64,000 nucleotides of DNA from Escherichia phage vB_EcoM_G2248: the sequence record MK327932.1; one strand, given 5' to 3'. The position numbers and the translations under genes were made by a program. The notes under the pieces are model-generated. The model searched no databases. It had not been told where the DNA came from and worked only from the letters and a program-made list of their open reading frames with translations. This document shows positions 1-64,000 of the stretch, in pieces; positions within the stretch are counted from its first letter, which is position 1, and each line of letters starts with the position of its first letter.

Positions 1-2109
1 TTAAAATTTAACATTCTTAACCAGTTTCATAAAGTCTTGTGCGCGTTTGTCGTTATGTAGAATACGATACCAGTTATCTACAATATCATACAGTAACGGG
101 CTATTCTCTTTAAACTTCGCACAAACTGCTTTAATTCGTTCGTTTGCTGCCGTGAATTTTTCATCACAGATCTTTTTAGTTTCTTCGTCCATAATCCAAC
201 GAGTATGAAGGAGTAACTTGGAAACCTCTTTATTATAATGGCGACCGTACAGTCTGTCAATAAATTCTGGAATACAGCGTTCTAATTCATCGTCATGAAA
301 CAACATAGTGATCACACCCAGATATTCGCCATACCCCAGATGATTGGTCTTAACCTTCTTAGCCAGACCAGCCAGCTTACCGCGAACAAATTCTAGCGCA
401 CATTCCAATTGTTCGTCAACGAGATATTTTTGTGTCTCATTACGGGTAATAATATACTTTGTTACCCCGAAGTAGTCAAGCGCCATGTGTAATGTATTTT
501 CATTATAGATCGATTGACGGCTACGGCTTTCGAATGCATCCCCCACGCGGAACATGTGCAAGCCTGATAACTCGCGAATCTCTGCCGCTTTCATGTGATG
601 GCTGGTTTTATGCCAACTGTCACCAATCTTTTCCATGATATACACGTTAGGTAGCTTAGGAGTAGCTTCACGTTGTGTACGCTCGGTCTTCTCCGGCTTA
701 ACTGCTTTAGCACGCAGATCATCGGCCTCAGACACTTTAATCACGGTCATTTCAGATTCATCATAATACTGTTTGATGTACTCGAAAGTCTCCATATGTT
801 TTTCGTTGTTCTGACGGAACACCAGTACCTTTTTATTGATGCCGTATTCCTGGACCATGCCGTTAAGAGTCAGTGCACGCAGTTTCGGTTTATCGGTATC
901 ATCAATAAGACACAGAATATCTTCTTTATGCATCCATACAAAATGCGTAATGTTGTATTGACTGCTAACGAAAGCAGGGCGCAATTTACTGATTGTGTGT
1001 CGAGTACGATACAGAGTATACACTTGACCTTCTACGTCATTAGGCGAATCTTTACCAGCATTAACAAACTTATTATAGATTTCTACCGGATCATCCCATT
1101 GTCCGATCTTACCCATCTTGCTAATAATATTGCGTTGAGTCGATGAATACTCGCTCATAAATTGCGCAAGTTTACGCTCTGTTTTAATGTTGGCGATCTT
1201 CTCTTTGACCTTTTCCAACATCATTTCATTGATTTCTGCAATACGTTTTTCGATGTTCGCTTTAGTCTCAATTGACAAGTGAACTTCTTCACGCGATGGC
1301 ATCAGGTCCAGATCACCCAAATCAAAATTAATGTAAATGGTCTGGTGCTGACGGTTTACAGCTTCTAACCATGTTCCGCGAACATATTCATACGGGATCG
1401 GATACTGAATCTTACCCATGATTGCATATACTACATAGGAATCGTTATCACGCCCATTACAAACATAATAATTATCAAAGCTAGGGAAATAATTAATTTC
1501 GATTGCATTGATATTAGGTTTGTGTTCCCCAAAATGACGCAGTACAAATTGCGCTTCTCGATGCCATGTCTGAATATCTTTTTCTTTCACTGGAATAGTG
1601 ATTTTCAGACCATTGTCTTCATCAGTCGGTTCGTCGAAAATCTGCACCATTTTCGGCATAGAGTTTTGCACAAATGCCGTAAAGCCATAAGCGCGACCAT
1701 TGTAACAGTTTACGATTGTAAAGGTGTCAGTGTAGCTATAAGCAGATTTCGCACCTAAACCAAAAGATCCGATATAATCATTAGTTTGGTCTTTTGTTGA
1801 TTCAAAGTAAACCGTAAACAATTGTTCTAATTCTTTCTTAGACGGAATACCAGTACCATAATCACGCACAGAAAAATACGGTTCGATTGCAGTCGGTAAA
1901 TGAATATCAAACGGACGATCTAAGGTTCCGGCTTCTTTGTGAGTGTCGGTAGCATTGCACGAATACTCACGGACGCAAGCACGCTCACAATATTGATAAG
2001 TGTTCTTAGAAAGCACCATAAAAGCCTTGCTACTTGCTTTCAGTGAAAAATCAACCGCACCGCTCAAGTCACTGCCAAATACTTCTTCATTATCAATATG
2101 CATTTTCAT
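1..2109 (-). CDS. rIIA: rIIA-like protein with N-terminal GHKL-type ATPase motifs
   Basis: 702-aa ORF, stop at nt 1-3, ATG at 2107-2109 with GAGGA SD; GHKL G1/G2-like boxes RDYGTGIP and GSFGLGAKS; first gene of T4-like order next to topoisomerase. Confidence 0.75.
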   Translation of the reverse strand: MKMHIDNEEVFGSDLSGAVDFSLKASSKAFMVLSKNTYQYCERACVREYSCNATDTHKEAGTLDRPFDIHLPTAIEPYFSVRDYGTGIPSKKELEQLFTVYFESTKDQTNDYIGSFGLGAKSAYSYTDTFTIVNCYNGRAYGFTAFVQNSMPKMVQIFDEPTDEDNGLKITIPVKEKDIQTWHREAQFVLRHFGEHKPNINAIEINYFPSFDNYYVCNGRDNDSYVVYAIMGKIQYPIPYEYVRGTWLEAVNRQHQTIYINFDLGDLDLMPSREEVHLSIETKANIEKRIAEINEMMLEKVKEKIANIKTERKLAQFMSEYSSTQRNIISKMGKIGQWDDPVEIYNKFVNAGKDSPNDVEGQVYTLYRTRHTISKLRPAFVSSQYNITHFVWMHKEDILCLIDDTDKPKLRALTLNGMVQEYGINKKVLVFRQNNEKHMETFEYIKQYYDESEMTVIKVSEADDLRAKAVKPEKTERTQREATPKLPNVYIMEKIGDSWHKTSHHMKAAEIRELSGLHMFRVGDAFESRSRQSIYNENTLHMALDYFGVTKYIITRNETQKYLVDEQLECALEFVRGKLAGLAKKVKTNHLGYGEYLGVITMLFHDDELERCIPEFIDRLYGRHYNKEVSKLLLHTRWIMDEETKKICDEKFTAANERIKAVCAKFKENSPLLYDIVDNWYRILHNDKRAQDFMKLVKNVKF

Positions 2110-2123
2110 AATATAATCCTCAC

Positions 2124-2381
2124 TTAATTAAAATCTTCTTTGTCCATCTCTGCGTAGATTACATCCCACGCCCATAAATCAATAAACGCATTATATGTCA
2201 CGGTGCAATCGTTGTCAATCACTTCTTTCGCATATTTCTTGATGTTTTCGTAGGAAACTTGCGGGTCAATTTTGTGTTTACGAAGGTGCGCATATTCATA
2301 CCTCAAACATTTCATAAACAGGTCCATCGATTTCTTTTCTCGATGACACTTGGCGATCAGAAAATCAAAACTTCGACTCAT
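2124..2381 (-). CDS. hypothetical protein (rIIA.1 position)
   Basis: 85-aa ORF co-oriented, tightly packed between rIIA and downstream genes; no recognisable motif. Confidence 0.45.
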   Translation of the reverse strand: MSRSFDFLIAKCHREKKSMDLFMKCLRYEYAHLRKHKIDPQVSYENIKKYAKEVIDNDCTVTYNAFIDLWAWDVIYAEMDKEDFN

Positions 2382-2578
2382 TTTCTACTCCTTATACATT
2401 TTCAATCACCCATTGCAGATGGGCTTCTGCGTCAACCAGTTAAGCGCGGCTTTTCTCTAAGCACTTGCTGTATTCTTTACGTTCCCAATCAGCAATTTCG
2501 TTTTTCAGGACTTCTTCATAGTAAGCAATTACGCCTTTCAGGTCTGAAACTTTACGGCTTGCCAATTCGATGTAATGG

Positions 2579-2773
2579 TTACGCATTTTGATTCTCCTTT
2601 GTTACTAGATAACGAATTTGGTCTTGCATTGCGATCAGTTCCCAGCGTGCTACTTTCATCATGGAAACTGACTCTTTGAACATAATATTAGCTTTTTCCT
2701 TATTCCCTGTCAAGTAGATTTCTGCAATTTTTTCACAAAATTTTTGAGTTTCTTCATTCTTAAACGGTTTCAT
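2579..2773 (-). CDS. hypothetical small protein
   Basis: track ORF begins at TTG; first ATG gives MKPFKNEE...; preceded by promoter cassette at 2804-2832. Confidence 0.4.
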   Translation of the reverse strand: MKPFKNEETQKFCEKIAEIYLTGNKEKANIMFKESVSMMKVARWELIAMQDQIRYLVTKENQNA

Positions 2774-2803
2774 ATAAGTCAACCTTTTGTTTTCGATGGG
2801 GAC

Positions 2804-2832
2804 ATTATGATATATCCCCGATCCAGTGTCAA
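2804..2832 (-). promoter_or_regulatory. sigma70-type early promoter cassette
   Basis: minus-sense TTGACA-N17-CATAAT; G/C-rich inverted repeat in the spacer; then CATCGAAA leader. Confidence 0.5.
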
Positions 2833-2839
2833 CAGATTT

Positions 2840-3139
2840 TTAATCTTTTTTCAGTGCGTCCATTACTCGCTCTGCGATCAGTTCTCGTAAGCACTGATAA
2901 CCATGATATTTGATGGCAATGTCACGCAGATCATTAACCAGTTCCCGTACTTCATGGTCTTTCAGATCGTCTCTGTATTTCGATTTAACCGTGTCTTTAG
3001 GTGGATTGTGGATAACCTGAAAACCTTGTTCTGCAATCACTGCGGCTTCGCGCTGGCGTTCATGCTGTACTGTATTTTTGATCAGGTCTGCTTCCATGAA
3101 CTTTGCCATACTCATCATCATGTTATTCTTTTTGCTCAT
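2840..3139 (-). CDS. hypothetical protein
   Basis: track ORF starts at TTG; internal ATG at 3137-3139 has GAGGA SD 8 nt upstream (MSKKNNMMMS...); promoter at 3174-3201. Confidence 0.5.
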   Translation of the reverse strand: MSKKNNMMMSMAKFMEADLIKNTVQHERQREAAVIAEQGFQVIHNPPKDTVKSKYRDDLKDHEVRELVNDLRDIAIKYHGYQCLRELIAERVMDALKKD

Positions 3140-3173
3140 TATTAAATCCTCATAAAAGAAAAGGGAGACTCCC

Positions 3174-3201
3174 ATTATAGAGAATCTCCCTTGTATGTCA
3201 A
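3174..3201 (-). promoter_or_regulatory. sigma70-type early promoter cassette
   Basis: TTGACA-N16-TATAAT followed by GGGAGTCTCCC palindrome. Confidence 0.5.
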
Positions 3202-3204
3202 GTG

Positions 3205-5028
3205 TTATGATTGCATCCAAATTTTGCGCTGATCTGCATCTTCACTATAGAGCAAATCGAATAGCTCTTTATAGTTTTCCGGTAACGTGATGATCTCCAT
3301 GACAGGATCGTTGATCACGCGATGATAGTCTGATTCTGTGAGCGATGCTAAACCTTTGATATATCGAATGTTGTAACCTTTGATATTATCTCGGTCGTTC
3401 TCGAAATCTTCTAGGTCATAATACCATCGAACATCATCACCTTTCTTTGGTTCCGCAATGATAATAGGTGTTTTGATAAACCGGATTCGTCCATCTTCGA
3501 ACAATTCAGGCCAACGTGCAAAGAAAGAGATCAGACTAGGTTTAATAGACCCGATCCCGTCAGTATCAGCGTCTGTCATAATCGCAATATTTTTGTATTG
3601 CATAACGTCCAGCGCATCAACACCAAATTGCAAACCAGTGATCGCCATGATGTTAAAAATTTCGGCGTTCTTAACGATCTTTGCCTCTGGTTGTTCCCAC
3701 GTTGTAAGAGTTTTACCTCGCAACGGGAAACCGCCATGTAAATCTTGATCACGTACAGAGATCAGATAGTTGATCGCGGAATCACCTTCCGTCAAAAACA
3801 GGGTAGTTTCTGCGTCAGTTCCAATAAGGTTAGCTTTAACGTGTTTTGCCACCTTAGCCCGTTTCGCTGCCTTTGCTGCCTTAGTCGCTGCCGCTTTATC
3901 TGCTGCCTCTTTGCGTGCCAGGACTACAGCAATAATAGGCATGATAATGTTTTCTTTCTTAGCAATGACTTTAGCCAGCTTTTTAAAATCCAGATCAATG
4001 TGTCGCTTGATATCACCAGTTGGGTTAGTCAAGCGTTCTTTTGTCTGTGAATCAAAACGAAGGTTAGGCAATTCACGAACAATAAGAATACAGGTCAATC
4101 CAGACTTAACCGCAGCTTTAGTAACATCAACCTTATATTCTTTCTTGATTCGTTTTACAATCTCTTCACAAAGATCATCTGTCACGTAGTCTACGTGTGT
4201 TCCCCCGTTTTTGGTAAACAGACCGTTAGCAAAGGATACTGATTTAAAACCTTCTCCCTCGACCGCCGGAACTAGGGCAAGTGAAAAGTTTTTATCTTCA
4301 ATGACAAACGGATCATCATTGTATAGTTTAGCATAATCCTTGAACTTGCTGGTTATCTTTTTGCCATTAAACTTAAACGTGATCTTAGGAAAGATTACAC
4401 TCAATGAATACATTCGATCGCAAATCACATCTGAAATTTCTTGTGACATGATCATACCTTCAAAATGATCGAAATCGGGGCAGAACGTAACCTTAGTTCC
4501 TTTCAGTTTTGACGGCTTAGATGACCAGCTAATATTTTCTGCACCATTGGTACATTGAACGGTCAGTTCATTCTCTCCGTCACACGTCACACCAGTAAAC
4601 CAGGACGAGAAAAATGATGTGAGCGCGCTTCCGATCCCATTCATACCCATAGTAACACGATTTGTATCATCAAAGTTAGACCCTGCTTTAGCTCGTGTCC
4701 ATGCAGCAACTGGTTGTGGAATCTGTTTCCCTTCTGGCGTCGTAACAATATGTTGCGGAATACCGCGACCATTATCTGTTACTGACACAATGTTATCTTT
4801 TATATCCACACTAATAACATTAGCGTACTCAAAATTAGTGCGGATCGCCTCGTCCACAGAATTGTCGATAATTTCATCAATAATTTTAACTAGACCGGGA
4901 ACGTATGAAACTTTGGTCCATTTTCCAAATAGGAAACGATTGTGTGATTCATAAGTCGTTGACCCGATGTACATTGAAGGTCTCTTAAGACAGTGAGCGC
5001 GATCATCCAACAGCAAAAATTCAGACAT
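3205..5028 (-). CDS. 39: DNA topoisomerase II large (ATPase) subunit, gp39 with gp60-equivalent C-terminus fused
   Basis: 607 aa; GyrB-type GHKL ATPase motifs (DNGRGIP, GLHG-like) and TOPRIM-like region; length matches T2-type uninterrupted 39 rather than split T4 39+60. Confidence 0.9.
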   Translation of the reverse strand: MSEFLLLDDRAHCLKRPSMYIGSTTYESHNRFLFGKWTKVSYVPGLVKIIDEIIDNSVDEAIRTNFEYANVISVDIKDNIVSVTDNGRGIPQHIVTTPEGKQIPQPVAAWTRAKAGSNFDDTNRVTMGMNGIGSALTSFFSSWFTGVTCDGENELTVQCTNGAENISWSSKPSKLKGTKVTFCPDFDHFEGMIMSQEISDVICDRMYSLSVIFPKITFKFNGKKITSKFKDYAKLYNDDPFVIEDKNFSLALVPAVEGEGFKSVSFANGLFTKNGGTHVDYVTDDLCEEIVKRIKKEYKVDVTKAAVKSGLTCILIVRELPNLRFDSQTKERLTNPTGDIKRHIDLDFKKLAKVIAKKENIIMPIIAVVLARKEAADKAAATKAAKAAKRAKVAKHVKANLIGTDAETTLFLTEGDSAINYLISVRDQDLHGGFPLRGKTLTTWEQPEAKIVKNAEIFNIMAITGLQFGVDALDVMQYKNIAIMTDADTDGIGSIKPSLISFFARWPELFEDGRIRFIKTPIIIAEPKKGDDVRWYYDLEDFENDRDNIKGYNIRYIKGLASLTESDYHRVINDPVMEIITLPENYKELFDLLYSEDADQRKIWMQS

Positions 5029-5034
5029 ATTATA

Positions 5035-5778
5035 TCATTCTCCGTCAGTTCGTTTCAGGTATTCCAATGCCGCATATAATCTTTGAGGATCGTCTTTGAA
5101 CATCCCTAATCCGGCATTACATTTTCCACAAAGAACACCTCTTATCTTACCAGTCTTATGATTATGGTCAAGATGTTTCCACTTTTGGCGTTTTCTCACG
5201 CCGCATCGTTCATTTATGAATTTTACACCGCATATCTCGCAATTGTCAACTCTGCCTAAAATTTCTAACGCTTCTCTTTTTGATATTTTTATACCATTTT
5301 CGGCATGATGATATGGCCTATCTAGTTCTCGCTCTCGCTTCTCAAACAATCGACACTCATCAGAACAATACTTTTGAGATACGTTTATTGCAACAAATGG
5401 TTTACCACATTTAGCGCATTCTCGTTCAATCTTTATGTTTTGTGCCTGGTCCAACGATGCGCAACGAGAACAGCAAAATTTATGATAGCCTTTAGAGTAT
5501 GTATGATAATTTACAGGATTTGGGCATCTTGCACATTTAACTATTCCTGTTATTCCGTGGCGCAATCTATAAACAGCCTCGTTATATGGTTGTTGATTTC
5601 TGAGACCTCCATTACAGAACTTAAACTCATTCCTTATAATCTGAAATTCAGCAGGATACAATTTTTCCATTTCTGGAATTTTATTTTCTTTAAAAAGATT
5701 TGAGTTTAGTCTATTTCCGCTTTTCGCCTCCAGAACATCAACAATAAACTTTTTGATGTTCACTTTTTCTCTCTCCAA
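5035..5778 (-). CDS. HNH endonuclease of the Endo VII type with N-terminal zinc-ribbon repeats (probable homing endonuclease)
   Basis: C-terminal HLDHNHKTGKIRGVLCGKCNAGLG matches the T4 endonuclease VII catalytic signature; several CxxC...CxxC ribbons upstream; locally AT-rich. Confidence 0.65.
   Translation of the reverse strand: MEREKVNIKKFIVDVLEAKSGNRLNSNLFKENKIPEMEKLYPAEFQIIRNEFKFCNGGLRNQQPYNEAVYRLRHGITGIVKCARCPNPVNYHTYSKGYHKFCCSRCASLDQAQNIKIERECAKCGKPFVAINVSQKYCSDECRLFEKRERELDRPYHHAENGIKISKREALEILGRVDNCEICGVKFINERCGVRKRQKWKHLDHNHKTGKIRGVLCGKCNAGLGMFKDDPQRLYAALEYLKRTDGE
5035..5778 (-). mobile_element. free-standing HNH homing-endonuclease-like gene inserted between topoisomerase and dexA
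   Basis: endonuclease signature plus compositional shift; no T4 counterpart at this position. Confidence 0.45.
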
Positions 5779-5866
5779 TACATAACATAACCATAACTTA
5801 CTGCAACCGCCACAAAGACGGCTGCAACAATCATATTAAAAATTGAGTGATTGTCAAGTATATGAC

Positions 5867-6040
5867 TCATGACACGCGCACATTTTTATCATAGTACCCG
5901 CCATTAATCCCGCGCGGGGCGGTTAATCCCTGTTTGCATTCTTTACCACATTCAGGGCATTCTGCCTTTTCACGTTCGGAAATTTTGCGGATTTTCTGAA
6001 ATTGACCGTGTTCTTCACAAGAATAATCATATAATGGCAT
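5867..6040 (-). CDS. small zinc-ribbon protein (FmdB-like CxxC...CPxCG)
   Basis: internal ATG at 6038-6040 (MPLYDYSCEEHGQF...CPECGK); track ORF extends further 5' over dexA. Confidence 0.45.
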   Translation of the reverse strand: MPLYDYSCEEHGQFQKIRKISEREKAECPECGKECKQGLTAPRGINGGYYDKNVRVS

Positions 6041-6041
6041 A

Positions 6042-6710
6042 TTATCCCCTTTGTTTCTTAACTGAATTTGGATCTGGATTTTCTGGCAAGTCTTCCAGAC
6101 CCATAGCATAACGTTGTGCATAGATTAGCATAAGAATATCGCGAGCGCAATCATGAATCGCATCATGTGCGATAAAACCATCTAGCGTACCCATTGGTAA
6201 CGGACACTCACACATCCCGCGATGCATCAATGTACGCTCAATGGCGGTACGAACATCTCGGATGTTCCAGAATCGCACAGGTTCAAGATTGAACGTCTCT
6301 CGTGTATTGTGTGAACGGCGGATCATATCAACTAGTAACGGAATATCAAACGCATTACCGCGTGACCACATTACGGATTTAACCGGATCTACTCCTACGG
6401 CTTCACAGAATGCGTTAAAACGCGCTAAACCTTCTTTAGTTGATACTTCCGTACCATTTGTGATTAATTGCTTTCTCATGCCTTCTGAGGCGGTATTCTT
6501 CCACCATTCAACCACACCATGATCAAACACCCTTACACCTTTCTGGGAAGGAATATCAAATTTTACCAGAAAGGAATTGTCAACCAGTTCTTTAAATGTA
6601 GGTGGATTGTGCGGATCTTCTTTAAATCCGATTGCCGCCATATTGATCACCGCCCCATCAGGCGGATAACCTAAACTTTCAAAGTCAATCATTAAATCCA
6701 CTGGAAGCAT
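6042..6710 (-). CDS. dexA: exonuclease A (DEDD-type 3'-5' exonuclease)
   Basis: start at internal ATG (MLPVDLMIDFESLG...), about 222 aa as in T4 DexA; position upstream of dda. Confidence 0.75.
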   Translation of the reverse strand: MLPVDLMIDFESLGYPPDGAVINMAAIGFKEDPHNPPTFKELVDNSFLVKFDIPSQKGVRVFDHGVVEWWKNTASEGMRKQLITNGTEVSTKEGLARFNAFCEAVGVDPVKSVMWSRGNAFDIPLLVDMIRRSHNTRETFNLEPVRFWNIRDVRTAIERTLMHRGMCECPLPMGTLDGFIAHDAIHDCARDILMLIYAQRYAMGLEDLPENPDPNSVKKQRG

Positions 6711-6711
6711 T

Positions 6712-6954
6712 TTAAATATCCTCCGCGATGTGCCGGAATAACTCCAGATCATTTTTATCAAGAATGAAACCACTACAATCAATAATTCCTTTACCGTAAT
6801 TATCGATTAATAGTCGGTCCGTTGCCATGTATGCGCGTACTTTGTTGTTAAAATTAATTACATGTTGTGCATAGTCACAATGAATCTTTTGACGGTTCCA
6901 CGCGACAATTGATTGTAGATGTATTACATTAGCCATATCATTAATAACAACCAT
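6712..6954 (-). CDS. hypothetical protein
   Basis: 80-aa ORF, ATG at 6952-6954 with GAGG SD, stop abuts dexA start. Confidence 0.5.
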   Translation of the reverse strand: MVVINDMANVIHLQSIVAWNRQKIHCDYAQHVINFNNKVRAYMATDRLLIDNYGKGIIDCSGFILDKNDLELFRHIAEDI

Positions 6955-6957
6955 ATC

Positions 6958-7128
6958 AAAAACCTCGCTTAGTGAAATGCTCGATCATTTTATTGATACA
7001 TGCAGCTTCACTATCGCCGGACACGTTCCAGCCGTATAGACCCCATCTAAAGCACATGGTAACAGTTCCATTGTGACGGCTTACCGTCACATCATTAAAT
7101 TCTGGGATACTTCGCATAATCATAATAA
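6958..7128 (-). CDS. hypothetical small protein (56 aa)
   Basis: untracked short ORF with GAGGA SD, fills the gap between dda and the next gene. Confidence 0.3.
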
Positions 7129-7133
7129 TTTCC

Positions 7134-8525
7134 TCAAATATAGTCTACTCGATACCGCGCACGGGTAACACCCACATATAATAACTGCATTGCCAATTCA
7201 AAGTCAACATTGTCTGTACACATACAAGGAGTATACAGGAACACGCGGTCTACGCTGACCCCTTGTGACTTATGAATGGTGCAAGCTGGTAATGCTTTTA
7301 CATTCAAGAACATACGTTTAATCGTCCAGAAGGAATCCCAATCTGGTTTAAATTTTGGATTCTCTTTCTTCATTTCGCGATATTGTCCGGCGACCGTATT
7401 CAGATAGATAAAGAAAATGTTCTTCTGACGTTGTTCTGTCAGAATGTTGATTTCTACCAAATCCGGTTTATCTGTAGTGATTCCGACTGCATCTAAACCG
7501 ACTTTCTGATTTAGGATTTCTTTGTCTTCGTCATCATCGACGCTTTCCACTTTCAGAGTATAGCCTAAAACTGGTTGCGGATCTACCCCCGTGCAACGTA
7601 ATGTAAATTCACGCGGGATGACCTCTTTAACTCGGATCATCTCACCATTGTTAAAAATGACATTGGGAATCTTCTTCCCGCGTTCATCTCGCAGATATTC
7701 GATCAACGGTTCCTGAGTAACCAGAATTTCATCTACAATCACTGGTTCATCTGTGTTATAAACGCGCTTGCGCACAATTTCATTGAGTTTTTCGACGCTC
7801 TTGTTAGTGTAAGCCAGAATACGGTTTTCTAGAAGGTCTTCCGGCGTTTTAACGGTTTCGAAATAATGTTTCATAAACTCCGGCAGAGTTGAGCTATGGA
7901 ATACACCCTCGTTACCGCACTGCTTTTCGAATACCCATTTACCGTTACGGACAGCGGTCGCCACATCAATGATCGGTGCATTAGAACGTTTAATTTCTGT
8001 CAACTCCACGTTTTGAAAATTTTCATCCGTGAAGAAAGGAGAAATTGACGTTGCACCGCTCGGATCAACTGGTCGTAACTGGTGCGGATCGCCAACGGCA
8101 ATAATAACAATTCGACCGTTGATACTCTTCATGAGAATATCAAATAACTTCTTATCGACCATACTCGCTTCATCAACAATGATGATCTGAACATCATCTA
8201 GTTTAGGAGTATCTTTTTGTTCAAATACTTGAGTATCTTCATAGTTGGTCGGGTTTAGTCGCAATAAAGCATGTAAAGTAAATGCTTGACGACCTACCGC
8301 TTTACTCAAAACTTTTTTAGCCTGGTGGGTAGGCGTTGCCAAAACCACACCAGTTACACCACGGCGGACCATTTCCTGAACAATGAATTTCATCATTGCG
8401 GTTTTACCAGTACCCGCCGCACCACGGACAGTTGTATGCTTCTTTTGTTCAATTCGTTTCATTAGAACATCAAAAGCATGTTTTTGTCCGTCTGTCAACA
8501 TATCGAAAGTTAATACTCTGCTCAT
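7134..8525 (-). CDS. dda: Dda-type SF1 DNA helicase
   Basis: 463 aa; Walker A GAAGTGKT, Walker B IIVDEASM, C-terminal LYVGVTRARY; collinear with T4 Dda. Confidence 0.9.
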   Translation of the reverse strand: MSRVLTFDMLTDGQKHAFDVLMKRIEQKKHTTVRGAAGTGKTAMMKFIVQEMVRRGVTGVVLATPTHQAKKVLSKAVGRQAFTLHALLRLNPTNYEDTQVFEQKDTPKLDDVQIIIVDEASMVDKKLFDILMKSINGRIVIIAVGDPHQLRPVDPSGATSISPFFTDENFQNVELTEIKRSNAPIIDVATAVRNGKWVFEKQCGNEGVFHSSTLPEFMKHYFETVKTPEDLLENRILAYTNKSVEKLNEIVRKRVYNTDEPVIVDEILVTQEPLIEYLRDERGKKIPNVIFNNGEMIRVKEVIPREFTLRCTGVDPQPVLGYTLKVESVDDDEDKEILNQKVGLDAVGITTDKPDLVEINILTEQRQKNIFFIYLNTVAGQYREMKKENPKFKPDWDSFWTIKRMFLNVKALPACTIHKSQGVSVDRVFLYTPCMCTDNVDFELAMQLLYVGVTRARYRVDYI

Positions 8526-8839
8526 TATCCTAAAATCCTCACCTTGCGAACACAGATAGTATTGAGTTCCCGCCGTACCCGTTCTTTTTCATATTCAGGA
8601 ATTTTGTATTCTATACCATCCCGAACAATTTCAGAAGATCGGATTATACCAAATTTTCTTTTAGGCACAACCTTGTATTTCGGTTCGCCTGCCAATAGAC
8701 TCTCACAATAATCTATCTGATCACACATTGACGCTAACGCAGCATCATGTGTTTCGCAAGTTAGGACGCGACCTTTCGCGTCCACTGAGTATTGAAAGAA
8801 TCCGTCTTTATCACGATAACATACAGCAAATACATGCAT
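8525..8839 (-). CDS. hypothetical protein (dda.1 position)
   Basis: 104-aa ORF, start overlaps upstream stop. Confidence 0.5.
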   Translation of the reverse strand: MHVFAVCYRDKDGFFQYSVDAKGRVLTCETHDAALASMCDQIDYCESLLAGEPKYKVVPKRKFGIIRSSEIVRDGIEYKIPEYEKERVRRELNTICVRKVRILG

Positions 8840-9594
8840 TATAAACCTACCTTCGCTTTCATCAATTCAATCCACGACGCATCAATCGGAAGCCCGTATT
8901 TCACGCGTTCTTTTTGTGCTGGCGTTAAGTTCTCATACTTAGAAAGAGATTCAATCAAAACGCTGGTATATTTTAGCACGATTTCGGTATTGTTTGCAAT
9001 AGCCTTGAGTTTTTCCTCTTTCTTGTTGATTTCGCTAAGGGCTTGCTTGAGATCTGCAATTTTCTGATAACGTTCTTCCATACGGAAGATAGTATTTTTA
9101 ATCGCTCGCTCGGCTGCCTCTGCTTTCTCCGGTTCGTTGTGCTTTTTGTGGCGCTCGATTGCTAATTTCTTTTCTTCGATTGCTATTTCCTGATTTTTGA
9201 TGCGATTCTCGTTAAGTTCGATCCACTCGATGTACTTCGCACGTAGGGCAATTTCATCATCAGAAAGTTTACCGTTAGTTCCTAGTTCCTGAATCTCTTT
9301 AAGAGATTCGATAGTGTGATTGCCACGGAAAGAATTATATTTCAGTTTAACCGGAATTACATTGCCATCAACATATCCCAGATTGCAATCAATGCGCTCT
9401 AAGGAGAGTCCGTCATCACCTTCACCGAAAGCCTCACCTGAATAGGCGCAATGAGTCTGACGGTAAATGTTACGCACAGTGACTAAGCTCATAGAGAAGT
9501 CTTTGTTGCGACGTGAAGCGCCAGCCATGATAGAGTTCAGACGGAAAACAACCAGCGCCAGTTCTTCGTTAGATTTAAAAGCAAACAGTTTCAT
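8839..9594 (-). CDS. hypothetical protein with K/E-rich coiled-coil C-terminus (srd position)
   Basis: 251-aa ORF; ATG at 9592-9594 with GGAGAATCAATTATG; promoter cassette at 9624-9652. Confidence 0.5.
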   Translation of the reverse strand: MKLFAFKSNEELALVVFRLNSIMAGASRRNKDFSMSLVTVRNIYRQTHCAYSGEAFGEGDDGLSLERIDCNLGYVDGNVIPVKLKYNSFRGNHTIESLKEIQELGTNGKLSDDEIALRAKYIEWIELNENRIKNQEIAIEEKKLAIERHKKHNEPEKAEAAERAIKNTIFRMEERYQKIADLKQALSEINKKEEKLKAIANNTEIVLKYTSVLIESLSKYENLTPAQKERVKYGLPIDASWIELMKAKVGL

Positions 9595-9623
9595 AATTGA
9601 TTCTCCTTAGTTGGTATGTGTGT

Positions 9624-9652
9624 ATTATTGTCTATCTGGTTTGTGCTGTCAA
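9624..9652 (-). promoter_or_regulatory. sigma70-type early promoter
   Basis: TTGACA-N17-AATAAT upstream of GGAGAATCAATTATG. Confidence 0.45.
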
Positions 9653-9655
9653 CAC

Positions 9656-10159
9656 TTAAATTAAAGAAAATTTGTAAATCTCTATCAGATCGCCATTACA
9701 CGCGTAAACTTCCTCGATCTCATCAAGGATCATGGTCGTCCCTGTCTTGTATATGCACTCGCGCTCATCTGCCAACATAGCATACAAAGACAGTCGAGTA
9801 GTCGGATTGTCATACTCTTTAGACACCACTCGGTCAATAGCATGTTCGTAATAATTCATGCAAGGCTTGGTAGGTTTTATTGCAATAATCTTTCCTGTTG
9901 CATAAACATCGGTTGCAAAGTCCTCTGCTGTTGATTGCAGTGGCGTAAAGCTCATAGGACGCTCTACAACGAAAGAATCACCTACAATTAAGGTATCCAG
10001 CTTACGGCCTTCTCTTTTGCTCACACCGCGATACAAGGCTTCATGATGCACTAACCGCTCAGTCTTTTCGATCAATCCATTAAGGATCGACATATCGATA
10101 TTTTCTTTAGAGTTCATCACTTCATCAATGATGTTAAGTTCTTCTGGTGTAAATTGCAT
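9656..10159 (-). CDS. ADP-ribosyltransferase, ModA/ModB-like
   Basis: 167 aa at the T4 modA/modB position; R-S-ExE-like triad candidates (LYRG, QSTAED, ADERE). Confidence 0.5.
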   Translation of the reverse strand: MQFTPEELNIIDEVMNSKENIDMSILNGLIEKTERLVHHEALYRGVSKREGRKLDTLIVGDSFVVERPMSFTPLQSTAEDFATDVYATGKIIAIKPTKPCMNYYEHAIDRVVSKEYDNPTTRLSLYAMLADERECIYKTGTTMILDEIEEVYACNGDLIEIYKFSLI

Positions 10160-10162
10160 AAT

Positions 10163-10192
10163 AAAAAAGCCTCCAATCTTTCGACGGGAGGC
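10163..10192 (-). terminator. rho-independent terminator-like hairpin that also sequesters the SD of the Mod-like gene
   Basis: minus-sense GCCUCC-loop-GGAGGC followed by U6, ending 8 nt before the ATG at 10157-10159. Confidence 0.45.
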
Positions 10193-10228
10193 ATAATAAA
10201 ACCATGATAGAGTAGTGTCAACTAATTT

Positions 10229-10753
10229 TTAGTAGCCGCGTTCTTGACGGGCGAAGTTTTCAGCATTTTTCAGATAGTACAGAATAAAGAGTTCTTGAGC
10301 GTCAATACCCAGCGGGATCATCTTTGACAGAATGAAGTGGATCGCGTCCACAAATTCAAATTTCACTTCAAGCTGATCTTCTGGTGACAGTTCAGAGAAT
10401 TTACGCGCTCGCGCTTCCCCGTGGTTCTTTTTCCACATTTTCCAGATTGCACTTGCATCTTTACCATTGGACATTCCACCCAGCGATGTGTAAAGCTCTC
10501 GTGTTTCGTCTGCGATAGCGTCATCCATCCGTTGCATCCAATCCAGCATTTCACCGCAAGTCTCTAGCTTAGTTGGATTTGGGACCCAATCAAATTTTTC
10601 GGATAGTGCAACCTGCAAACCAGTTTGCATTTCTAGCATCACCTGAAACGGATCTTTACCTTCTGCAATCGCGTGATGATATGCGGCGATAGCCGCGTTA
10701 ATATCTTTTTCGTTAACCAGACCAGCACAAGAATTAAATTCTGACATATTCAC
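10229..10753 (-). CDS. 56: dCTPase/dUTPase (MazG-like), gp56
   Basis: 174 aa; matches my recollection of T4 gp56, notably the C-terminal LYYLKNAENFARQERGY. Confidence 0.8.
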   Translation of the reverse strand: MNMSEFNSCAGLVNEKDINAAIAAYHHAIAEGKDPFQVMLEMQTGLQVALSEKFDWVPNPTKLETCGEMLDWMQRMDDAIADETRELYTSLGGMSNGKDASAIWKMWKKNHGEARARKFSELSPEDQLEVKFEFVDAIHFILSKMIPLGIDAQELFILYYLKNAENFARQERGY

Positions 10754-10761
10754 CTCATTAA

Positions 10762-11790
10762 TTAAAATTTACAATATTTCATAAACCGCATTTTAGCCAT
10801 CAGACCTTGTACGGTGTTCTCTTTGATATATTCCATGATCTGGTCGCGTGTAGCGCCCTCGTCCTGAATCATGGCGTTAACGTCTTTAGAATGCCACGGG
10901 CAACGGTCCCACAATACAATCTTTTCCCCTGCATTGATAAACTTTTCCAGTCGGTGCATTGTATCGGCAGACCGTGGTTCCGCATCAAGTACAAACACTC
11001 GCTGATCAGGGAAAGGAATTTCATCTAATCCCAAAGTACCGCCAGTAATTGCACACCCGTTATCAATAAACAATGAATCGATCGGACCTTCTAAGAAATA
11101 CACTGGCCTACTCGGATCGGCGCGTTCAAGACCATAGACCTTACTCGCTAACTCATGAGTTTTAATCGTCATATATTTGGTCTTTCCGTAATCCTTTCTC
11201 AATGCTCGCCCCTGAATGGATTCTATCTTGTTCTCGCGGTTAAAGATAGGAATCACTAAACGCGGTTCAGGTTGTGGATTCTTGAAAGTATCAGCCTTAA
11301 TGTGATTTGCTACCTTTTGCCATTCTCTCGTGAAATACAGAAGATCCCATTTATCGTGGGGAATGCAACGATCACTGACATACTTTATTATAGGATGATT
11401 AGCCGGAAGAGTATCTAATCTCTCGCAGAAAGGCAATGTTTGCACTTTCTTAATCTCCGGCTTTTCTACCTTTTTAAGTGGCTTGAACGTGGTGTTCTTG
11501 TGGTCGCCTTGTTCCTTCCGTCGTTCCATAAGCCATTCCCTGAATAGGTCCGGCTTATACTGTTTGAGAAATTCACCTAACGGCTGATTGTAGTTACAGT
11601 TGAAACAACCACAACGCAAACTATCTTTATAGGTATAGATACGGAATCGCGCTTGAGTATGATTTTTCTTTGAGTCACCGCAGATCGGACAACTACAGAC
11701 CAGCGTAAATGAGCTAGTATGCAACCGTTTAAAATTTCGTTCGCCGTATATGGCTTTTTCCGCTATTTCATAATCTGCGTAGTAAATCAT
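10762..11790 (-). CDS. 61: DNA primase gp61
   Basis: 342 aa (T4 gp61 length); N-terminal zinc-binding CxxC...CxxC; position upstream of 41. Confidence 0.9.
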   Translation of the reverse strand: MIYYADYEIAEKAIYGERNFKRLHTSSFTLVCSCPICGDSKKNHTQARFRIYTYKDSLRCGCFNCNYNQPLGEFLKQYKPDLFREWLMERRKEQGDHKNTTFKPLKKVEKPEIKKVQTLPFCERLDTLPANHPIIKYVSDRCIPHDKWDLLYFTREWQKVANHIKADTFKNPQPEPRLVIPIFNRENKIESIQGRALRKDYGKTKYMTIKTHELASKVYGLERADPSRPVYFLEGPIDSLFIDNGCAITGGTLGLDEIPFPDQRVFVLDAEPRSADTMHRLEKFINAGEKIVLWDRCPWHSKDVNAMIQDEGATRDQIMEYIKENTVQGLMAKMRFMKYCKF

Positions 11791-11799
11791 AATAACCTC

Positions 11800-12003
11800 T
11801 TATAGCTCAAATTTCATGAAAGTTCCTACACTTTCATTTTCATTCTCTCCGTTTTCATCTAAGCCAAATTTGTAGACACTACCATCTGGCGATGTGTAAG
11901 AGAATACACGAAAACGGCCTACCGAATCAAGTTCTGTAAATTCATATTCTTTTCCGGCTTCAAAAAGTGCATATGTGCTTTTAAGACATTTCATCGTAAT
12001 CAT
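11800..12003 (-). CDS. hypothetical protein
   Basis: 67-aa ORF, start overlaps upstream stop (ATGA). Confidence 0.45.
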   Translation of the reverse strand: MITMKCLKSTYALFEAGKEYEFTELDSVGRFRVFSYTSPDGSVYKFGLDENGENENESVGTFMKFEL

Positions 12004-12143
12004 TTAAGCGCCACCGACAACAGAATGAGAACTACACCAACATACATTGTGATCTCGGATAACTTTTCTGTTTTTGTTTTGTGTCCAGATAATCCGAAAA
12101 CAACAACACCGATAATAGCGGACAGCAAGCCAACGATAAACAT
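12000..12143 (-). CDS. small membrane protein (47 aa)
   Basis: untracked ORF MFIVGLLSAIIGVVVFGL...; single TM segment; stop overlaps next ATG. Confidence 0.35.
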   Translation of the reverse strand: MFIVGLLSAIIGVVVFGLSGHKTKTEKLSEITMYVGVVLILLSVALK

Positions 12144-12150
12144 GATGATA

Positions 12151-12327
12151 CTAAGCACCGTCTTTCTCCTTTTTGCGTTTTTCTTTACCCGCTACACTAG
12201 GTCCACGATTGGTAATAGATCCGCTCGTTTCACCTGCTGCGATCTTCTCAGGATTGCCGCCAGCATCGCCAGCGGTCATATCTTCTTTGAGTTTATTTTC
12301 TTCAACAAACTGTTTAAATCCAATCAT
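12151..12327 (-). CDS. hypothetical small protein (58 aa)
   Basis: untracked ORF; ATG overlaps stop of upstream gene (ATGA). Confidence 0.3.
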   Translation of the reverse strand: MIGFKQFVEENKLKEDMTAGDAGGNPEKIAAGETSGSITNRGPSVAGKEKRKKEKDGA

Positions 12328-12701
12328 AGAATAATCTCTTTCAGTAAGTCAACAATTTGGTCTTTCGTCAGTTTATCCTGATTCTCTACAATCTTGATAA
12401 CACAAGCATTAACATCTTTTCGAGTCACGCGGGAGATCGTTTTAATACGATGAAACGGTTCGTAGAAATATACTGCTTCATTATAGAGCGCAGCAATTTT
12501 TCGACGCATTTGATCTTTATCTGACAAGAAAACAAGTGCTGTTTTATGACCTTCTACACCCGCCACGTTATATAGTTCAGCAACACCCCAGCGACCTTCC
12601 GGTTCAATCATTCCGGCGTGTTTACCGTCGATAAAAATAAGAATATCTCCGTTGAATGCGGTTTTGAATGCTACATCTTCCGGCGTAATCATATTTTTCA
12701 T
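12324..12701 (-). CDS. hypothetical protein
   Basis: 125-aa ORF in the 61-41 interval. Confidence 0.5.
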   Translation of the reverse strand: MKNMITPEDVAFKTAFNGDILIFIDGKHAGMIEPEGRWGVAELYNVAGVEGHKTALVFLSDKDQMRRKIAALYNEAVYFYEPFHRIKTISRVTRKDVNACVIKIVENQDKLTKDQIVDLLKEIIL

Positions 12702-12731
12702 AATATAGTCTCCTTAGAGTTTCATTATAGA

Positions 12732-13367
12732 TCAAGCGAATGTAGAAAGCAAATGTTTTGTTTCTTTCAGTTGTCGTTCAAGATCTTTGCGTTTCTCTTT
12801 AAGTTGCATTTTAGCATTATTTCGCTGTTTTTCAACATCTTTATCAATACTCTTATTCCAGTTATCAATATCAGAATAAGTTGGCATACCCAATTCTAGA
12901 CCTAATGCGGTTGGATACAGGGTAACAGTCCATAAACCGCTAATCTTCTTAAATAGGTCGGGGTGTAGTGTACTATCTACATCTTCCGGTGTCAACTCTT
13001 TTTCTTCTTTCAGTGGTGGGATCTCGTCATATGGTTCCAGTGCATTTACTTTAATATCAGATACCTCATCAAAGAATCCGCGTACATCCGCAGGAAATAC
13101 ACAAGCAATTTCCCAACCGTGATCACGCAGAGAAGTAATATTTTTCACTCCCCCGCCATGTGTGATGATTGATGTGACATTGCCATCAAGGTCCACCGAA
13201 TTTACGAGAAATGGCTTATCGTCTGTCAGATCATTATAAAACTGTGCTTCGGCTGTAGTCATCTCCAGAAACAGATCTCGGATCGGACGACCATCAGGTG
13301 CGTTACCTTCCTTGAGAGTATAAAAGCGACTTACGATCCATTTTGGCGGTAAAGCATTAGCGATCAT
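12732..13367 (-). CDS. hypothetical protein
   Basis: 211-aa ORF immediately downstream of 41; acidic middle region, basic coiled-coil tail. Confidence 0.5.
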   Translation of the reverse strand: MIANALPPKWIVSRFYTLKEGNAPDGRPIRDLFLEMTTAEAQFYNDLTDDKPFLVNSVDLDGNVTSIITHGGGVKNITSLRDHGWEIACVFPADVRGFFDEVSDIKVNALEPYDEIPPLKEEKELTPEDVDSTLHPDLFKKISGLWTVTLYPTALGLELGMPTYSDIDNWNKSIDKDVEKQRNNAKMQLKEKRKDLERQLKETKHLLSTFA

Positions 13368-13417
13368 GTTATATCTCCTATCAAATCATTCACCAGCGCC
13401 CCGCAGGGCGCATTTTA

Positions 13418-14830
13418 TTAGAAAGTCATGTTATTTGCTAGCTCGTCGAGTTTTTCTCGTTTCTCGGCTTGCTGTGCGCTTTGTGGTTTAACTTGTGCAT
13501 TCTCCTGATCTGCGATCTGGTTTGGAACTTCATACCAACGCTGATTTCCTTTTTTCACACCAACGTTAAACCGTGAATAGTAGTTCTTATCGCCGTAACG
13601 AGACTTGATCTGCTTCATGAGTTGGACGCCCATTTTAGCCAGGTCTTCGGTTTCGATAACACCCAACATAAAATCTGCTGTAGCCGGAAGACCTGCTGAT
13701 TCAGCGGTATCACTCATGTTAAGGTCTGACGCATCCCAACCCGCGCGGGTAGTCTGTGCCGCAGTCCAACCAACAACATCCCACTTAACAAAAAATCCTC
13801 GCAGTTCTTCCGCAATCGCCTTAACTAGTGTGTAACTATTTTCAGAGTATACACGCAAGCGAGACGATGCGCAAATCCCCAGATAGTCAACAATCACAAC
13901 ATCAGGTTTAAACTGTTTCTTGAGTCGCAATTCATTCATTAACGCCTCAAAGTGATTGGAGTTCGCGCCACCAGTCGGATACTGCTTGATCATCAATTTT
14001 CCAACCGGACGATCTCCGATCTTCTTATTCTTAACACGCTTCATACGTGCGGAATATTCCGCAAAAGAAACATTACCATTATCCAATTCATCTAATGTAA
14101 TGTCAAGCAAGTTTGCGTCAATACGTTTGGCTACGACATGCTCTGCCATCTCCATTGAGATATACAATACATCATAACCACATTCCATATAATCCGCAGC
14201 AAGAGAACACAATCCAAGCGATTTACCAACATTTACACCAGCAAGCAACACATTTAGCGTTTTTCTTTCCGCCCCTCCTTTCGTGATTTTATTCAACATC
14301 GGCAGCTTAAACGGGATCTTATTCGCCTTAGTCTGATATAGCAAGAATCGTTTTTCAAAGTCATTAAACCAGTCATGACCTACATCAGAATCAAACGTAA
14401 TTGATAGTGCTTCCTGCATAATCTCAGGAATAGCTCCCTCGCCAGGCAATTTCTTATTCTGTTTCTCTTTTGGTAGTTGTGCGTTCGCCTGAATCTCTAG
14501 CGCCCGTGACATTGCATTATACATGGCACGGTCACGAATAAATTTTTCGGTTTCCTTCATCAACCAATCAAGGTCTTCCGGTGTATTCTCAAGCGAATCA
14601 AGAAGAGTTTTAGCCCCTTCATATGTTGTCTGATTGCCTCTCTCCTTGTCTAAAGCAATCTGTAATGCAGTTGGCGTAGGAATATTGGAATATTCGTCTA
14701 CGTGCTTTTTAATCAGCTTATAAATCAGTTTTTCTTCGTCTTCGGTGAAGTAGTCCGCTTTAAGGTGAGGCCATACATTCGTAAAGAATGCGCCATTGTA
14801 AATCAACTGTGAAAAGATAGTTTTAATCAT
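13418..14830 (-). CDS. 41: replicative DnaB-like helicase gp41
   Basis: 470 aa; Walker A GVNVGKS; collinear with T4 gp41 over full length. Confidence 0.9.
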   Translation of the reverse strand: MIKTIFSQLIYNGAFFTNVWPHLKADYFTEDEEKLIYKLIKKHVDEYSNIPTPTALQIALDKERGNQTTYEGAKTLLDSLENTPEDLDWLMKETEKFIRDRAMYNAMSRALEIQANAQLPKEKQNKKLPGEGAIPEIMQEALSITFDSDVGHDWFNDFEKRFLLYQTKANKIPFKLPMLNKITKGGAERKTLNVLLAGVNVGKSLGLCSLAADYMECGYDVLYISMEMAEHVVAKRIDANLLDITLDELDNGNVSFAEYSARMKRVKNKKIGDRPVGKLMIKQYPTGGANSNHFEALMNELRLKKQFKPDVVIVDYLGICASSRLRVYSENSYTLVKAIAEELRGFFVKWDVVGWTAAQTTRAGWDASDLNMSDTAESAGLPATADFMLGVIETEDLAKMGVQLMKQIKSRYGDKNYYSRFNVGVKKGNQRWYEVPNQIADQENAQVKPQSAQQAEKREKLDELANNMTF

Positions 14831-14832
14831 AC

Positions 14833-15144
14833 TTAGCCCCCAACTACACGCATAACAAAGGTCTTGAGTTTATACCAGAAAGTTTCTTTTTTCAACTTTT
14901 CTTCTGCTTCTTTGATTTGCGCGGTTAACGCCTTAATGACGTGTGGATATACCACATCACGATCTGACGGCGTGGAGTAGTCGACCACAATACCTTTAGT
15001 GTCTGGATCGTATTCAACATTATGAATATAGACAATATGATGCTCTCCCTCTTCATCAACAATTATCAATTCCTGAATAACTGTCTTCATTGCTTCTTGA
15101 ATCAAGCCGTGTGCTTCTTCTAAACTTGTTGGTTTCTTATCCAT
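14833..15144 (-). CDS. hypothetical protein
   Basis: 103-aa ORF between 41 and uvsX. Confidence 0.5.
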   Translation of the reverse strand: MDKKPTSLEEAHGLIQEAMKTVIQELIIVDEEGEHHIVYIHNVEYDPDTKGIVVDYSTPSDRDVVYPHVIKALTAQIKEAEEKLKKETFWYKLKTFVMRVVGG

Positions 15145-15166
15145 AATATAATCCTCTCTAGATATG

Positions 15167-15186
15167 AAAAAGGGGCACGTAGCCCC
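15167..15186 (-). terminator. rho-independent terminator after uvsX
   Basis: hairpin GGGGC-ACGUA-GCCCC followed by U-run in minus sense. Confidence 0.5.
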
Positions 15187-15199
15187 TTTACTACCATTG

Positions 15200-16270
15200 T
15201 TATGCTAACATATCTTCGATTTCTTTGTCAACTGCTTCGTCGCTGATCACTTGCCCCAGCTTATAATGATCGTTGATTGCTTCGTTAAACTTATCGTTTG
15301 TCAGAAGTGGTTTCCAGAACTCAATGCTATTGGTTTCTTTAGCACGGAACTTGCGTTCTTCGGTTTCCATCTCTCCGGTCTCGGTATTCAGGATTGAACG
15401 AGAATACCAGCCGTTTGACGGTTTCACTACCCAGCCTAACTCTACAGCCAATTCCAGCAAGCCAGAATAAGGATCGATACCACCGCTAAATGTTACGCTA
15501 ATCGGGAACTTAGATTTTTCTTTAACGGTTCGTGATTTTTCCGCATTCAGGATAAAATCATAACCAGTAATTTCGGTTCCTTCTTTCTGCTGACGACGAC
15601 CAATAATGAAAACTTCATTGGCTGAATACATCGCGCCCGTACCGCCGGACATAACGGTCTTACTAAACATTTCTTGCGTTTCGTAAGTGTGGTTAATAGC
15701 GATGCACGGGATATCATTCATAGTCAGATACGGCGTCACCATACGGAACAAGCCTTTAAGTGCTTTAGCTCGCGTCATATCCTGTGCGGATTTCTCATTA
15801 ATCGCGTCTTCAACTTCTTTTTTACTTGCTAAGTTACCGATTGAGTCAATAAAGATGATCACTTTATCTTCACGGGTAATTTGCTCAAGCTGGTTCATGA
15901 TTTCAAATTTAAGTTCTTCGATGTTCTTGATTGGAACATGCACCACGCGATCAGGATCTACACCCATAGATTCAAGATAAGCGGATGTAATACCGAACTC
16001 AGAATCAAAGAACAAACACGCCGCATCAGGATTCTGTTTCATGTATGCACTAACACAAGTTAATCCCATGTTTGATTTAAAGTGCTTAGACGGACCAGCA
16101 AAGAAAATCAGACCAGATTGAAAGCCTTTTTTAACATCACCCGAAAACGCAATATTCAGCATCGGGATCTTAGTGCGAGTATTTGTTTTTTCGTTAAAGA
16201 AGCTGGATTTAGACAGTACCGCAGTAGTTTTCAGTGTAGAGTTCTTTTTCAGTTTTTCCAGTACAGACAT
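15200..16270 (-). CDS. uvsX: RecA-like recombinase UvsX
   Basis: 356 aa; Walker A GPSKHFKS; RecA-fold motifs. Confidence 0.9.
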   Translation of the reverse strand: MSVLEKLKKNSTLKTTAVLSKSSFFNEKTNTRTKIPMLNIAFSGDVKKGFQSGLIFFAGPSKHFKSNMGLTCVSAYMKQNPDAACLFFDSEFGITSAYLESMGVDPDRVVHVPIKNIEELKFEIMNQLEQITREDKVIIFIDSIGNLASKKEVEDAINEKSAQDMTRAKALKGLFRMVTPYLTMNDIPCIAINHTYETQEMFSKTVMSGGTGAMYSANEVFIIGRRQQKEGTEITGYDFILNAEKSRTVKEKSKFPISVTFSGGIDPYSGLLELAVELGWVVKPSNGWYSRSILNTETGEMETEERKFRAKETNSIEFWKPLLTNDKFNEAINDHYKLGQVISDEAVDKEIEDMLA

Positions 16271-16281
16271 TATTAATACCT

Positions 16282-16509
16282 CTATTCAGTTAATCCGTAA
16301 TACTTTAATTGCTTCATTGTTATTCGATCTTTGTAGTGCTCTTGAATTAACTTTTTCATCGCATCAACATCGATCGTCACAAATACTTCGTTGCTGTGAT
16401 TTCCGTGAACTTTCTTGAAATGCTCTATGCCTTCCTCACGTTCACGTTTAATCTTTTCAATGTCTCTCATAGTATATTTCTCACGTTGGCGGGTATCGTC
16501 ACACAACAC
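16282..16509 (-). CDS. hypothetical protein
   Basis: 75-aa ORF; the only ORF between uvsX and 43. Confidence 0.4.
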   Translation of the reverse strand: MLCDDTRQREKYTMRDIEKIKREREEGIEHFKKVHGNHSNEVFVTIDVDAMKKLIQEHYKDRITMKQLKYYGLTE

Positions 16510-16531
16510 CCGCCATTATACACACTTTATC

Positions 16532-19240
16532 TTAAATGTCAAACAGGTCAGTAAGCGATGCAACTTTTTCGTATTGCAGCTTTGCAGCCGTGGTAATGTT
16601 CTCCAGCGGTTTGACGAAAGTCTTATTAAACAACAAAGGCCAGTCTAACCACTTCAACACTTCTGATTCAATTTCTGGCGGAATACGAGTACCAGACAAC
16701 CAACCAAAACAGATTTCTCCAAACGGATTTCGATCTTTAAGCGGTACAATCATAACCTTCTCGCCTTCACGAATCGGATCTAGTCCGAATTTTCTGGCAT
16801 TACGATTATAACACAATACACTCTTAACCGCATACGGACAACCCTTAATCGGATACCCGTTTGAATCGCTGTATTTCTGTAGGTTGTTTGCCGATGATAC
16901 CGCAGCAACCTCAAGATAGTCAAGTTTTCGAAACTCTTGCTCAAAAATACCGTAGTATTCCTGCAATGACTCTTCCCCTTCCTGCAACATACGGCGAATA
17001 CATTCTTTCAGTGATTTCTGACATGCTTTAGGGGTGGAGCTACGTTGCGTTTCCAAGCCCATGATTTTTAGCTTAGGTTCAGCAAAGCGCGTTCCTTCCA
17101 TATCCCAAACATTAAGAGCATAACGCTTTTTGCCAGTCCAGAATCCACCGATACCCGCAGATTTCAACGGAGGACCAGCAATTGCCTCGCGGTCCATAAA
17201 CATCAAGTGCTCGTAGTTGTTCATGTACTCGCATAACTCGCGATATCCCTTGTCGATAATAGGTTCCATTCGATGTTTACCGAAATTATCAAGGAAGTCA
17301 ACAAGTTTTTCGGTATCGTCGAAACGGTCTTCCCCGCCAACCTTATCAATAACATTGTTAACCAGCACATAAACGGAGTCAGTATCACAATAACGAACAT
17401 ATGCAAAATCGGTTGTTCCGCAAAGATCGTTTAAGTATTCGTTAATCTTACGCTCAATCCACTGAATTGCAAGCTGACCGAACAGTGTGATCGCACTAGC
17501 GTTACGGAGATCATAAAAACGGAATTTAGGATTCCCCAACGCACCATAAAGGGAGTTGATCAAAACTTTTCGAGAAAGCTGGTTTGTATTGCACAAGATC
17601 GACTCGCCTTTACATTCTTCCAGCAATTTCTCTAAGGCATCTTTACTTAATTCAGAAAGCATCGATTTAAACGCTTCATCGAAGTCGTGACGCACTTCAA
17701 CGCTATAGCTAATGGTTCCCCCATAAACATGATTTTCATCGTGTAGAATCGCTTTACAGAGTTCAGCATTGCGATCACATGCCAACATCATGTTTTTGTA
17801 CTGCTTACGCTGATCGAATACCTTTTTAATCTCAATCGGTACGATACCATGAATATCTTTTCTATACATCCATCCGTTAGGCGAGCAAGAATACTCATCA
17901 CTCGGACGTGGTGCAGTTTTATTGATATACTCGTGCATCGGTGCAGCATCAAAAGATCCAGCGATTGTTTCAGGCGAAATGTTAACCTGTCGAATAATAG
18001 ATGGGTACAGACTTGTTAAGTCAAAGCTCATCATCCAACGGTAAGCATTCGGCACAGGTTCTTTTACGAATGCGCCTGGATACGTCTGCTTAGGCTGTAT
18101 CTTGTTCTCTGGTACTACTTTACCCTCAGCTTTCAGAGATCCGAAGATAATAGCATCCCATACTTTCATTGGGTTATAAACATGGTTAAATTTAATCTTT
18201 GCATAGAAACATAGGCTATACACCAGATCAATAAAACCACGCTTTTTATCAATCGCCAGCACACGGTCAACGTCGCCGATGTTATAATCTATGTAAAGTT
18301 GATGGTTGTCATCACGCAATTTCTTTAACGGACCATCATAATCAACCTTACCGATTCCGGTCTCATATTCAGCAACATAATCTAACGCATATGTTGGTTG
18401 AGTCGTAAAGCTAAATTTCTTGTACAGGTCAATATAATCAAGGCTTTCGATCCCCATGATCGTAAATGCTTCACGCTCGTTGCCAAAATCATCCTGTGAG
18501 ATTCGGGATTTAATCTTACCGCACGGGCTTAGACGGTTAGCGGTTCTACTTCCGAACTTATTACTGATACGTTTAATGATATACGGTATATCGAATGTTT
18601 CTGTGTTCCAGCCAGTGAAACCAACGGGTCGGTTTTCCTCAAAGAATCGGACGTATTCTAACAGCAATTCATCTTCTGTGTCATAGACGTTATAAACAAC
18701 GCGCTCTACAATATCAGGTCGAAGAATAGACTTGCTTGCTTCCCAGATTTCATCGTTTTTTCCTTTCAAATCAAATACAAAGAAACGATCATGTACGGAA
18801 TCATAATGCGTAATTGCATCGATAGGATATTTCGCTTCTTCTGGTTTAGGAAATTCTGGGGCAGTGACCTCGATATCAACCCATGCTACACGGATTTTAT
18901 TTCGGTCATATCGAATCTCTCCTTTATACGTATCGGACAGATAGGAGATGATAAAATCATCCATCCCTAGTGCCTCTTGCCCCATCTCCCCCATCTTTTT
19001 ACGCCATTTGTTGGCCTCGTTCATAGAGGGGAATTTTTTAGCAATGCAAGGCTTGCCATAGATATCTTTATAATTCGTCACCATACCAGGCGCGGCATGA
19101 TGAAATAAAGTTGGCGTATATTCAACGTAACGCTCTTGTTCTTGTCCAGCATCATCAATATAACGCTCGTAGATCTTATCACCCACTCGCTCACATGACA
19201 GAAAATACATAATATAAACTCCTTCACTTACGAAAGACAC
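16532..19240 (-). CDS. 43: family B DNA polymerase gp43
   Basis: 902 aa; exonuclease and polymerase motifs (DxE, YGDTDS-like CDTDSVYV, KxxxNSxYG) collinear with T4 gp43. Confidence 0.95.
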   Translation of the reverse strand: MSFVSEGVYIMYFLSCERVGDKIYERYIDDAGQEQERYVEYTPTLFHHAAPGMVTNYKDIYGKPCIAKKFPSMNEANKWRKKMGEMGQEALGMDDFIISYLSDTYKGEIRYDRNKIRVAWVDIEVTAPEFPKPEEAKYPIDAITHYDSVHDRFFVFDLKGKNDEIWEASKSILRPDIVERVVYNVYDTEDELLLEYVRFFEENRPVGFTGWNTETFDIPYIIKRISNKFGSRTANRLSPCGKIKSRISQDDFGNEREAFTIMGIESLDYIDLYKKFSFTTQPTYALDYVAEYETGIGKVDYDGPLKKLRDDNHQLYIDYNIGDVDRVLAIDKKRGFIDLVYSLCFYAKIKFNHVYNPMKVWDAIIFGSLKAEGKVVPENKIQPKQTYPGAFVKEPVPNAYRWMMSFDLTSLYPSIIRQVNISPETIAGSFDAAPMHEYINKTAPRPSDEYSCSPNGWMYRKDIHGIVPIEIKKVFDQRKQYKNMMLACDRNAELCKAILHDENHVYGGTISYSVEVRHDFDEAFKSMLSELSKDALEKLLEECKGESILCNTNQLSRKVLINSLYGALGNPKFRFYDLRNASAITLFGQLAIQWIERKINEYLNDLCGTTDFAYVRYCDTDSVYVLVNNVIDKVGGEDRFDDTEKLVDFLDNFGKHRMEPIIDKGYRELCEYMNNYEHLMFMDREAIAGPPLKSAGIGGFWTGKKRYALNVWDMEGTRFAEPKLKIMGLETQRSSTPKACQKSLKECIRRMLQEGEESLQEYYGIFEQEFRKLDYLEVAAVSSANNLQKYSDSNGYPIKGCPYAVKSVLCYNRNARKFGLDPIREGEKVMIVPLKDRNPFGEICFGWLSGTRIPPEIESEVLKWLDWPLLFNKTFVKPLENITTAAKLQYEKVASLTDLFDI

Positions 19241-19292
19241 TCATTATAGGGGAATCGACTTAGTTTGTCAATACCCCTATCTCATCAGTATC

Positions 19293-19655
19293 TTAGCGTC
19301 CGATCTGATATTTCTCGATCAGCGTCCACTCTTCTTTCTGTTTGAAAGACAGTACACGGAAATTATTAACTTCGGTAGTTTCAAAATCACTATCAATCAG
19401 GGTACACAGATTCCACTGCGCCAGAAGTTTTGCAATGTTATTACGGCGTAATTCATCTTCCCACGTCATTTTAACACTACGACCATCTAATTTCAACAAC
19501 TCCTTGAAATGAACGATGTAATAGCGCCCTTTCTTCTGGAGAATATGACAAGACTGATACAGTGTCTTGTCACGATTGTTGGCAATGCCGCAGCGGGTTA
19601 AAGTCTCCTTAATTTTAAGGAAGTTTTCAGGACTAATCAAATTAATTTCAATCAT
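19293..19655 (-). CDS. regA: translational repressor RegA
   Basis: 120 aa; near-identical blocks to T4 RegA (VLYQSCHILQKKG, NNFRV). Confidence 0.9.
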   Translation of the reverse strand: MIEINLISPENFLKIKETLTRCGIANNRDKTLYQSCHILQKKGRYYIVHFKELLKLDGRSVKMTWEDELRRNNIAKLLAQWNLCTLIDSDFETTEVNNFRVLSFKQKEEWTLIEKYQIGR

Positions 19656-19656
19656 T

Positions 19657-20235
19657 TTACCACCTTTCTATAATCTTTTTAAGTCGTTTCCTTTCTGTCT
19701 GATTCTTAGTAACACCCGCCAAAAGTTCATCGGTCGCATACGGTTTAATGTGCTTCAATAACTTGTCCATATATCCCTTTTCATTAGCCAAATCGAGATA
19801 AAACCGGGCGTCATCCATATTTACACAATATGCTTTCGCCACTGCCATTAAAACCAATTTTTGGTCCAATTCTTCTGTTAGTTTAGCCCATTTACCGTAT
19901 CGTTTCCCCTTAGAAATACTCTGTAAGAGATAATCAAAATGCATTTGATCTGGGAGGCCATGACCGATTAAATTCATCACATACGCGCTATATAGACAAT
20001 CTGCGTGCTGGGAAAGAGCGGTGTTAATCCATCTCTGGTTATATGCAGAATTGTTTCCCACATTAACGCGCTGTTTATCTAAGGTGATATGATCCATCAG
20101 AGCAAATAATGCATTGTCGGTTTTCTCGGTGAATGTGTCCGCTAGTTCAGACACTTTTTCCCAATCACGAGAGCGCCATGCAATTTCATGCTCGTTTAAT
20201 TGTGTATCATCTTCACCGAAAAATTGACCTAACAT
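19657..20235 (-). CDS. 62: clamp loader small subunit gp62
   Basis: 192 aa; position and KGKRYGKWAKL block. Confidence 0.85.
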   Translation of the reverse strand: MLGQFFGEDDTQLNEHEIAWRSRDWEKVSELADTFTEKTDNALFALMDHITLDKQRVNVGNNSAYNQRWINTALSQHADCLYSAYVMNLIGHGLPDQMHFDYLLQSISKGKRYGKWAKLTEELDQKLVLMAVAKAYCVNMDDARFYLDLANEKGYMDKLLKHIKPYATDELLAGVTKNQTERKRLKKIIERW

Positions 20236-21224
20236 TATACAAACTCCAATTCAACCATTAATTGCATTAACAAAAAGACAATGTGAATCTCTTTATCAGC
20301 CGCGTGCGCAAACATCTGATTATTTTCACCGATAATCTCGGTCAGACGGATAATCGACGCTGGCTTAACTTGAGTATACAACTCATTATAAAGTTTCTTG
20401 ACAAATTGAGCGTATGTATTGGTATATCGCGGTGCAAGTTTACGCACATTAGCAAACTGTTTAGTTTTCAGTGCTTCCACCACATCGGTTACTTCGGTAT
20501 TGCTACTTTCGATAACCATACTCAATACGCCAGCATCAATTTTACCATGTTTAGCGTAGCGGTCCAAAAGTTTCATTACGCGCCGGAAGTCTGGGAAGTT
20601 CTGCTTAACCAGTTCCGCTAATACGCGCATTTCTTCGACTGGCACACCTTCTTTATCAAGAATTGCTTTACACCGGACGATCATTTCTTTCATCATGCGA
20701 AGCTGATCATCTTTAGTCGGAGATCCAAACGTGATGGGATCAAAACGAGAACGTAACGCTGGGATAATACCTTCTAGATCGTTTGCTGTGATAATGAATG
20801 TCACGTTGTTTGAGTATGCCTCAGAGAAACTACGCAAGTGTCTTTGAGCGTCAGCCAACCCAGCTCGGTCATACTCATCGATAATAACAACTTTGCCTTT
20901 TTCTCGTTTTTCTTCATCGAGTGATACACTCTGCGCAAAGCGTGTAATCTCATCGCGGATAAAATCAATCTTACAATCTGCGCCGTTAACAAACAGATAA
21001 TCAACACCCACATCTTCGCAAAGCGCCTTAGCAACGGTTGTTTTACCAGTACCCGGCGATGGGCTATGCAGGATCATAGAAGGGATTCGGCCTTGCTTAA
21101 CAATCTGCGCGAAGATCTTTTTATCTGCTTCCGGCAGAATACATTCAGAAATTGATTTCGGACGGTATTTCTGTTCCCACTGAAACTCATTTTCATTAAC
21201 ACTCAGCATATAATCACCTCTCAC
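20235..21224 (-). CDS. 44: clamp loader ATPase gp44
   Basis: 329 aa AAA+; Walker A PSPGTGKTT. Confidence 0.9.
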   Translation of the reverse strand: MRGDYMLSVNENEFQWEQKYRPKSISECILPEADKKIFAQIVKQGRIPSMILHSPSPGTGKTTVAKALCEDVGVDYLFVNGADCKIDFIRDEITRFAQSVSLDEEKREKGKVVIIDEYDRAGLADAQRHLRSFSEAYSNNVTFIITANDLEGIIPALRSRFDPITFGSPTKDDQLRMMKEMIVRCKAILDKEGVPVEEMRVLAELVKQNFPDFRRVMKLLDRYAKHGKIDAGVLSMVIESSNTEVTDVVEALKTKQFANVRKLAPRYTNTYAQFVKKLYNELYTQVKPASIIRLTEIIGENNQMFAHAADKEIHIVFLLMQLMVELEFV

Positions 21225-21274
21225 AAATTACATCATTAAAACGGGGAGTATTTACACTCCCCACAAACATTATA

Positions 21275-21964
21275 TTAGTCGGTGTAGCTGGAGTCAAGGT
21301 CACACGCGATCATATAAGATACGGTTTCACTTGCCAGCCATACAGCCTTACGGCGAGTGAAGCTCAGTTTGTAATCGCCGAAGTCAGTAGCAACCAGTTT
21401 CATGTTATCTTTACGAATAAAGAAATGGAAGTCTGCGGTTCCGGTATATTCGCCCATATCAAGACAAAACATCTCATTAGGATTATTTTTGTCAATCTCT
21501 TCCCAACCTTTGATCATCAGACGACCATCAATCGGAAGAAATTCAAGGCGATCCACTTTAAGCTGATTGCTCATTTTCATAAGCTGTTTCAGATCGTCGT
21601 TGCTCAGTTCGTAATCTACATCGCTTGCGGGTGGAGTAACTCGGCCTTTCGGTGATACGATAGCAGCAGCACTAGCACCAGGGTAATTAATTTTCAGACG
21701 ATCATTAGACACACGAATGTTACCAGTGCGGTCATCAACCGTAATATCTGCTTCATCGCCTACCAGATTCAGAATACCCAGGAAAGAGTTAAGGTCATAG
21801 ATCCCGATTTCGTGTTCCAGTTCTTGATTCAGAGTCGCTTCACCATATACAACGTTTGTCATGTTTTTGGTGATCAGGACGTTTCCTTTTTTCAGGATGA
21901 TACCTGGGTTAATAGCGGAAAAGTTTTTCAGGGTAGCAATGGTTTCTTTAGTCAGTTTCATCAA
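21275..21964 (-). CDS. 45: sliding clamp gp45
   Basis: 229 aa; collinear with T4 gp45. Confidence 0.9.
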   Translation of the reverse strand: MMKLTKETIATLKNFSAINPGIILKKGNVLITKNMTNVVYGEATLNQELEHEIGIYDLNSFLGILNLVGDEADITVDDRTGNIRVSNDRLKINYPGASAAAIVSPKGRVTPPASDVDYELSNDDLKQLMKMSNQLKVDRLEFLPIDGRLMIKGWEEIDKNNPNEMFCLDMGEYTGTADFHFFIRKDNMKLVATDFGDYKLSFTRRKAVWLASETVSYMIACDLDSSYTD

Positions 21965-21991
21965 ATCACCTTTATCATGTTAATCAATTAA

Positions 21992-22390
21992 TTATGGGTT
22001 TACTGCGTGTTCGTTACGAATCTTGAGCATTTTGTTTTGGAAGTTTTCCGCAGCTTGCTCATCAATAGCATGAGTATACTTAAATCCAATGTATGCTGTC
22101 AAGTATTGTTGCAGAGCATAGACAGTAACAGGATTCTTTGCGGTCTTCTTGCCTTCGAGATATATCAGATCACCACGAACATCAAACGCAAGTTTACGAC
22201 GAATCACATTATCAACAAACTCATCAACAACAAAATGCCAAATGTTGCTATCGGTTCCAATATCAAAATTAACCACACATCCTCGTTTGACATAATCAAA
22301 CGGTATCGGGAATAGTTTATAGTCAAGTTCGATAAACATTAATTGTTCTTTTAGGCTCATACGTTTCATTCTATCACTTCCCATCAGCAA
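21992..22390 (-). CDS. hypothetical protein at the rpbA position
   Basis: 132 aa; synteny only (45-rpbA-45.x-46). Confidence 0.45.
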   Translation of the reverse strand: MLMGSDRMKRMSLKEQLMFIELDYKLFPIPFDYVKRGCVVNFDIGTDSNIWHFVVDEFVDNVIRRKLAFDVRGDLIYLEGKKTAKNPVTVYALQQYLTAYIGFKYTHAIDEQAAENFQNKMLKIRNEHAVNP

Positions 22391-22766
22391 TTGCGATCAG
22401 ACGAGTTACTACTACGCCAGCGGCTTCAATCAGCAGTTCATCAGTGTCAATCTGATAACCCTTTTCGAGAATATCTTTACCTCGAATAGTTTTAGCGCCT
22501 TTAGCAATTGAATCATCGTAATACTTGCGCATTGCAGCGATCCATTCTTTTTGCACCATATCATCAATATGCGCGTACAGTTCAAAGCGTGCTTGCTGCG
22601 GGATAACCTTCATTTTAGCTTTCTCGCTTTCTGGCATTTGTAGTACCCACGCTTTACGGATCTTGTTCATTGCTCGGTCAAATTCGAGACTGGTTTTCTT
22701 GTTCTGAATGTCTGCTACAGTAATTTTAGCCAGGTTTGCGGAAGTAGTCATAATATTAATCTCCAA
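22374..22766 (-). CDS. hypothetical protein (45.x position)
   Basis: 130-aa ORF. Confidence 0.45.
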   Translation of the reverse strand: MEINIMTTSANLAKITVADIQNKKTSLEFDRAMNKIRKAWVLQMPESEKAKMKVIPQQARFELYAHIDDMVQKEWIAAMRKYYDDSIAKGAKTIRGKDILEKGYQIDTDELLIEAAGVVVTRLIAIADGK

Positions 22767-22781
22767 AATAAAATCAGTATA

Positions 22782-23012
22782 TCACGTTCTAAAGTTTGTT
22801 GCAACCCCAGCATCAGGGTAATCAAGTTTATCAAAGTTGGGGACCAGCATAAACTCATGATGACGACAAGACAACATTTTTGTTATGTCTTCATCGCTGT
22901 ATATGCTGTTTTTCATATCCCACATACTAACTACATATTCTTCACCGGAATATAGATTGATTAATGTATACAATTCTAACTCCGGCTGCGTTACTCTGTC
23001 AAATGTTAACAT
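22782..23012 (-). CDS. hypothetical protein (45.x position)
   Basis: 76-aa ORF. Confidence 0.4.
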   Translation of the reverse strand: MLTFDRVTQPELELYTLINLYSGEEYVVSMWDMKNSIYSDEDITKMLSCRHHEFMLVPNFDKLDYPDAGVATNFRT

Positions 23013-24696
23013 TCATTTCAGTGAATCGCCCACGTTTAACCATCTTGAGATGACGGCTAAAATCATCAGGGTTATGGTCACGATGGCTGATAATATACAC
23101 GTTATCATCTAACTTGTCAATGATGGAATCAAGTGCTTTTACGCCTTGAACGTCCGTAGCCCCATCATAAATTTCGTCGAGTACCAACAAAGAAATGTTA
23201 GTACCAGATACTTTACCAGCAACATCACGCCATGTAAAGAGCATCGCAAGGTCAATACGTGCCTTTTCGCCTTGACTGAATGATGTATACGAAAACGATT
23301 CACGCCCCCGTGATTTGATTGTTTCGTTAAACTCTTCATCTAGCGTAAAGATATAATCCGCTTCCATGATATCAAGATAATATGCAATCCGATCATTGAA
23401 ATATGGAATATATTTCTTGACGATAGACGCCTTAACACCGGAATCCTTCAACATTTCTGTTACAAATCCACGATGATATTTTTCAAGAACTAGTTTTGAT
23501 TTTTCATTAGTGATCTCTACCAGTTCGTGTTCCAGTTTAGCAAGTTCTTCGGAATTGTCAACCCTTTCTTTTTGCAATTCCTGCATTGCTTTCTGGATCT
23601 GTTTAGCCCGACCTACAGATGCCGTTAAATTCGCTCTCTGTGACTCTATAGCGCGTTTAATTTCCAAGACCTTAGTTTGTGCTGTCTGGAAAGAATTTGC
23701 TTTCTCTGCGTATTCTACGCGTTTCTCGTCAATAAGAGACAGTTTATGTTCCGCTTGTGCTTTTTGTTCGCGTACAGCCTGATCATTACCCTGAATGATC
23801 GGTTGTGTGCACGTAGGACAGATCCCGCCTTTCTCGTGCATATGGATAACACGGTCAAAGTTCTGGATCTGCGCACCAATCTGTGCGATAGCCGTATTAA
23901 TTTTCGCCAATGCCGCGCTAGGATCTTCCGGCATAACAACAGCCAATAGCTCATCGGTCAAGCGCGTTTCTTCGGCTTTAAATGCTTTAGCCGATTCTAC
24001 CTCTTTATCATACATATTCTGTAAACGCTGGATATTCTCGGCACTCGCCTTGCTAGCGTCTTCTATGTACTTTTTATGAGTGTTGATTTGTTGCTGAACG
24101 TGATTAGCTTTCATTTCCTGCATTTGGATATTCTGGGTAATCTCGCGCACATACGCTTTATTCAGTTTATCCATTTCGCCTAGCGTAGCAATATCAAGCA
24201 AATCCTCGACCAGTTTACGGCGACCCGCTGCCGGAAGACTCATAAACGGAACATAACCAGCAGTGCCTAAAACAACGATCTGTTTAAAGCTGGCTAGGTT
24301 CATGCCTATGATACCTTCAAAATATTCCTGAAAGTCTTTGGTGCTTGCGCTCTCGTCGATCTTTTGACCGTCGCGATGCACTTCGAATACTTCCGGCTTT
24401 TGACCACGTTTGATATAAAACTCTTTCCCGTCCAGTTCAAACCAGACTTCGACTAACAGTTTCTTTTTGTTGACGCTGTTAATCAATTGGCCTTTCTTGA
24501 TACTACGAAACGGTTTACCAAACAGCACAAAGCAAAGCGCCTCGATCATTGTTGATTTACCAGCACCGTTAACACCAGTGATCAGTGTCTTTTTGAATCC
24601 GTCTAGCTGAATCTCTACAGGTTCAGCACCCACGCTCATTATATTTTGATAGCGCAAGGTTTTAAAATTTAACTTTGCCATTAATCCACTCCGCAA
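22999..24696 (-). CDS. 46: recombination endonuclease subunit gp46 (SbcC/Rad50-like)
   Basis: 565 aa; Walker A GVNGAGKST, central coiled coil, C-terminal signature/Walker B. Confidence 0.9.
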   Translation of the reverse strand: MRSGLMAKLNFKTLRYQNIMSVGAEPVEIQLDGFKKTLITGVNGAGKSTMIEALCFVLFGKPFRSIKKGQLINSVNKKKLLVEVWFELDGKEFYIKRGQKPEVFEVHRDGQKIDESASTKDFQEYFEGIIGMNLASFKQIVVLGTAGYVPFMSLPAAGRRKLVEDLLDIATLGEMDKLNKAYVREITQNIQMQEMKANHVQQQINTHKKYIEDASKASAENIQRLQNMYDKEVESAKAFKAEETRLTDELLAVVMPEDPSAALAKINTAIAQIGAQIQNFDRVIHMHEKGGICPTCTQPIIQGNDQAVREQKAQAEHKLSLIDEKRVEYAEKANSFQTAQTKVLEIKRAIESQRANLTASVGRAKQIQKAMQELQKERVDNSEELAKLEHELVEITNEKSKLVLEKYHRGFVTEMLKDSGVKASIVKKYIPYFNDRIAYYLDIMEADYIFTLDEEFNETIKSRGRESFSYTSFSQGEKARIDLAMLFTWRDVAGKVSGTNISLLVLDEIYDGATDVQGVKALDSIIDKLDDNVYIISHRDHNPDDFSRHLKMVKRGRFTEMNVNI

Positions 24697-24925
24697 TCAC
24701 ACATTCCATAATATTAAATGCTAACACATCTTCATCAATGTTGTAAACACTTGCCGCCTTCACTTTAACTAGTGTGTCTCTGCGATCTGGCAACATGATC
24801 ACATAATCCAGTGTCGCCGGATCATATGTCATAAAGGGATCAACATAAATCCCTTTATTCAATGCCAGATATTCGCGAAGACCTTCTATAACCCTGTGTC
24901 TAAGGTAGGTCATCGATAGAATCAT
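24662..24925 (-). CDS. hypothetical protein
   Basis: 87-aa ORF in the 47-46 interval. Confidence 0.45.
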   Translation of the reverse strand: MILSMTYLRHRVIEGLREYLALNKGIYVDPFMTYDPATLDYVIMLPDRRDTLVKVKAASVYNIDEDVLAFNIMECVIAEWINGKVKF

Positions 24926-25518
24926 TTTAGTTTATGTTCCTCTAAAAATTCTTCAATTTCACCTTGCAGGTCTTCCGCTTGTTGTTCCAGAATATCGCGA
25001 AATTCACCTACAGTCAAGCGGTAATCACATTTCACCAGTCGATGCGGGAGAATATACCCTTTATACATTGTCTCTGACGCTTCCAGGAATACCCCACTAT
25101 GCATGACAGAGATCCAACCTGTTAGCGTCAATGGAGTATTCGGAAAATAATACTTGCTGGATTGTTTCCACTGGACGAAAGCACTATATACAATCGGATT
25201 ATATTCACCAACCACACTCTTAATAATTGCTTCTACTTTGTCTTTTACAAAGTCGCCAATACCCACAGTCACCATCAATTCTTGTGGGTGAATCACTTTA
25301 AGGTAACGACGGTAGCCGTCATCATACCACAGCTTAACCACTGGCTGACCCCACATTTTAGCAATACGCGCTTTCAGATAACCATAAATCGGATTCTTGT
25401 AATATGATTGTTTTAGTGTGTATGCGTGCACTAATTCAATAAAATATTCCATTGCTATCGAATCAGGATCAGCCGCGACCATAGTCGTATTCATAATATG
25501 TTCCTCGTTCAATTTCAT
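24922..25518 (-). CDS. hypothetical protein
   Basis: 198-aa ORF; true start probably an internal ATG. Confidence 0.45.
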   Translation of the reverse strand: MKLNEEHIMNTTMVAADPDSIAMEYFIELVHAYTLKQSYYKNPIYGYLKARIAKMWGQPVVKLWYDDGYRRYLKVIHPQELMVTVGIGDFVKDKVEAIIKSVVGEYNPIVYSAFVQWKQSSKYYFPNTPLTLTGWISVMHSGVFLEASETMYKGYILPHRLVKCDYRLTVGEFRDILEQQAEDLQGEIEEFLEEHKLK

Positions 25519-25786
25519 ATTGTTTCAGGTCTTCTAACATTTCATCAATAGCTTGTTTCAGCATATGACGCAGCGTAAAGTAATAGCTTTCATCAAATTC
25601 TATTTCCGCGCGAGGAATAGAGCGAAACTTGCACTTAACGGTAGTATCGGTGAGTCGCTTTTCGACCATCATCCGAACTTCTTCATGCTCTTTGGAATAC
25701 CATACATCAACGGAGATCCCCTTGCGTCGAGCAAACATAGGCAATGCCGCATTAAATTCCATTACCTTTTGTGCAAGTGTTTTCAT
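25469..25786 (-). CDS. hypothetical protein
   Basis: 105-aa ORF. Confidence 0.45.
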   Translation of the reverse strand: MKTLAQKVMEFNAALPMFARRKGISVDVWYSKEHEEVRMMVEKRLTDTTVKCKFRSIPRAEIEFDESYYFTLRHMLKQAIDEMLEDLKQYEIERGTYYEYDYGRG

Positions 25787-26034
25787 CGTACAGACTCCAT
25801 AGATCCACGCGCAATAACATTCTGGGTAATATCAGCAACCTTACGGGATACAATGTTTGTTAGCCCCTCTTTGGTGATATGTTCACGATCAAATGGGATT
25901 TCGTCATGAGTCCACAAACCATAGTTAGACCGAAATGATAGCATATACTGACCATCTCGCACAACCTCAAATACATGGATCTTAGTGAATTTCGATAAAC
26001 CTTCGTTGATTTCTTTCAGTGCATTAGCAATCAT
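25783..26034 (-). CDS. hypothetical protein
   Basis: track start is TTG; ATG 12 nt in has GGAGG SD; promoter at 26060-26088. Confidence 0.45.
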   Translation of the reverse strand: MIANALKEINEGLSKFTKIHVFEVVRDGQYMLSFRSNYGLWTHDEIPFDREHITKEGLTNIVSRKVADITQNVIARGSMESVR

Positions 26035-26059
26035 AACAACCTCCAATCAATTTTTAGAG

Positions 26060-26088
26060 AGTATACCGGGGATTTCTCCCCGCGTCAA
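26060..26088 (-). promoter_or_regulatory. early promoter cassette with spacer palindrome
   Basis: TTGACG-CGGGGAGAAATCCCCGG-TATACT. Confidence 0.5.
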
Positions 26089-27114
26089 CTAACTTTTTGC
26101 GCTATTTACTTCGGCTAAAAGTTCATCAGAAATACGCTTGACCGCCGCAAGTTCTTCCGGTTCTAGGTTTTGTTCTTCCAGATATTCATAGACCATCTGA
26201 ATAGTGCTTTTAACTTCAATAACACCTGTTTCCTGTGATGCGCTACTCTCCAGTTTATGGACCACTTTTAGCTTGTGTACAACGGCCTCTAACGCGCTTT
26301 CTAACTTAGTTAACCCATTATCAGCAACCGTTGCGATAAGACGCACACTAAGCCCCTTAAAGCGTTCTACATCGATTTTATCATCTGACGGGTAAGTGAT
26401 ACGCACATGATAAGTTTTGTCATTCTGGATAAACTCTTTTTTGTGTGTATCGGTATCGAATACCCAAAACCCACGCGGATCGTTTTCGTCACCCGCCGTT
26501 AGTGTGTATGGTGTACCAATATACGTTACGTTACCGCCATCACTGATAGTATGAAAGTGACCCGAAAACACTTCACGGTATTTCTTGAGGAAGTCCGCGC
26601 TATAACCTTCGGATTTTAGCCCTTTATAGAAATAGTAACCGGACAATTCCCAATGGCCTACACAATATTCGCTGAATGAGTTTTGAATAAACTCTAAAAT
26701 CTCTGATTTATTGTCATCACAAAACCACGGGAACAGATCAAATGATACACCATCAAAGGTAACTGTTTCCGGTTTATCGATAACCTTAATGCAATCATAC
26801 TGGCTTAACACTTCACGCGGTGCGTTAGGCTGGATCTTGTTTCGTTTAAACATATCATGATTCCCGACCGTGGTATAACAAGTAATATCAGCCTCTTCCA
26901 GTAGCGGTATGACCTTAGTACGGTTAAATTTCATGGTTTCATGGGTAATTGCTTTTCGGCAATCAAACCAATCCCCTGTTTGAATCCATGTCTTAATATT
27001 ATGCTCTTTGGAGTATTCAACCGCTTTCTTGATGGTGTCAAGAATATACTCATGCACCCACGGATCATCGCCACCGATACCAGTATGCAGATCACCTAAA
27101 AGCAAAATTTTCAT
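26089..27114 (-). CDS. 47: recombination endonuclease subunit gp47 (Mre11/SbcD-like phosphoesterase)
   Basis: 341 aa; calcineurin-like motifs (MKILLLGDLH, GNHD). Confidence 0.9.
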   Translation of the reverse strand: MKILLLGDLHTGIGGDDPWVHEYILDTIKKAVEYSKEHNIKTWIQTGDWFDCRKAITHETMKFNRTKVIPLLEEADITCYTTVGNHDMFKRNKIQPNAPREVLSQYDCIKVIDKPETVTFDGVSFDLFPWFCDDNKSEILEFIQNSFSEYCVGHWELSGYYFYKGLKSEGYSADFLKKYREVFSGHFHTISDGGNVTYIGTPYTLTAGDENDPRGFWVFDTDTHKKEFIQNDKTYHVRITYPSDDKIDVERFKGLSVRLIATVADNGLTKLESALEAVVHKLKVVHKLESSASQETGVIEVKSTIQMVYEYLEEQNLEPEELAAVKRISDELLAEVNSAKS

Positions 27115-27205
27115 AGTCTCTTCCTCTCTTCGTTTTCGATGCTCTCACTATATCACAGAAAAATAAAAAGGGAAACCCCTTTCAGAGTCTCCCTTATAAA
27201 AGCCA

Positions 27206-27493
27206 TTACAGCATACTTAATACCGTTTGCCGTGTACTAATCCACATAGCAGAAAGCAGTTCTGGCGTGTGTGGCTGTTTGTAGATATCACGTAACTTTC
27301 CGATAGCGTAGATATACGCATCACGGTTATCATCGATGATAGCTTGTTCAGCCCACCGCTTAAGGCGTGCAATCTCTCGCGAGTTCTTACGCAAGATCTT
27401 TTCCGCTTTCTTAGCGGCTTTAGCCTCTAGTTCTGCTTGTACTTTGTCTACTTCATTCACTGCAATCTGGTCATGCTGTTCATTGCAAGTCAT
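27206..27493 (-). CDS. hypothetical protein
   Basis: 95-aa ORF between 47 and 55. Confidence 0.45.
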   Translation of the reverse strand: MTCNEQHDQIAVNEVDKVQAELEAKAAKKAEKILRKNSREIARLKRWAEQAIIDDNRDAYIYAIGKLRDIYKQPHTPELLSAMWISTRQTVLSML

Positions 27494-27494
27494 A

Positions 27495-27728
27495 TTATTT
27501 TACCTCTGGGATATAATCAATTATTAAAGAAAATTCATCTTCTGATACATTATAGCTATGTGAGATTGTACCCGTAAAGACCTCAAGATCCGGTGATTTG
27601 ATATTGCACGGATCGATAATCACCGGAACGCCGCAATCTCTCAAAAATAATTTGGCGAAATACGGCACAAGGTCAGTTTCAAACTCTGCTTCTTCCAGCA
27701 AACGGGAAATGTTAATTTTCAATCTCAT
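27495..27728 (-). CDS. hypothetical protein
   Basis: 77-aa ORF between 47 and 55. Confidence 0.4.
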
Positions 27729-28245
27729 AAAATTGGTCCAGGCTAGGCAATTCCTCGGTCAATACATCTTCAACCTTTGGCGCTTTCGGTTTATTGACCG
27801 ATTCCTCGTAGTTGTTGATTTTATCGTAAATGTCCTGTATGAATGCCTCATCAGCAATCTGGCACATATCAGCGTCGCGTTCGTCATATACATGATGCAC
27901 AAAATATTTGTATTTTGCGGCTGTCGCTGTTCTCTCTTTTTTAATGCGCTGTACAAAAGCATTAAAGCACGCTTGCGTGATGTAAGCATGAGGATTTTTA
28001 TACTTTGTCTCGTCAAAATTAATCAAACCCTTGACCGCCGCTTCGATTCCGTCGTCGATCATTTCTTCGCGCCATGTTTGACTATAACCAGAAAAGTTAA
28101 AACGACGTGATAGATTTTTAGAGATTTGCATAATTGCTAGGCCGATTTGATCGCTCATTGGAACTTGCCGACCTTCTGCTGCAATTTGTTGTTTCCAACG
28201 GCAAATTTCTTCGTAAAGCTCTTTATTGTTTACATAATCAGACAC
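27712..28245 (-). CDS. 55: late-transcription sigma factor gp55
   Basis: 177 aa; long identical blocks to T4 gp55 ([33 protein letters not shown]). Confidence 0.9.
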
Positions 28246-28285
28246 TTCGCACCCTCGCTATTATTTAGGAAATAACCCTTTCGGG

Positions 28286-29755
28286 CTATTCCCCATTGCC
28301 ATTATACTTTCTTTGCTTAGTTATCCACACTCTAACCATCTCTACAGATTCGCCGTCAGACGGATCAAGAGTTTTTCCTTTTTTCTTCATACGGTACTTA
28401 AATCCGTTAAATCTTGCATTCTCTTGCTCGTTAAAGTCGAACATCTTTTTAAATGATTTTCGCCCTTTACGCTCGCCACATTCTAGCGGAATCATTCGGT
28501 CTGTTATTACATTGGCATTAGGTAGAAACGTTTTTAGATAATCTACCAACGCCCAATCAGGAACATATAGATTAACATTCTCCTTGCTCTCGTTGTCTCT
28601 CAGGTTACAACGCAAACATAATTGAAATGCTGGTTCCAGATAATCAGACACATGACGCGCTTTCAAAAACTCGTTTGTCGGGAGATCGCAACTATTAGCA
28701 AGACCTTTTAAAATATCAATCTCCCATCGTTGAGGGTTAAAGCTGAACATCACAGCAACATTTTTATGATGAATGTAAGAGTTAAGACCATAAGATCCGT
28801 AAGGTATCCTCTCACCAATACCATTTGTGCACGCTTCACGGTCCCGATTCACGGTATAAATGAAGTCATCACCACATTCATTTTTAACCATATCAACAAG
28901 ACGTTCAAAGGTATTGTTTGTTTCTGACTGGTGACGCGACCATCGTTCAGAATCCGTCATAAGGATGATGTTAACTCTATCTGTATTTTTATACTCTTTG
29001 AAATATAGTCTGGATTCTAGCGCACTCGGAACAAAATCGCAATTTGCATAGTATCGTAGATACTTCCCACTATATGTATCAAAGAGATTTGCACATGCTA
29101 TCGTAACCTTTTTAAAGTCTCCCCACGTACCGTGTTTGTTATCGTTCAAGAAAACAATTTTCGACCCATTCTTCCGGTGTCCTTCGTTATGTTTTACCAT
29201 AACGTTGATTTTCTTCTCTAATAACGCCTCATAAAGCCCTCTAAGAGAAGAATCGATCATATCAGTACCATCCTTTGCACTTTCTATCTTTTCTTTGATA
29301 ACGGCCTTCTCAGAGTCTTTTAGAACTAAGTTCTGTAGGCATTCCGATTCGTCGGCGATTGGTTCGCAATGCTTCGTGATAAGTTCAAGATTAGACTTAA
29401 ACGGATACTCATTAAATTCAACCAGTTGAGGAACTTCATCAATGTAAAGAGCATATTCACCAAACATTTTTGAACGTTCCATATTAGATAACGCTGTATG
29501 TGTAATGAATATCACATCAGCACCATCTTTAACTGATTGCATTATCGACGCTTGCACTGTCTTAAGGCTTCTTAGTCTTGTGCTATCAATCAAGACAGCA
29601 CGACCGCCCATTCTTTTAAACTTATTGTAAGATTGTTCACTTAAAACACGAGATGGCGAAGCAATAACCGCTTTTTCTTTTGTCTCTAGGACGTGGGAAA
29701 GTATAGCATCAGTTTTCCCCGCCGCTGGCAATGCGATTAATGTTTCAATCTTCAT
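28286..29755 (-). CDS. helicase-like P-loop NTPase, function unknown
   Basis: 489 aa; Walker A-like LPAAGKTD, motif Ia-like ASPSRVLSEQ, Walker B YIDEVPQ; C-terminal ~300 aa without recognisable motifs. Confidence 0.55.
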   Translation of the reverse strand: MKIETLIALPAAGKTDAILSHVLETKEKAVIASPSRVLSEQSYNKFKRMGGRAVLIDSTRLRSLKTVQASIMQSVKDGADVIFITHTALSNMERSKMFGEYALYIDEVPQLVEFNEYPFKSNLELITKHCEPIADESECLQNLVLKDSEKAVIKEKIESAKDGTDMIDSSLRGLYEALLEKKINVMVKHNEGHRKNGSKIVFLNDNKHGTWGDFKKVTIACANLFDTYSGKYLRYYANCDFVPSALESRLYFKEYKNTDRVNIILMTDSERWSRHQSETNNTFERLVDMVKNECGDDFIYTVNRDREACTNGIGERIPYGSYGLNSYIHHKNVAVMFSFNPQRWEIDILKGLANSCDLPTNEFLKARHVSDYLEPAFQLCLRCNLRDNESKENVNLYVPDWALVDYLKTFLPNANVITDRMIPLECGERKGRKSFKKMFDFNEQENARFNGFKYRMKKKGKTLDPSDGESVEMVRVWITKQRKYNGNGE

Positions 29756-30042
29756 TAGAAACCCTTACGTCGTGCTTTCTGACATTTCTTGATCATTTTA
29801 TCAGAAATTTCGCGCTTAGGTGCAATCTCTTTCACACCGAAAGCACTAATGCCAAATTCAGAGAGAATATATTCAACCAACAATTCACGCACACGCGCTT
29901 TACCGATATTCACGCCGTTATTTTTCAGATATGTCTGACCTTCGACTTGCATCAGATCTAAATCTGCGTCTGTGATATTGATTTCTTCCATGCGCCCAAA
30001 TCGAGAATAAACCATGTGTGCGATTGCATTGTGTACTAACAT
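29755..30042 (-). CDS. hypothetical protein
   Basis: track start is TTG; ATG at 30040-30042 with GAGGAA SD (MLVHNAIAH...). Confidence 0.45.
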   Translation of the reverse strand: MLVHNAIAHMVYSRFGRMEEINITDADLDLMQVEGQTYLKNNGVNIGKARVRELLVEYILSEFGISAFGVKEIAPKREISDKMIKKCQKARRKGF

Positions 30043-30063
30043 AATATATTCCTCACTCAAGAA

Positions 30064-30222
30064 TTACTTAATGATACTTACTTTACCAGATCCGTGACAA
30101 TGAGCACAACACCCATCACCACGCAATCCTGTTCCGTTACAGTGTTTACACTTCTTCAACGGTAAAGCCATTATAGCAAATAAAGCAATAATGAATACCG
30201 AAACTAAATTCTCAATAATCAT
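30064..30222 (-). CDS. small membrane-anchored zinc-ribbon peptide (52 aa)
   Basis: untracked ORF MIIENLVSVFIIALFAIMALPL... then CKHCNGTGLRGDGCCAHCHGSGK; start overlaps nrdH stop. Confidence 0.3.
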   Translation of the reverse strand: MIIENLVSVFIIALFAIMALPLKKCKHCNGTGLRGDGCCAHCHGSGKVSIIK

Positions 30223-30481
30223 AAATCGCCCTCAGTTCTTTATAGCCTCCAATGTGCTCGTTGTCAATGAATATCTGGGGGTATACAAACCGGAGGCTCT
30301 TTGAGTTCAGCCTCCCCGCCAGTTCTTCAATCATATCACGGTCGGGAATAATGTCAACCCCGACCTGCTTGAATACTGGTTTAAGTGTATACGGAATACC
30401 CAGATCATCCAGTAGCTTCATTGCACCAATACAACCATAACAATGATAAGCCTCTTTCGGTATGCCGTATATCTCGATCAT
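30212..30481 (-). CDS. nrdH: glutaredoxin-like protein NrdH
   Basis: 89 aa; CYGC redox motif near N-terminus; position near nrdG/nrdD. Confidence 0.7.
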   Translation of the reverse strand: MIEIYGIPKEAYHCYGCIGAMKLLDDLGIPYTLKPVFKQVGVDIIPDRDMIEELAGRLNSKSLRFVYPQIFIDNEHIGGYKELRAIYDY

Positions 30482-30978
30482 TTCTCAGCCTTTAATCTTT
30501 CTAGTTCTTCTTCCAGTTCCTTGATCCGTTGGTCACGTTCAAAGTCACGCTGTAGCTTAGTGGCAAATACTCGCTTAAACTGATTGTAATCATCGATTTT
30601 AAACACTTCTTCTTCGCCATAGCGACGTACAGAAACTTCGTAGTTATTGAAGAATTGTTGCATCATTGCTTCGGATGATAGTTCTGCTGATACTACTTTA
30701 AAATATTGATCTTCTGTAGGCGAAAACCAATTACAAGCATAAAGATAAACCTTTTCATTGTCTGGACACTGGTAAGCCTTACCATCGATTTCAATCACAG
30801 AAACATATTCAGGTATAGTAGATGAATCAATAGCTAAGACTTTAAACGAACGGTCCCCGATAAACTCGGAGATCACACGATTCGCATCACTGGTTGCAAA
30901 TGCTTTACGCGCTTGTTCGTTTTTCCACTGATAGGTCATGCCAACAACAAACATATTACCATCCTCGCTCTTTACCAA
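30478..30978 (-). CDS. paralogous family member A (beta-rich domain + charged coiled-coil tail)
   Basis: 166 aa; shares domain pattern with ORFs at 30956, 31793, 32283, 36635, 37184, 38419 and 39000. Confidence 0.5.
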   Translation of the reverse strand: MVKSEDGNMFVVGMTYQWKNEQARKAFATSDANRVISEFIGDRSFKVLAIDSSTIPEYVSVIEIDGKAYQCPDNEKVYLYACNWFSPTEDQYFKVVSAELSSEAMMQQFFNNYEVSVRRYGEEEVFKIDDYNQFKRVFATKLQRDFERDQRIKELEEELERLKAEK

Positions 30979-31780
30979 TCAAAAATTCAACTTCACGACG
31001 TTTAATATCTTCTTGAAGGTCTTTAATCTTCTGGCGATCTTGCATGATTTCATCCATCTTGTCAAGTGCCGCAATGAAATCATCGAAACGTTCAAAGGTT
31101 TTACCTTCATTTGCTTCGCCAAATTTAACCATTGTCAGGCCGTAACGACTACTAAACAGACGTTTCAACTGTCCAACGATTTTAGAATCAGTGGTTATAA
31201 CTTCCAATTCTTCTACCTCTTGAAAGAATTTTCTATCAGAATCAATAAACCAGCTAGTTCCCTTATGGTCGCTATCTTCGGTTGCGCTCATTAGAGTATG
31301 GTCTTTACCATCAATTTCAATTACATTAACTTGCCCACATAGACTAACATTTTTAACAGTAAAAGGTCTATAATTTATTGCTCGTGCAATAACATAATTA
31401 AGGTTAGATACGTTTTCAGCATAATGACAGAAGTCGGTCATAGCATTCGCATCTTTCCAAGTATAAGTTTTACCAACTTCCCATTTCTGGGGAACTTCTT
31501 CAACTTCACGAAAGAATTTTCGATCGAATGGACTAAAGAAATATGTTGCAGTCCAAATGTCTTTTCCTGTAGCAGTTTTCGCCGTATGATAAACACCGTC
31601 TAGCTCTATTGCATTAATCCAACCGTTACCCTCGATCTCGATGATGGTAAATGGCTTGTCACCAATAGCTGCACTAATATCGCTGTTAAGTGGAGAAAGA
31701 ACACCTTCTCCGTTAGTAATAAACTCAGTTTTAGCGTTTTCATCTTTCCAGGTGTAAGTTTTACCAATTTCCCATTTCAT
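30956..31780 (-). CDS. paralogous family member B (two tandem copies of the domain)
   Basis: 274 aa; repeats MKWEIGKTYTWKDENAKTEF and KWEVGKTYTWKDANAMTDF, each ending RKFF(R/Q)EVEE. Confidence 0.5.
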   Translation of the reverse strand: MKWEIGKTYTWKDENAKTEFITNGEGVLSPLNSDISAAIGDKPFTIIEIEGNGWINAIELDGVYHTAKTATGKDIWTATYFFSPFDRKFFREVEEVPQKWEVGKTYTWKDANAMTDFCHYAENVSNLNYVIARAINYRPFTVKNVSLCGQVNVIEIDGKDHTLMSATEDSDHKGTSWFIDSDRKFFQEVEELEVITTDSKIVGQLKRLFSSRYGLTMVKFGEANEGKTFERFDDFIAALDKMDEIMQDRQKIKDLQEDIKRREVEFLIGKERGW

Positions 31781-31792
31781 AATATATTCCCC

Positions 31793-32293
31793 TTAACCGA
31801 TTTTATCAAGTTCGTTTAATGCTTTCTCAGCTTCCTGTATAGCTTGCACTCTTTCCGGCATTTTGTCAAGAAAATCTTTCAACTCTTCAAAACTGGAGAT
31901 ATGACGCAAGGCGTTAGCACCGATAGCCGCATGTGATTTGCATTCAAAGCGGATTTTATAATTATCCATAGCCAATTTTAGAAGGTCTATTAGATCATAT
32001 TCATGACCAGGCAATAAAACTTCTTTGAAGCACGCTCGGTCGCCATCGGAAAACCATATATTATCACCAACATCGATAGAACTAATATAATCCCCTTCGT
32101 GATTATAGATTGAACGTACATTACCCCAACGGTCTACCGTAGCGACAGTAAATGGTTTATCTAGATATGTAAACACACCATCAATATTAGGTTTTTGTTC
32201 GTAACGCCAACAATCACGCAAAATACGCTTTTCGTCCTCACCAACCAACTTATATGTCTTCCCTTCTTCCCATTTCATAATATCATCTCTCAT
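31793..32293 (-). CDS. paralogous family member C
   Basis: 166 aa; MKWEEGKTY... domain plus helical tail. Confidence 0.5.
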   Translation of the reverse strand: MRDDIMKWEEGKTYKLVGEDEKRILRDCWRYEQKPNIDGVFTYLDKPFTVATVDRWGNVRSIYNHEGDYISSIDVGDNIWFSDGDRACFKEVLLPGHEYDLIDLLKLAMDNYKIRFECKSHAAIGANALRHISSFEELKDFLDKMPERVQAIQEAEKALNELDKIG

Positions 32294-32819
32294 TTTTGAT
32301 ACGTGATTCTAATTGGATCATACGGTCTCGCGTTTGCTTGTATTCGCGGATAGCACCAATCCGGCTAGGCATACCATTTAGAACGCTCTTAATACCTTCT
32401 AGGGTAGTGATTTTGGCAATACTATGTTGTAGCCCCGTCTTATCGATCAACTGAATGTCGTAGGCTTCCATAAGCAGACCCAGACGTTCTAAAGTTAGGT
32501 CTTCTTCTTTTTCTTCCGATTCTGGAATCTTAGGTTCAATAGTAACTTCGGTAAAGAAACGACGCTCACCCGACCAAAACCACACACCGGAACAGCCAAT
32601 AGGGGATTCTTTTAACGTCATAGAGTCGAAATCACTACCAATAATAGTAATTTCTCTAACATCACCATCATCGTCAATGTCTTCTACCCTAAACGGGCGA
32701 CCAGCCAACAAGTCAACAATACATCTGTTAATAGACGACGAAAATTTAGTCAGTTCGGCTTTCGACGCTTCGCATTCAATCTTGTAAGTTTTACCAACTT
32801 CCCATTCCATAATAATCAC
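32283..32819 (-). CDS. paralogous family member D
   Basis: 178 aa; MEWEVGKTYK... domain, ERRFFTEV motif, helical tail. Confidence 0.5.
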   Translation of the reverse strand: MIIMEWEVGKTYKIECEASKAELTKFSSSINRCIVDLLAGRPFRVEDIDDDGDVREITIIGSDFDSMTLKESPIGCSGVWFWSGERRFFTEVTIEPKIPESEEKEEDLTLERLGLLMEAYDIQLIDKTGLQHSIAKITTLEGIKSVLNGMPSRIGAIREYKQTRDRMIQLESRIKNER

Positions 32820-32820
32820 C

Positions 32821-33330
32821 TCAAATAATTTTCACTGGAATACTATTAACAATCTTGTATTGTACTTGATTGTCGGACCCACGCCACGGTTTTTTCGTTG
32901 GCATGTCTTTAATATACCGACCATCGATGAACATGTCAACTGATTCTACAATTTTTCTTTGCTCATCATTCAATTGGTCAAGGGTATAACCGGACCATAG
33001 CCAAATATCTTTATTTGGCATCCATGATTTTACTTCATCGATGATCCGCTGTACACCCTTTAAATTGCGTTTATACAGTGGATCGCCACCTAAGAATGTT
33101 AGCCCCTGAATAAAATCAGGTCTAAGCAGATCCAGAATCAATCCCATTGTATCATCGGTGAATGGTTCCCCGTTCTTAGGATTGAGTATGCTAGCATTAA
33201 AGCAACCATCACATGCGTGTGAACATCCGGTAACGTAAAGGGAGACTCTCACTCCCTCACCGTTAACCATATCACAATCTTTAATATCGGCATAGCGTAG
33301 TTTGCCGTATGTATCAGAACTCATATTCAA
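32821..33330 (-). CDS. nrdG: anaerobic ribonucleotide reductase activating protein NrdG (radical SAM)
   Basis: 169 aa; CxxxCxxC cluster CSHACDGC; adjacent to nrdD. Confidence 0.85.
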   Translation of the reverse strand: MNMSSDTYGKLRYADIKDCDMVNGEGVRVSLYVTGCSHACDGCFNASILNPKNGEPFTDDTMGLILDLLRPDFIQGLTFLGGDPLYKRNLKGVQRIIDEVKSWMPNKDIWLWSGYTLDQLNDEQRKIVESVDMFIDGRYIKDMPTKKPWRGSDNQVQYKIVNSIPVKII

Positions 33331-33466
33331 TTACCCCGAACTCGTTTACAATCTGCGCTTTATAGTAACCACCGCGAGATGCCAATAGATAAGCTGGGCT
33401 TAGGTATTCGTATTCACGGATTTCTACTTGTGCGTTTTCAGTTTCCCAAATCAGTAAAGTCCACAT
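33314..33466 (-). CDS. hypothetical small protein (50 aa)
   Basis: track ORF 33314-33541 overlaps the promoter at 33509-33537; ATG at 33464-33466 follows GGAGAATCAAATATG. Confidence 0.3.
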   Translation of the reverse strand: MWTLLIWETENAQVEIREYEYLSPAYLLASRGGYYKAQIVNEFGVIEYEF

Positions 33467-33508
33467 ATTTGATTCTCCTGTAAGGTTGTATCTCGTCTTG
33501 ATGAATAT

Positions 33509-33537
33509 AGTATAGGGGATCTCGCGATCCCCGTCAA
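33509..33537 (-). promoter_or_regulatory. early promoter cassette with spacer palindrome
   Basis: TTGACG-GGGATCGCGAGATCCCC-TATACT. Confidence 0.5.
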
Positions 33538-33541
33538 GCAT

Positions 33542-34069
33542 TTATTTTAAATTTTTTCGAATGTATTCAGACCATTCCTTCCCTGTCATTTCGGACCCGT
33601 TCTGGAAACTGAAATATTCATACGGCATCGAGTCAAGATAAAACAGGATCATACATCGCGCCATATAATACCAATCACGATTAAAGTAAACTACGTTATC
33701 ACCAGTACCATCAGCACCTTTATCATAACCATCGCGGGTACGGGCGACCCATTGAATAGTATCATTTTTCTCACGGATAGTAACAGGTTCCCAATATCCA
33801 GCACATCCAGCATGACCACACGAACAAGTAAGGAAATATTGACCTTTTGCTTTGTTGTCATCCCATTCACGATGGATTGGTTCGATCTCGTGAAACAATG
33901 CCAAGCAATCATGATTATGCAACACTGGCTTACCATCAATCAATGCATGGAATGTATACAAACGACCAGTAGACAGATAGCTATCCTCACGCTCAACCAG
34001 TTCAATAGCAATCTTTTTAGCTCGTTCTTTGTGTCGTTGTGCTTTACGCTTACGGTTTAATGATTTCAT
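33542..34069 (-). CDS. hypothetical Cys/His-rich protein
   Basis: track start is TTG; first plausible ATG gives MKSLNRKRK...; CSCGHAGCAGY cluster. Confidence 0.45.
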   Translation of the reverse strand: MKSLNRKRKAQRHKERAKKIAIELVEREDSYLSTGRLYTFHALIDGKPVLHNHDCLALFHEIEPIHREWDDNKAKGQYFLTCSCGHAGCAGYWEPVTIREKNDTIQWVARTRDGYDKGADGTGDNVVYFNRDWYYMARCMILFYLDSMPYEYFSFQNGSEMTGKEWSEYIRKNLK

Positions 34070-34086
34070 ATTCACCCCACACATTA

Positions 34087-34626
34087 TCAAAGGTCGCGAT
34101 ATAGTACATTATGAAAATGAGAACTTGCATTACCAATATTGTAGATAATAAATTCTTCATCCGGCGCTTGCGCTACAAATTGAGTATGAGCAACCGCCAC
34201 AACCTTAAAAATACGATCCGTGATCTTGTGTTTAATTTCTGCCCCTACTTCCATAGGAACATATTCATTTGTTTCTGTTTCAGTCGCAAAACAGCCATCT
34301 TCTTCATAAGCACGAATAAATCGGTCGCAATCAGTACGCTTAACAAATTCAAGAGTATATAATTCTCGTGAATTGTCGGTATAGACCAATACAGAATTAT
34401 TATGATAGCGAATCACATACAGGTTATTATCATCGTCAATTACGCAAAAGCTACGGATTCCTTCGCCTTGACTCCAGCAGATATTAACCACCGTTCCTCT
34501 AATAAAAAAACTTTCCTTTAAATTAAAACTAGCCAATGTGCTAGCGTGCATTTTAACAACAACACCATCACCAATTTCCAGTTTACGAAGTTTAACTTCT
34601 TTGCTCAGTACACAAAACATCATCAT
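34087..34626 (-). CDS. hypothetical protein
   Basis: 179-aa ORF; triple ATG with GAGGA SD; promoter at 34656-34683. Confidence 0.5.
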   Translation of the reverse strand: MMMFCVLSKEVKLRKLEIGDGVVVKMHASTLASFNLKESFFIRGTVVNICWSQGEGIRSFCVIDDDNNLYVIRYHNNSVLVYTDNSRELYTLEFVKRTDCDRFIRAYEEDGCFATETETNEYVPMEVGAEIKHKITDRIFKVVAVAHTQFVAQAPDEEFIIYNIGNASSHFHNVLYRDL

Positions 34627-34655
34627 GTTGTCCTCTCGTTGTTTTCGATGTGAGC

Positions 34656-34683
34656 ATTATACATTAGCTAATCATGTTGTCAA
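34656..34683 (-). promoter_or_regulatory. early promoter
   Basis: TTGACA-N16-TATAAT then CATCGAAAAC leader. Confidence 0.5.
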
Positions 34684-34695
34684 CACCCCAAAACG

Positions 34696-34720
34696 AAAAA
34701 GCCGACCCTTTCGGATCGGC
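34696..34720 (-). terminator. rho-independent terminator after nrdD
   Basis: hairpin GCCGAUCC-GAAAG-GGUCGGC + U-run, 6 nt after nrdD stop. Confidence 0.6.
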
Positions 34721-34726
34721 TAAAAA

Positions 34727-36589
34727 TTACATGTGCTTAACGCGGTTTACCATCTCGGAGTGTTTCCCGTGGTTGAATGGACGCAGATCAACAGATCCAA
34801 GATATCCACTAACGCGACGGATAACATTCATCTTTTCCAGATTGTCATTGCCGCAATCAGGACAAACAAAACCAGACTCGGTCGCTCTCATTTCCTTAGT
34901 AGATCCGCATACATGACATACATCAGAAGGAGTATTAACACCGAAGTAGTGCAATTTATCCATTGCATAGTCTACTACAGTTTCAAGACCTTTCAGGTTG
35001 TTTTTCATGTCTGGGAACTCAACATAAGAGATCATGCCACCGGACGCCAGCCAGTGATAATCTTTCTCAAAGTCGATTTTCTCAAATGGAGTGACTTTCC
35101 GGTCTACGTCAAGGTGGAATGAGTTGGTGTACCAGTCTTTATCGGTAGCACCCTTAACAATACCAAATTGCTCTCGGTCCAGTCGATTAAATCGATAGCA
35201 AAGGCTCTCGGCTGGCGTACCGTAAAGACTAAACCCAAGTCCGGTTTCATCCTTCCATTTTTCAGTATAATGACGCAAGATCTTAAGAATATGTTTACCG
35301 TATCGCTGCGCATCTTCCGAATCAAACGGATGAACACCAAACAGGACGCTCAATACCTCATGTAAACCAATATATCCAAGAGAGATACTAGCGCGACCAT
35401 CTTTCAGAACTTCCAAAATTTCATCGTTTTGATGAATACGGAAAAATGCACCTTCTGTATACAGTACAGGAGCAACATTGGCTTTAGCCCCTTTTAAAGC
35501 GTCTACGCGACTCATGAGCGCATCAAAGCAAATAGGCATACGATTAGCTAGCTCTTGTTCGAATAGCTCAATTCTGCGCATTACAGACGCTTTACCAGCA
35601 CGACGCGCGGCAATAAGGGCAATACGCGGAAGATTTAGAGTCACAACACCTAAGTTATTACGTCCGTCTAATACTTCTTCGCCTTTCTCATTATGCCACA
35701 CACCCAGGAAGCTACGACAACCCATCGGGCTAACCGGAACACTAGATCCAGTGATACTACGGTTATTCTTCGCAGAGATATAATCAGGGTAAAGACGCTT
35801 ACTAGAACATTCCAATGCAAGTTGCTTAATGTCGTAGTTCGGATCTTCCGGTTTAAGGTTTAATCCTTCTTCTAAGAACATCACCAGCTTAGGAAACACC
35901 GGAGTTATACCGTCTTTACCTAAACCTTTAGTTCGAACTTTCAGGATCGCTTTCTGAATCAGTTTTTCTTCCCAGCTAGTACCCATACCAAAGGTTAAAG
36001 TCACAAAAGGCGTTTGACCGTTGGTGGAGAACAAAGTGTTGATTTCATATTCCAACGCTTGATACCCGTCTAGCGTTTCTTTTTCTGTCTTCTCTTGTGC
36101 ATAGAGAGTATCAGCTTTGATTCCGTAGGTTTCGGCATCAGCAAGGTGTTTATGATATGTTTTCTCAACGTATGGCGCTAAAACCTGATCGATGTTTGCA
36201 ATTGTGGTCCCGCCATATTGATGACTTGCCACCTGTGCGATAATTTGAGCGGTTACAGCACAAGCAACGCCGATCGATTTCGGACTTTCGATTTGTGCGC
36301 TACCCAATTTAAAACCATTCTCTAACATGTCTTTGAGATTAACAAGACAGCAGTTAGTAAACGGCATAGCGGGTGCATAATCCATATCATGATAATGAAT
36401 ATCACCATCTACATGCGCTTTATAGATGTGCTCAGGTAACACGGTTTTAGCAATCTGTTTAGACACAGCACCAGCAATCAGATCTCGACGTGTCGGGAAT
36501 GTTCGCGCGTCTTTGTTCGCGTTCTCTTTGCTTACTTCGTTTTCTTTACCCGTTGCGATCTCTGTAATGTCTTTGATTAGTTTTTCCAT
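34727..36589 (-). CDS. nrdD: anaerobic ribonucleoside-triphosphate reductase NrdD
   Basis: 620 aa, uninterrupted; C-terminal zinc ribbon CHVCG...CPDCG. Confidence 0.9.
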   Translation of the reverse strand: MEKLIKDITEIATGKENEVSKENANKDARTFPTRRDLIAGAVSKQIAKTVLPEHIYKAHVDGDIHYHDMDYAPAMPFTNCCLVNLKDMLENGFKLGSAQIESPKSIGVACAVTAQIIAQVASHQYGGTTIANIDQVLAPYVEKTYHKHLADAETYGIKADTLYAQEKTEKETLDGYQALEYEINTLFSTNGQTPFVTLTFGMGTSWEEKLIQKAILKVRTKGLGKDGITPVFPKLVMFLEEGLNLKPEDPNYDIKQLALECSSKRLYPDYISAKNNRSITGSSVPVSPMGCRSFLGVWHNEKGEEVLDGRNNLGVVTLNLPRIALIAARRAGKASVMRRIELFEQELANRMPICFDALMSRVDALKGAKANVAPVLYTEGAFFRIHQNDEILEVLKDGRASISLGYIGLHEVLSVLFGVHPFDSEDAQRYGKHILKILRHYTEKWKDETGLGFSLYGTPAESLCYRFNRLDREQFGIVKGATDKDWYTNSFHLDVDRKVTPFEKIDFEKDYHWLASGGMISYVEFPDMKNNLKGLETVVDYAMDKLHYFGVNTPSDVCHVCGSTKEMRATESGFVCPDCGNDNLEKMNVIRRVSGYLGSVDLRPFNHGKHSEMVNRVKHM

Positions 36590-36602
36590 TGTATCACCTA
36601 TG

Positions 36603-36624
36603 AAAAAGCGGGATTTTCTCCCGC
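36603..36624 (-). terminator. rho-independent terminator upstream of nrdD
   Basis: hairpin GCGGGA-GAAAA-UCCCGC + U5 between family member E and the nrdD RBS. Confidence 0.55.
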
Positions 36625-36634
36625 TCGTTGATAG

Positions 36635-37129
36635 TTATTTTACCAGTTCTGCTAATTCTTTTTCTTTAGCTTCTAGTTCAGCTTTAAGCTGTTTAATCTC
36701 TTGTCGCTTCTTATTAGCGGCTTCTTGCTTACTATTTCGGATAACCTGATCTAGATACAACTCCCAATCCTGAATATTTTTGATAATGTAACCGTCAACA
36801 TTAATTGGTCGGAGATTCAGTACAGCTTCCAGTTTAGTTGCAAAAACTTTAATTGCTGGTGTGAAGTATTCATATTCGTTATCTTCAAACCAATAACCTA
36901 GACTTGCATTCTCAATACGAAGATGAAGTTTAAGATCAAGGTCTTTATCATCGGTATATAGGTCTTTTACACACCCAATAGAATTAACAACAACTTTAAA
37001 ACGAATTTTATCTACACCACCAAACACATCTTCAAGAATATCAGCAATTGAGCTATTAGCGCAAGATTGGTCGCTGAATGCGTCAAGGTTTTCTTTAGTT
37101 ACAGTATACCAAACATCTTGTACCCACAT
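36635..37129 (-). CDS. paralogous family member E
   Basis: 164 aa; family-like N-terminal domain with K/E-rich coiled-coil tail. Confidence 0.45.
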   Translation of the reverse strand: MWVQDVWYTVTKENLDAFSDQSCANSSIADILEDVFGGVDKIRFKVVVNSIGCVKDLYTDDKDLDLKLHLRIENASLGYWFEDNEYEYFTPAIKVFATKLEAVLNLRPINVDGYIIKNIQDWELYLDQVIRNSKQEAANKKRQEIKQLKAELEAKEKELAELVK

Positions 37130-37159
37130 AATATAATCCTCTCGTTGTTAAGTGGGAGT

Positions 37160-37187
37160 ATTATAGCATACTCCCTTCGCATGTCAA
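37160..37187 (-). promoter_or_regulatory. early promoter cassette, stem-loop enclosing the -10
   Basis: TTGACA-N16-TATAAT with GGGAGTA...TACTCCC inverted repeat around the -10. Confidence 0.5.
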
Positions 37188-38362
37188 GCACTAACTTTTT
37201 TCTTTACTGCTTTCACCTTCTGGCGAATTGCTCGAATCTCTTCGATCTCTTTTTCAGTCTCTTTAACAATTTCTTTGCGATTCTGAATATCTGTATCTAG
37301 ATTATCATCAAGTTTAGGCAGCATGTCAATCAAGAACTTTTTAAAGTCTTTCAGGTTTCGGATAACAGCACCTTCACCCATTACCGCCACGCCTACACCA
37401 TCCGGCAGGTCGCCAAACAGTTTAACCAGTTCAGACAGATGATCATGATCTTCTAGTGCTTCTTCCGGTTCAGATGGCAGTTCCACAAAGTAATAACGTT
37501 CATCATTGCTGATCAGGTGATACCAGCAAAGCCCAAAAGATTTAGGAGTATATTCTACACCACCAACTTCAACTGCGTCAACACTTCCGAAAGAATCTAC
37601 TTTAGTTACCTTAAATCCATGTTCCAGCGTTTTAATAATTTCAATAACATGACTGGATACGGTTTCAGTATTAAACCAATGAGGCAAATTATGTGGATTT
37701 GGCTTGTATCGTTCGCCTACTTTAAATCTCTGACCACGCTCTTGCATACGGACATATTCAACTCGCGTGATTTCCGCGAAGTATTCAAATTCGCCACCGT
37801 CAAACACAGAAGCCCATTGATCACAAAAACGATCTGCCTTAACAGTTTCACCTTTCGCGGTGATCATGGTAGCTGATCCGTGCAATTCTTCTTCAACTAA
37901 AAAGCCATATTCGACAAAATCAACAAGTTTCATAGCTTCTTTGTGATCTGGATCATGCTCTCCCCAGAATCGCTTAAATTCTTGCAAACCTTCTGGGGTA
38001 AACGAATAACATTTACCTTTTTCAAAGTAAGTCGGCATTGCATCCTCTTTCTTGTTCATCGCTTCGTATGCCTCTTTTGAGATGCGTTTAAAGTATTTAC
38101 GCTCATTGTGCATAATCATAGTAGCCCAATAATCAACAATATCATTAGCGGAATAAACTACATCTCCAGCTTCAATAGTAATAACATGACCGTGGTCATC
38201 TTTTTCTAATACTTTAAAGCCCTTTTCTACGATTTCAGCAACACGAATATGACCACGGCGCGAAGCATCGGTCAGAATAATTGAATAGCGAGAAAAGTCT
38301 AGAAACTCATCTTTACCGCCTTCACGGAATGCATAGCAATGACCTTCAAAGAATTTAGCCAT
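37184..38362 (-). CDS. paralogous family member F (three domain copies)
   Basis: 392 aa; repeated ERKYFKRI / FEYFAEI / ERYYFVEL motif blocks; K/E-rich tail. Confidence 0.5.
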   Translation of the reverse strand: MAKFFEGHCYAFREGGKDEFLDFSRYSIILTDASRRGHIRVAEIVEKGFKVLEKDDHGHVITIEAGDVVYSANDIVDYWATMIMHNERKYFKRISKEAYEAMNKKEDAMPTYFEKGKCYSFTPEGLQEFKRFWGEHDPDHKEAMKLVDFVEYGFLVEEELHGSATMITAKGETVKADRFCDQWASVFDGGEFEYFAEITRVEYVRMQERGQRFKVGERYKPNPHNLPHWFNTETVSSHVIEIIKTLEHGFKVTKVDSFGSVDAVEVGGVEYTPKSFGLCWYHLISNDERYYFVELPSEPEEALEDHDHLSELVKLFGDLPDGVGVAVMGEGAVIRNLKDFKKFLIDMLPKLDDNLDTDIQNRKEIVKETEKEIEEIRAIRQKVKAVKKKVSA

Positions 38363-38393
38363 AATATAATCCTCTCGTTGTTTAGATGGGAGT

Positions 38394-38422
38394 ATCTTAC
38401 TACTCCCGTTTCATCATGTCAA
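38394..38422 (-). promoter_or_regulatory. early promoter cassette, stem-loop enclosing the -10
   Basis: TTGACA-N17-TAAGAT within GGGAGTAGTAAGATACTCCC. Confidence 0.5.
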
Positions 38423-38985
38423 GCGTTAAATGACTTTTGGATCTCTTTCAGTTCAGCTACTTTATCGGCGCTATATTTTGCTTGATGTTCCATGCGCTTA
38501 AGCTCACCTTTGATATAGGTTTCTAGCTTAGGTTTATTCTCAATCAGAAAATCTTTCAGGTCATCGGCATTTTTAAAGTATAGCTGATTATCAAAGCTAA
38601 AATCTTCCAGCGTCAATGATACCAAAGAAGACTTCGCAAACAAGTTAATCAGATCTTCCAGAGATTCTTCTTTCTTAATTGGTTTCATTTCTTCAAACTG
38701 CTTTTTAGTGATGCGTTTAAAGTATTTTCGCTCGTTTGCAGCAATCAGAACAGATGCACCTTCATACTCATGAGTTTCTACCAGATACACACGCCCCATC
38801 GCATCAACAGTGAGAACTTTAAAGCCGTTACAAAGCACGTCATACAAGAACTTATTATGTTGCGGACATCGTTTGATAAATTCTGCGACTGTTTCTGCAC
38901 TACGGAAAGTATAGTAACGACCTCGTTCAAAAACAGCGTCATTGGGTGACTTAACCGAATATACTTTGTATGTTTTCTGTACCAT
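38419..38985 (-). CDS. paralogous family member G
   Basis: start at internal ATG with GAGGATTATATT SD (MVQKTYKVY...); ERKYFKRI motif. Confidence 0.5.
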   Translation of the reverse strand: MVQKTYKVYSVKSPNDAVFERGRYYTFRSAETVAEFIKRCPQHNKFLYDVLCNGFKVLTVDAMGRVYLVETHEYEGASVLIAANERKYFKRITKKQFEEMKPIKKEESLEDLINLFAKSSLVSLTLEDFSFDNQLYFKNADDLKDFLIENKPKLETYIKGELKRMEHQAKYSADKVAELKEIQKSFNA

Positions 38986-38999
38986 AATATAATCCTCTA

Positions 39000-39272
39000 T
39001 CATTTCACTAATTGAACAGCACGGAACAGAATGCGGTCACACGGAAGCAGCATAAATTCCCAACGCGGATCAAAGTCTTTAGCGGTATATGTTTTCCCAT
39101 CAACCGAGATTTCACTTACATAACCAATAGGTGACACTTTAAGAACAGTAAATCCATTCTTGATGACTTCGTAGGTATCTTTCAATCCTTCGTAGTCATC
39201 CTCTAGGAAGTCTTTACGTGCTTGCTCAGATTTAAAAACATAGGCCACACCGGATTTAAACATCTTACGCAT
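39000..39272 (-). CDS. paralogous family member H (single domain, no tail)
   Basis: 90 aa; GFTVLKVSPIGYVSEISVDGKTY resembles the family core. Confidence 0.45.
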   Translation of the reverse strand: MRKMFKSGVAYVFKSEQARKDFLEDDYEGLKDTYEVIKNGFTVLKVSPIGYVSEISVDGKTYTAKDFDPRWEFMLLPCDRILFRAVQLVK

Positions 39273-39303
39273 TGTTGATTCTCCTTCTTGATTAGATGGG
39301 AGT

Positions 39304-39332
39304 ATTTTACTACTCCCATTTCATGTTGTCAA
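39304..39332 (-). promoter_or_regulatory. early promoter cassette, stem-loop enclosing the -10
   Basis: TTGACA-N17-TAAAAT within GGGAGTAGTAAAATACTCCC. Confidence 0.5.
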
Positions 39333-39335
39333 CCA

Positions 39336-39809
39336 CTATCTTAATCTTTGTATGAATTGTTTCTTATACTTCTTCGTGATCTCTTCTCTTGTATCCGCGT
39401 CACAGTAATCGAAACCTTCTGCGTCCATAATAGCAACCATCTCCGCTCGTGTCAAGCGTGAAAATCGTTTTACTTTATCAACAGCATATTGAGGATGTAA
39501 ATGATTGTTGGTGTAGTCTCCTTTGATGTAATTAACATAGTTTGTAGCCCAAACAACGAAATCAGCACCTAAAGCACCAACACCAAACCGTTTAAAGTCT
39601 CCGGTCAACGATCCTTCTAGGCGGTTGCAACACGAATGAAGCAATCCCCTTACGCGGCCTTGCCCTTTCCCATCTAGATCGTGGTCGTGGTCAAGATGGT
39701 TTTTGCTCATATCCTCAAAAAGTGGCAATTGACAAAGGGGGCAAATGCCCCCCTGTTTTTCGAATAGTTCTTGTTTGTACTCTTTAGCACTCTTAGCAGT
39801 CAGTAACAT
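39336..39809 (-). CDS. 49: recombination endonuclease VII (gp49)
   Basis: starts at ATG giving MLLTAKS... as in T4 gp49; HLDHDH...RGLLHSCCN catalytic/zinc motif. Confidence 0.85.
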   Translation of the reverse strand: MLLTAKSAKEYKQELFEKQGGICPLCQLPLFEDMSKNHLDHDHDLDGKGQGRVRGLLHSCCNRLEGSLTGDFKRFGVGALGADFVVWATNYVNYIKGDYTNNHLHPQYAVDKVKRFSRLTRAEMVAIMDAEGFDYCDADTREEITKKYKKQFIQRLR

Positions 39810-39833
39810 AAATTCACCCTCCAAAGAAGGTAT

Positions 39834-40115
39834 TTAACCATTAATCTTGTTTTTGACTACAAAGGATCGGAACTCATCAAAACCACCGATATAATCACCA
39901 TCATAGAAAATCTGCGGCATGGTGGCAATAACTTCTACCCCTGCGCGATCCTGAATATCGGCAATGATAGAATCAATCTTTACCGGACGACCGTTTTCGT
40001 CCACACCATCATTAACCGGAATGTAGATGTAAGGGATCTTACGCGCTTCACAAAGGCGCTTTGCATTCTGGCAATACTTACAGTTGTAACCTTCAAAACC
40101 AAAAATTTCTACCAT
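39834..40115 (-). CDS. nrdC: glutaredoxin/thioredoxin NrdC
   Basis: CKYCQNAKRL redox motif comparable to T4 NrdC CVYCDNAKRL. Confidence 0.75.
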   Translation of the reverse strand: MVEIFGFEGYNCKYCQNAKRLCEARKIPYIYIPVNDGVDENGRPVKIDSIIADIQDRAGVEVIATMPQIFYDGDYIGGFDEFRSFVVKNKING

Positions 40116-40123
40116 GTTATACC

Positions 40124-40936
40124 TCAATCTACGTTAGTTACATAAACTTCTTGCGTATCAGAAGACTTACCACCTGAACGATCTAGGCAATAGGTCTTAT
40201 TCAACAGGACGCAGTTTAAATCATTCCGCTTGATAAAGTCAAGGAGATGATCATTTACCTTTCCCTTATGATGCGTGACATTACTGATACCAAACTGAAA
40301 ACCACGCGCCATAATCGATTCTACCCACTGATAGAATTTAATCTCTTCCTCGTCACTCCAGAACTTATTATATTCCGCAGAAGTGATAAGGTACGGCGGG
40401 TCCAAATAAACGAAATCACCTGGCAAGATCTCGATCTCGTCATAGCGACCAGACGTAAAACTGATTCGACCGTCTTTGTTTTCTTCCTTAAAATTCAGGA
40501 CACGCTCTACCGCGTTTTCGTTAAAAGTCCGGCGACCAAAATTAGCATTAAATTCTCCCTTCCTGTTATGGCGGTTAATGTTGCTAAAACTGTGCTGAAT
40601 CAGAACAAACAGAGATAGCGGATCTGGATTCTCATTATACTTCTTGCGGAATGCCATATAAGAATCTTTATCATCACGAGACAAACCATTCTCGGCAATA
40701 ATCAGCTTGATCGTAGAAACCGGATCAGGACACTCGTCAATCGCTTTGTACGCGTCAATTAAGCGGTGATCATAGTCATTAGCCAGAACACCCCCTTCGA
40801 CGTACAGAGACACGCTCAAGCCACCACAAAAGGCATCAACAAAGCGGTTATAGTGCTTAGGGAAATACTTACTAACACTTGGCAATAACTTTTCCTTATT
40901 GCCAGTATAGGGAATTAAACCTAATGCTTTCTTCAT
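40124..40936 (-). CDS. dam: DNA adenine methyltransferase (Dam)
   Basis: 270 aa; SAM-binding FCGGLS and catalytic DPPY motifs. Confidence 0.85.
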   Translation of the reverse strand: MKKALGLIPYTGNKEKLLPSVSKYFPKHYNRFVDAFCGGLSVSLYVEGGVLANDYDHRLIDAYKAIDECPDPVSTIKLIIAENGLSRDDKDSYMAFRKKYNENPDPLSLFVLIQHSFSNINRHNRKGEFNANFGRRTFNENAVERVLNFKEENKDGRISFTSGRYDEIEILPGDFVYLDPPYLITSAEYNKFWSDEEEIKFYQWVESIMARGFQFGISNVTHHKGKVNDHLLDFIKRNDLNCVLLNKTYCLDRSGGKSSDTQEVYVTNVD

Positions 40937-41367
40937 TATCCCTTCCTCAAATAAGTTCGCTCAATCTCTACCAGTTCGAAAAATTCATCCCAATCACACG
41001 GAAAATTGCAGTTTCCAAAATGGTCTTCATTGTAAAGCTCTTTACCGGATGGCAACTTAATATCTGTTACAGTATACCAACCGCAACAATCACAATCACC
41101 CTCAACAACAGAAACTTTCGTCGGAATTTGCATCATTGCCAGATAGGTCGGCACGTCAGACTGTTCAAAGATCATGTAACCTTCATTGTCAAACGAAACA
41201 AAATTATCATCGCCCAAAAAAGGGATATAGTGGTCATAATCGGTTACAGGTTGACCGTGCAATTCCCATTCTACAATTTTAACATTACCACTAAACTTGA
41301 TACCCATCATATCAACCATAAAATGAGTATCGTCAATGTAAATCTTACTAGGAGTTGGATAAACCAT
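40936..41367 (-). CDS. hypothetical Cys-rich protein
   Basis: 143-aa ORF; CDCCGW...CNFPCDW. Confidence 0.45.
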   Translation of the reverse strand: MVYPTPSKIYIDDTHFMVDMMGIKFSGNVKIVEWELHGQPVTDYDHYIPFLGDDNFVSFDNEGYMIFEQSDVPTYLAMMQIPTKVSVVEGDCDCCGWYTVTDIKLPSGKELYNEDHFGNCNFPCDWDEFFELVEIERTYLRKG

Positions 41368-41377
41368 TATATAATCC

Positions 41378-41674
41378 TCATATCTCAGAGAATAGAATCT
41401 CTGTTAGCTTCACTGACTGCTCTCTGAATGTTAGCGTATACTCGAAAGGAAAGTCAACACCTAATTTCAGAAGAGAATAGCCTACCGCCTCTTTATGCTT
41501 ATCTGTTAGGGCAATCCTAACCAATTCCAGTTGAATCTCTTTAGGCGGTGAATGGATAGTAACACGGGTATCATGCAATGTCCAGTCACCATTACGAATC
41601 AAGATTAACGGTTTATCGTCATTGAAGATCACCGACCCCTTTCCGGTCGGTGAGTGTTTTATACTAATCATCAA
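41378..41674 (-). CDS. hypothetical protein
   Basis: 98-aa ORF. Confidence 0.45.
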   Translation of the reverse strand: MMISIKHSPTGKGSVIFNDDKPLILIRNGDWTLHDTRVTIHSPPKEIQLELVRIALTDKHKEAVGYSLLKLGVDFPFEYTLTFREQSVKLTEILFSEI

Positions 41675-41885
41675 ATTCTAAGAAATATTCTGGAACGATA
41701 TAACCGTTAAAGTCATTGCACTTATAAAAATGTGGTGCATTTAATGCTGGATGAGCGTTTGTAAAGAGTTTACCCTCTAGAAACAGAATGTAATTAATAG
41801 GTCTAATACCTACAGAATCAGGGTCTAAACCTTTTTCTTTCAGTTCAGCCAGCGTTAAAACTCGTCCAGATCGTAACTTAGCCAT
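41664..41885 (-). CDS. hypothetical protein
   Basis: 73-aa ORF. Confidence 0.4.
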   Translation of the reverse strand: MAKLRSGRVLTLAELKEKGLDPDSVGIRPINYILFLEGKLFTNAHPALNAPHFYKCNDFNGYIVPEYFLEFDD

Positions 41886-42171
41886 GATTTACCCCTAATT
41901 CATCAAGATTATGTCGCAGCATTTCAGAGTATTTTTCTACTTCCTTGATCTTAGTGTGGATCTCCACGATCTCATCTTCACTATCAGATAGTTTAATGGC
42001 AATTGCGAGCGTGCTTTTACCAGCTTTCATAGTCTCTTTCCGTTCAACCAATAGATCCGCGTGTTTCAATAGCAATTCTTCACGTCGAACATAAGCGACG
42101 GTCAAAGCCTCATCAGCAATTTCTAAAGCGTTTTCAGCGACACCAACAACCATTTTACGAGTAGACAGCAT
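41878..42171 (-). CDS. hypothetical helical protein
   Basis: 97-aa ORF. Confidence 0.45.
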   Translation of the reverse strand: MLSTRKMVVGVAENALEIADEALTVAYVRREELLLKHADLLVERKETMKAGKSTLAIAIKLSDSEDEIVEIHTKIKEVEKYSEMLRHNLDELGVNHG

Positions 42172-42185
42172 AAATTCACCTCACA

Positions 42186-42494
42186 TTATTTCACGTTAAC
42201 GCCGTCATCAATCCAGCCGACGCTATTTGGTTTAACAGTTTTACCATAGGATGCATACTTAATCAAGCATGGTTTAACATCATTATCAAATCTTCCTAAA
42301 CGTACTCCCAAATCAGGAATATCCATGTATGCGGCTTTATATCCCCATGTGCCATATTCAGAATCAATCTCAACCGGACGGCCTTTAAAAGCATACACTA
42401 CACCGTGACGGTCAACGATAACATAGCAATAGCCAGCCGGAAGATACACAGTTTCGCCGTAAACTTTAACTGGAGTAGCAGAAGAGATAAACAT
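42186..42494 (-). CDS. hypothetical protein
   Basis: 102-aa ORF; GAGGATTATATT SD; promoter at 42529-42557. Confidence 0.5.
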   Translation of the reverse strand: MFISSATPVKVYGETVYLPAGYCYVIVDRHGVVYAFKGRPVEIDSEYGTWGYKAAYMDIPDLGVRLGRFDNDVKPCLIKYASYGKTVKPNSVGWIDDGVNVK

Positions 42495-42528
42495 AATATA
42501 ATCCTCACATCGTTCATTTGATGCGGTT

Positions 42529-42557
42529 ATTATAGGATAACCGCATTTTCATGTCAA
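42529..42557 (-). promoter_or_regulatory. early promoter cassette, stem-loop enclosing the -10
   Basis: TTGACA-N17-TATAAT within GCGGTTATCCTATAATAACCGC. Confidence 0.5.
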
Positions 42558-42563
42558 CAGTTT

Positions 42564-42938
42564 TTAAAAATCTTCTTCCGGTTTATATCGACCGTCATCA
42601 ACTGGTTTTGGACTGAATCCGGTATGTTTGCGCGGCTTCGCTTCCGGTTTCCCCGCAATCATCAAACCAAAACATTTCATCCCCTTATAACACATAACAA
42701 TATCAACCACGGTCCACGTTATAGGCCATACGATTGCAGCAATACAAAATGCTCCTGTATCGACCTCTTTGGTGTCCTTATCGAATCTGGCATACAAGCA
42801 GAATACTAGATACGAGATCATTGCACCAGTAAGCCAGATATAAAGCACATTAACAATATCTTGTGTTGTCACGTTATCCTCCTTACATGTCTTGCAGTGC
42901 ATAAAAGCATTTTTCTTCATAGTCATAGAAAATGTCAA
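42564..42938 (-). CDS. hypothetical membrane protein
   Basis: two hydrophobic segments; true start probably internal. Confidence 0.4.
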   Translation of the reverse strand: MTFSMTMKKNAFMHCKTCKEDNVTTQDIVNVLYIWLTGAMISYLVFCLYARFDKDTKEVDTGAFCIAAIVWPITWTVVDIVMCYKGMKCFGLMIAGKPEAKPRKHTGFSPKPVDDGRYKPEEDF

Positions 42939-43161
42939 AGTATGCTTTTTCTACATACTCACCATTGATCCAAGCGGCAGTAACAATCAGAGTGGTCCAG
43001 TTCGATCCACTCTCAACGGTAAAGGTTTTAATACCCAGCTTCGCTGCCAAGTCGAACGCAAACCGGACGCAACCACGGCAGGAAGTGATATTTGAAGTTT
43101 TGATTTTAAAGCCACCGCGAGTTTTGGTAATTTCTACTTTAGCGAAAGACAGGTTGCTCAT
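42883..43161 (-). CDS. hypothetical protein (small-protein family 2)
   Basis: 92-aa ORF; GGAGAATCAAAATG start; promoter at 43204-43232. Confidence 0.5.
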   Translation of the reverse strand: MSNLSFAKVEITKTRGGFKIKTSNITSCRGCVRFAFDLAAKLGIKTFTVESGSNWTTLIVTAAWINGEYVEKAYFDIFYDYEEKCFYALQDM

Positions 43162-43203
43162 TTTGATTCTCCTTAAGAAAGTGTGTTTCGTTTTGATGTG
43201 TGT

Positions 43204-43232
43204 AGTATAGGGGATACGTGATCCCCTGTCAA
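43204..43232 (-). promoter_or_regulatory. early promoter cassette with spacer palindrome
   Basis: TTGACA-GGGGATCACGTATCCCC-TATACT then CATCAAAACGAAACAC leader. Confidence 0.55.
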
Positions 43233-43240
43233 CAACTTTT

Positions 43241-43570
43241 TTATGATTTTAGTGAATTAACCACTACATCAAAATGATGTACAGAGTACACCTTATTAAA
43301 CACATATTCATCGTGTTTAGGAATAGCCCCTAATCGCTCTATTTCGCTCGCTGACACGATAAACCGTTTATCCGGTGCATTTACCTTATATGCTTCAACA
43401 ACGCACGGAAAACGCGTTTTAGCGAGTTCGGGATAGTTTTCTGACTCCATCAGGACAATGAATACCCTGTTACATTGATTGTAGAATCCTGTTTTTGATT
43501 TCATCAAGTTTTCTTCTATGTTCAAGTCGTGCAATCTTCTTTTCATGATTTCGTTGGTTCTTGTCTTCAC
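43241..43570 (-). CDS. hypothetical protein (family 2-like)
   Basis: track start is GTG and overlaps upstream gene; true start uncertain. Confidence 0.35.
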   Translation of the reverse strand: MKTRTNEIMKRRLHDLNIEENLMKSKTGFYNQCNRVFIVLMESENYPELAKTRFPCVVEAYKVNAPDKRFIVSASEIERLGAIPKHDEYVFNKVYSVHHFDVVVNSLKS

Positions 43571-43811
43571 AGTTTACCCACTCAACAAGATCTTTACCTA
43601 ACTCGAAAGCCCATTCTCGGTCTTGCTTTACGTTTTGTAGGTATGGACTTTCTGACACTCTACGAAGTGATGTTGTCGTAACAAGAATGATCCCAGGAAT
43701 GGTCGGATGTTCCTTTCCATATACAATCGGACGGGAATCACTTTCGACACCTTGTAAGAAGGTGTATCCTGAATCATTCAGCAACAAATACATTTTCGGT
43801 TCGTTCATCAC
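43470..43811 (-). CDS. hypothetical protein (family 2-like)
   Basis: 113 aa; N-terminus similar to ORF at 43808. Confidence 0.45.
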   Translation of the reverse strand: MMNEPKMYLLLNDSGYTFLQGVESDSRPIVYGKEHPTIPGIILVTTTSLRRVSESPYLQNVKQDREWAFELGKDLVEWVNCEDKNQRNHEKKIARLEHRRKLDEIKNRILQSM

Positions 43812-44065
43812 AGATTCCTCAACCAGTTATTAAAGCGAGCAAAGCATGATTCTTTTCGTGCTTTTTCTGCTTTACGGGCAAATCTATCCAAGAAACACCA
43901 TTCATAATCATCATTGTAAATTCCCTCAAAGGAAGCTCCAGCTTTGCGTAATTCTTTGGTTGTTACCAAGAAACTATCATAGAAGGGAGTTCCTCTAACA
44001 ATGACCGGAAGTTTAACACCTTTCAAGAAAGAATAATCGGCATCATTAATAATTTCAATTTTCAT
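43808..44065 (-). CDS. hypothetical protein (family 2-like)
   Basis: 85 aa; IINDADYSFLKGV...FLVTTKELRK parallels LLNDSGYTFLQGV...ILVTTTSLRR in neighbour. Confidence 0.45.
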   Translation of the reverse strand: MKIEIINDADYSFLKGVKLPVIVRGTPFYDSFLVTTKELRKAGASFEGIYNDDYEWCFLDRFARKAEKARKESCFARFNNWLRNL

Positions 44066-44310
44066 TTTACATTATCTCCATAGATCTTTCCAGCAATATC
44101 AATTTCACCAGCACGAACATCTAGGATAAGATGCGGTAGGTGTATGCAGTTTTCCCACCCTACGCGCTTCATTTCTTCTACGGTAACGTAAGCCCACCCG
44201 TTAGCTGTAATAAAGTCTACTTCAACCTTGAGAGGAAAGCAAGACTTTTCTATGTCTCCGAATCCGACAATATGTTTTGTTGTTGAATATGGAATATATC
44301 CTGTGATCAT
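44062..44310 (-). CDS. hypothetical protein (family 2-like)
   Basis: 82-aa ORF. Confidence 0.45.
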   Translation of the reverse strand: MITGYIPYSTTKHIVGFGDIEKSCFPLKVEVDFITANGWAYVTVEEMKRVGWENCIHLPHLILDVRAGEIDIAGKIYGDNVK

Positions 44311-44768
44311 TTTGTGATCTCCTTATACTCAACACACCATAAGCGTGTAGCCCATGATAAACGCTCATAACGCTGGCAGAAATCGGACCATAGATATTGT
44401 GTACCGTCTTGCATAGTTGAAATATGCGTTTTCTCGCCTACTTTCACGAAAGATGTATTTGACTTCGTGATCTCGACCGGAGTATATCCGAAAGCGGGTT
44501 CCAAGTCAACATCTGAACTAAATGCCAATTTAACAGAATTTGTTTTTCTGACCGCTGTCCGGTTTCCTTCTGGGTACAGCACAGCAGGTTTAGAGCCTAA
44601 GCGGATAAACTCAGTATTTTTAATGAACAGAATATCATGATAACCGTCATATTCCGACACTTCCATAGTAACAGGAAAATCGATATGTGCTAAACCTGGT
44701 AGATCTCGCATATCATGAAATGTAGCCATCAACTTTTTCATTCTATATTCCTCACTCTTCTGTTTCAT
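44307..44768 (-). CDS. hypothetical protein (family 2-like N-terminus)
   Basis: 153-aa ORF; start probably internal. Confidence 0.45.
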   Translation of the reverse strand: MKQKSEEYRMKKLMATFHDMRDLPGLAHIDFPVTMEVSEYDGYHDILFIKNTEFIRLGSKPAVLYPEGNRTAVRKTNSVKLAFSSDVDLEPAFGYTPVEITKSNTSFVKVGEKTHISTMQDGTQYLWSDFCQRYERLSWATRLWCVEYKEITK

Positions 44769-44988
44769 TTCTTTTATATGGTACTATAACAGGATTAATA
44801 CAGCAAGCACCAATTACGTTATGAGCACCACAATTTAAGCATTTATAATCATGGAACTTATTAAGGAATCGCCCGAACTCATAACCGACTAACGCCGCGT
44901 GTACTTGAGTATCGATCTCATCCATATCAGCCAATGTTTTAACCTTCATAATATAATCCTCAAATACTGGTTTTGCGAAGATGGTCAT
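44752..44988 (-). CDS. hypothetical Cys-rich protein
   Basis: 78-aa ORF; CLNCGAHNVIGACC. Confidence 0.4.
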   Translation of the reverse strand: MTIFAKPVFEDYIMKVKTLADMDEIDTQVHAALVGYEFGRFLNKFHDYKCLNCGAHNVIGACCINPVIVPYKRNETEE

Positions 44989-45250
44989 TACATGCTTTTA
45001 ATGCATCAGTCGAGGTGTCATAGCGAGTATTATCATAGCACCAATAACCATCTGTCAACTGATAAATTAATCCATCCTTTTTAGCGTCGATGAAAGACAA
45101 TTCTTTGAAAGTTTCTACTTTCTTTGCTGATACTCCACGGTCACGGCGTTTATAGAGTTTAGCTAAAACGCGTTCAGCTTGTTCCTCTTTATCGCCAGAC
45201 AGATCCCAGATGACGTTTCTGATATGCTTGATTAATTGTTCAGTGGTCAT
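44960..45250 (-). CDS. hypothetical protein
   Basis: 96-aa ORF; GGAGAATCAAATATG start; promoter at 45281-45308. Confidence 0.5.
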   Translation of the reverse strand: MTTEQLIKHIRNVIWDLSGDKEEQAERVLAKLYKRRDRGVSAKKVETFKELSFIDAKKDGLIYQLTDGYWCYDNTRYDTSTDALKACNDHLRKTSI

Positions 45251-45280
45251 ATTTGATTCTCCTTAGTTGGTATGGTTATC

Positions 45281-45308
45281 ATTATACGGGGATTTCTCCC
45301 CGTGTCAA
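45281..45308 (-). promoter_or_regulatory. early promoter cassette with spacer palindrome
   Basis: TTGACA-CGGGGAGAAATCCCCG-TATAAT. Confidence 0.55.
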
Positions 45309-45311
45309 CAA

Positions 45312-45533
45312 TTAAATGATCTCTGCTTCACCGTTAAGGAAGAAAGACCATGTTTTGTTAGGATAACGAAGCGCCCATGATTCAGCAGTTTTAACACCAG
45401 CTTCGAACAATTGACGGCTGGTTACTTTAGCCATACCATCTTCGATGGCAACGTTTTCAATAATCATCGGGTACTTAGCGCCACGCATGAAACCGAAGCC
45501 AGTGGAAGATTTGATAATTTTAACAGTTGCCAT
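45312..45533 (-). CDS. hypothetical protein (family 2-like)
   Basis: track ORF overlaps promoter 45573-45601; ATG with GGAGAATCAAAAATG gives MATVKIIK... Confidence 0.5.
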   Translation of the reverse strand: MATVKIIKSSTGFGFMRGAKYPMIIENVAIEDGMAKVTSRQLFEAGVKTAESWALRYPNKTWSFFLNGEAEII

Positions 45534-45572
45534 TTTTGATTCTCCTAGAAAGTGTCGTGTTTCGATGGGTGT

Positions 45573-45601
45573 ATTATGCAATAACACCGGATCGCTGTCA
45601 A
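45573..45601 (-). promoter_or_regulatory. early promoter
   Basis: TTGACA-N17-CATAAT then ACACCCATCGAAACACGAC leader and GGAGAATCAAAAATG. Confidence 0.55.
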
Positions 45602-45619
45602 CACTTTCTAAGAAAAATT

Positions 45620-45904
45620 TTAAATTAATCGAATATAACCAAGAATTTCAGCGCCTTTAGCCAGTCCTAAAACTTCCCATTCAAGGTCGCCGTAGTCATA
45701 ATTTGCAACCATCAACTGACCATTTTTCATGCAGCAATCATGAGAGAAAATTTTCCCCGTATAAACTACGATAGTAATAAACTTTCCTGATTCTGGCGGT
45801 GTGGAAGACAAAGCGACCATATGACCATTCAGCTTAGTCACCAGTGATGGAACAATAAAATTCGGGCTTACCTGAATACCGTTAAATTCGTTTGTGTCTT
45901 TCAT
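45620..45904 (-). CDS. hypothetical protein
   Basis: 94-aa ORF. Confidence 0.45.
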   Translation of the reverse strand: MKDTNEFNGIQVSPNFIVPSLVTKLNGHMVALSSTPPESGKFITIVVYTGKIFSHDCCMKNGQLMVANYDYGDLEWEVLGLAKGAEILGYIRLI

Positions 45905-46251
45905 GCCAGACCTCGCAAAACACTAATAGCATAATCATGCTGGTTATTCATAATATCAATTGCATTGTGATAACGAGCTAAACCATCAAGGATAAATTCT
46001 TGTTTATCCTGTTTCAGTTTTGTATCACGCGCAGCCATAAGAGCATCAAGAACAGGTCCAAAGTGATTATCTAATTCATCTTCGGTTGCAATGTTTCCTA
46101 TTGCCTCGTCGATCCGTGATTCTAATGCTTGCTTTTCGTTGATCACTTGCTGGGTATATTCCAACACATCAAGAATATCGCGGGTAACGTCGCCATGATA
46201 AGGTATTCCCGCATGAAAATGATCAATTAATCGCTGAATATCAATGTTCAT
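45901..46251 (-). CDS. hypothetical protein
   Basis: 116-aa ORF. Confidence 0.45.
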   Translation of the reverse strand: MNIDIQRLIDHFHAGIPYHGDVTRDILDVLEYTQQVINEKQALESRIDEAIGNIATEDELDNHFGPVLDALMAARDTKLKQDKQEFILDGLARYHNAIDIMNNQHDYAISVLRGLA

Positions 46252-46586
46252 TTGTAACCCTCCTCTGAAAGCACATCCCAGATCGTTGCGTCAAGATGCA
46301 TTAAATTCCACATAATAGAGTCATAACTACCGAAGCCAGAAGTAAAAATTACATCACACTGGCGATATGTCTTATGAAAATCGGTGGCTGTCTCTGCATC
46401 AATCGGCATATCGTCACCGGAAAGCACCAGACATTTAAGAATCATAACTCTGTTAGCCGTTGGCGCTTGCTTAGTCTTTTCAGCATATTTTTCGATGATC
46501 CGTTTTGCCTTTTCTTCTTTGATACGTCCAGACCAAATCCGGTTTCGGTATTGATTCATAATAATTTCAATCACATCATTTTGCAT
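46248..46586 (-). CDS. hypothetical protein
   Basis: 112-aa ORF. Confidence 0.45.
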   Translation of the reverse strand: MQNDVIEIIMNQYRNRIWSGRIKEEKAKRIIEKYAEKTKQAPTANRVMILKCLVLSGDDMPIDAETATDFHKTYRQCDVIFTSGFGSYDSIMWNLMHLDATIWDVLSEEGYK

Positions 46587-46785
46587 TCTTCACGGTCTCC
46601 ATAATTGTTTTGTAAGCCAGCTTAAAATGATCACCGAAAAACTTTGCGGTGTTACCATTCGGATCGCGGAGCATGGTTTCTACGATCTCATCGGCAGTAA
46701 CAATTTCTCCTTTCTTTGCTGCATGTTCTACCATATACTTCAAAGTTTCTTCGGAGGCAAGTGCTGCGGCTACTGGATTAATCAT
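46576..46785 (-). CDS. hypothetical protein
   Basis: 69-aa ORF; promoter at 46815-46843. Confidence 0.45.
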   Translation of the reverse strand: MINPVAAALASEETLKYMVEHAAKKGEIVTADEIVETMLRDPNGNTAKFFGDHFKLAYKTIMETVKNAK

Positions 46786-46814
46786 TTTGGTTCTCCTTTG
46801 TTGTCGATGTGTGC

Positions 46815-46843
46815 ATTATGCTATACCCTATTCCGGTTGTCAA
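46815..46843 (-). promoter_or_regulatory. early promoter
   Basis: TTGACA-N17-CATAAT then CATCGACAA leader; just downstream of terminator 46856-46883. Confidence 0.5.
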
Positions 46844-46855
46844 CACCTAAAAACG

Positions 46856-46883
46856 AAAAAGCCACCCTTTCGGATGGCTTTTT
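46856..46883 (-). terminator. rho-independent terminator after the 714-aa gene
   Basis: hairpin AGCCAUCC-GAAA-GGGUGGCU flanked by A-run and U-run. Confidence 0.6.
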
Positions 46884-46892
46884 GATTATATT

Positions 46893-49037
46893 TTATTCAC
46901 GTCCATTTGTATAGTAGTGTTTGAATCGACCGTAACCAGTTTCAATGGTCATTGTTCTTTGGTGAACAATAGCCCAATAACCGTTACAGGAATCTTGCAG
47001 ATACAAATCTTTACCTTTCATAAACTCATTAAAGATTGTTTTCTGCCAGTCATAATAGACAGAATCTTCAATCTTATCCATCCAACCGTGTGGGTCTTCA
47101 AGCAGTTCAACAAGTTCATCGATAACCCAATACGGACACGGACTAAATCGACCTTTACTAAATTCGTTGAACACAGTAACGGTTTTAGCTTCCGGTCTAG
47201 GTTCATCAGGTTCTTCCGGTCGACGATTAACCACAACCTGAACATATTTTGTATAACCGATAATTTCCCCAGAGTCCAACTCATCGTTATTGTTCTGGTC
47301 AGCAAAAGCAACGAATCTATAGACTCCAGAGTCACCTATAGTAGCATTAACTTTTGTGTATATCGGTGTTTTGGGATCGATAATCGGCAACCGAACACCA
47401 TTTTTACTAAACTCATACGTTGGAACGTATGTAGAAGGAGGATTTAATGTCGTTGCTTCTAATGTCAAAGTATCCCCTTCCATAATCTGTACAGGATGAG
47501 GTCCGTCAAATTCCATATTAGGAACAACTTCAACATTATAGGTTGCACGCCCTGCAATATCATAATCATGATGCGCACTATATGGGTCTACACTAGGACT
47601 ATCTCTATATTCATGCGCCCAAATGCCATTATGTTCACGATCCGCAGAGTCAGTAATTTTATACTCTTTAGCCTCAATTGGTAGTTCGGTCACAAAAACA
47701 TCATTTTTTGTTATAACCAAAGAACGAGTTTGAGTAAAATCGCTACTTGCGGGTGGCTCTGGATCGACGATCTTAATAACAATAGGTTCACCAACCTCAA
47801 TATTTCGATAATCGTATTCTTTGTCATAAATGTCAAGCATACGACGGTCGTAAAATAATGGCCTTCCTTTATTGAGGTCATATGCACCATCTTGATTAGA
47901 AGGGGCAACTAGTAATTGTAAAGCAACGCTATTATCATACTGCAAGTCCGATAAAGTAATTCGGTCATAACCTTCATCGCCATATTTTTTGCTTTGTAGA
48001 GTTTTACCACCCAACATCCACGTAAAATAAACATTATTATTAATCAAACTATAATGTCGATTCCACGTATTATCGGATGTTACTAATGGCATATCTAGAT
48101 TGACGGTGGACCCAGAAGGATAACGAAATTCAACGGAATTAAAATCACGATCAAAAAATTCATTGTCTTTGATTGTTACCGTGAATCTATGACGATCACC
48201 ATCAATATATGCTGTCCCTTCTCTGGTTTCACTTGCGGCCTTATATGCACGAACCAAAGCAACATAAACACCCGCATCGGTTTCTTGAGCATGTTTCGTT
48301 ACAAACAGAGTCCTGTCTGTAGATTCATAAATTAAGCTACCATCTTCTCTTTCCAGACGATAACGGACAACGGTATATTCATCATTGGCGGGAGAATCGT
48401 CTGTCACCGTAAAATAGACAGGAGCATATTTCTGTGCGTTAAAAATTTCCGCGCTTTCCTGAATGGTGGCCTCAAACGGATAAACAAATTTCACGTCACC
48501 CGCTTCATCGCTAAGTTCCATTCTATATGTGCCAGAAAATTCAGGCCATGCAAATTTTGCAATTTTAAATTCACGATGGTCTAAACCAAGATCCCCGTCA
48601 ATAGTATCAACAAGACCGTCATTATAATAAAGGTCGATAGAAATGTTTTCTGGGATATGAATACGAAAAACAATTTTAGCCTTTATTTCGTCACCAACCA
48701 CAAAGGAAGTTGGAGGATATACATATTCAACATACTGATTATCAAATAATTCAAATGTGAAATTTTCCGTGCCGATATCAACGGATTCACCAGCAAAATC
48801 ATTATCATCTTGGGCATAGCCACGAACATTAACAGACCATCCTGTTTTATCGCTTTCTTTCACAGATTTTAATTCAAAAGACGGTGTATCGGTTGTAGCA
48901 ACAACCACCCCACCTTTTTTCCAAACATAACCTTTTTTCGGTTTAGTTGGATCATCTGATTCGGCAGCAATTGAGCACGCGAACGTATGAGGAAGCCAAA
49001 TGGTTGTGTTAATGCTAGTATCTTTTACTTCTGGCAT
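46893..49037 (-). CDS. large beta-rich protein, function unknown
   Basis: 714 aa; strong SD GGGGGAA; repetitive beta-strand-like segments and distinct C-terminal domain; followed by terminator 46856-46883. Confidence 0.55.
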   Translation of the reverse strand: MPEVKDTSINTTIWLPHTFACSIAAESDDPTKPKKGYVWKKGGVVVATTDTPSFELKSVKESDKTGWSVNVRGYAQDDNDFAGESVDIGTENFTFELFDNQYVEYVYPPTSFVVGDEIKAKIVFRIHIPENISIDLYYNDGLVDTIDGDLGLDHREFKIAKFAWPEFSGTYRMELSDEAGDVKFVYPFEATIQESAEIFNAQKYAPVYFTVTDDSPANDEYTVVRYRLEREDGSLIYESTDRTLFVTKHAQETDAGVYVALVRAYKAASETREGTAYIDGDRHRFTVTIKDNEFFDRDFNSVEFRYPSGSTVNLDMPLVTSDNTWNRHYSLINNNVYFTWMLGGKTLQSKKYGDEGYDRITLSDLQYDNSVALQLLVAPSNQDGAYDLNKGRPLFYDRRMLDIYDKEYDYRNIEVGEPIVIKIVDPEPPASSDFTQTRSLVITKNDVFVTELPIEAKEYKITDSADREHNGIWAHEYRDSPSVDPYSAHHDYDIAGRATYNVEVVPNMEFDGPHPVQIMEGDTLTLEATTLNPPSTYVPTYEFSKNGVRLPIIDPKTPIYTKVNATIGDSGVYRFVAFADQNNNDELDSGEIIGYTKYVQVVVNRRPEEPDEPRPEAKTVTVFNEFSKGRFSPCPYWVIDELVELLEDPHGWMDKIEDSVYYDWQKTIFNEFMKGKDLYLQDSCNGYWAIVHQRTMTIETGYGRFKHYYTNGRE

Positions 49038-49059
49038 GTATTCCCCCTTGTGACTGGCA

Positions 49060-49458
49060 TTAAGCCAGTCGAGTGAGTTTATAAATGGTTTTAAAGCATA
49101 GAGCTTTGATATCGTCTAAAACGCTCTGTAACGAGCTATCAACATCATTATAAATCTCACTAGCCATTTGCGTTAACTCTTGCAAATAGGCAATTTCGCT
49201 AATCTCCTTGCGGACGACCAACGTTGGTTGATAACGACCAGTGATCCCAATATTGGTTTCAGTGAAATTATCAACCAATTCTTGCATTTCAAGATAGAAC
49301 TCTTCTAGCGCCTTATGTTTTGCATAAGAACCAGGACCAGTCACCCCAAAATGCGCAGAATGCATATAAGTAACACTCATCAGACATTCACCGATAAAGC
49401 GGTCAACTTTATTAGCTTTCCCGTCTTCGGACGTCTTTCGAAAATCACTGAATTTCAT
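49060..49458 (-). CDS. hypothetical protein, possibly ferritin/Dps-like
   Basis: start at internal ATG with GGAG SD (MKFSDF...); HSAHFGVTGPGSYAKHKALEEFY resembles the Dps H-x12-H ferroxidase helix. Confidence 0.35.
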   Translation of the reverse strand: MKFSDFRKTSEDGKANKVDRFIGECLMSVTYMHSAHFGVTGPGSYAKHKALEEFYLEMQELVDNFTETNIGITGRYQPTLVVRKEISEIAYLQELTQMASEIYNDVDSSLQSVLDDIKALCFKTIYKLTRLA

Positions 49459-49747
49459 GTTCTCGATTCTCCATATTATGCAACATAACAAATTGGTTTG
49501 CGGCATATTCCCCCATAATAAAACACTGCTTAGAGTCCATACATTTACTACGAGCGTACATCTTCATAATGTGGGCATGAAATTTCTGGCTGGTTTCAAT
49601 GGAAGGAGATATTTTGTTTACATATACTATCATCGCACCGTCGAAATAATCAGTAAAGTCACCAGTTAGATCATATTGATCAGCACTGACACTTCCGACC
49701 GCTGTCAAGCATATTGCCGTTGTTAGAGTTTTACGAATAAATGACAT
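49445..49747 (-). CDS. small secreted protein (signal peptide)
   Basis: 100 aa; N-terminal MSFIRKTLTTAICLTAVGSVSA; late-promoter motif TATAAATA about 33 nt upstream. Confidence 0.5.
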   Translation of the reverse strand: MSFIRKTLTTAICLTAVGSVSADQYDLTGDFTDYFDGAMIVYVNKISPSIETSQKFHAHIMKMYARSKCMDSKQCFIMGEYAANQFVMLHNMENREHEIQ

Positions 49748-49780
49748 GAGTCATTCCCCCAGATTGAAAATATTCAGTTA

Positions 49781-49788
49781 TATTTATA
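49781..49788 (-). promoter_or_regulatory. candidate T4-type late promoter (TATAAATA)
   Basis: minus-sense TATAAATA about 33 nt upstream of the ATG of the secreted-protein gene 49445-49747. Confidence 0.35.
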
Positions 49789-49815
49789 ATCTGGGGCTTT
49801 ATTTATGATTAACTC

Positions 49816-50412
49816 TTAGTTGGTAGTGCCGTCAATAAAATGTTTACGGCACACAGAAACATATTTATCCTCTGCACCAACTTCTATTTGAGCACCATCG
49901 CGAACAACATTACCCTCTTTATCTACACGAAGGACCATAGTTGCTTTCTTACCGCAATGACAAATACCCTTCATTTCGACCAGTTTATCAGCAAATGCCA
50001 TCAATGCCGCAGATCCTTCAAATAGATTGCCCTGAAAGTCGGTGCGAAGCCCATAACACAAAACAGGGATATTGGCATCATCAACCAGTGCACACAAGCC
50101 TAAAACATGCTCTTTAGTCATAAATTGGGCTTCATCTACAAACACAGCAGCAGGACGCCAGCGATCTGGTCTACGCTTACCTAGTGATTCACGATAAACC
50201 AAATCGAAAAGATCATCTGATTTAGTGAATGTGATCGCTGGAGCACTTAGACCAATTCGGGAAACAACTTCACTCTCTGAATCTCGATTATCAATCGCTG
50301 GCTTAAGAATCAATACTCGCATATCACGTTCGGTATAGTTATAAGCACTTTGTAACAGAGAAGTTGATTTGCCAGCGTTCATAGATGCATAGTAGAAATA
50401 TAATTGCGCCAT
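49816..50412 (-). CDS. tk: thymidine kinase
   Basis: 198 aa; P-loop SMNAGKST and C-terminal zinc ribbon CHCG...CRKH. Confidence 0.9.
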   Translation of the reverse strand: MAQLYFYYASMNAGKSTSLLQSAYNYTERDMRVLILKPAIDNRDSESEVVSRIGLSAPAITFTKSDDLFDLVYRESLGKRRPDRWRPAAVFVDEAQFMTKEHVLGLCALVDDANIPVLCYGLRTDFQGNLFEGSAALMAFADKLVEMKGICHCGKKATMVLRVDKEGNVVRDGAQIEVGAEDKYVSVCRKHFIDGTTN

Positions 50413-50705
50413 TAATTAATCTCCAAAAATCCAACAAGACCTAAACCGATATAAGTCCAGATACCAATGAAAAAGATGTTAATGCTCATGGCAAGGATAA
50501 ACCCTTTCAGAGTTTTGGGATACCCGACCCAATATTCCAGACCATCTTCTAACCGGATCAACTTATTGCCTTGCGAGTCCATATCAACTACAACATGTTT
50601 ATTTCGAGATTGCAATAGATATTGTTTTACAATCTCTACACCCGCCATAATAACAATAACGAAAATAAAAGTCCACACAACAAGATTAATGATAGTCTCA
50701 AGCAT
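50412..50705 (-). CDS. small membrane protein
   Basis: 97 aa, two hydrophobic segments. Confidence 0.45.
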   Translation of the reverse strand: MLETIINLVVWTFIFVIVIMAGVEIVKQYLLQSRNKHVVVDMDSQGNKLIRLEDGLEYWVGYPKTLKGFILAMSINIFFIGIWTYIGLGLVGFLEIN

Positions 50706-50940
50706 TTTCTATCACCTCCACCCAATCAGGTGTTTCCTGAAAGACTCCTTCACCTTCATGATGGTCGCAACCTTTATTGCTGCAATACATCCACCAATCC
50801 CACATTCCCCACGGTAAACGCTGCATATCGTCGTTACAGCAAGTGAATACAATAGGCCAACCACATCTACCACAACGGCAGTTTTCCTTCATGTGAGCGG
50901 TATTAGGCTTCTTCATAGATGACTCCAATATAATCGACAT
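50698..50940 (-). CDS. Cys-rich zinc-ribbon-like protein
   Basis: 80 aa; CRCGRCG...CCND...CSNKGC. Confidence 0.4.
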   Translation of the reverse strand: MSIILESSMKKPNTAHMKENCRCGRCGWPIVFTCCNDDMQRLPWGMWDWWMYCSNKGCDHHEGEGVFQETPDWVEVIENA

Positions 50941-51143
50941 TTACATTTAGGGCAATGCGGTTCTTTAATATAATACCCGTCTGTCTTTGGAACACTAACA
51001 GGAGCGGTTTTTATATTGTATTCAGTGAAACAACGAAAACAAGTTACGTTTTCTACAGACTGACGTTTCACCCAATCACCGGAATAGAGATCATTTTTAT
51101 TTGTCATATTCCACCACCACAATGTTAATGTCTGGAGTGGCAA
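50913..51143 (-). CDS. Cys-rich zinc-ribbon-like protein
   Basis: 76 aa; CFRCF...CPKCKC. Confidence 0.4.
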   Translation of the reverse strand: MPLQTLTLWWWNMTNKNDLYSGDWVKRQSVENVTCFRCFTEYNIKTAPVSVPKTDGYYIKEPHCPKCKCRLYWSHL

Positions 51144-51552
51144 TATTAATGATTTCTTCTACACATTCCCACTCAAGGCCACCGATACCGCAACCGATTT
51201 TAGGAATATAGAAAGGCTGTATAGCACCTTCAAAAACATCATTGAGAGCCTCAAATCCTTTCAGGATAGCACCATATTCAGCATTTGGACCCGGTCGGAA
51301 TTGGGTATAGAGATTAACCCCGCACCAATTATAACCATTAACTTGATGCGTCCAGACACTAAACCCACCCAGCTTTTCGACCTTACCGCGAGAAGTTTGC
51401 TTGTCAATCTCTAACGCTTGCGGGAACTCTTTCGCGATCTTCGCAGCAATACCAGCGCCCATAGTATGAAAACAATTACAACCATGAATTAAATGACCTT
51501 TTCCTTGTTTAAACAGGGCGATGAGATCGCCCTTTACAGTATCAATAATCAT
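51097..51552 (-). CDS. macro domain protein (ADP-ribose binding/hydrolase fold)
   Basis: 151 aa; VKGDL...HGCNCFHTMGAGIAAKI and IPKIGCGIGGLEWE resemble macro-domain glycine-rich loops. Confidence 0.6.
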   Translation of the reverse strand: MIIDTVKGDLIALFKQGKGHLIHGCNCFHTMGAGIAAKIAKEFPQALEIDKQTSRGKVEKLGGFSVWTHQVNGYNWCGVNLYTQFRPGPNAEYGAILKGFEALNDVFEGAIQPFYIPKIGCGIGGLEWECVEEIINIATPDINIVVVEYDK

Positions 51553-51567
51553 AATATAAACCTCTCA

Positions 51568-51927
51568 TTAGTCACGGGAAGACAACCCAGCCATAAAACG
51601 GCTTAACAGTGTGTCGCGATAAGCAAAGCATAATTGCTTATCAGGGGCAGTATCACACAGGTTGCGTTTTGTTTTAGCAAAGCTGGCAATACTCAGATCC
51701 CATGCTCGATTTTTTCGTTTTTCGTCTCGACCTTGTTTGTATGCTTCATCAAGTTCGAGCGCGATAAAATCACTACACATGTTATCATCATCACAGAAAG
51801 TTTTAATGATCTTTTTGTTGATCTCAAATCCTTTGTATTCGAACTTTGGATAATGGCGCTCATTACTAGCAAGCGCACCAGCCGATAACATCATAGCAAT
51901 CATAGCAATTATTGTCAACTTTTTCAT
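51568..51927 (-). CDS. small secreted protein (signal peptide)
   Basis: 119 aa; N-terminal MKKLTIIAMIAMMLSAGALA. Confidence 0.5.
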   Translation of the reverse strand: MKKLTIIAMIAMMLSAGALASNERHYPKFEYKGFEINKKIIKTFCDDDNMCSDFIALELDEAYKQGRDEKRKNRAWDLSIASFAKTKRNLCDTAPDKQLCFAYRDTLLSRFMAGLSSRD

Positions 51928-51934
51928 ATATTCC

Positions 51935-52525
51935 TCAATAGCGTTTAGTCTTAAGAATGCCTTTACTCTTTAGATGGTTGGCCTTTTTTAGTACGTCATC
52001 AGCATAACCTAATCCGGCTTTATAGTTCCATCCAGCATTGTAAGAAGCTAGCGCGAGTCGGATATTACCGTTTCGAACATCCAGCCAGTATGCTAACTCA
52101 TCCATCGCGTAGAATGCAGAAACCTCGCGATTCATGATAAAGTTGATAGTCTGGCGATCACTCATTTTAACACCGCGCTTTGCATTTTTCGCTTTCACCG
52201 TTTTAAGGTAATTTTGAAATAATCCATAAGCATGATGATTTTTCTTTGGTGCTAAGTTTGCACCCGCGCTTGATTCTTGCCATGCGATACCCGCCAGGAT
52301 GTGGCCTAAACCCTTTCCGTCATAGCGAATATTCGGATGGTCATTTTTCAACTTACCGCTTTTCTCGAATTGTTCGCCATATTGATAGGCGAAATGTAAA
52401 TTATCTAGTTGGTGTGCTGTAAAGTTGTCTATCGGCGCTTTTTTGATCGGTGCGCTAGTCGATGCGTGTGTAGCACCAACGGCTAGTGACAGACTCAATA
52501 CTATCGCTTTTAGAACTTTTAACAT
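51935..52525 (-). CDS. secreted lytic transglycosylase (SLT domain)
   Basis: 196 aa; signal peptide; SLT catalytic motif GIAWQESS and AYNAGWN. Confidence 0.65.
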   Translation of the reverse strand: MLKVLKAIVLSLSLAVGATHASTSAPIKKAPIDNFTAHQLDNLHFAYQYGEQFEKSGKLKNDHPNIRYDGKGLGHILAGIAWQESSAGANLAPKKNHHAYGLFQNYLKTVKAKNAKRGVKMSDRQTINFIMNREVSAFYAMDELAYWLDVRNGNIRLALASYNAGWNYKAGLGYADDVLKKANHLKSKGILKTKRY

Positions 52526-52612
52526 TAATTTCTCCTGTTTGGCTTAACTTTCTGATTCCATAATATAGCCCTATCACCAGAAAGTCAAGCATTATTTTTA
52601 ACCAATTTTCCA

Positions 52613-53035
52613 TTATTGGTCTACCTTCAAAACAACCGCCGACATTTTACCCGCCAGTCGTTTTGGATTCTCTATAATCATTCGACAGCATAGACCGTGA
52701 TATGGCTTACCCTCTTCGATTAGATCTACTGTCATCCCGATCCACATGTTGCCGTCAGTAATTTCTAATCGATTAGGTCGGTCTTCCATTTTCAGGAAGT
52801 CGAAGATCTCCGGCAAACGAGTTTCTATCTTATTGAATAATTCCATTGTCTTATGTTCATCGATATGACGATCGGTTAGACGGTCGATCATATGCGGACT
52901 AAAGCGAATGAAAATATACTCACCGTAACCATCATTCAAGCACTTTTCTTTGATCTGCGCATTGGTTTTGCGCATTTCGGTTTCGAAGAATCTACGCAGC
53001 TTACTACGGCGAACATGTACGTTAATTGTTTCCAT
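52613..53035 (-). CDS. regB: RegB endoribonuclease
   Basis: start at internal ATG (METINVHVRRSKLRRFFE...) paralleling T4 RegB; RLEITDGN block. Confidence 0.6.
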   Translation of the reverse strand: METINVHVRRSKLRRFFETEMRKTNAQIKEKCLNDGYGEYIFIRFSPHMIDRLTDRHIDEHKTMELFNKIETRLPEIFDFLKMEDRPNRLEITDGNMWIGMTVDLIEEGKPYHGLCCRMIIENPKRLAGKMSAVVLKVDQ

Positions 53036-53039
53036 TTTA

Positions 53040-53375
53040 TTATCCTTTCTTAAACAAATTGCGAATCCAGTATACAAACGGGATTTCTTTAAACTTGAAT
53101 TTCTCTATAGTTAATTCTTTAGTAGCAAGATGAATACCATAAGCATCATGTGTCACGATATGCCATTTTCTATAGTCCAAATGTGAACAACCGTCTGGAT
53201 CTAGGTTAATAAGAGTTTCTCGCTCACTAGGATTATTTTTCCACAATTTTGTAATAGGATCGCACATAATTCGACCTAGCGTACCATGAATAATCTCACA
53301 ACGGTAAAGTTTTCCAGCAGTGAGATAGGCGCACCCGTCATAGTCGGTATAAACAAACACTTCTTTAATACTCAT
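53040..53375 (-). CDS. hypothetical protein (triplet family, CxHLD...W)
   Basis: track ORF overlaps promoter 53404-53432; ATG at 53373-53375 (MSIKEVF...). Confidence 0.45.
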   Translation of the reverse strand: MSIKEVFVYTDYDGCAYLTAGKLYRCEIIHGTLGRIMCDPITKLWKNNPSERETLINLDPDGCSHLDYRKWHIVTHDAYGIHLATKELTIEKFKFKEIPFVYWIRNLFKKG

Positions 53376-53403
53376 TTTAATACTCCTTTGTTTCGATGGG
53401 GGT

Positions 53404-53432
53404 ATATTACTACCCCCGTTTTGTTGTGTCAA
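53404..53432 (-). promoter_or_regulatory. early promoter cassette, stem-loop enclosing the -10
   Basis: TTGACA-N17-TAATAT within GGGGGTAGTAATATACCCCC. Confidence 0.5.
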
Positions 53433-53693
53433 CTACTTTTTCAAGATTTTTTTAATTGCGTTCCAAAGACCTTTATTCTCAGGTTGTTTTGGTTCTTCGA
53501 TCAGTGTCCATGTTCGACCGTCTAAGTGTGCACAATTTTTAAGACAAATAAAAATCTGGTGTCCCTTATCATCACGGATATAACCACTATTCGCAAATCT
53601 TTCATGTGGTGTATATTCATACAGTGTATTTGGTGTAATATACTTGCGGTTACTATAAGGTGTCATCACATACATCATGGTACTAACTCCCAA
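53433..53693 (-). CDS. hypothetical protein (triplet family)
   Basis: 86 aa; ...GYIRDDKGHQIFICLKNCAHLDGRTW. Confidence 0.45.
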   Translation of the reverse strand: MGVSTMMYVMTPYSNRKYITPNTLYEYTPHERFANSGYIRDDKGHQIFICLKNCAHLDGRTWTLIEEPKQPENKGLWNAIKKILKK

Positions 53694-53869
53694 CGATCAC
53701 CGCGAAGATGAGAACATCCACCATCAAGAAGTATCGTAATACGATAACCTATATCATCTTTGATGTAACCGATTGTCGGTGGATTTTCGTCGTCTCGTGC
53801 CGGGGTAAAATCATACATCTTTCCGGGCGTAATATCTTGTCCTTTATTACTATTGGTATAAACTTGCAT
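53675..53869 (-). CDS. hypothetical protein (triplet family)
   Basis: 64 aa; ...GYIKDDIGYRITILLDGGCSHLRGDRW. Confidence 0.45.
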   Translation of the reverse strand: MQVYTNSNKGQDITPGKMYDFTPARDDENPPTIGYIKDDIGYRITILLDGGCSHLRGDRWELVP

Positions 53870-53890
53870 TTTCTTAATCTCCTATATTAA

Positions 53891-54589
53891 CTAACCACGG
53901 GTATAGTGTTCCAGAACAACGGTCAGATGAATATATTCTAATAGATCTTTCCAAAAGTCAACATCTGGTTCTTCCGGCATACCGTTTTTCTTTGCCTCTT
54001 CACGCGCGAGTTTAACACGCTCGTAGAGATCTTTCAATTCTTCCCGCACATTATCAAAGGTTCTTTCTCCTAACTTACACGCTAAGATAGAAGAACGTCG
54101 CGCGAGCGGGAATTGTAGATCACCAGTTTGATAGATTTCAAGTAGCTGATAACCAACACGCAGAGCATGAGAAAGATCTTTCCAGTTACTGAAATACTTT
54201 TCAGATTTGGCTACCTGTTTCTTGAGATAACCAGACAAACCCCACATACCAACATGATAGAATTTATCGCGATGTGTTCGGATGTATTCCCATTCTCTGG
54301 AGGATTCGATCAACATGTTACTAGGCGCGTGCACCATATCAATAGCGCCGATATCACCTTTACATGCCAGATTGATAAACCGTTTTAGACTGAACATATT
54401 AACGTCAATATCGTCTTTGGTGTTCTTGATACCTTGACCGCTAGTGCTTTGGTCATAGTGTTCTTTCATCGATCCTAAGATAATTTCTTTCGCAGTCGGA
54501 ACAAAGATACCACGATAATCTTTATCGGAATTTTCAGTATCAAGGCCGTATAAGTGAGATCCGAAGACCATTTTAACCATTGTATGCAT
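53891..54589 (-). CDS. nucleotidyltransferase-fold protein (Pol-beta-like minimal NTase)
   Basis: 232 aa; hG[GS]x9-13DxD signature FGSHLYGLDTENSDKD, downstream acidic DIDV, helical C-terminal half. Confidence 0.5.
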   Translation of the reverse strand: MHTMVKMVFGSHLYGLDTENSDKDYRGIFVPTAKEIILGSMKEHYDQSTSGQGIKNTKDDIDVNMFSLKRFINLACKGDIGAIDMVHAPSNMLIESSREWEYIRTHRDKFYHVGMWGLSGYLKKQVAKSEKYFSNWKDLSHALRVGYQLLEIYQTGDLQFPLARRSSILACKLGERTFDNVREELKDLYERVKLAREEAKKNGMPEEPDVDFWKDLLEYIHLTVVLEHYTRG

Positions 54590-54638
54590 AATTAAACCCT
54601 CAGTTGATTAAGAGATTGCATCATATCATCATAAAACG

Positions 54639-54664
54639 AAAAAGCCAACCCTTTTCGGATTGGC
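54639..54664 (-). terminator. rho-independent terminator after the GrcA-like gene
   Basis: hairpin GCCAAUCC-GAAAAG-GGUUGGC + U5. Confidence 0.55.
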
Positions 54665-54675
54665 TTGATGAAAAA

Positions 54676-55092
54676 TTAGAGAGATTCGGTAAAGGTACGA
54701 GCGATAACATCACGTTGCTGGTCTGGAGTCAGACTATTGAAGCGCACTGCGTAACCAGAAACGCGAATTGTAAGCTGCGGGTACTTCTCAGGATTAGCAA
54801 CAGCATCCAGAAGAAGGTCGCGACTCATCACATTGATATTCGCGTGCTGACCACCTTCGACAACCGGAGCACCATTATCTACAATCACCGGACGGAAGCT
54901 AGTTGTGTGCAGTGCCAGCGAATCGACGTCTTCTTCGGTGATCACATGGTCTTCTGCGAAAGTTTTACTAACAATTACTTTAGCGCCGATCAGTGCTTTC
55001 GGTTCGGATACCAAAATCATAGGCGCGAAGTGTCCACCGATAATAGTACCTTTATGCTCACCTTTCATGATTTGAATTGCTTTAAATTCCAT
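54676..55092 (-). CDS. autonomous glycyl radical cofactor (GrcA/YfiD-like)
   Basis: 138 aa; C-terminal glycyl-radical signature [32 protein letters not shown]. Confidence 0.8.
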
Positions 55093-55226
55093 AATTCACC
55101 TCTTATAGATCAGGACGTTCGTCATTAATTTTACCAACCAAAACACCATAGAGTTTATCAGGTTGGATTTTACGATTCTTTTTAATTGTAGCACGAAATC
55201 GACGAGCTACGCTATCTTTATTTTCA

Positions 55227-55718
55227 TTAGTTGATACCTAAGCCAATGAAAATAGGTTGGTCTTCTACATTACCCATCCCAACACTAAGTCGATTCAATT
55301 CTAAAAACTGCAATACGCTGTCAGTAAATCCGCGCATGGTAGTATCTAGGATAAAAATTGTTTTGTCAAGACTACGACCTCGCCATGTGATCGGATTCAG
55401 GAAAGTTCGGATCGACGTACAATCTACATCTGAAATATTTACATTTTCACCACGACCGCGATCTCGGATCGTTTTGGCATGTTCCCGCGTTGTTGAAACG
55501 ATAAAGACACTATAGCCTTTTCGCGTATAATGGTCATATAACTTGATTGTAGCGTCTGTATGCCCTGTCTGACGGCCTAAATTGATTGAGACAATGGAAT
55601 CTAGGTCATCAGCAAAATTGCGTCGCTTACGGCGTTCCATGATGCCATTTACAGCAGATACACACGCAGCATAAATCAAATCTTTACTTTCTAATTCTAA
55701 ATCAATGTCAATATTCAT
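55227..55718 (-). CDS. hypothetical protein
   Basis: ATG at 55716-55718 with GGAG SD (MNIDIDLELE...). Confidence 0.45.
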   Translation of the reverse strand: MNIDIDLELESKDLIYAACVSAVNGIMERRKRRNFADDLDSIVSINLGRQTGHTDATIKLYDHYTRKGYSVFIVSTTREHAKTIRDRGRGENVNISDVDCTSIRTFLNPITWRGRSLDKTIFILDTTMRGFTDSVLQFLELNRLSVGMGNVEDQPIFIGLGIN

Positions 55719-55780
55719 GGTAAAGTCTCCAGTGAACGGGGAGAGATCCTTAGATTGTCTCCCCATTGATGGTTAATATT

Positions 55781-56356
55781 TTATTTTGGATCTGGGAAAT
55801 TCAATAGAGCATATTCTCCATAAAATTTCCTAGCTGCATTATCATAAGCGATTGCAGCTTCGATTTCTGTGTCATATTGTCCAAGAACATGTCTTTGTAG
55901 GTTGACCATTATACTAGCTCTCCATTTCTTACGCAAATCCTTCCTGTTACACTTACTAACACCCTTATACACACTAGAAAACTTTTTAGACTTCTTCTTT
56001 CTATTATGTTGATTTTGCGCGTCGGTTGCCTCCCTAAGATTTGGAGGATTGTTATTAGCAGGATTACCGTCAATATGATCAATTAATCTAACTTGCGTCC
56101 CATGTTCTAGAAACCAAACAACCCTATGCACGAATAGATGAACTCTAGGAAGACCGTCATCTCTACTATGCCAAAATCTAAGATGACCATCTTTATTTGT
56201 TCTGACTTTAACTAAATCGCCGTGTTTATATCTACTCCCTAATGGTCGTCCTTTGATAGCTTTACTATCGACTCTATAATATAAGATACCCTCTATATGA
56301 GCATATCTAAGTTTTATCTCGTTTTGTAGGGATTCATCCCAATATTTAAAAGCCAT
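55781..56356 (-). CDS. HNH homing endonuclease with C-terminal AP2 DNA-binding domain
   Basis: 191 aa; HNH motif IDHIDGNPANNNPPNLREATDAQNQHN; AP2-like YKGVS...WRASI...YDNAARKFYGEYALLNFP; AT-rich. Confidence 0.75.
   Translation of the reverse strand: MAFKYWDESLQNEIKLRYAHIEGILYYRVDSKAIKGRPLGSRYKHGDLVKVRTNKDGHLRFWHSRDDGLPRVHLFVHRVVWFLEHGTQVRLIDHIDGNPANNNPPNLREATDAQNQHNRKKKSKKFSSVYKGVSKCNRKDLRKKWRASIMVNLQRHVLGQYDTEIEAAIAYDNAARKFYGEYALLNFPDPK
55781..56356 (-). mobile_element. free-standing HNH-AP2 homing endonuclease gene
   Basis: domain architecture typical of phage homing endonucleases; compositional shift; own SD and a hairpin upstream. Confidence 0.5.
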
Positions 56357-56401
56357 TTTATAATCCTCACAAAGCCAGCGATTAAGCTGGCTTGATTTTA
56401 G

Positions 56402-56791
56402 TTATACCGGGTCTGGATATACCTTTTTATCGAGTTCCATATGCGGTCCGTCTTTAAAAGTAACCCAATCAACACCGCAGATAACAGGAACACCCAATTC
56501 TCGACCAGCTTGTTTAAATGCATCCGCGATCATGCGGTAGTATTTCATGTTCCATGTATCCTTATCTTTCGGATACGCTACAACGTCAACCGCGAAACCG
56601 TGAAGATGACGAGATTTCATAGTCTTAGATTTACCTTCCGCAACATATTTCTTTTGCGTTTCTAGACTACGTACACCTTCCGTAATACCAAAATCGACCG
56701 GAGTCAGTTCTAACGCACGATGAACGACTTTTACCAGGTCAGGATGCACACCAACAAGCCGATCTTTGCTTCTTTGAGATAATTTAAACAT
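56402..56791 (-). CDS. peptidase M15-type cell-wall peptidase (candidate endolysin)
   Basis: 129 aa; zinc-ligand pattern SRHLHGFAVD ... DGPHME as in L-Ala-D-Glu peptidase endolysins. Confidence 0.65.
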   Translation of the reverse strand: MFKLSQRSKDRLVGVHPDLVKVVHRALELTPVDFGITEGVRSLETQKKYVAEGKSKTMKSRHLHGFAVDVVAYPKDKDTWNMKYYRMIADAFKQAGRELGVPVICGVDWVTFKDGPHMELDKKVYPDPV

Positions 56792-56819
56792 TATTCACCC
56801 CCTTTGTGAGTGATAATAT

Positions 56820-57011
56820 TTAGATTCCGGCGATCCTGCATAGAGTTCTTGTATTAGCACCAATCAGGATCGCATTAACGACAACCATTCCCCAATCAAC
56901 CCACTGATTATTATAAATGCTAAACCCGTTTGCAAGACCAAATACAAGCATTCCGGTACACATACTCAGAGCAATAATCAACATCACGGTAAAACCAAAT
57001 GCAAATTTCAT
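56820..57011 (-). CDS. small membrane protein
   Basis: 63 aa, two TM-like segments. Confidence 0.45.
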   Translation of the reverse strand: MKFAFGFTVMLIIALSMCTGMLVFGLANGFSIYNNQWVDWGMVVVNAILIGANTRTLCRIAGI

Positions 57012-57012
57012 A

Positions 57013-57279
57013 TTATTTTCCTTTTCTCTGTTTACGTTTATAAAAGTAATACATTACCTCATCACGTCCGGTGATCCAACATGCTAGGGCGGTAAACAGG
57101 TTTACAATTCCCAACACACCTACTGACGCGGCGCTGTCAACAGACATAGGAACAGTAAAGGCCATAGCTAACATAGCAACGCCACAAATGACATTAAGCA
57201 CCATTATAATAAGACCGAAGAAAACCATTGTCAATCCTCCGACACAAGAAAACCAACAATCACGCCAGTGATAAGACAT
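57013..57279 (-). CDS. small membrane protein
   Basis: 88 aa, hydrophobic, basic C-terminus. Confidence 0.45.
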   Translation of the reverse strand: MSYHWRDCWFSCVGGLTMVFFGLIIMVLNVICGVAMLAMAFTVPMSVDSAASVGVLGIVNLFTALACWITGRDEVMYYFYKRKQRKGK

Positions 57280-57422
57280 GATGCGCCGCTAATCAGACAA
57301 CCCGCACCAAGTGATTCCCACCAGATCAGAGAAGCGACAATAACACAGAATCCCCATACTACCGCAATCACAACATAGGCAAGGGTCGCCCAAAACATAT
57401 ATTTGTTCATAATAAATCCCAT
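57231..57422 (-). CDS. small membrane protein
   Basis: 63 aa, hydrophobic. Confidence 0.4.
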   Translation of the reverse strand: MGFIMNKYMFWATLAYVVIAVVWGFCVIVASLIWWESLGAGCLISGASCLITGVIVGFLVSED

Positions 57423-57595
57423 TCACCAAACAAATAAGAAAAAAGCCATATCAACAGAAACGAGGCAATTGATCCGGCAAGCAAAATGATATTAGAGAAT
57501 CCGCCGTCTATCCAGGCGACAAAACAGAATACGCCAGTATAGAAGCATAAACCCATTACAAAGCATACTATAAGCAACCATAGACAAAACGCCAT
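57407..57595 (-). CDS. small membrane protein
   Basis: 62 aa, hydrophobic; GGAGGG SD. Confidence 0.45.
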   Translation of the reverse strand: MAFCLWLLIVCFVMGLCFYTGVFCFVAWIDGGFSNIILLAGSIASFLLIWLFSYLFGEWDLL

Positions 57596-57639
57596 AGAAA
57601 GCCCTCCATCGAGATAAATTAGTGCGGGTAGGGGACTGC

Positions 57640-57798
57640 ACTACCCGCTTTGTTAATCATCGCAGAGCGTGTTCTAGAACGATTCCACACCAACCGCTAA
57701 CCACACCAAAACACACAGCAACAAGCAGATTCATTCGGTCTTTTGGAATCATCGCAAACAGAACAACACCCACACAGAAAGCCATCACCATTGAAGTT
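57640..57798 (-). CDS. small membrane protein (about 52 aa)
   Basis: untracked ORF MVEQMLTSMVMAFCVGVVLFAM...; coordinates approximate. Confidence 0.3.
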
Positions 57799-57817
57799 AA
57801 CATTTGTTCAACCATTA

Positions 57818-58156
57818 TCACACCTTTAAAGTCATAGACGCATAAACATTAATGCCAGGCCAGTTAGGATCGCAATTATACTCAACATCCCACAAATAAA
57901 GCGGTTTAGATGTATCAGCCAAGTTTTTAAAATCTTCTACCCACATTTCAAGGCTATATGATGGATAAACTAGGCTATCATATCCGCCGTAACGTTGGCC
58001 TACTGGTCGGTCAGTAAAAACTACATCAAGATCCGGTAATTCTTTTTCAAGGATAACCGCCAGCGCATAAATCAGACTGTCTTCCTTGTTACGCTGCCGA
58101 AGGACCGTTGTCAGTTGGTTTTTCTGGTTCACTAGCAAGCACCTCCACATTTTCAC
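57818..58156 (-). CDS. hypothetical protein
   Basis: 112-aa ORF; true start likely internal (overlaps upstream ORF). Confidence 0.4.
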   Translation of the reverse strand: MKMWRCLLVNQKNQLTTVLRQRNKEDSLIYALAVILEKELPDLDVVFTDRPVGQRYGGYDSLVYPSYSLEMWVEDFKNLADTSKPLYLWDVEYNCDPNWPGINVYASMTLKV

Positions 58157-58409
58157 AGAATGAAATTTTCACAGACACAATTTTACCATAAGTGAAGAAT
58201 GAATATACATTATCGAGATATTCAACGTCACCTACAATCACATCAAACTGAGGATCAGCCACCGCCGCAACATATTCTACCAGTTCATCAAGAGAATGCA
58301 ACTTAATTTCATCAATTCGGCTGTATTTGGTTGCATCTTTGATTTTAAAACCACGTTCTTTCAGCTTATCAATTAGAATTTCACGCGGAGTTTCAAACAG
58401 TTTGCTCAT
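58089..58409 (-). CDS. hypothetical protein
   Basis: 106-aa ORF. Confidence 0.45.
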   Translation of the reverse strand: MSKLFETPREILIDKLKERGFKIKDATKYSRIDEIKLHSLDELVEYVAAVADPQFDVIVGDVEYLDNVYSFFTYGKIVSVKISFCENVEVLASEPEKPTDNGPSAA

Positions 58410-58430
58410 AATATAATCCTCACATTAAAT

Positions 58431-58631
58431 CTAAAATTTGTTAACGACGAATTGCATAATTAGACTAATCACAAACATTGCAAACCAAGTATAAATGCAA
58501 CAGATAAAAGCTACATACAATTCAATCTGGTCAGAGAATACACCGGGTAAAAGCATTAGCAAAATAACAACAGTAAAAACGCTAGCGATACCCGCAACAA
58601 AACCAATATCATTTTTACTAATCGTCATCAA
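58431..58631 (-). CDS. small membrane protein
   Basis: 66 aa, two TM-like segments. Confidence 0.45.
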   Translation of the reverse strand: MMTISKNDIGFVAGIASVFTVVILLMLLPGVFSDQIELYVAFICCIYTWFAMFVISLIMQFVVNKF

Positions 58632-58825
58632 GTCACCGTTTTGTAAAGAAACACAATAAAATCCCAGACAAAAAAGACAGTGAAAATAATCATCGTCAAG
58701 ACAATAAACACTGTCAGATTTTCATCGTTAGTTAATTCATGACCGTCCATCCATATAATCACCAGATAAAACATCGAAATCAAGGAGGCGAATACCAAAT
58801 TATAAAACTCTTCCTTTAATGACAT
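58628..58825 (-). CDS. small membrane protein
   Basis: 65 aa. Confidence 0.45.
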   Translation of the reverse strand: MSLKEEFYNLVFASLISMFYLVIIWMDGHELTNDENLTVFIVLTMIIFTVFFVWDFIVFLYKTVT

Positions 58826-58826
58826 A

Positions 58827-59009
58827 CTACACCTCGTCGCGGCTTAAGTCAACAGCAATTGCATACAGCATAATGAATATGCTAGCCGATCCGAGAATCA
58901 ATACACCCTCACATTTTGAAACTCGCTCATCAAAATGTAACATTATCCATCCGAGGATGTTAAAGGCGCAGACCGCGCCTATGTTCGCTAACCAATTAAT
59001 CTTTTTCAT
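58827..59009 (-). CDS. small membrane protein
   Basis: 60 aa. Confidence 0.4.
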   Translation of the reverse strand: MKKINWLANIGAVCAFNILGWIMLHFDERVSKCEGVLILGSASIFIMLYAIAVDLSRDEV

Positions 59010-59017
59010 AATATACC

Positions 59018-59344
59018 TTAGAAAGAAACAGTTTTCAAGAAATCCAGATTTTTAGTACCGAAAACAGAAAAGTAGTGTTTTCCTTTTTCGGTTTTAGAGA
59101 AAGCGATTGTCTTCTCTACATGGTGACGGAAGCCAGACAGACGATCACCCAGGTCAAGGCGGCAAGCGTAAGTAGTGCCGTTTTCGAAAGTAACCTCGAT
59201 TTGAGTTTTGTCATATTCGCTTTCATAGGCTTTTGCTGCCGCGTCCTGTGCTTTACGCTCGAAGTCTTCGAAGTGGAATACTTCGTTTGCGTTAGCGAAT
59301 ACAGAAGATTCAGAGAAGATAACTTTAACAGATACTGGTTTCAT
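59018..59344 (-). CDS. hypothetical protein
   Basis: 108 aa; GGAGTATCAAAATG start; promoter at 59387-59415. Confidence 0.5.
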   Translation of the reverse strand: MKPVSVKVIFSESSVFANANEVFHFEDFERKAQDAAAKAYESEYDKTQIEVTFENGTTYACRLDLGDRLSGFRHHVEKTIAFSKTEKGKHYFSVFGTKNLDFLKTVSF

Positions 59345-59386
59345 TTTGATACTCCTTAGTAGTTCGTGTTTCGTTTCGATGGGTGT

Positions 59387-59415
59387 ATTATGCTATACAC
59401 CCTCTCTCGTGTCAA
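59387..59415 (-). promoter_or_regulatory. early promoter
   Basis: TTGACA-N17-CATAAT then ACACCCATCGAAACGAAACAC leader. Confidence 0.55.
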
Positions 59416-59423
59416 CAACTTTT

Positions 59424-59612
59424 TTAGTCTTTTTTCATAATTTCTAGAGCAGTTTCTACAGCACCTTTCCAACCTTCCCACATAATGGACATAGTAAGGA
59501 AGTTAAAGCACCCGCAGGAATCAACCTTTTTAGAGATAAACCATTCTACAAACGCTTCGCTCATACCATGCTCTTTAGCGGATTCGCGTAATTGTTCAAT
59601 TTGGTCTTCCAT
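59424..59612 (-). CDS. hypothetical protein
   Basis: 62-aa ORF. Confidence 0.4.
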   Translation of the reverse strand: MEDQIEQLRESAKEHGMSEAFVEWFISKKVDSCGCFNFLTMSIMWEGWKGAVETALEIMKKD

Positions 59613-59634
59613 AGTATCACCTCAACACTTAACG

Positions 59635-59829
59635 TTATTCAAACTCAAACGGTCTATTCATCCTATTGTAAAAGTACATATAACAAGCATAGTTATGTTT
59701 TGGTTGTACCGTATCAGATAGACACGCTTTTACAGCCTCGCGGTCCGATGGGTCTACACCCTCAGCTTTAAGTAATGCTAAAATCTGGTTATAGCGTACT
59801 CTTAGTTGTACTAATGGTTTATCCCCCAT
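59635..59829 (-). CDS. hypothetical protein
   Basis: 64-aa ORF. Confidence 0.4.
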   Translation of the reverse strand: MGDKPLVQLRVRYNQILALLKAEGVDPSDREAVKACLSDTVQPKHNYACYMYFYNRMNRPFEFE

Positions 59830-59838
59830 ATTACCCCC

Positions 59839-60060
59839 TTATAGTTGATCAGCGATGTAAGCGTGACAAGCGCGGAGTTTCATTAATGCACTACCTTTCA
59901 CTTCGCCTACGATGTTCATAACTTCTAAGCGGTCGGATGGATTCATCTTAGAGCACCAGATCTGGTTAGCCAATTCCAGTTTACTCATATTTGGTTCCAT
60001 CTCAAACAGTTCACGCTCAAAGTCGATAATTTCTTTTGCTGCGTCTTTAAAGTTAATCAT
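59839..60060 (-). CDS. hypothetical protein
   Basis: 73 aa; GGGAGAATCAAAATG start; promoter at 60090-60118. Confidence 0.5.
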   Translation of the reverse strand: MINFKDAAKEIIDFERELFEMEPNMSKLELANQIWCSKMNPSDRLEVMNIVGEVKGSALMKLRACHAYIADQL

Positions 60061-60089
60061 TTTGATTCTCCCGTTTCGTTGATGGTTGT

Positions 60090-60118
60090 ATTGTAGGGGA
60101 GTTATCCTCCCCTGTCAA
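60090..60118 (-). promoter_or_regulatory. early promoter cassette with spacer palindrome
   Basis: TTGACA-GGGGAGGATAACTCCCC-TACAAT. Confidence 0.55.
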
Positions 60119-60126
60119 CACTTTTA

Positions 60127-60312
60127 TCAGAAATATGCAATATAGTTTGCCAGTCCTACAGAGTCATCATTCGGCATTGCTTTTACTGCCAGTTCAAACC
60201 CTACTTCAACTTTCTGTTTAGCGGATTCTTCGTTATAACCCCAGATTACCAGAATAGCTACTACGTTTTCTTTGCTTACTGCTTTCAGTGCTTTAGTGAT
60301 GCGACGTGCCAT
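60127..60312 (-). CDS. hypothetical protein
   Basis: 61 aa; GGAGAATCAAATTATG start; promoter at 60359-60387. Confidence 0.5.
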   Translation of the reverse strand: MARRITKALKAVSKENVVAILVIWGYNEESAKQKVEVGFELAVKAMPNDDSVGLANYIAYF

Positions 60313-60358
60313 AATTTGATTCTCCGTTTAAGAAAGTGTGTTTCGTTTCGATGGGTGT

Positions 60359-60387
60359 ATTATGCTATAGGCCGGATCTGGTGTCAA
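60359..60387 (-). promoter_or_regulatory. early promoter
   Basis: TTGACA-N17-CATAAT then ACACCCATCGAAACGAAACAC leader. Confidence 0.55.
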
Positions 60388-60415
60388 CAACTTTTTTAAA
60401 AAAATTTTAGGCAAT

Positions 60416-60439
60416 AAAAAAGCCACTCCGAAGAGTGGC
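60416..60439 (-). terminator. rho-independent terminator ending the structured RNA region
   Basis: hairpin GCCACUC-UUCG-GAGUGGC + U6. Confidence 0.6.
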
Positions 60440-60584
60440 TTATAGGGAAGGTAGCGAATCTTCCTTGTCTCCAACCTGCTAGCGGCCTAGCAAGTGAATG
60501 CTTTAGCGTACCGGATCGCCCATACGCTGCAATAAATGCGGCTAGGTGACGTCCAAATCATTCTAACCGCGCTGTCTTTAGTTC
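60416..60584 (-). ncRNA. candidate structured small RNA between a late-promoter motif and a terminator
   Basis: about 170 nt without convincing ORF; four consecutive hairpins (8-bp GCGGTTAG/CTAGCCGC, 6-bp AGCGTA/TACGCT, 8-bp CTTGCTAG/CTAGCAGG, 5-bp GGAAG/CTTCC) then terminator GCCACTC-CGAA-GAGTGGC + U-run; TATAAATA at 60590-60597 upstream. Confidence 0.35.
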
Positions 60585-60588
60585 ACTA

Positions 60589-60807
60589 TTATTTATATCG
60601 CTTTCTCTCGCGACGTTTTTGATCTTCTTCCTTGATAGAGTTAAATGCATCAAAAAGACACATGACACTAATAATAAACATAACCGTATTTTCTACGGTA
60701 TCCCACGGCTTCGCATCAGTACAGATCCCCCAAACGGTAAGAAATGCAAATAAGGCAGAAGAGATCACAAGAATGATACTTGCTAAAATATAAAAAGTCA
60801 TTTTCAT
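60589..60807 (-). CDS. small membrane protein
   Basis: 72 aa, hydrophobic N-terminus, basic C-terminus. Confidence 0.45.
   Translation of the reverse strand: MKMTFYILASIILVISSALFAFLTVWGICTDAKPWDTVENTVMFIISVMCLFDAFNSIKEEDQKRRERKRYK
60590..60597 (-). promoter_or_regulatory. candidate T4-type late promoter (TATAAATA)
   Basis: minus-sense TATAAATA overlapping the stop of ORF 60589-60807, directly upstream of the structured non-coding region. Confidence 0.35.
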
Positions 60808-60998
60808 GGTTTTACCTCAATTCTTCGATATTCATCACACATCCACGCAGTAAGCAAGAATCCCAACACATAAGCAACAAAATACGTTAATGCTTCTTCT
60901 GGTTCGGTGCTATGCGCCATCATCAGACCAGCGAGAAAGGTCTTAACAATTACATTTAAAATAATTAGCCACGCAAATAATTTCATCGTTTGCCCCAT
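60804..60998 (-). CDS. small membrane protein
   Basis: 64 aa. Confidence 0.45.
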   Translation of the reverse strand: MGQTMKLFAWLIILNVIVKTFLAGLMMAHSTEPEEALTYFVAYVLGFLLTAWMCDEYRRIEVKP

Positions 60999-61222
60999 TT
61001 CGGTCGAGTCTTTTCAAACTTATACATTCCGTAACAATCTCGAATCATCCACGTAACAAGAGCACCAGTCAACACAGACAATACACAGAAGAAGTAAAAC
61101 GGTCCGGTTGCATTATCAACATGAGCAAGCCAGGTAAAGAAAACACATGCAAGGAATGTAAAGAACATCATAAAGCACAAGAAAGCGAAATATTTTATAC
61201 TACTCATAGCGCCACCATACAA
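60983..61222 (-). CDS. small membrane protein
   Basis: 79 aa. Confidence 0.45.
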   Translation of the reverse strand: MYGGAMSSIKYFAFLCFMMFFTFLACVFFTWLAHVDNATGPFYFFCVLSVLTGALVTWMIRDCYGMYKFEKTRPKWGKR

Positions 61223-61310
61223 CAGATCATAAGAAACCCCAACGCAATAAGAATTGCATCAAATTTAGTGAACTCAGGTCCACCTATCAACATCATTCGT
61301 TCCTGTTCAT

Positions 61311-61553
61311 TCATAGATCACAGAGCCATCTTACAGCACCACATAAAGCGATCAAAAGACTAGGTATAAACGAGACTAAAACAAGACTACAAAAATCATC
61401 TAAGGTAACGCCGGAATAGCTACCTACTGTAACAACACCGATCATCAGACACAGAAAGAAAACAAATGCAATCAGAAACAAAGTATTGCTAAACAGTTTA
61501 GTGATCATTAGACACCCCACGACGATCAATTTCAAAAACTTTTTTATCATCAA
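61311..61553 (-). CDS. small membrane protein
   Basis: 80 aa, three hydrophobic segments. Confidence 0.45.
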   Translation of the reverse strand: MMIKKFLKLIVVGCLMITKLFSNTLFLIAFVFFLCLMIGVVTVGSYSGVTLDDFCSLVLVSFIPSLLIALCGAVRWLCDL

Positions 61554-61701
61554 CGAAGCATGTCACAACTGCATCGTTGACTTCCGCAAATTGTTGTGTT
61601 ACCCACTTAAGGTCAGAGCGAAACAATGTTCTATTAATAACAAATGTTTTACCGCTCTTATCCTTACCCATAAATTTTGCTTTAACCATATCAAATTCCA
61701 T
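61498..61701 (-). CDS. hypothetical protein
   Basis: 67-aa ORF. Confidence 0.4.
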   Translation of the reverse strand: MEFDMVKAKFMGKDKSGKTFVINRTLFRSDLKWVTQQFAEVNDAVVTCFVDDKKVFEIDRRGVSNDH

Positions 61702-61710
61702 ATTATCACC

Positions 61711-61869
61711 TTATTTGCTAATCGCTAAACCCAATCCGAAGAGAGCACCCGATGCTACAGTATACCCGAAAGTTTCAAATGCAGTAAAGATATCTAAGCC
61801 ACCAGCTAACAGAGTTGCAGTAAACAGAGTACCAGCTACGAACATAAAAGTTTTACCGATAAATTTCAT
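61711..61869 (-). CDS. small hydrophobic protein (52 aa)
   Basis: untracked ORF MKFIGKTFMFVAGTLFTATLLAGG...; GGAGAATCAAAATG start; promoter at 61901-61929. Confidence 0.4.
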   Translation of the reverse strand: MKFIGKTFMFVAGTLFTATLLAGGLDIFTAFETFGYTVASGALFGLGLAISK

Positions 61870-61900
61870 TTTGATTCTCCTTTCGTTTGTTTGTGGGGGT

Positions 61901-61929
61901 ATCTTACTACCCCCGTTTCATGTTGTCAA
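61901..61929 (-). promoter_or_regulatory. early promoter cassette, stem-loop enclosing the -10
   Basis: TTGACA-N17-TAAGAT within GGGGGTAGTAAGATACCCCC. Confidence 0.5.
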
Positions 61930-61935
61930 CTATTT

Positions 61936-62310
61936 TTAAGAATATTTTACTTCGTCTACAATGTCTTTCATGACATTGATTTCCATTCCGGTCAGAACAC
62001 GTTGGAACATGTGCTGCACATACGCTTTCAGGTATTCATTTGATGGCTTACTATCGAAAGTCTTTTTAGTGTAGTAGTCATCACCGAAAGCTACTGTAAT
62101 TACATTTTCGTCGTCGTTCCAAGCGATATAAGCAAATTTGCCGTTATCCCAGAAGCGAGCACTAATTGCTACTTTTGTTGAATCGAATCCTACTTCGCTG
62201 TGAGATTCAAGAACTACTTGCGTACCAGTTTCTTTATGAATGTAGTAGCGGGATACTAAGTCAAAGTTACGGGTGTAGTGACATTCGAATTTATCTTTAA
62301 ACATCATCAT
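61936..62310 (-). CDS. hypothetical protein
   Basis: track ORF overlaps promoter 62348-62376; ATG with GGAGAATCAAAATG gives MMMFKDKFECHYT... Confidence 0.5.
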   Translation of the reverse strand: MMMFKDKFECHYTRNFDLVSRYYIHKETGTQVVLESHSEVGFDSTKVAISARFWDNGKFAYIAWNDDENVITVAFGDDYYTKKTFDSKPSNEYLKAYVQHMFQRVLTGMEINVMKDIVDEVKYS

Positions 62311-62347
62311 TTTGATTCTCCTAAGTGTGTTTCGTTTCGATATGTGC

Positions 62348-62376
62348 ATTATGCTATAGTCGTTTATGGTTGTCAA
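62348..62376 (-). promoter_or_regulatory. early promoter
   Basis: TTGACA-N17-CATAAT then GCACATATCGAAACGAAACAC leader. Confidence 0.55.
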
Positions 62377-62385
62377 CACCTAAAA

Positions 62386-62412
62386 ACAAAAAACCCCGAA
62401 AAATTTTCGGGG
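62386..62412 (-). terminator. rho-independent terminator after the Acb1-like gene
   Basis: hairpin CCCCGAAAA-UU-UUUUCGGGG + U-run, 8 nt after stop. Confidence 0.6.
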
Positions 62413-62419
62413 TATAAAA

Positions 62420-62890
62420 TTACAGTTTGGTCGTCCACTCCAGGTCTAGATCTTCGACATACTCATGAGATCGGACAATCTCTAAATCGAACTCTAGGTC
62501 AGTGCCAAATTTACGCGCACCAACATCATAAGAAAGCGTGATATGCGGTACATATTCAGGATAATCCCACGTCGCACCTAAAGCAGTGCCGATATCGTGT
62601 CTGAATTGCATGTAGTCGCTTTCAAATGCCAGCACAAGCGCATTAGTACCGGATTGAGTTTCAAACACTTTCAGATGGCATAGAGAGCCTAAGAACTTCT
62701 CCCCTTCTTCTGGGATAAACGGAACATAGACACGAGAATATAAGATAGTGCTATGCAGTTTATCACGAGGAACGGCATTAGGCAGATCGTAGAACTCCTG
62801 CAATTTTTCAATGCGGTCTAGTGTATCCTCAGTGAATTTAACCGCCGCATATGTACCTTTAACGGATTCTCTAAACGGGGTCATAATCAA
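62420..62890 (-). CDS. 57B: 2H phosphoesterase, Acb1/57B-like (anti-CBASS-type cyclic-nucleotide phosphodiesterase)
   Basis: 156 aa; two H-x-T/S-x motifs (HSTILYS, HITLSYD); position immediately downstream of 57A and 1 as T4 57B. Confidence 0.65.
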   Translation of the reverse strand: MIMTPFRESVKGTYAAVKFTEDTLDRIEKLQEFYDLPNAVPRDKLHSTILYSRVYVPFIPEEGEKFLGSLCHLKVFETQSGTNALVLAFESDYMQFRHDIGTALGATWDYPEYVPHITLSYDVGARKFGTDLEFDLEIVRSHEYVEDLDLEWTTKL

Positions 62891-63153
62891 GCCTCCGTGA
62901 TCAGTTCTACTTCCTCTTCTGCGTCTTCCGCTGCTTCGTCTTTAGGGAGAAGTGCTTTCACTTCTTCGACAATAGCATCAAGGGAAACAGTCCCGTTTTC
63001 GTCTGGCTGAATACCCAGAATGCGTACCAGTTCCATCAATACACGCTCACGATCTTTCAGTTGGCCTTCTAAGAATGCGGCCTTTTCTTGAGTGTCAAAC
63101 AGACGTACTTTCAGGACATTAATCATTTGTTCATGCTGATTGGACATATTCAC
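62887..63153 (-). CDS. 57A: tail fiber assembly chaperone gp57A
   Basis: 88 aa, coiled-coil, acidic C-terminus; position between 1 and 57B. Confidence 0.65.
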   Translation of the reverse strand: MNMSNQHEQMINVLKVRLFDTQEKAAFLEGQLKDRERVLMELVRILGIQPDENGTVSLDAIVEEVKALLPKDEAAEDAEEEVELITEA

Positions 63154-63179
63154 ATCTCCTACTTGTTGATAACTTTTTA

Positions 63180-63836
63180 TTAAATGTTCGCGAGAATCGC
63201 GCTTTCAAATTCTTCTAATGTACCATTATTTATGATAATGGTTTCACCGTCAATAGGCAAAATTCCTTTTTCGGTGGAGTGAGTCGATACAATACCAGTA
63301 TCACGCTGAATATGCAACACCTTAGCACCCATAGCACGCATGAGAGCAATTTCAATAGGCTGACGCACATCAACCACTACAAAATACCCTTCTTCATTTT
63401 TGCGCTTCATAAACTCATTCACGAAGAGATTACACCAATAAAGCGGATTGATCAAGTTAACCATTATATCAGTACCGAGAGTGGTTAACATGAGACGAAT
63501 AGACCAGACGTTATTATGTTTTTCGCCGATCTCATTAACGACCTTGTAAATCTCAGCCAGACGATCACAAGTAAAGGAACTACCGCCATACTTCGAATCT
63601 AGCATAAGCAGACACTGAATAAACCACTTATGCGCGGTATAGGTATCAATACCTAGATCGGCTTCTCTGTCACGCCCTAACCCGTCAAAGTCAAGATAAG
63701 TCAGACCTAAGTCTGGTTGACATTCGCATAAGATTTCTTTGATCGGTGCTGCCAGTTGATAACTGTGTCCATCAATGATTAACGCGGCAGTATCTTTTCC
63801 TACTCGCTTTTTACCACAAAGTGCAATCAATTTCAT
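63180..63836 (-). CDS. 1: deoxynucleoside monophosphate kinase gp1
   Basis: 218 aa; P-loop CGKKRVGKDT, QLAAPIK, LMLTTLGTD, ALMRAMGA blocks as in T4 gp1. Confidence 0.9.
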   Translation of the reverse strand: MKLIALCGKKRVGKDTAALIIDGHSYQLAAPIKEILCECQPDLGLTYLDFDGLGRDREADLGIDTYTAHKWFIQCLLMLDSKYGGSSFTCDRLAEIYKVVNEIGEKHNNVWSIRLMLTTLGTDIMVNLINPLYWCNLFVNEFMKRKNEEGYFVVVDVRQPIEIALMRAMGAKVLHIQRDTGIVSTHSTEKGILPIDGETIIINNGTLEEFESAILANI

Positions 63837-63848
63837 TATATAAGCCTC

Positions 63849-64000
63849 TTATTACTTTCTAAAAGCAGGGTGCATAGCTTTAATACCTTCCACCCTCTGA
63901 CGATCCGCCGCCTGAATTGCTGGGCGAGGAACGATCAGTTGACCATCACGTTCAATGCTCATTGTTTTAAAGGGAAGAATTGCAGTACACACCAGAGATT
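63849..64000 (-). CDS. C-terminal fragment of an upstream gene (gene 3 position), truncated by window end
   Basis: open frame running to the window edge, ending ...AMHPAFRK-stop; synteny only. Confidence 0.3.

Follow-up and report, generated by a model that had tools for sequence, protein, structure and literature searches.

A conserved structured RNA element behind a late-promoter motif in Krischvirus phages: a candidate non-coding RNA gene

Anatomy of the locus

In the window, by which the whole analysed stretch of 64,000 nt from Escherichia phage vB_EcoM_G2248 is meant, about 150 nt of minus-strand sequence separate the stop codon of ORF 60589-60807 from the next terminator. Does this sequence specify an RNA of its own, is it the untranslated tail of an early messenger, or does it act as DNA, as the template of a very small protein or not at all? 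The first-pass annotation had taken it for the locus of a structured, non-coding RNA, flanked by a late promoter on its 5' side and a terminator on its 3' side. This proposal is supported by selection, by covariation, by the loss of reading frames among variants and by the retention of the promoter octamer at a fixed spacing. As far as sequence comparison can tell, the locus is a genuine and conserved feature, most likely a structured RNA that is expressed late. It is unannotated: no RNA is given here in any of the records examined.

The window belongs to a Krischvirus (RB49/JSE/GEC-3S type), and the region shows 98-100% identity to RB49-type coliphages (JSE, RB49, phi1, GEC-3S and others); positions 60410-60600 (191 nt) agree with JSE at 100%. 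The genes run on the minus strand in the order gene 1, 57A and 57B/Acb1, then a number of small ORFs, dmd among them, and ORF 60589-60807; after these come the element, a terminator with an early promoter, and a DUF7421 gene. The intergenic gap that JSE has at this place measures 279 nt, which is among the largest in the first 70 kb, the ordinary promoter-cassette gaps being about 66-80 nt. The other large JSE gap (49406-49736) is coding sequence in the window. At 46893-49037 (minus strand) a single 714-aa ORF is present in the window versus several shorter genes and a 329-nt gap annotated in JSE, so the window's phage differs from JSE at that site. In the JSE annotation (17062-20204; 35715-38337; L037) the DNA polymerase is given as two coding sequences 527 nt apart and nrdD is split around a homing endonuclease gene; the Rfam scan of the window detected no intron. 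The features of the locus are the following.

60589..60807, minus strand: upstream ORF of 72 aa, a small membrane-like protein (phrog_15168), the final gene of the early unit with dmd
60590..60597, minus strand: T4-type (gp55) late-promoter motif TATAAATA, a perfect octamer that overlaps the last codons and the stop of ORF 60589-60807 (TAT AAA TAA)
60571..60584, minus strand: 5' leader with the predicted late +1; single-stranded GAACUAAAGACAGC, the +1 being the G at 60584, sixth base past the motif
60538..60570, minus strand: SL1, with an 8-bp basal stem (GCGGUUAG/CUAGCCGC), a 4-bp apical stem and the loop UUGGAC
60505..60528, minus strand: SL2, with a stem of 7 bp plus 2 bp and a hypervariable apical loop with indels of 1-2 nt
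60470..60498, minus strand: SL3, with an 8-bp stem CUUGCUAG/CUAGCAGG, the loop GCCG and a 4-bp extension UUCA/UGGA
60446..60464, minus strand: SL4, with the 5-bp stem GGAAG/CUUCC and the 9-nt loop AUUCGCUAC
60448..60469, minus strand: most conserved block, GACAAGGAAGAUUCGCUACCUU, antisense to E. coli 23S rRNA nt 1927-1947
60414..60441, minus strand: intrinsic terminator, AAGCCACUC-UUCG-GAGUGGCUU plus a U tract, common to the early operon and the predicted late RNA
60359..60387, minus strand: early promoter of the next unit, sigma-70-type, TTGACA-17-CATAAT, which forms with the terminator a repeated PeSL-type cassette
60127..60312, minus strand: downstream gene, 61 aa, DUF7421, found 3' of the element in both lineages with contigs long enough

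The minimum-energy and the centroid fold of the minus strand concur in four hairpins, and the computed folds are close to the stems of 8, 6, 8 and 5 bp that had been read from the letters at first pass. The folding z-score is by itself modest: it amounts to -4.0 with the terminator and to -2.67 without it, in which case 2 of 200 shuffles fold equally well. The terminator had likewise been recognized correctly; it has a 9-bp stem and a UUCG loop (60441-60420) followed by a U tract, and at 60441-60414 it is already annotated as such in the GEC-3S and Makalu phages. By inspection for a riboswitch-type antiterminator, the best alternative pairing with either terminator arm was 4 bp. A search for internal repeats or iterons and for paralogues of the element gave none. 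In some relatives the terminator loop (60428-60433) is reverse-complemented while the stem is intact (TTCG to CGAA in FL15, L031; CGGA in L044 versus TCCG in L045), which looks like repeated hairpin-mediated inversion.

The 3' end of ORF 60589-60807 (minus strand) reads TAT AAA TAA TAG TGA. Three in-frame stops (TAA TAG TGA; 60581-60592) therefore end this ORF, the first located within the late-promoter motif and the last overlapping the predicted transcription start. The ~150 nt that follow are non-coding, as had been claimed: the longest ATG frame has 24 aa (60487-60561) and no good SD, and no conserved ORF is present.

Conservation and divergent relatives

The element was found in 58 of 58 Krischvirus records, the identical set to the 58 with gene 1, in one copy per genome. 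In a BLAST search of 50,697 phage genomes the matches beyond these 58 records were restricted to the terminator hairpin. The E. coli genomes gave no match to the element by BLAST, which detects long matches only, and a 21-mer search of the GTDB genomes gave none. The same type of search in metagenomes returned two Krischvirus-like contigs and one chance match, and pattern scans of IMG/VR yielded nothing beyond two contigs already known. The Rfam and tRNA scans that had been suggested at first pass assign the element to no known family and identify no tRNA: with Rfam 15 the whole window had no match at gathering thresholds, 60200-60900 had at E up to 10 weak, terminator-driven matches that were all far below threshold, and ARAGORN found no tRNA or tmRNA genes in the 64 kb.

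Selection was assessed in 15 distinct sequences, which extend from the two upstream ORFs over element and cassette and include the downstream ORF (sources: GenBank phages, IMG/VR, ENA and Logan contigs). At four-fold sites pi was 0.168 and 0.126 in the two upstream ORFs and 0.065 in the downstream ORF, and in the 17-nt promoter spacer, 40 nt downstream, it was 0.142. Within the element the values were 0.015 for the leader with SL1, 0.069 for SL2 including its loop and 0.005 for SL3, linker and SL4 together; the terminator had 0.018. The element evolves 5-30 times slower than the nearby four-fold codon sites and the adjacent promoter spacer. The constraint on the loops, the linkers and the 5' leader equals that on the stems, which argues for sequence-specific recognition and not for a generic structural barrier. 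Divergence along the region is a mosaic, with a block boundary near 60620, and this made recent shared ancestry a concern as the source of the high conservation. It was rejected, because the spacer and the four-fold sites of the same block have diverged.

Within Krischvirus all stem substitutions preserve pairing. One pair in SL2 runs from G-C through G.U to A-U, and four other pairs, counted genus-wide, change to G.U. The formal covariation signal within the genus is weak because there is so little variation. More distant relatives were located with Acb1 as an anchor. In the uncultured contigs L044 and L045, whose Acb1 is 60% identical, a gap of ~600 nt without a called gene precedes the DUF7421 gene, and its final 180 nt are a diverged copy of the element. 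A covariance model trained on Krischvirus sequences only (R1) recovers both copies at full length with 68 bits and E ~1e-17. From a weak R1 match two further lineages, L050 and L048, were reached, which are both truncated by contig ends. The element is thus present in three more divergent uncultured lineages (L044/L045, L048 and L050), which makes four including Krischvirus. R1 found nothing in T4 69000-76500 (the tRNA/rnaC/rnaD region) or in the rest of JSE, and it matched none of the 25 other loci at which the pattern of promoter plus leader occurs in IMG/VR. The DUF7421 gene (60127-60312) has relatives at 74-79% aa identity in phage genomes of ~50 kb (loci L006-L021), which suggests transfer between very different phage types; in two of these ~50-kb-phage loci R1 found no element.

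The covariance check across relatives was positive. In the R1 alignment with L044 and L045, which was fitted to the structure of R1 and for that reason leans towards structure, 99.2% of the cells pair and seven pairs are changed on both sides: two in SL1, four in SL2 and one in SL3. As controls, six slid registers gave none with a both-side change, and 0-1 of 500 shuffles reached the observed values. When L044, L045 and L050 were folded independently the same succession of hairpins was obtained. In SL3 of L044, U-A is replaced by C-G and C-G by U.G; L050 has a 6-bp SL3 stem with a GUCG loop, as in L044. From SL4 of L044 one A-U pair is gone on both sides (GGAG/CUCC), the loop being identical.

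The unpaired parts are recognizable over the same distance. The leader (A/G)(A/G)CUAAA(A/G)ACA is conserved in the four lineages. The SL1 stems of L048 and L050 are wholly different, and the apical loop always contains GGA (UUGGAC, UAGGAUU, UAGGAUG, AGGAA and CGGA in five sequences). Lineages reaching that far have in common the spacer UUUAUU (AUUUU in L050), the SL3 loop G(C/U)CG and the block GACAAGG(A)AGAUUCGCUACC. Three motifs do not change with the stems: the linker GACAAGG, the SL4 loop AUUCGCUAC and the GGA in the loop of SL1.

The late-promoter motif and the readings of the element

The perfect TATAAATA that had been noticed directly upstream of the element is indeed present at 60597-60590. 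The number of octamers in the window is no proof by itself, but it shows the motif to be depleted (2 observed versus 5.8 expected from shuffles); the complete JSE genome has 13 perfect copies versus ~20 expected from base composition. Twelve of these 13 sit 20-42 nt upstream of the SD and ATG of an annotated gene (genes 53, 9, 18, 22, 24, uvsW, 51, 34, a tail-fibre gene, a homing endonuclease, gene 31 and rI); the copy of the element is the 13th. In front of genes 18 and 22 of JSE the octamer overlaps the stop of the preceding gene, as it does at the element. Genes 55 and 45 are annotated in JSE. The only other TATAAATA of the window (49788-49781) lies in the loop of a hairpin CCCCAGAU...AUCUGGGG (49740-49800, minus strand), and the Shine-Dalgarno sequence of rI (49445-49747) forms the 3' arm of that hairpin. 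The same early-silent, late-active design is known for the T4 genes e, soc, 49 and I-TevI (PMC3014915).

In all four lineages TATAAATA is kept 7-8 nt before the CUAAA leader. The upstream ORFs differ between the lineages, being unrelated or diverged, and the octamer is read in their frames as TAT-AAA-TAA (Y-K-stop), gTA-TAA-ATA (V-stop) or xT-ATA-AAT-A (I-N). As it is kept in three frames at a fixed spacing, coding constraint cannot explain the pattern and a promoter can. On the strand of the element it is the sole TATAAATA in 2.7-12.8 kb at three of the four lineage loci and one of two in L048. The T4 late-promoter motif spans -13 to -6 (rule quoted in PMC1524935), which would put the +1 at 60584. 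The 5 nt between the motif and this predicted +1 are variable across the four lineages, and conservation resumes at +1. The element's TATAAATA is not among the 17 predicted RB49 late promoters in a list published in 2006. A metagenome contig, L040 (MAVA01000028.1, 3330-3345), has lost 14 nt, and with them TATAAATA and the three stop codons, and has two extra A's upstream; the C-terminus of its ORF is rewritten and its RNA element is identical. This implies that the promoter is dispensable at least in the short term, or that the contig is defective.

We think it probable, with some reserve, that the element is an unannotated gene, the product of which is a structured non-coding RNA of ~168 nt. 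This would be transcribed late from a promoter of its own, and at early times it would form the 3' UTR of the dmd operon. Late in infection the gp55/gp33/gp45 apparatus would start at ~60584, six bases past TATAAATA, and the transcript would end at the intrinsic terminator at ~60417, so that these ~168 nt would comprise four hairpins behind a 5' leader that is rich in A and conserved. In the early phase this sequence would be the 3' UTR of the dmd-carrying operon, because no terminator is found between the early promoters (62376 and 61929) and the element, and the terminator would be shared. The structured 3' UTR that the first-pass annotation had offered as an alternative can in this respect be retained in part: early transcripts are expected to carry the element as such, and it has a late-promoter motif of its own as well. 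The RNA would most likely act in trans by binding a protein or RNA partner through its single-stranded motifs. A literature search returned no Krischvirus transcriptome paper.

A purely cis-acting 3' UTR, in which the hairpins would only shield or insulate the mRNA of the early dmd operon (from 3' exonucleases or read-through, for instance), is a real though minor possibility; TATAAATA would then be silent or would only feed late transcription to the downstream genes. The element necessarily ends the early unit, with promoters at 62376 and 61929 and the first terminator at 60441, and L040 keeps it without TATAAATA. However, the terminator hairpin by itself would block exonucleases, and a generic barrier has no need for loops, linkers and a leader that are as invariant as the stems. 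Moreover, the upstream genes of L044 are different (neither dmd nor ORF72 is present), yet element and TATAAATA are both kept, and no other TATAAATA outside promoter positions is tolerated in the genome. That the locus works as DNA, as a site for recombination, replication or a DNA-binding protein with incidental RNA folds, is very unlikely: it adjoins a promoter/terminator cassette proposed for modular recombination (PMC2839356) and a boundary of the divergence blocks is located near 60620, but the compensatory changes and the G.U intermediates indicate that one strand, of one polarity, pairs with itself, internal repeats or iterons are lacking, and the element is single-copy, unlike the cassettes.

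We regard one or more very small proteins as very unlikely indeed, either from the 24-aa ATG frame or from the frames of 47-48 aa called by some annotators. It is true that the ATG of the 24-aa frame lies 28 nt past TATAAATA, which is a typical late promoter-to-ATG distance, and that ORFs are annotated here in some GenBank records. However, the frame has no usable SD, SL1 buries its AUG, and L044, L048 and L050 lack the ATG. Among variants the 24-aa frame becomes 15, 19, 24 or ~63 aa long through the indels in the SL2 loop, the annotated frames are not the same in different records and continue across the terminator and the next promoter, the ORFs within the element of L044 are without counterpart in the window, and conservation is equal over all three frames. 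A neutral spacer in which hairpins and motif arose by chance would agree with a z-score of only -2.67 without the terminator and with a TATAAATA count in the window that is not above expectation; it is contradicted by the selection, the covariation, the occurrence in four lineages and the co-conservation of the motif, and is exceedingly improbable.

Possible partners and comparison with known systems

For a non-coding RNA, the preferred reading, partners were sought by complementarity. Antisense targets in the window and in the whole JSE genome were counted at or below shuffle expectation. A check of the E. coli rRNA operon revealed that the block GACAAGGAAGAUUCGCUACCUU is antisense to 23S rRNA 1927-1947, with 9 bp and 11 bp on the two sides of A1938. 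The block of L044 can pair collinearly with the same stretch at 19 of 21 positions. Dinucleotide shuffles attained the pairing score in 2 of 1000 and 5 of 1000 cases. This complementarity is suggestive only, an unexplained lead and not a finding. It is unlikely that the RNA is an antisense to the host large subunit. On this reading the invariant block GACAAGG(A)AGAUUCGCUACCU(U) would pair with 23S 1927-1947, starting from the 9-nt SL4 loop, and free 50S subunits would thereby be modulated, protected or disabled in late infection. We take this target to be the universally conserved helix/loop 70-71 at the subunit interface, with U1939 in it; it presumably also includes the UUCCU that is cut by the mycobacterial MazF toxin in free 50S subunits. 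We know of no precedent for a phage RNA that targets rRNA. In L044 (5514-5524) the loop of SL2, UUAGCUACCGG, nearly repeats that of SL4, UUCGCUACC; this SL2 loop is a perfect complement of 23S rRNA 2716-2726 and of 16S rRNA 163-172, which that of the window is not. A RegB/S1 site was considered with the cleavage-site consensus GGAGRAYARAA (PMC3014915) and was rejected, as GGAGACAAGGA of the window and GGAGAUUCGCU of L044 fit it poorly past GGAG.

According to a 2010 review of post-transcriptional control in T4, no riboswitch or trans-acting small RNA had been functionally characterised in this phage, the roles of RNAC and RNAD were unknown, and the genomes of T4 relatives might suggest candidates (PMC3014915). 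The element is such a candidate: its boundaries are clear, its start and end can be predicted, and it can be compared between four lineages. Its host phages RB49, phi1, JSE and GEC-3S are easily grown and are in phage-therapy use. As it is located a few genes downstream of the counter-defence genes Acb1 and dmd, a role against defences or in translation takeover is worth testing. If confirmed, it would be the first late-promoter-driven non-coding RNA gene of a T4-type phage and a new RNA family.

Several known systems share one or more properties with the element. CsrB/McaS-type RNAs titrate CsrA, for which RUACARGGAUGU is a selected ligand. The element keeps the GGA of the SL1 loop in five sequences, and ACAAGGA of its linker is the core of that ligand. 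Unlike CsrB and McaS it offers two candidate sites only, ~95 nt apart, the second of which is partly paired in SL4; by manual count the window's element has four GGA versus an estimate of about three expected. The packaging RNA of phi29 is a phage-encoded structured RNA of ~170 nt. The predicted RNA of the element is alike in size, but no similarity and no Rfam match were found, and to our knowledge T4-type packaging motors need no RNA. PeSL cassettes, which consist of a stem-loop, an AT-rich tract and a sigma-70-type promoter and occur in many copies in RB49-type genomes (PMC2839356, PMC4122927), are represented here by the terminator (60441-60414) with the early promoter (60387-60359). Such cassettes are short and repeated and follow directly on the preceding stop, whereas the 150-nt element is located upstream of its cassette. 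The genome repeats the cassette's promoter and 5'-UTR part at other places but not the 150-nt element; being single-copy, the latter is not part of the PeSL cassette. Because of these cassettes assemblies break just after the element.

The analogy with the stable RNAs of T4 that the first-pass annotation had drawn is valid for the map position and not for sequence or structure. T4 RNAC and RNAD (species 1 and 2 RNA) and the element's predicted RNA are both small RNAs of the early strand situated between 57B and the lysis gene: the element is downstream of 1-57A-57B, as RNAC and RNAD are, and the order in the window continues to the endolysin. Local alignments of the element with rnaC and rnaD were at best 8-13 nt, and no likeness of sequence or structure was seen. 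In related lineages the slot between 57B and the lysis gene is taken by tRNA clusters. L046, L047, L049, L051 and L052 (T4-like, Acb1 51-56% identical) have 3-13 tRNA genes in the slot after 57B/Acb1, and an R1 search of these found no element. One tRNA of L049 has the anticodon CTA and is an amber suppressor, labelled Pyl by ARAGORN. RB49 has no tRNA genes (PMC1524935). RNAC and RNAD lie inside a tRNA cluster, directly after tRNA-Arg, whereas the element's phage is without tRNA genes in the window. RNAC ends in a T-arm-like GGTTCGAATCC; the element instead has a late-promoter motif and an intrinsic terminator.

Judged by its architecture, the element appears closest to the bacterial small RNA that is embedded in a 3' UTR and has its own promoter. 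DapZ and MicL of enterobacteria are of this kind: their promoter lies inside the upstream gene and the terminator of the mRNA is shared, so that one sequence occurs both in the tail of the mRNA and as an RNA by itself. Likewise, as far as sequence features go, the promoter motif of the element overlaps the end of the upstream coding sequence and its terminator is common with the mRNA. Unlike DapZ and MicL, the element would depend on a phage late promoter, and with ~168 nt and four hairpins its predicted RNA is larger and more structured.

Follow-up and report, generated by a model that had tools for sequence, protein, structure and literature searches.

The gene that follows 57A in Escherichia phage vB_EcoM_G2248 raises the question of whether RB49-type coliphages encode, as T4 does with Acb1 (gene 57B), a nuclease directed against the cyclic oligonucleotide signals of CBASS. 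We analyzed a stretch of 64,000 nucleotides from this phage (record MK327932.1), hereafter referred to as the window, which comes from an RB49/JSE-like Krischvirus (Straboviridae) and extends from rIIA to gene 3 when mapped onto the annotation of phage JSE. A first-pass annotation made from the letters alone had placed an Acb1-type 2H phosphoesterase here. Our comparisons indicate that the gene is very probably the Krischvirus ortholog of Acb1, a metal-independent 2H phosphodiesterase acting on CBASS signals, the activity being assigned by homology. The gene is already known, belongs to a family characterized in 2022, and occurs in a well-sampled phage genus.

Gene model and position of acb1

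The reading frame of acb1 (57B) is intact. The mechanically called ORF (62420..62890, minus strand) has a 156-amino-acid translation that begins at TTG 62890. This codon overlaps the stop codon of 57A (TGA, 62889-62887) and is separated by 1 nt from the GGAGG sequence upstream of it. ATG 62884 follows the 57A stop codon by 2 nt and the same GGAGG by 7 nt, and phages JSE and vB_EcoM_G37-3 are both annotated with this start. TTG 62890 was ruled out on the basis of the overlap, the 1-nt spacing, and the annotation of ATG 62884, which is the likely start codon. Because of the spacing of this ATG and its annotation in JSE and G37-3, acb1 was placed as given in Table 1, with its stop codon at 62422-62420.

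Table 1. Features of the acb1 locus in the window
Feature	Position	Strand	Basis and remarks
Gene 1, dNMP kinase	63180..63836	-	Pfam DNMK E = 3.5e-68; JSE annotation
57A, tail fiber assembly chaperone	62887..63147 (also given as 62887..63153)	-	Pfam GP57 27.5 bits (cut-off 27); PHROG 1002 E = 2.1e-26; JSE annotation
Shine-Dalgarno GGAGG	62892..62896	-	Read from the sequence; inside the last 57A codons; 7 nt before ATG 62884
acb1 (gene 57B) coding sequence	62420..62884	-	154 aa + stop codon; predicted 2H phosphodiesterase, Acb1 family
First catalytic motif HSTILYS (H44-x-T46)	62735..62755	-	Aligns with T4 Acb1 H44/T46; translation context KLHSTILYS
Second catalytic motif HITLSYD (H114-x-T116)	62525..62545	-	Aligns with T4 Acb1 H113/T115; translation context VPHITLSYD
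Putative C-terminal lid, LEWTTKL (residues 148-154), with W150 (= T4 W147)	62423..62443	-	Alignment
Intrinsic terminator	62383..62413	-	Stem-loop ACCCCGAAAA-TTT-TTCGGGGT, then T-run; terminator scan

Genes 1, 57A, and 57B are co-oriented and preceded by the end of gene 3, giving the order 3-1-57A-57B found in T4. The Pfam matches to GP57 and DNMK, the match to PHROG 1002, and the T4 gene order together bear out the earlier statement that the ORF sits directly downstream of 57A and gene 1, as T4 57B does.

Family membership and predicted structure

The acb1 product matched the Pfam family Acb1 (PF23474) with E = 1.5e-51 and 174.3 bits, against a curated cut-off of 27 bits, over profile positions 1-143 of 144, well in excess of what chance would produce. 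The same domain was found in its database homologs (64 of 64). When the PDB was searched with phmmer, the sole solved relative found by sequence was Acb1 of Erwinia phage FBB1 (7T26/7T27), with ~53% identity; the match to 7T26 had E = 1.9e-43 and covered residues 12-155 of the 156-amino-acid ORF translation. Identity to T4 57B/Acb1 (NP_049750.1) was 47-48%. A match to PHROG 755 (1e-54) was also recorded, and the label of that group, "RNA ligase," is an old name of the family.

An AlphaFold2 model of the product, calculated from 62 sequences, had a mean pLDDT of 91.6, with low values only at residues 1-5 and 151-154. Its best Foldseek matches were 7t26 and 7t27, with an rmsd of 0.9 Å and TM scores of 0.86 (query) and 0.97 (target), and the remaining matches had TM scores of 0.5-0.7. 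In this comparison of a predicted model with solved 7T26, the product is predicted to have the compact 2H phosphoesterase fold of the solved Acb1. The next-best structural match (TM ~0.7) was 2H PDE-9 of Burkholderia phage BCSR5 (9Q2G/9Q2Y), another phage 2H phosphodiesterase that cuts 3'3'-cGAMP. BCSR5 2H PDE-9 is 16-18% identical to the protein encoded here and has its lid at the N terminus rather than the C terminus; it is a poor cutter of 2'3'-c-di-AMP and does not activate Panoptes.

Active-site and substrate-contact residues

The active site of T4 Acb1 is an HxT/HxT tetrad formed by H44, T46, H113, and T115 (Hobbs et al., PMC9117128). The bases of the substrate are stacked by Y12, W74, F107, and W147, E141 contacts the N6 of adenine, and the lid of T4 and FBB1 Acb1 comprises residues 145-152 (PMC9117128). 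The two 2H motifs noticed in the first-pass annotation, HSTILYS and HITLSYD, are present in the minus-strand translation of 62420..62890. They persisted on proper alignment with T4 Acb1, in which H44/T46/H114/T116 correspond to T4 H44/T46/H113/T115. In a three-way alignment, T4 Y12/W74/F107/E141/W147 correspond to Y12/F74/Y108/E144/W150, and both substituted residues, F74 and Y108, are the same in FBB1 Acb1, a homolog solved with 3'3'-cGAMP bound. By alignment, the HxT/HxT tetrad, the stacking aromatics, and the adenine-reading glutamate of Acb1 are all present at the predicted positions.

Across 63 homologs (31-79% identity), H44, T46, S50, H114, T116, L117, and Y119 were invariant, and G10, Y12, R95, Y111, P113, E141, Y142, and E144 were conserved in at least 90%. 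The lid sequence DLDLEWTTKL aligned with the lids of T4 and FBB1 Acb1, and pLDDT was below 50 at residues 151-154, as expected of a flexible lid. Relative to T4 and FBB1 Acb1, the product has a 2-residue insertion around residues 131-134, before the last strand.

The protein thus shares with T4 Acb1 the Pfam family, the size (154 vs 152 aa), the HxT/HxT tetrad, the adenine-reading glutamate, the tryptophan of the predicted C-terminal lid, and the position of its gene after genes 1 and 57A. It differs from T4 Acb1 in overall identity (see above), in having phenylalanine for W74 and tyrosine for F107, and in the insertion. The resemblance to FBB1 Acb1 extends to the F and Y stacking residues and to the superposition of the predicted model on the solved structure, although FBB1 belongs to another phage lineage with another host and its Acb1 is without the insertion. 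Pfam PF23474, the superposition on 7T26, the residues, the synteny, and the UniRef name given below all support the proposed Acb1-type identity.

Distribution and conservation in Krischvirus

Over the 2-kb region around acb1, 58 phage records showed 95-99.7% identity; all are RB49/JSE-like Krischvirus with E. coli or Shigella as hosts. Over the 521 bases that span acb1, identity to both Shigella phage Sf20 and Escherichia virus KFS-EC was 100%. The protein was 100% identical to JSE gp57B (YP_002922201, annotated 57B) and to QBO64722 of G37-3. This exact protein belongs to a cluster of 79 members and occurs on 316 contigs; its UniRef name is "Anti-CBASS protein Acb1 n=16 Tax=Krischvirus, Q7Y455_BPRB4" (Q7Y455 of RB49). 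At the nucleotide level, all differences in acb1 were synonymous (8 of 8 from JSE and 4 of 4 from G37-3), a pattern that fits purifying selection. The Acb1 of the RB49-like phage vB_EcoM-G2494 is one residue apart (D129N), and this phage was among the 57 included in the lysate screen of Hobbs et al. (PMC9117128).

Two deposited Krischvirus genomes carry a disrupted acb1. In phage Cognac (MZ504877; locus L007, positions 140-603), a 1-nt deletion in a run of five Ts splits the gene into ORFs of 64 and 82 aa, and in phage vB_Eco_TB34 (OX001802; locus L008, positions 94-525), two 1-nt insertions remove the N terminus and the lid. Either genuine gene loss, of the kind described for Bas43 and Panoptes escapers, or sequencing error could account for these frameshifts. 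That losses in Cognac and TB34 were selected by Panoptes-type guard systems, which penalize the depletion of cyclic nucleotides, is a separate proposal, and one that we regard as improbable.

Transcription signals

The strong terminator hairpin downstream of acb1 (62413-62393) starts six bases past the stop codon and consists of a 9-bp GC-rich stem followed by TTTTTTGTTTTT. It folds with -12.8 kcal/mol (z = -3.64), carries a terminator annotation in G37-3, and is kept in JSE and Cognac. The terminator scan revealed nothing convincing between genes 1, 57A, and 57B, and the hairpin therefore ends the entire co-oriented 1-57A-57B run. The earlier statement that the gene has "its own terminator" consequently stands insofar as a real terminator is present, and requires correction in that this element lies outside 62420..62890 and serves the whole run.

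Directly beyond it, on the minus strand, a near-consensus sigma-70/T4-early-type promoter match (TTGACA-17-CATAAT, 62376-62348) precedes the gene for a 124-aa protein. No T4-type late promoter (TATAAATA) was found on either strand of 61000-64000, nor in the JSE locus ahead of gene 3. Further sigma-70-like matches occur at 63863-63835 and 63253-63225, and the -10 element of the first overlaps the start codon of gene 1.

Genes near acb1

In T4, the downstream neighbor of acb1 is ipI, whereas here the gene is followed by the terminator, the early-type promoter, and the uncharacterized 124-aa protein. The gene for this protein (61936-62376, minus strand) matches PHROG 15253 with E = 3e-87, its only Pfam match is a sub-threshold one to T4 Gp30.7, and it has a hairpin terminator of its own at 61893-61916. 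A tblastn search of window positions 1-64000 (E ≤ 1) with T4 Vs.4 (Acb2, a cyclic-nucleotide sponge) and IpI returned no match. This is weak evidence against a second anti-CBASS gene (Vs.4/Acb2) or an IpI gene in the window, because 57A, which profile methods detect, was likewise missed by tblastn.

A homolog of Dmd, the antitoxin against RnlA/LsoA, is encoded ~700 nt downstream of acb1 (61498-61701, minus strand; Pfam Dmd E = 2.1e-15; dmd in JSE). acb1 and dmd are thus two predicted anti-defense genes located near each other, with small uncharacterized genes between them. Very small minus-strand ORFs (36-80 aa) at 60589-61553 and 61711-61869 encode strongly hydrophobic, apparently membrane-spanning products that have no Pfam match and are hypothetical in the JSE annotation. 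Farther away, three neighboring small ORFs (53040-53869, minus strand) that look like paralogs by eye occupy the place of T4 vs.3/vs.4/vs.5 and have in common the motif G-Y-I-x-D-D ... C-x-H-L-x-G/Y-R-x-W. A homolog of T4 Tk.4 (45% identity), a phosphatase with an A1pp motif according to the T4 and JSE annotations, lies at 51097-51552 on the minus strand.

Predicted function of Krischvirus Acb1

T4 Acb1 cuts 3'3'-cGAMP, cUA, cAAA, and cAAG and leaves cGG and cA4 uncut, and nine of nine further Acb1 homologs cut both 3'3'-cGAMP and cAAA (PMC9117128). Protection from CBASS in vivo was documented by the phenotype of T4 Δacb1 (PMC9117128). T4 does not need acb1 on a host that lacks CBASS, but when the host carries CBASS, transposon insertions in the gene are depleted; its expression in T4 falls mainly in the middle and late periods. 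Acb1 further degrades 2'3'-c-di-AMP and cA3 and can thereby trigger Panoptes guard systems, from which phages escape by acb1 mutation. In 2H phosphodiesterases, the protein core determines the substrate range, which can differ among close structural relatives (bioRxiv 10.1101/2025.08.21.671373). The Panoptes paper (PMC12657218) does not mention Bas46, Bas47, or Krischvirus.

By analogy with these enzymes, the most likely function of the product would be the metal-independent cutting of adenine-containing cyclic di- and trinucleotides, which would disarm CBASS. As in T4 and FBB1 Acb1, a cyclic di- or trinucleotide with at least one adenosine would be clamped in a U-shaped pocket under the C-terminal lid, with its bases stacked on Y12, F74, Y108, and W150 and one adenine read by E144. 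With the H44/T46/H114/T116 tetrad providing metal-independent acid-base catalysis, the 2'-OH of the adenosine would then attack the 3'-5' bond, cutting 3' of the adenosine, and the ring would be linearized via a 2',3'-cyclic phosphate intermediate. Destruction of 3'3'-cGAMP, cUA, cAAA, cAAG, and like signals during infection would keep the CBASS effectors of the host inactive, and any cA3-dependent effector would be silenced likewise. We infer the substrate range and the in vivo effect of Krischvirus Acb1 from its characterized relatives.

Alternative interpretations

The "RNA ligase" label found in RefSeq and PHROG 755 corresponds to a different reading, in which the product is a general LigT-like 2H enzyme with RNA ends as its substrate, either a 2'-5' RNA ligase or a 2',3'-cyclic phosphodiesterase. 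E. coli LigT and the cellular 2H phosphoesterases do share the superfamily fold and the paired histidine motifs; LigT structures occur among the fold matches, and the Pfam models 2_5_RNA_ligase2 (PF13563) and LigT_PEase (PF02834) match weakly. However, both scores fall under their cut-offs (19.4 vs 27 bits and 14.0 vs 23.3 bits, respectively) and cover only the second histidine motif. LigT and its cellular relatives are also larger proteins with 11-12% identity, a TM score of ~0.5, and an rmsd of 6-7 Å, compared with TM 0.86-0.97 and 0.9 Å for Acb1, and the label is older than the 2022 work that characterized T4 57B as a nuclease of cyclic oligonucleotides. Membership in PF02834 or PF13563 was ruled out by the sub-cut-off scores and the poor structural matches, and we consider activity of this kind on RNA ends very unlikely. 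It is scarcely conceivable that acb1 is a decayed or inactive copy retained through its operon position alone: the frameshifted genes of Cognac and TB34 would fit such decay, but in vB_EcoM_G2248 the frame is open, every invariant family residue is in place, no nucleotide difference from JSE or G37-3 alters the protein, and the model folds at high confidence.

The points counted against the Acb1 assignment itself are the identity of 47-53% to tested enzymes, the 2-residue insertion (~131-134), and the variation in substrate range that can occur among structurally close 2H phosphodiesterases. The distance from T4 Acb1 and the insertion are also what could speak for a genuine Acb1 whose substrate spectrum is shifted from that of T4, for example by sparing 2'3'-c-di-AMP or cA3, which would avoid Panoptes, or by gaining substrates. 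Such a shift would accord with the observations that related 2H phosphodiesterases differ in 2'3'-c-di-AMP cleavage and that Acb1 activity can trigger Panoptes. On the other side, every residue reported to contact the substrate is either conserved or carries the replacement seen in FBB1 Acb1, the other homologs tested were uniform in cleaving both 3'3'-cGAMP and cAAA, and the present sequence and structure comparison yielded no positive evidence for a shift. A Krischvirus Acb1 that differs from T4 Acb1 in its substrates appears unlikely, and an Acb1 with the activity of its characterized relatives is the interpretation that we favor.

Implications

Many GenBank and RefSeq records still describe acb1 as "RNA ligase" or "hypothetical protein," and the assignment made here is of value for their annotation. 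As by-products, the analysis corrected the start codon and led us to place the end of a transcription unit at the terminator. By analogy with T4 and FBB1 Acb1, RB49-type coliphages appear to carry an intact predicted anti-CBASS nuclease, which may be useful for forecasting their host range among CBASS-positive strains. The presence of Acb1 may also help to predict the sensitivity of these phages to Panoptes-type guard systems.
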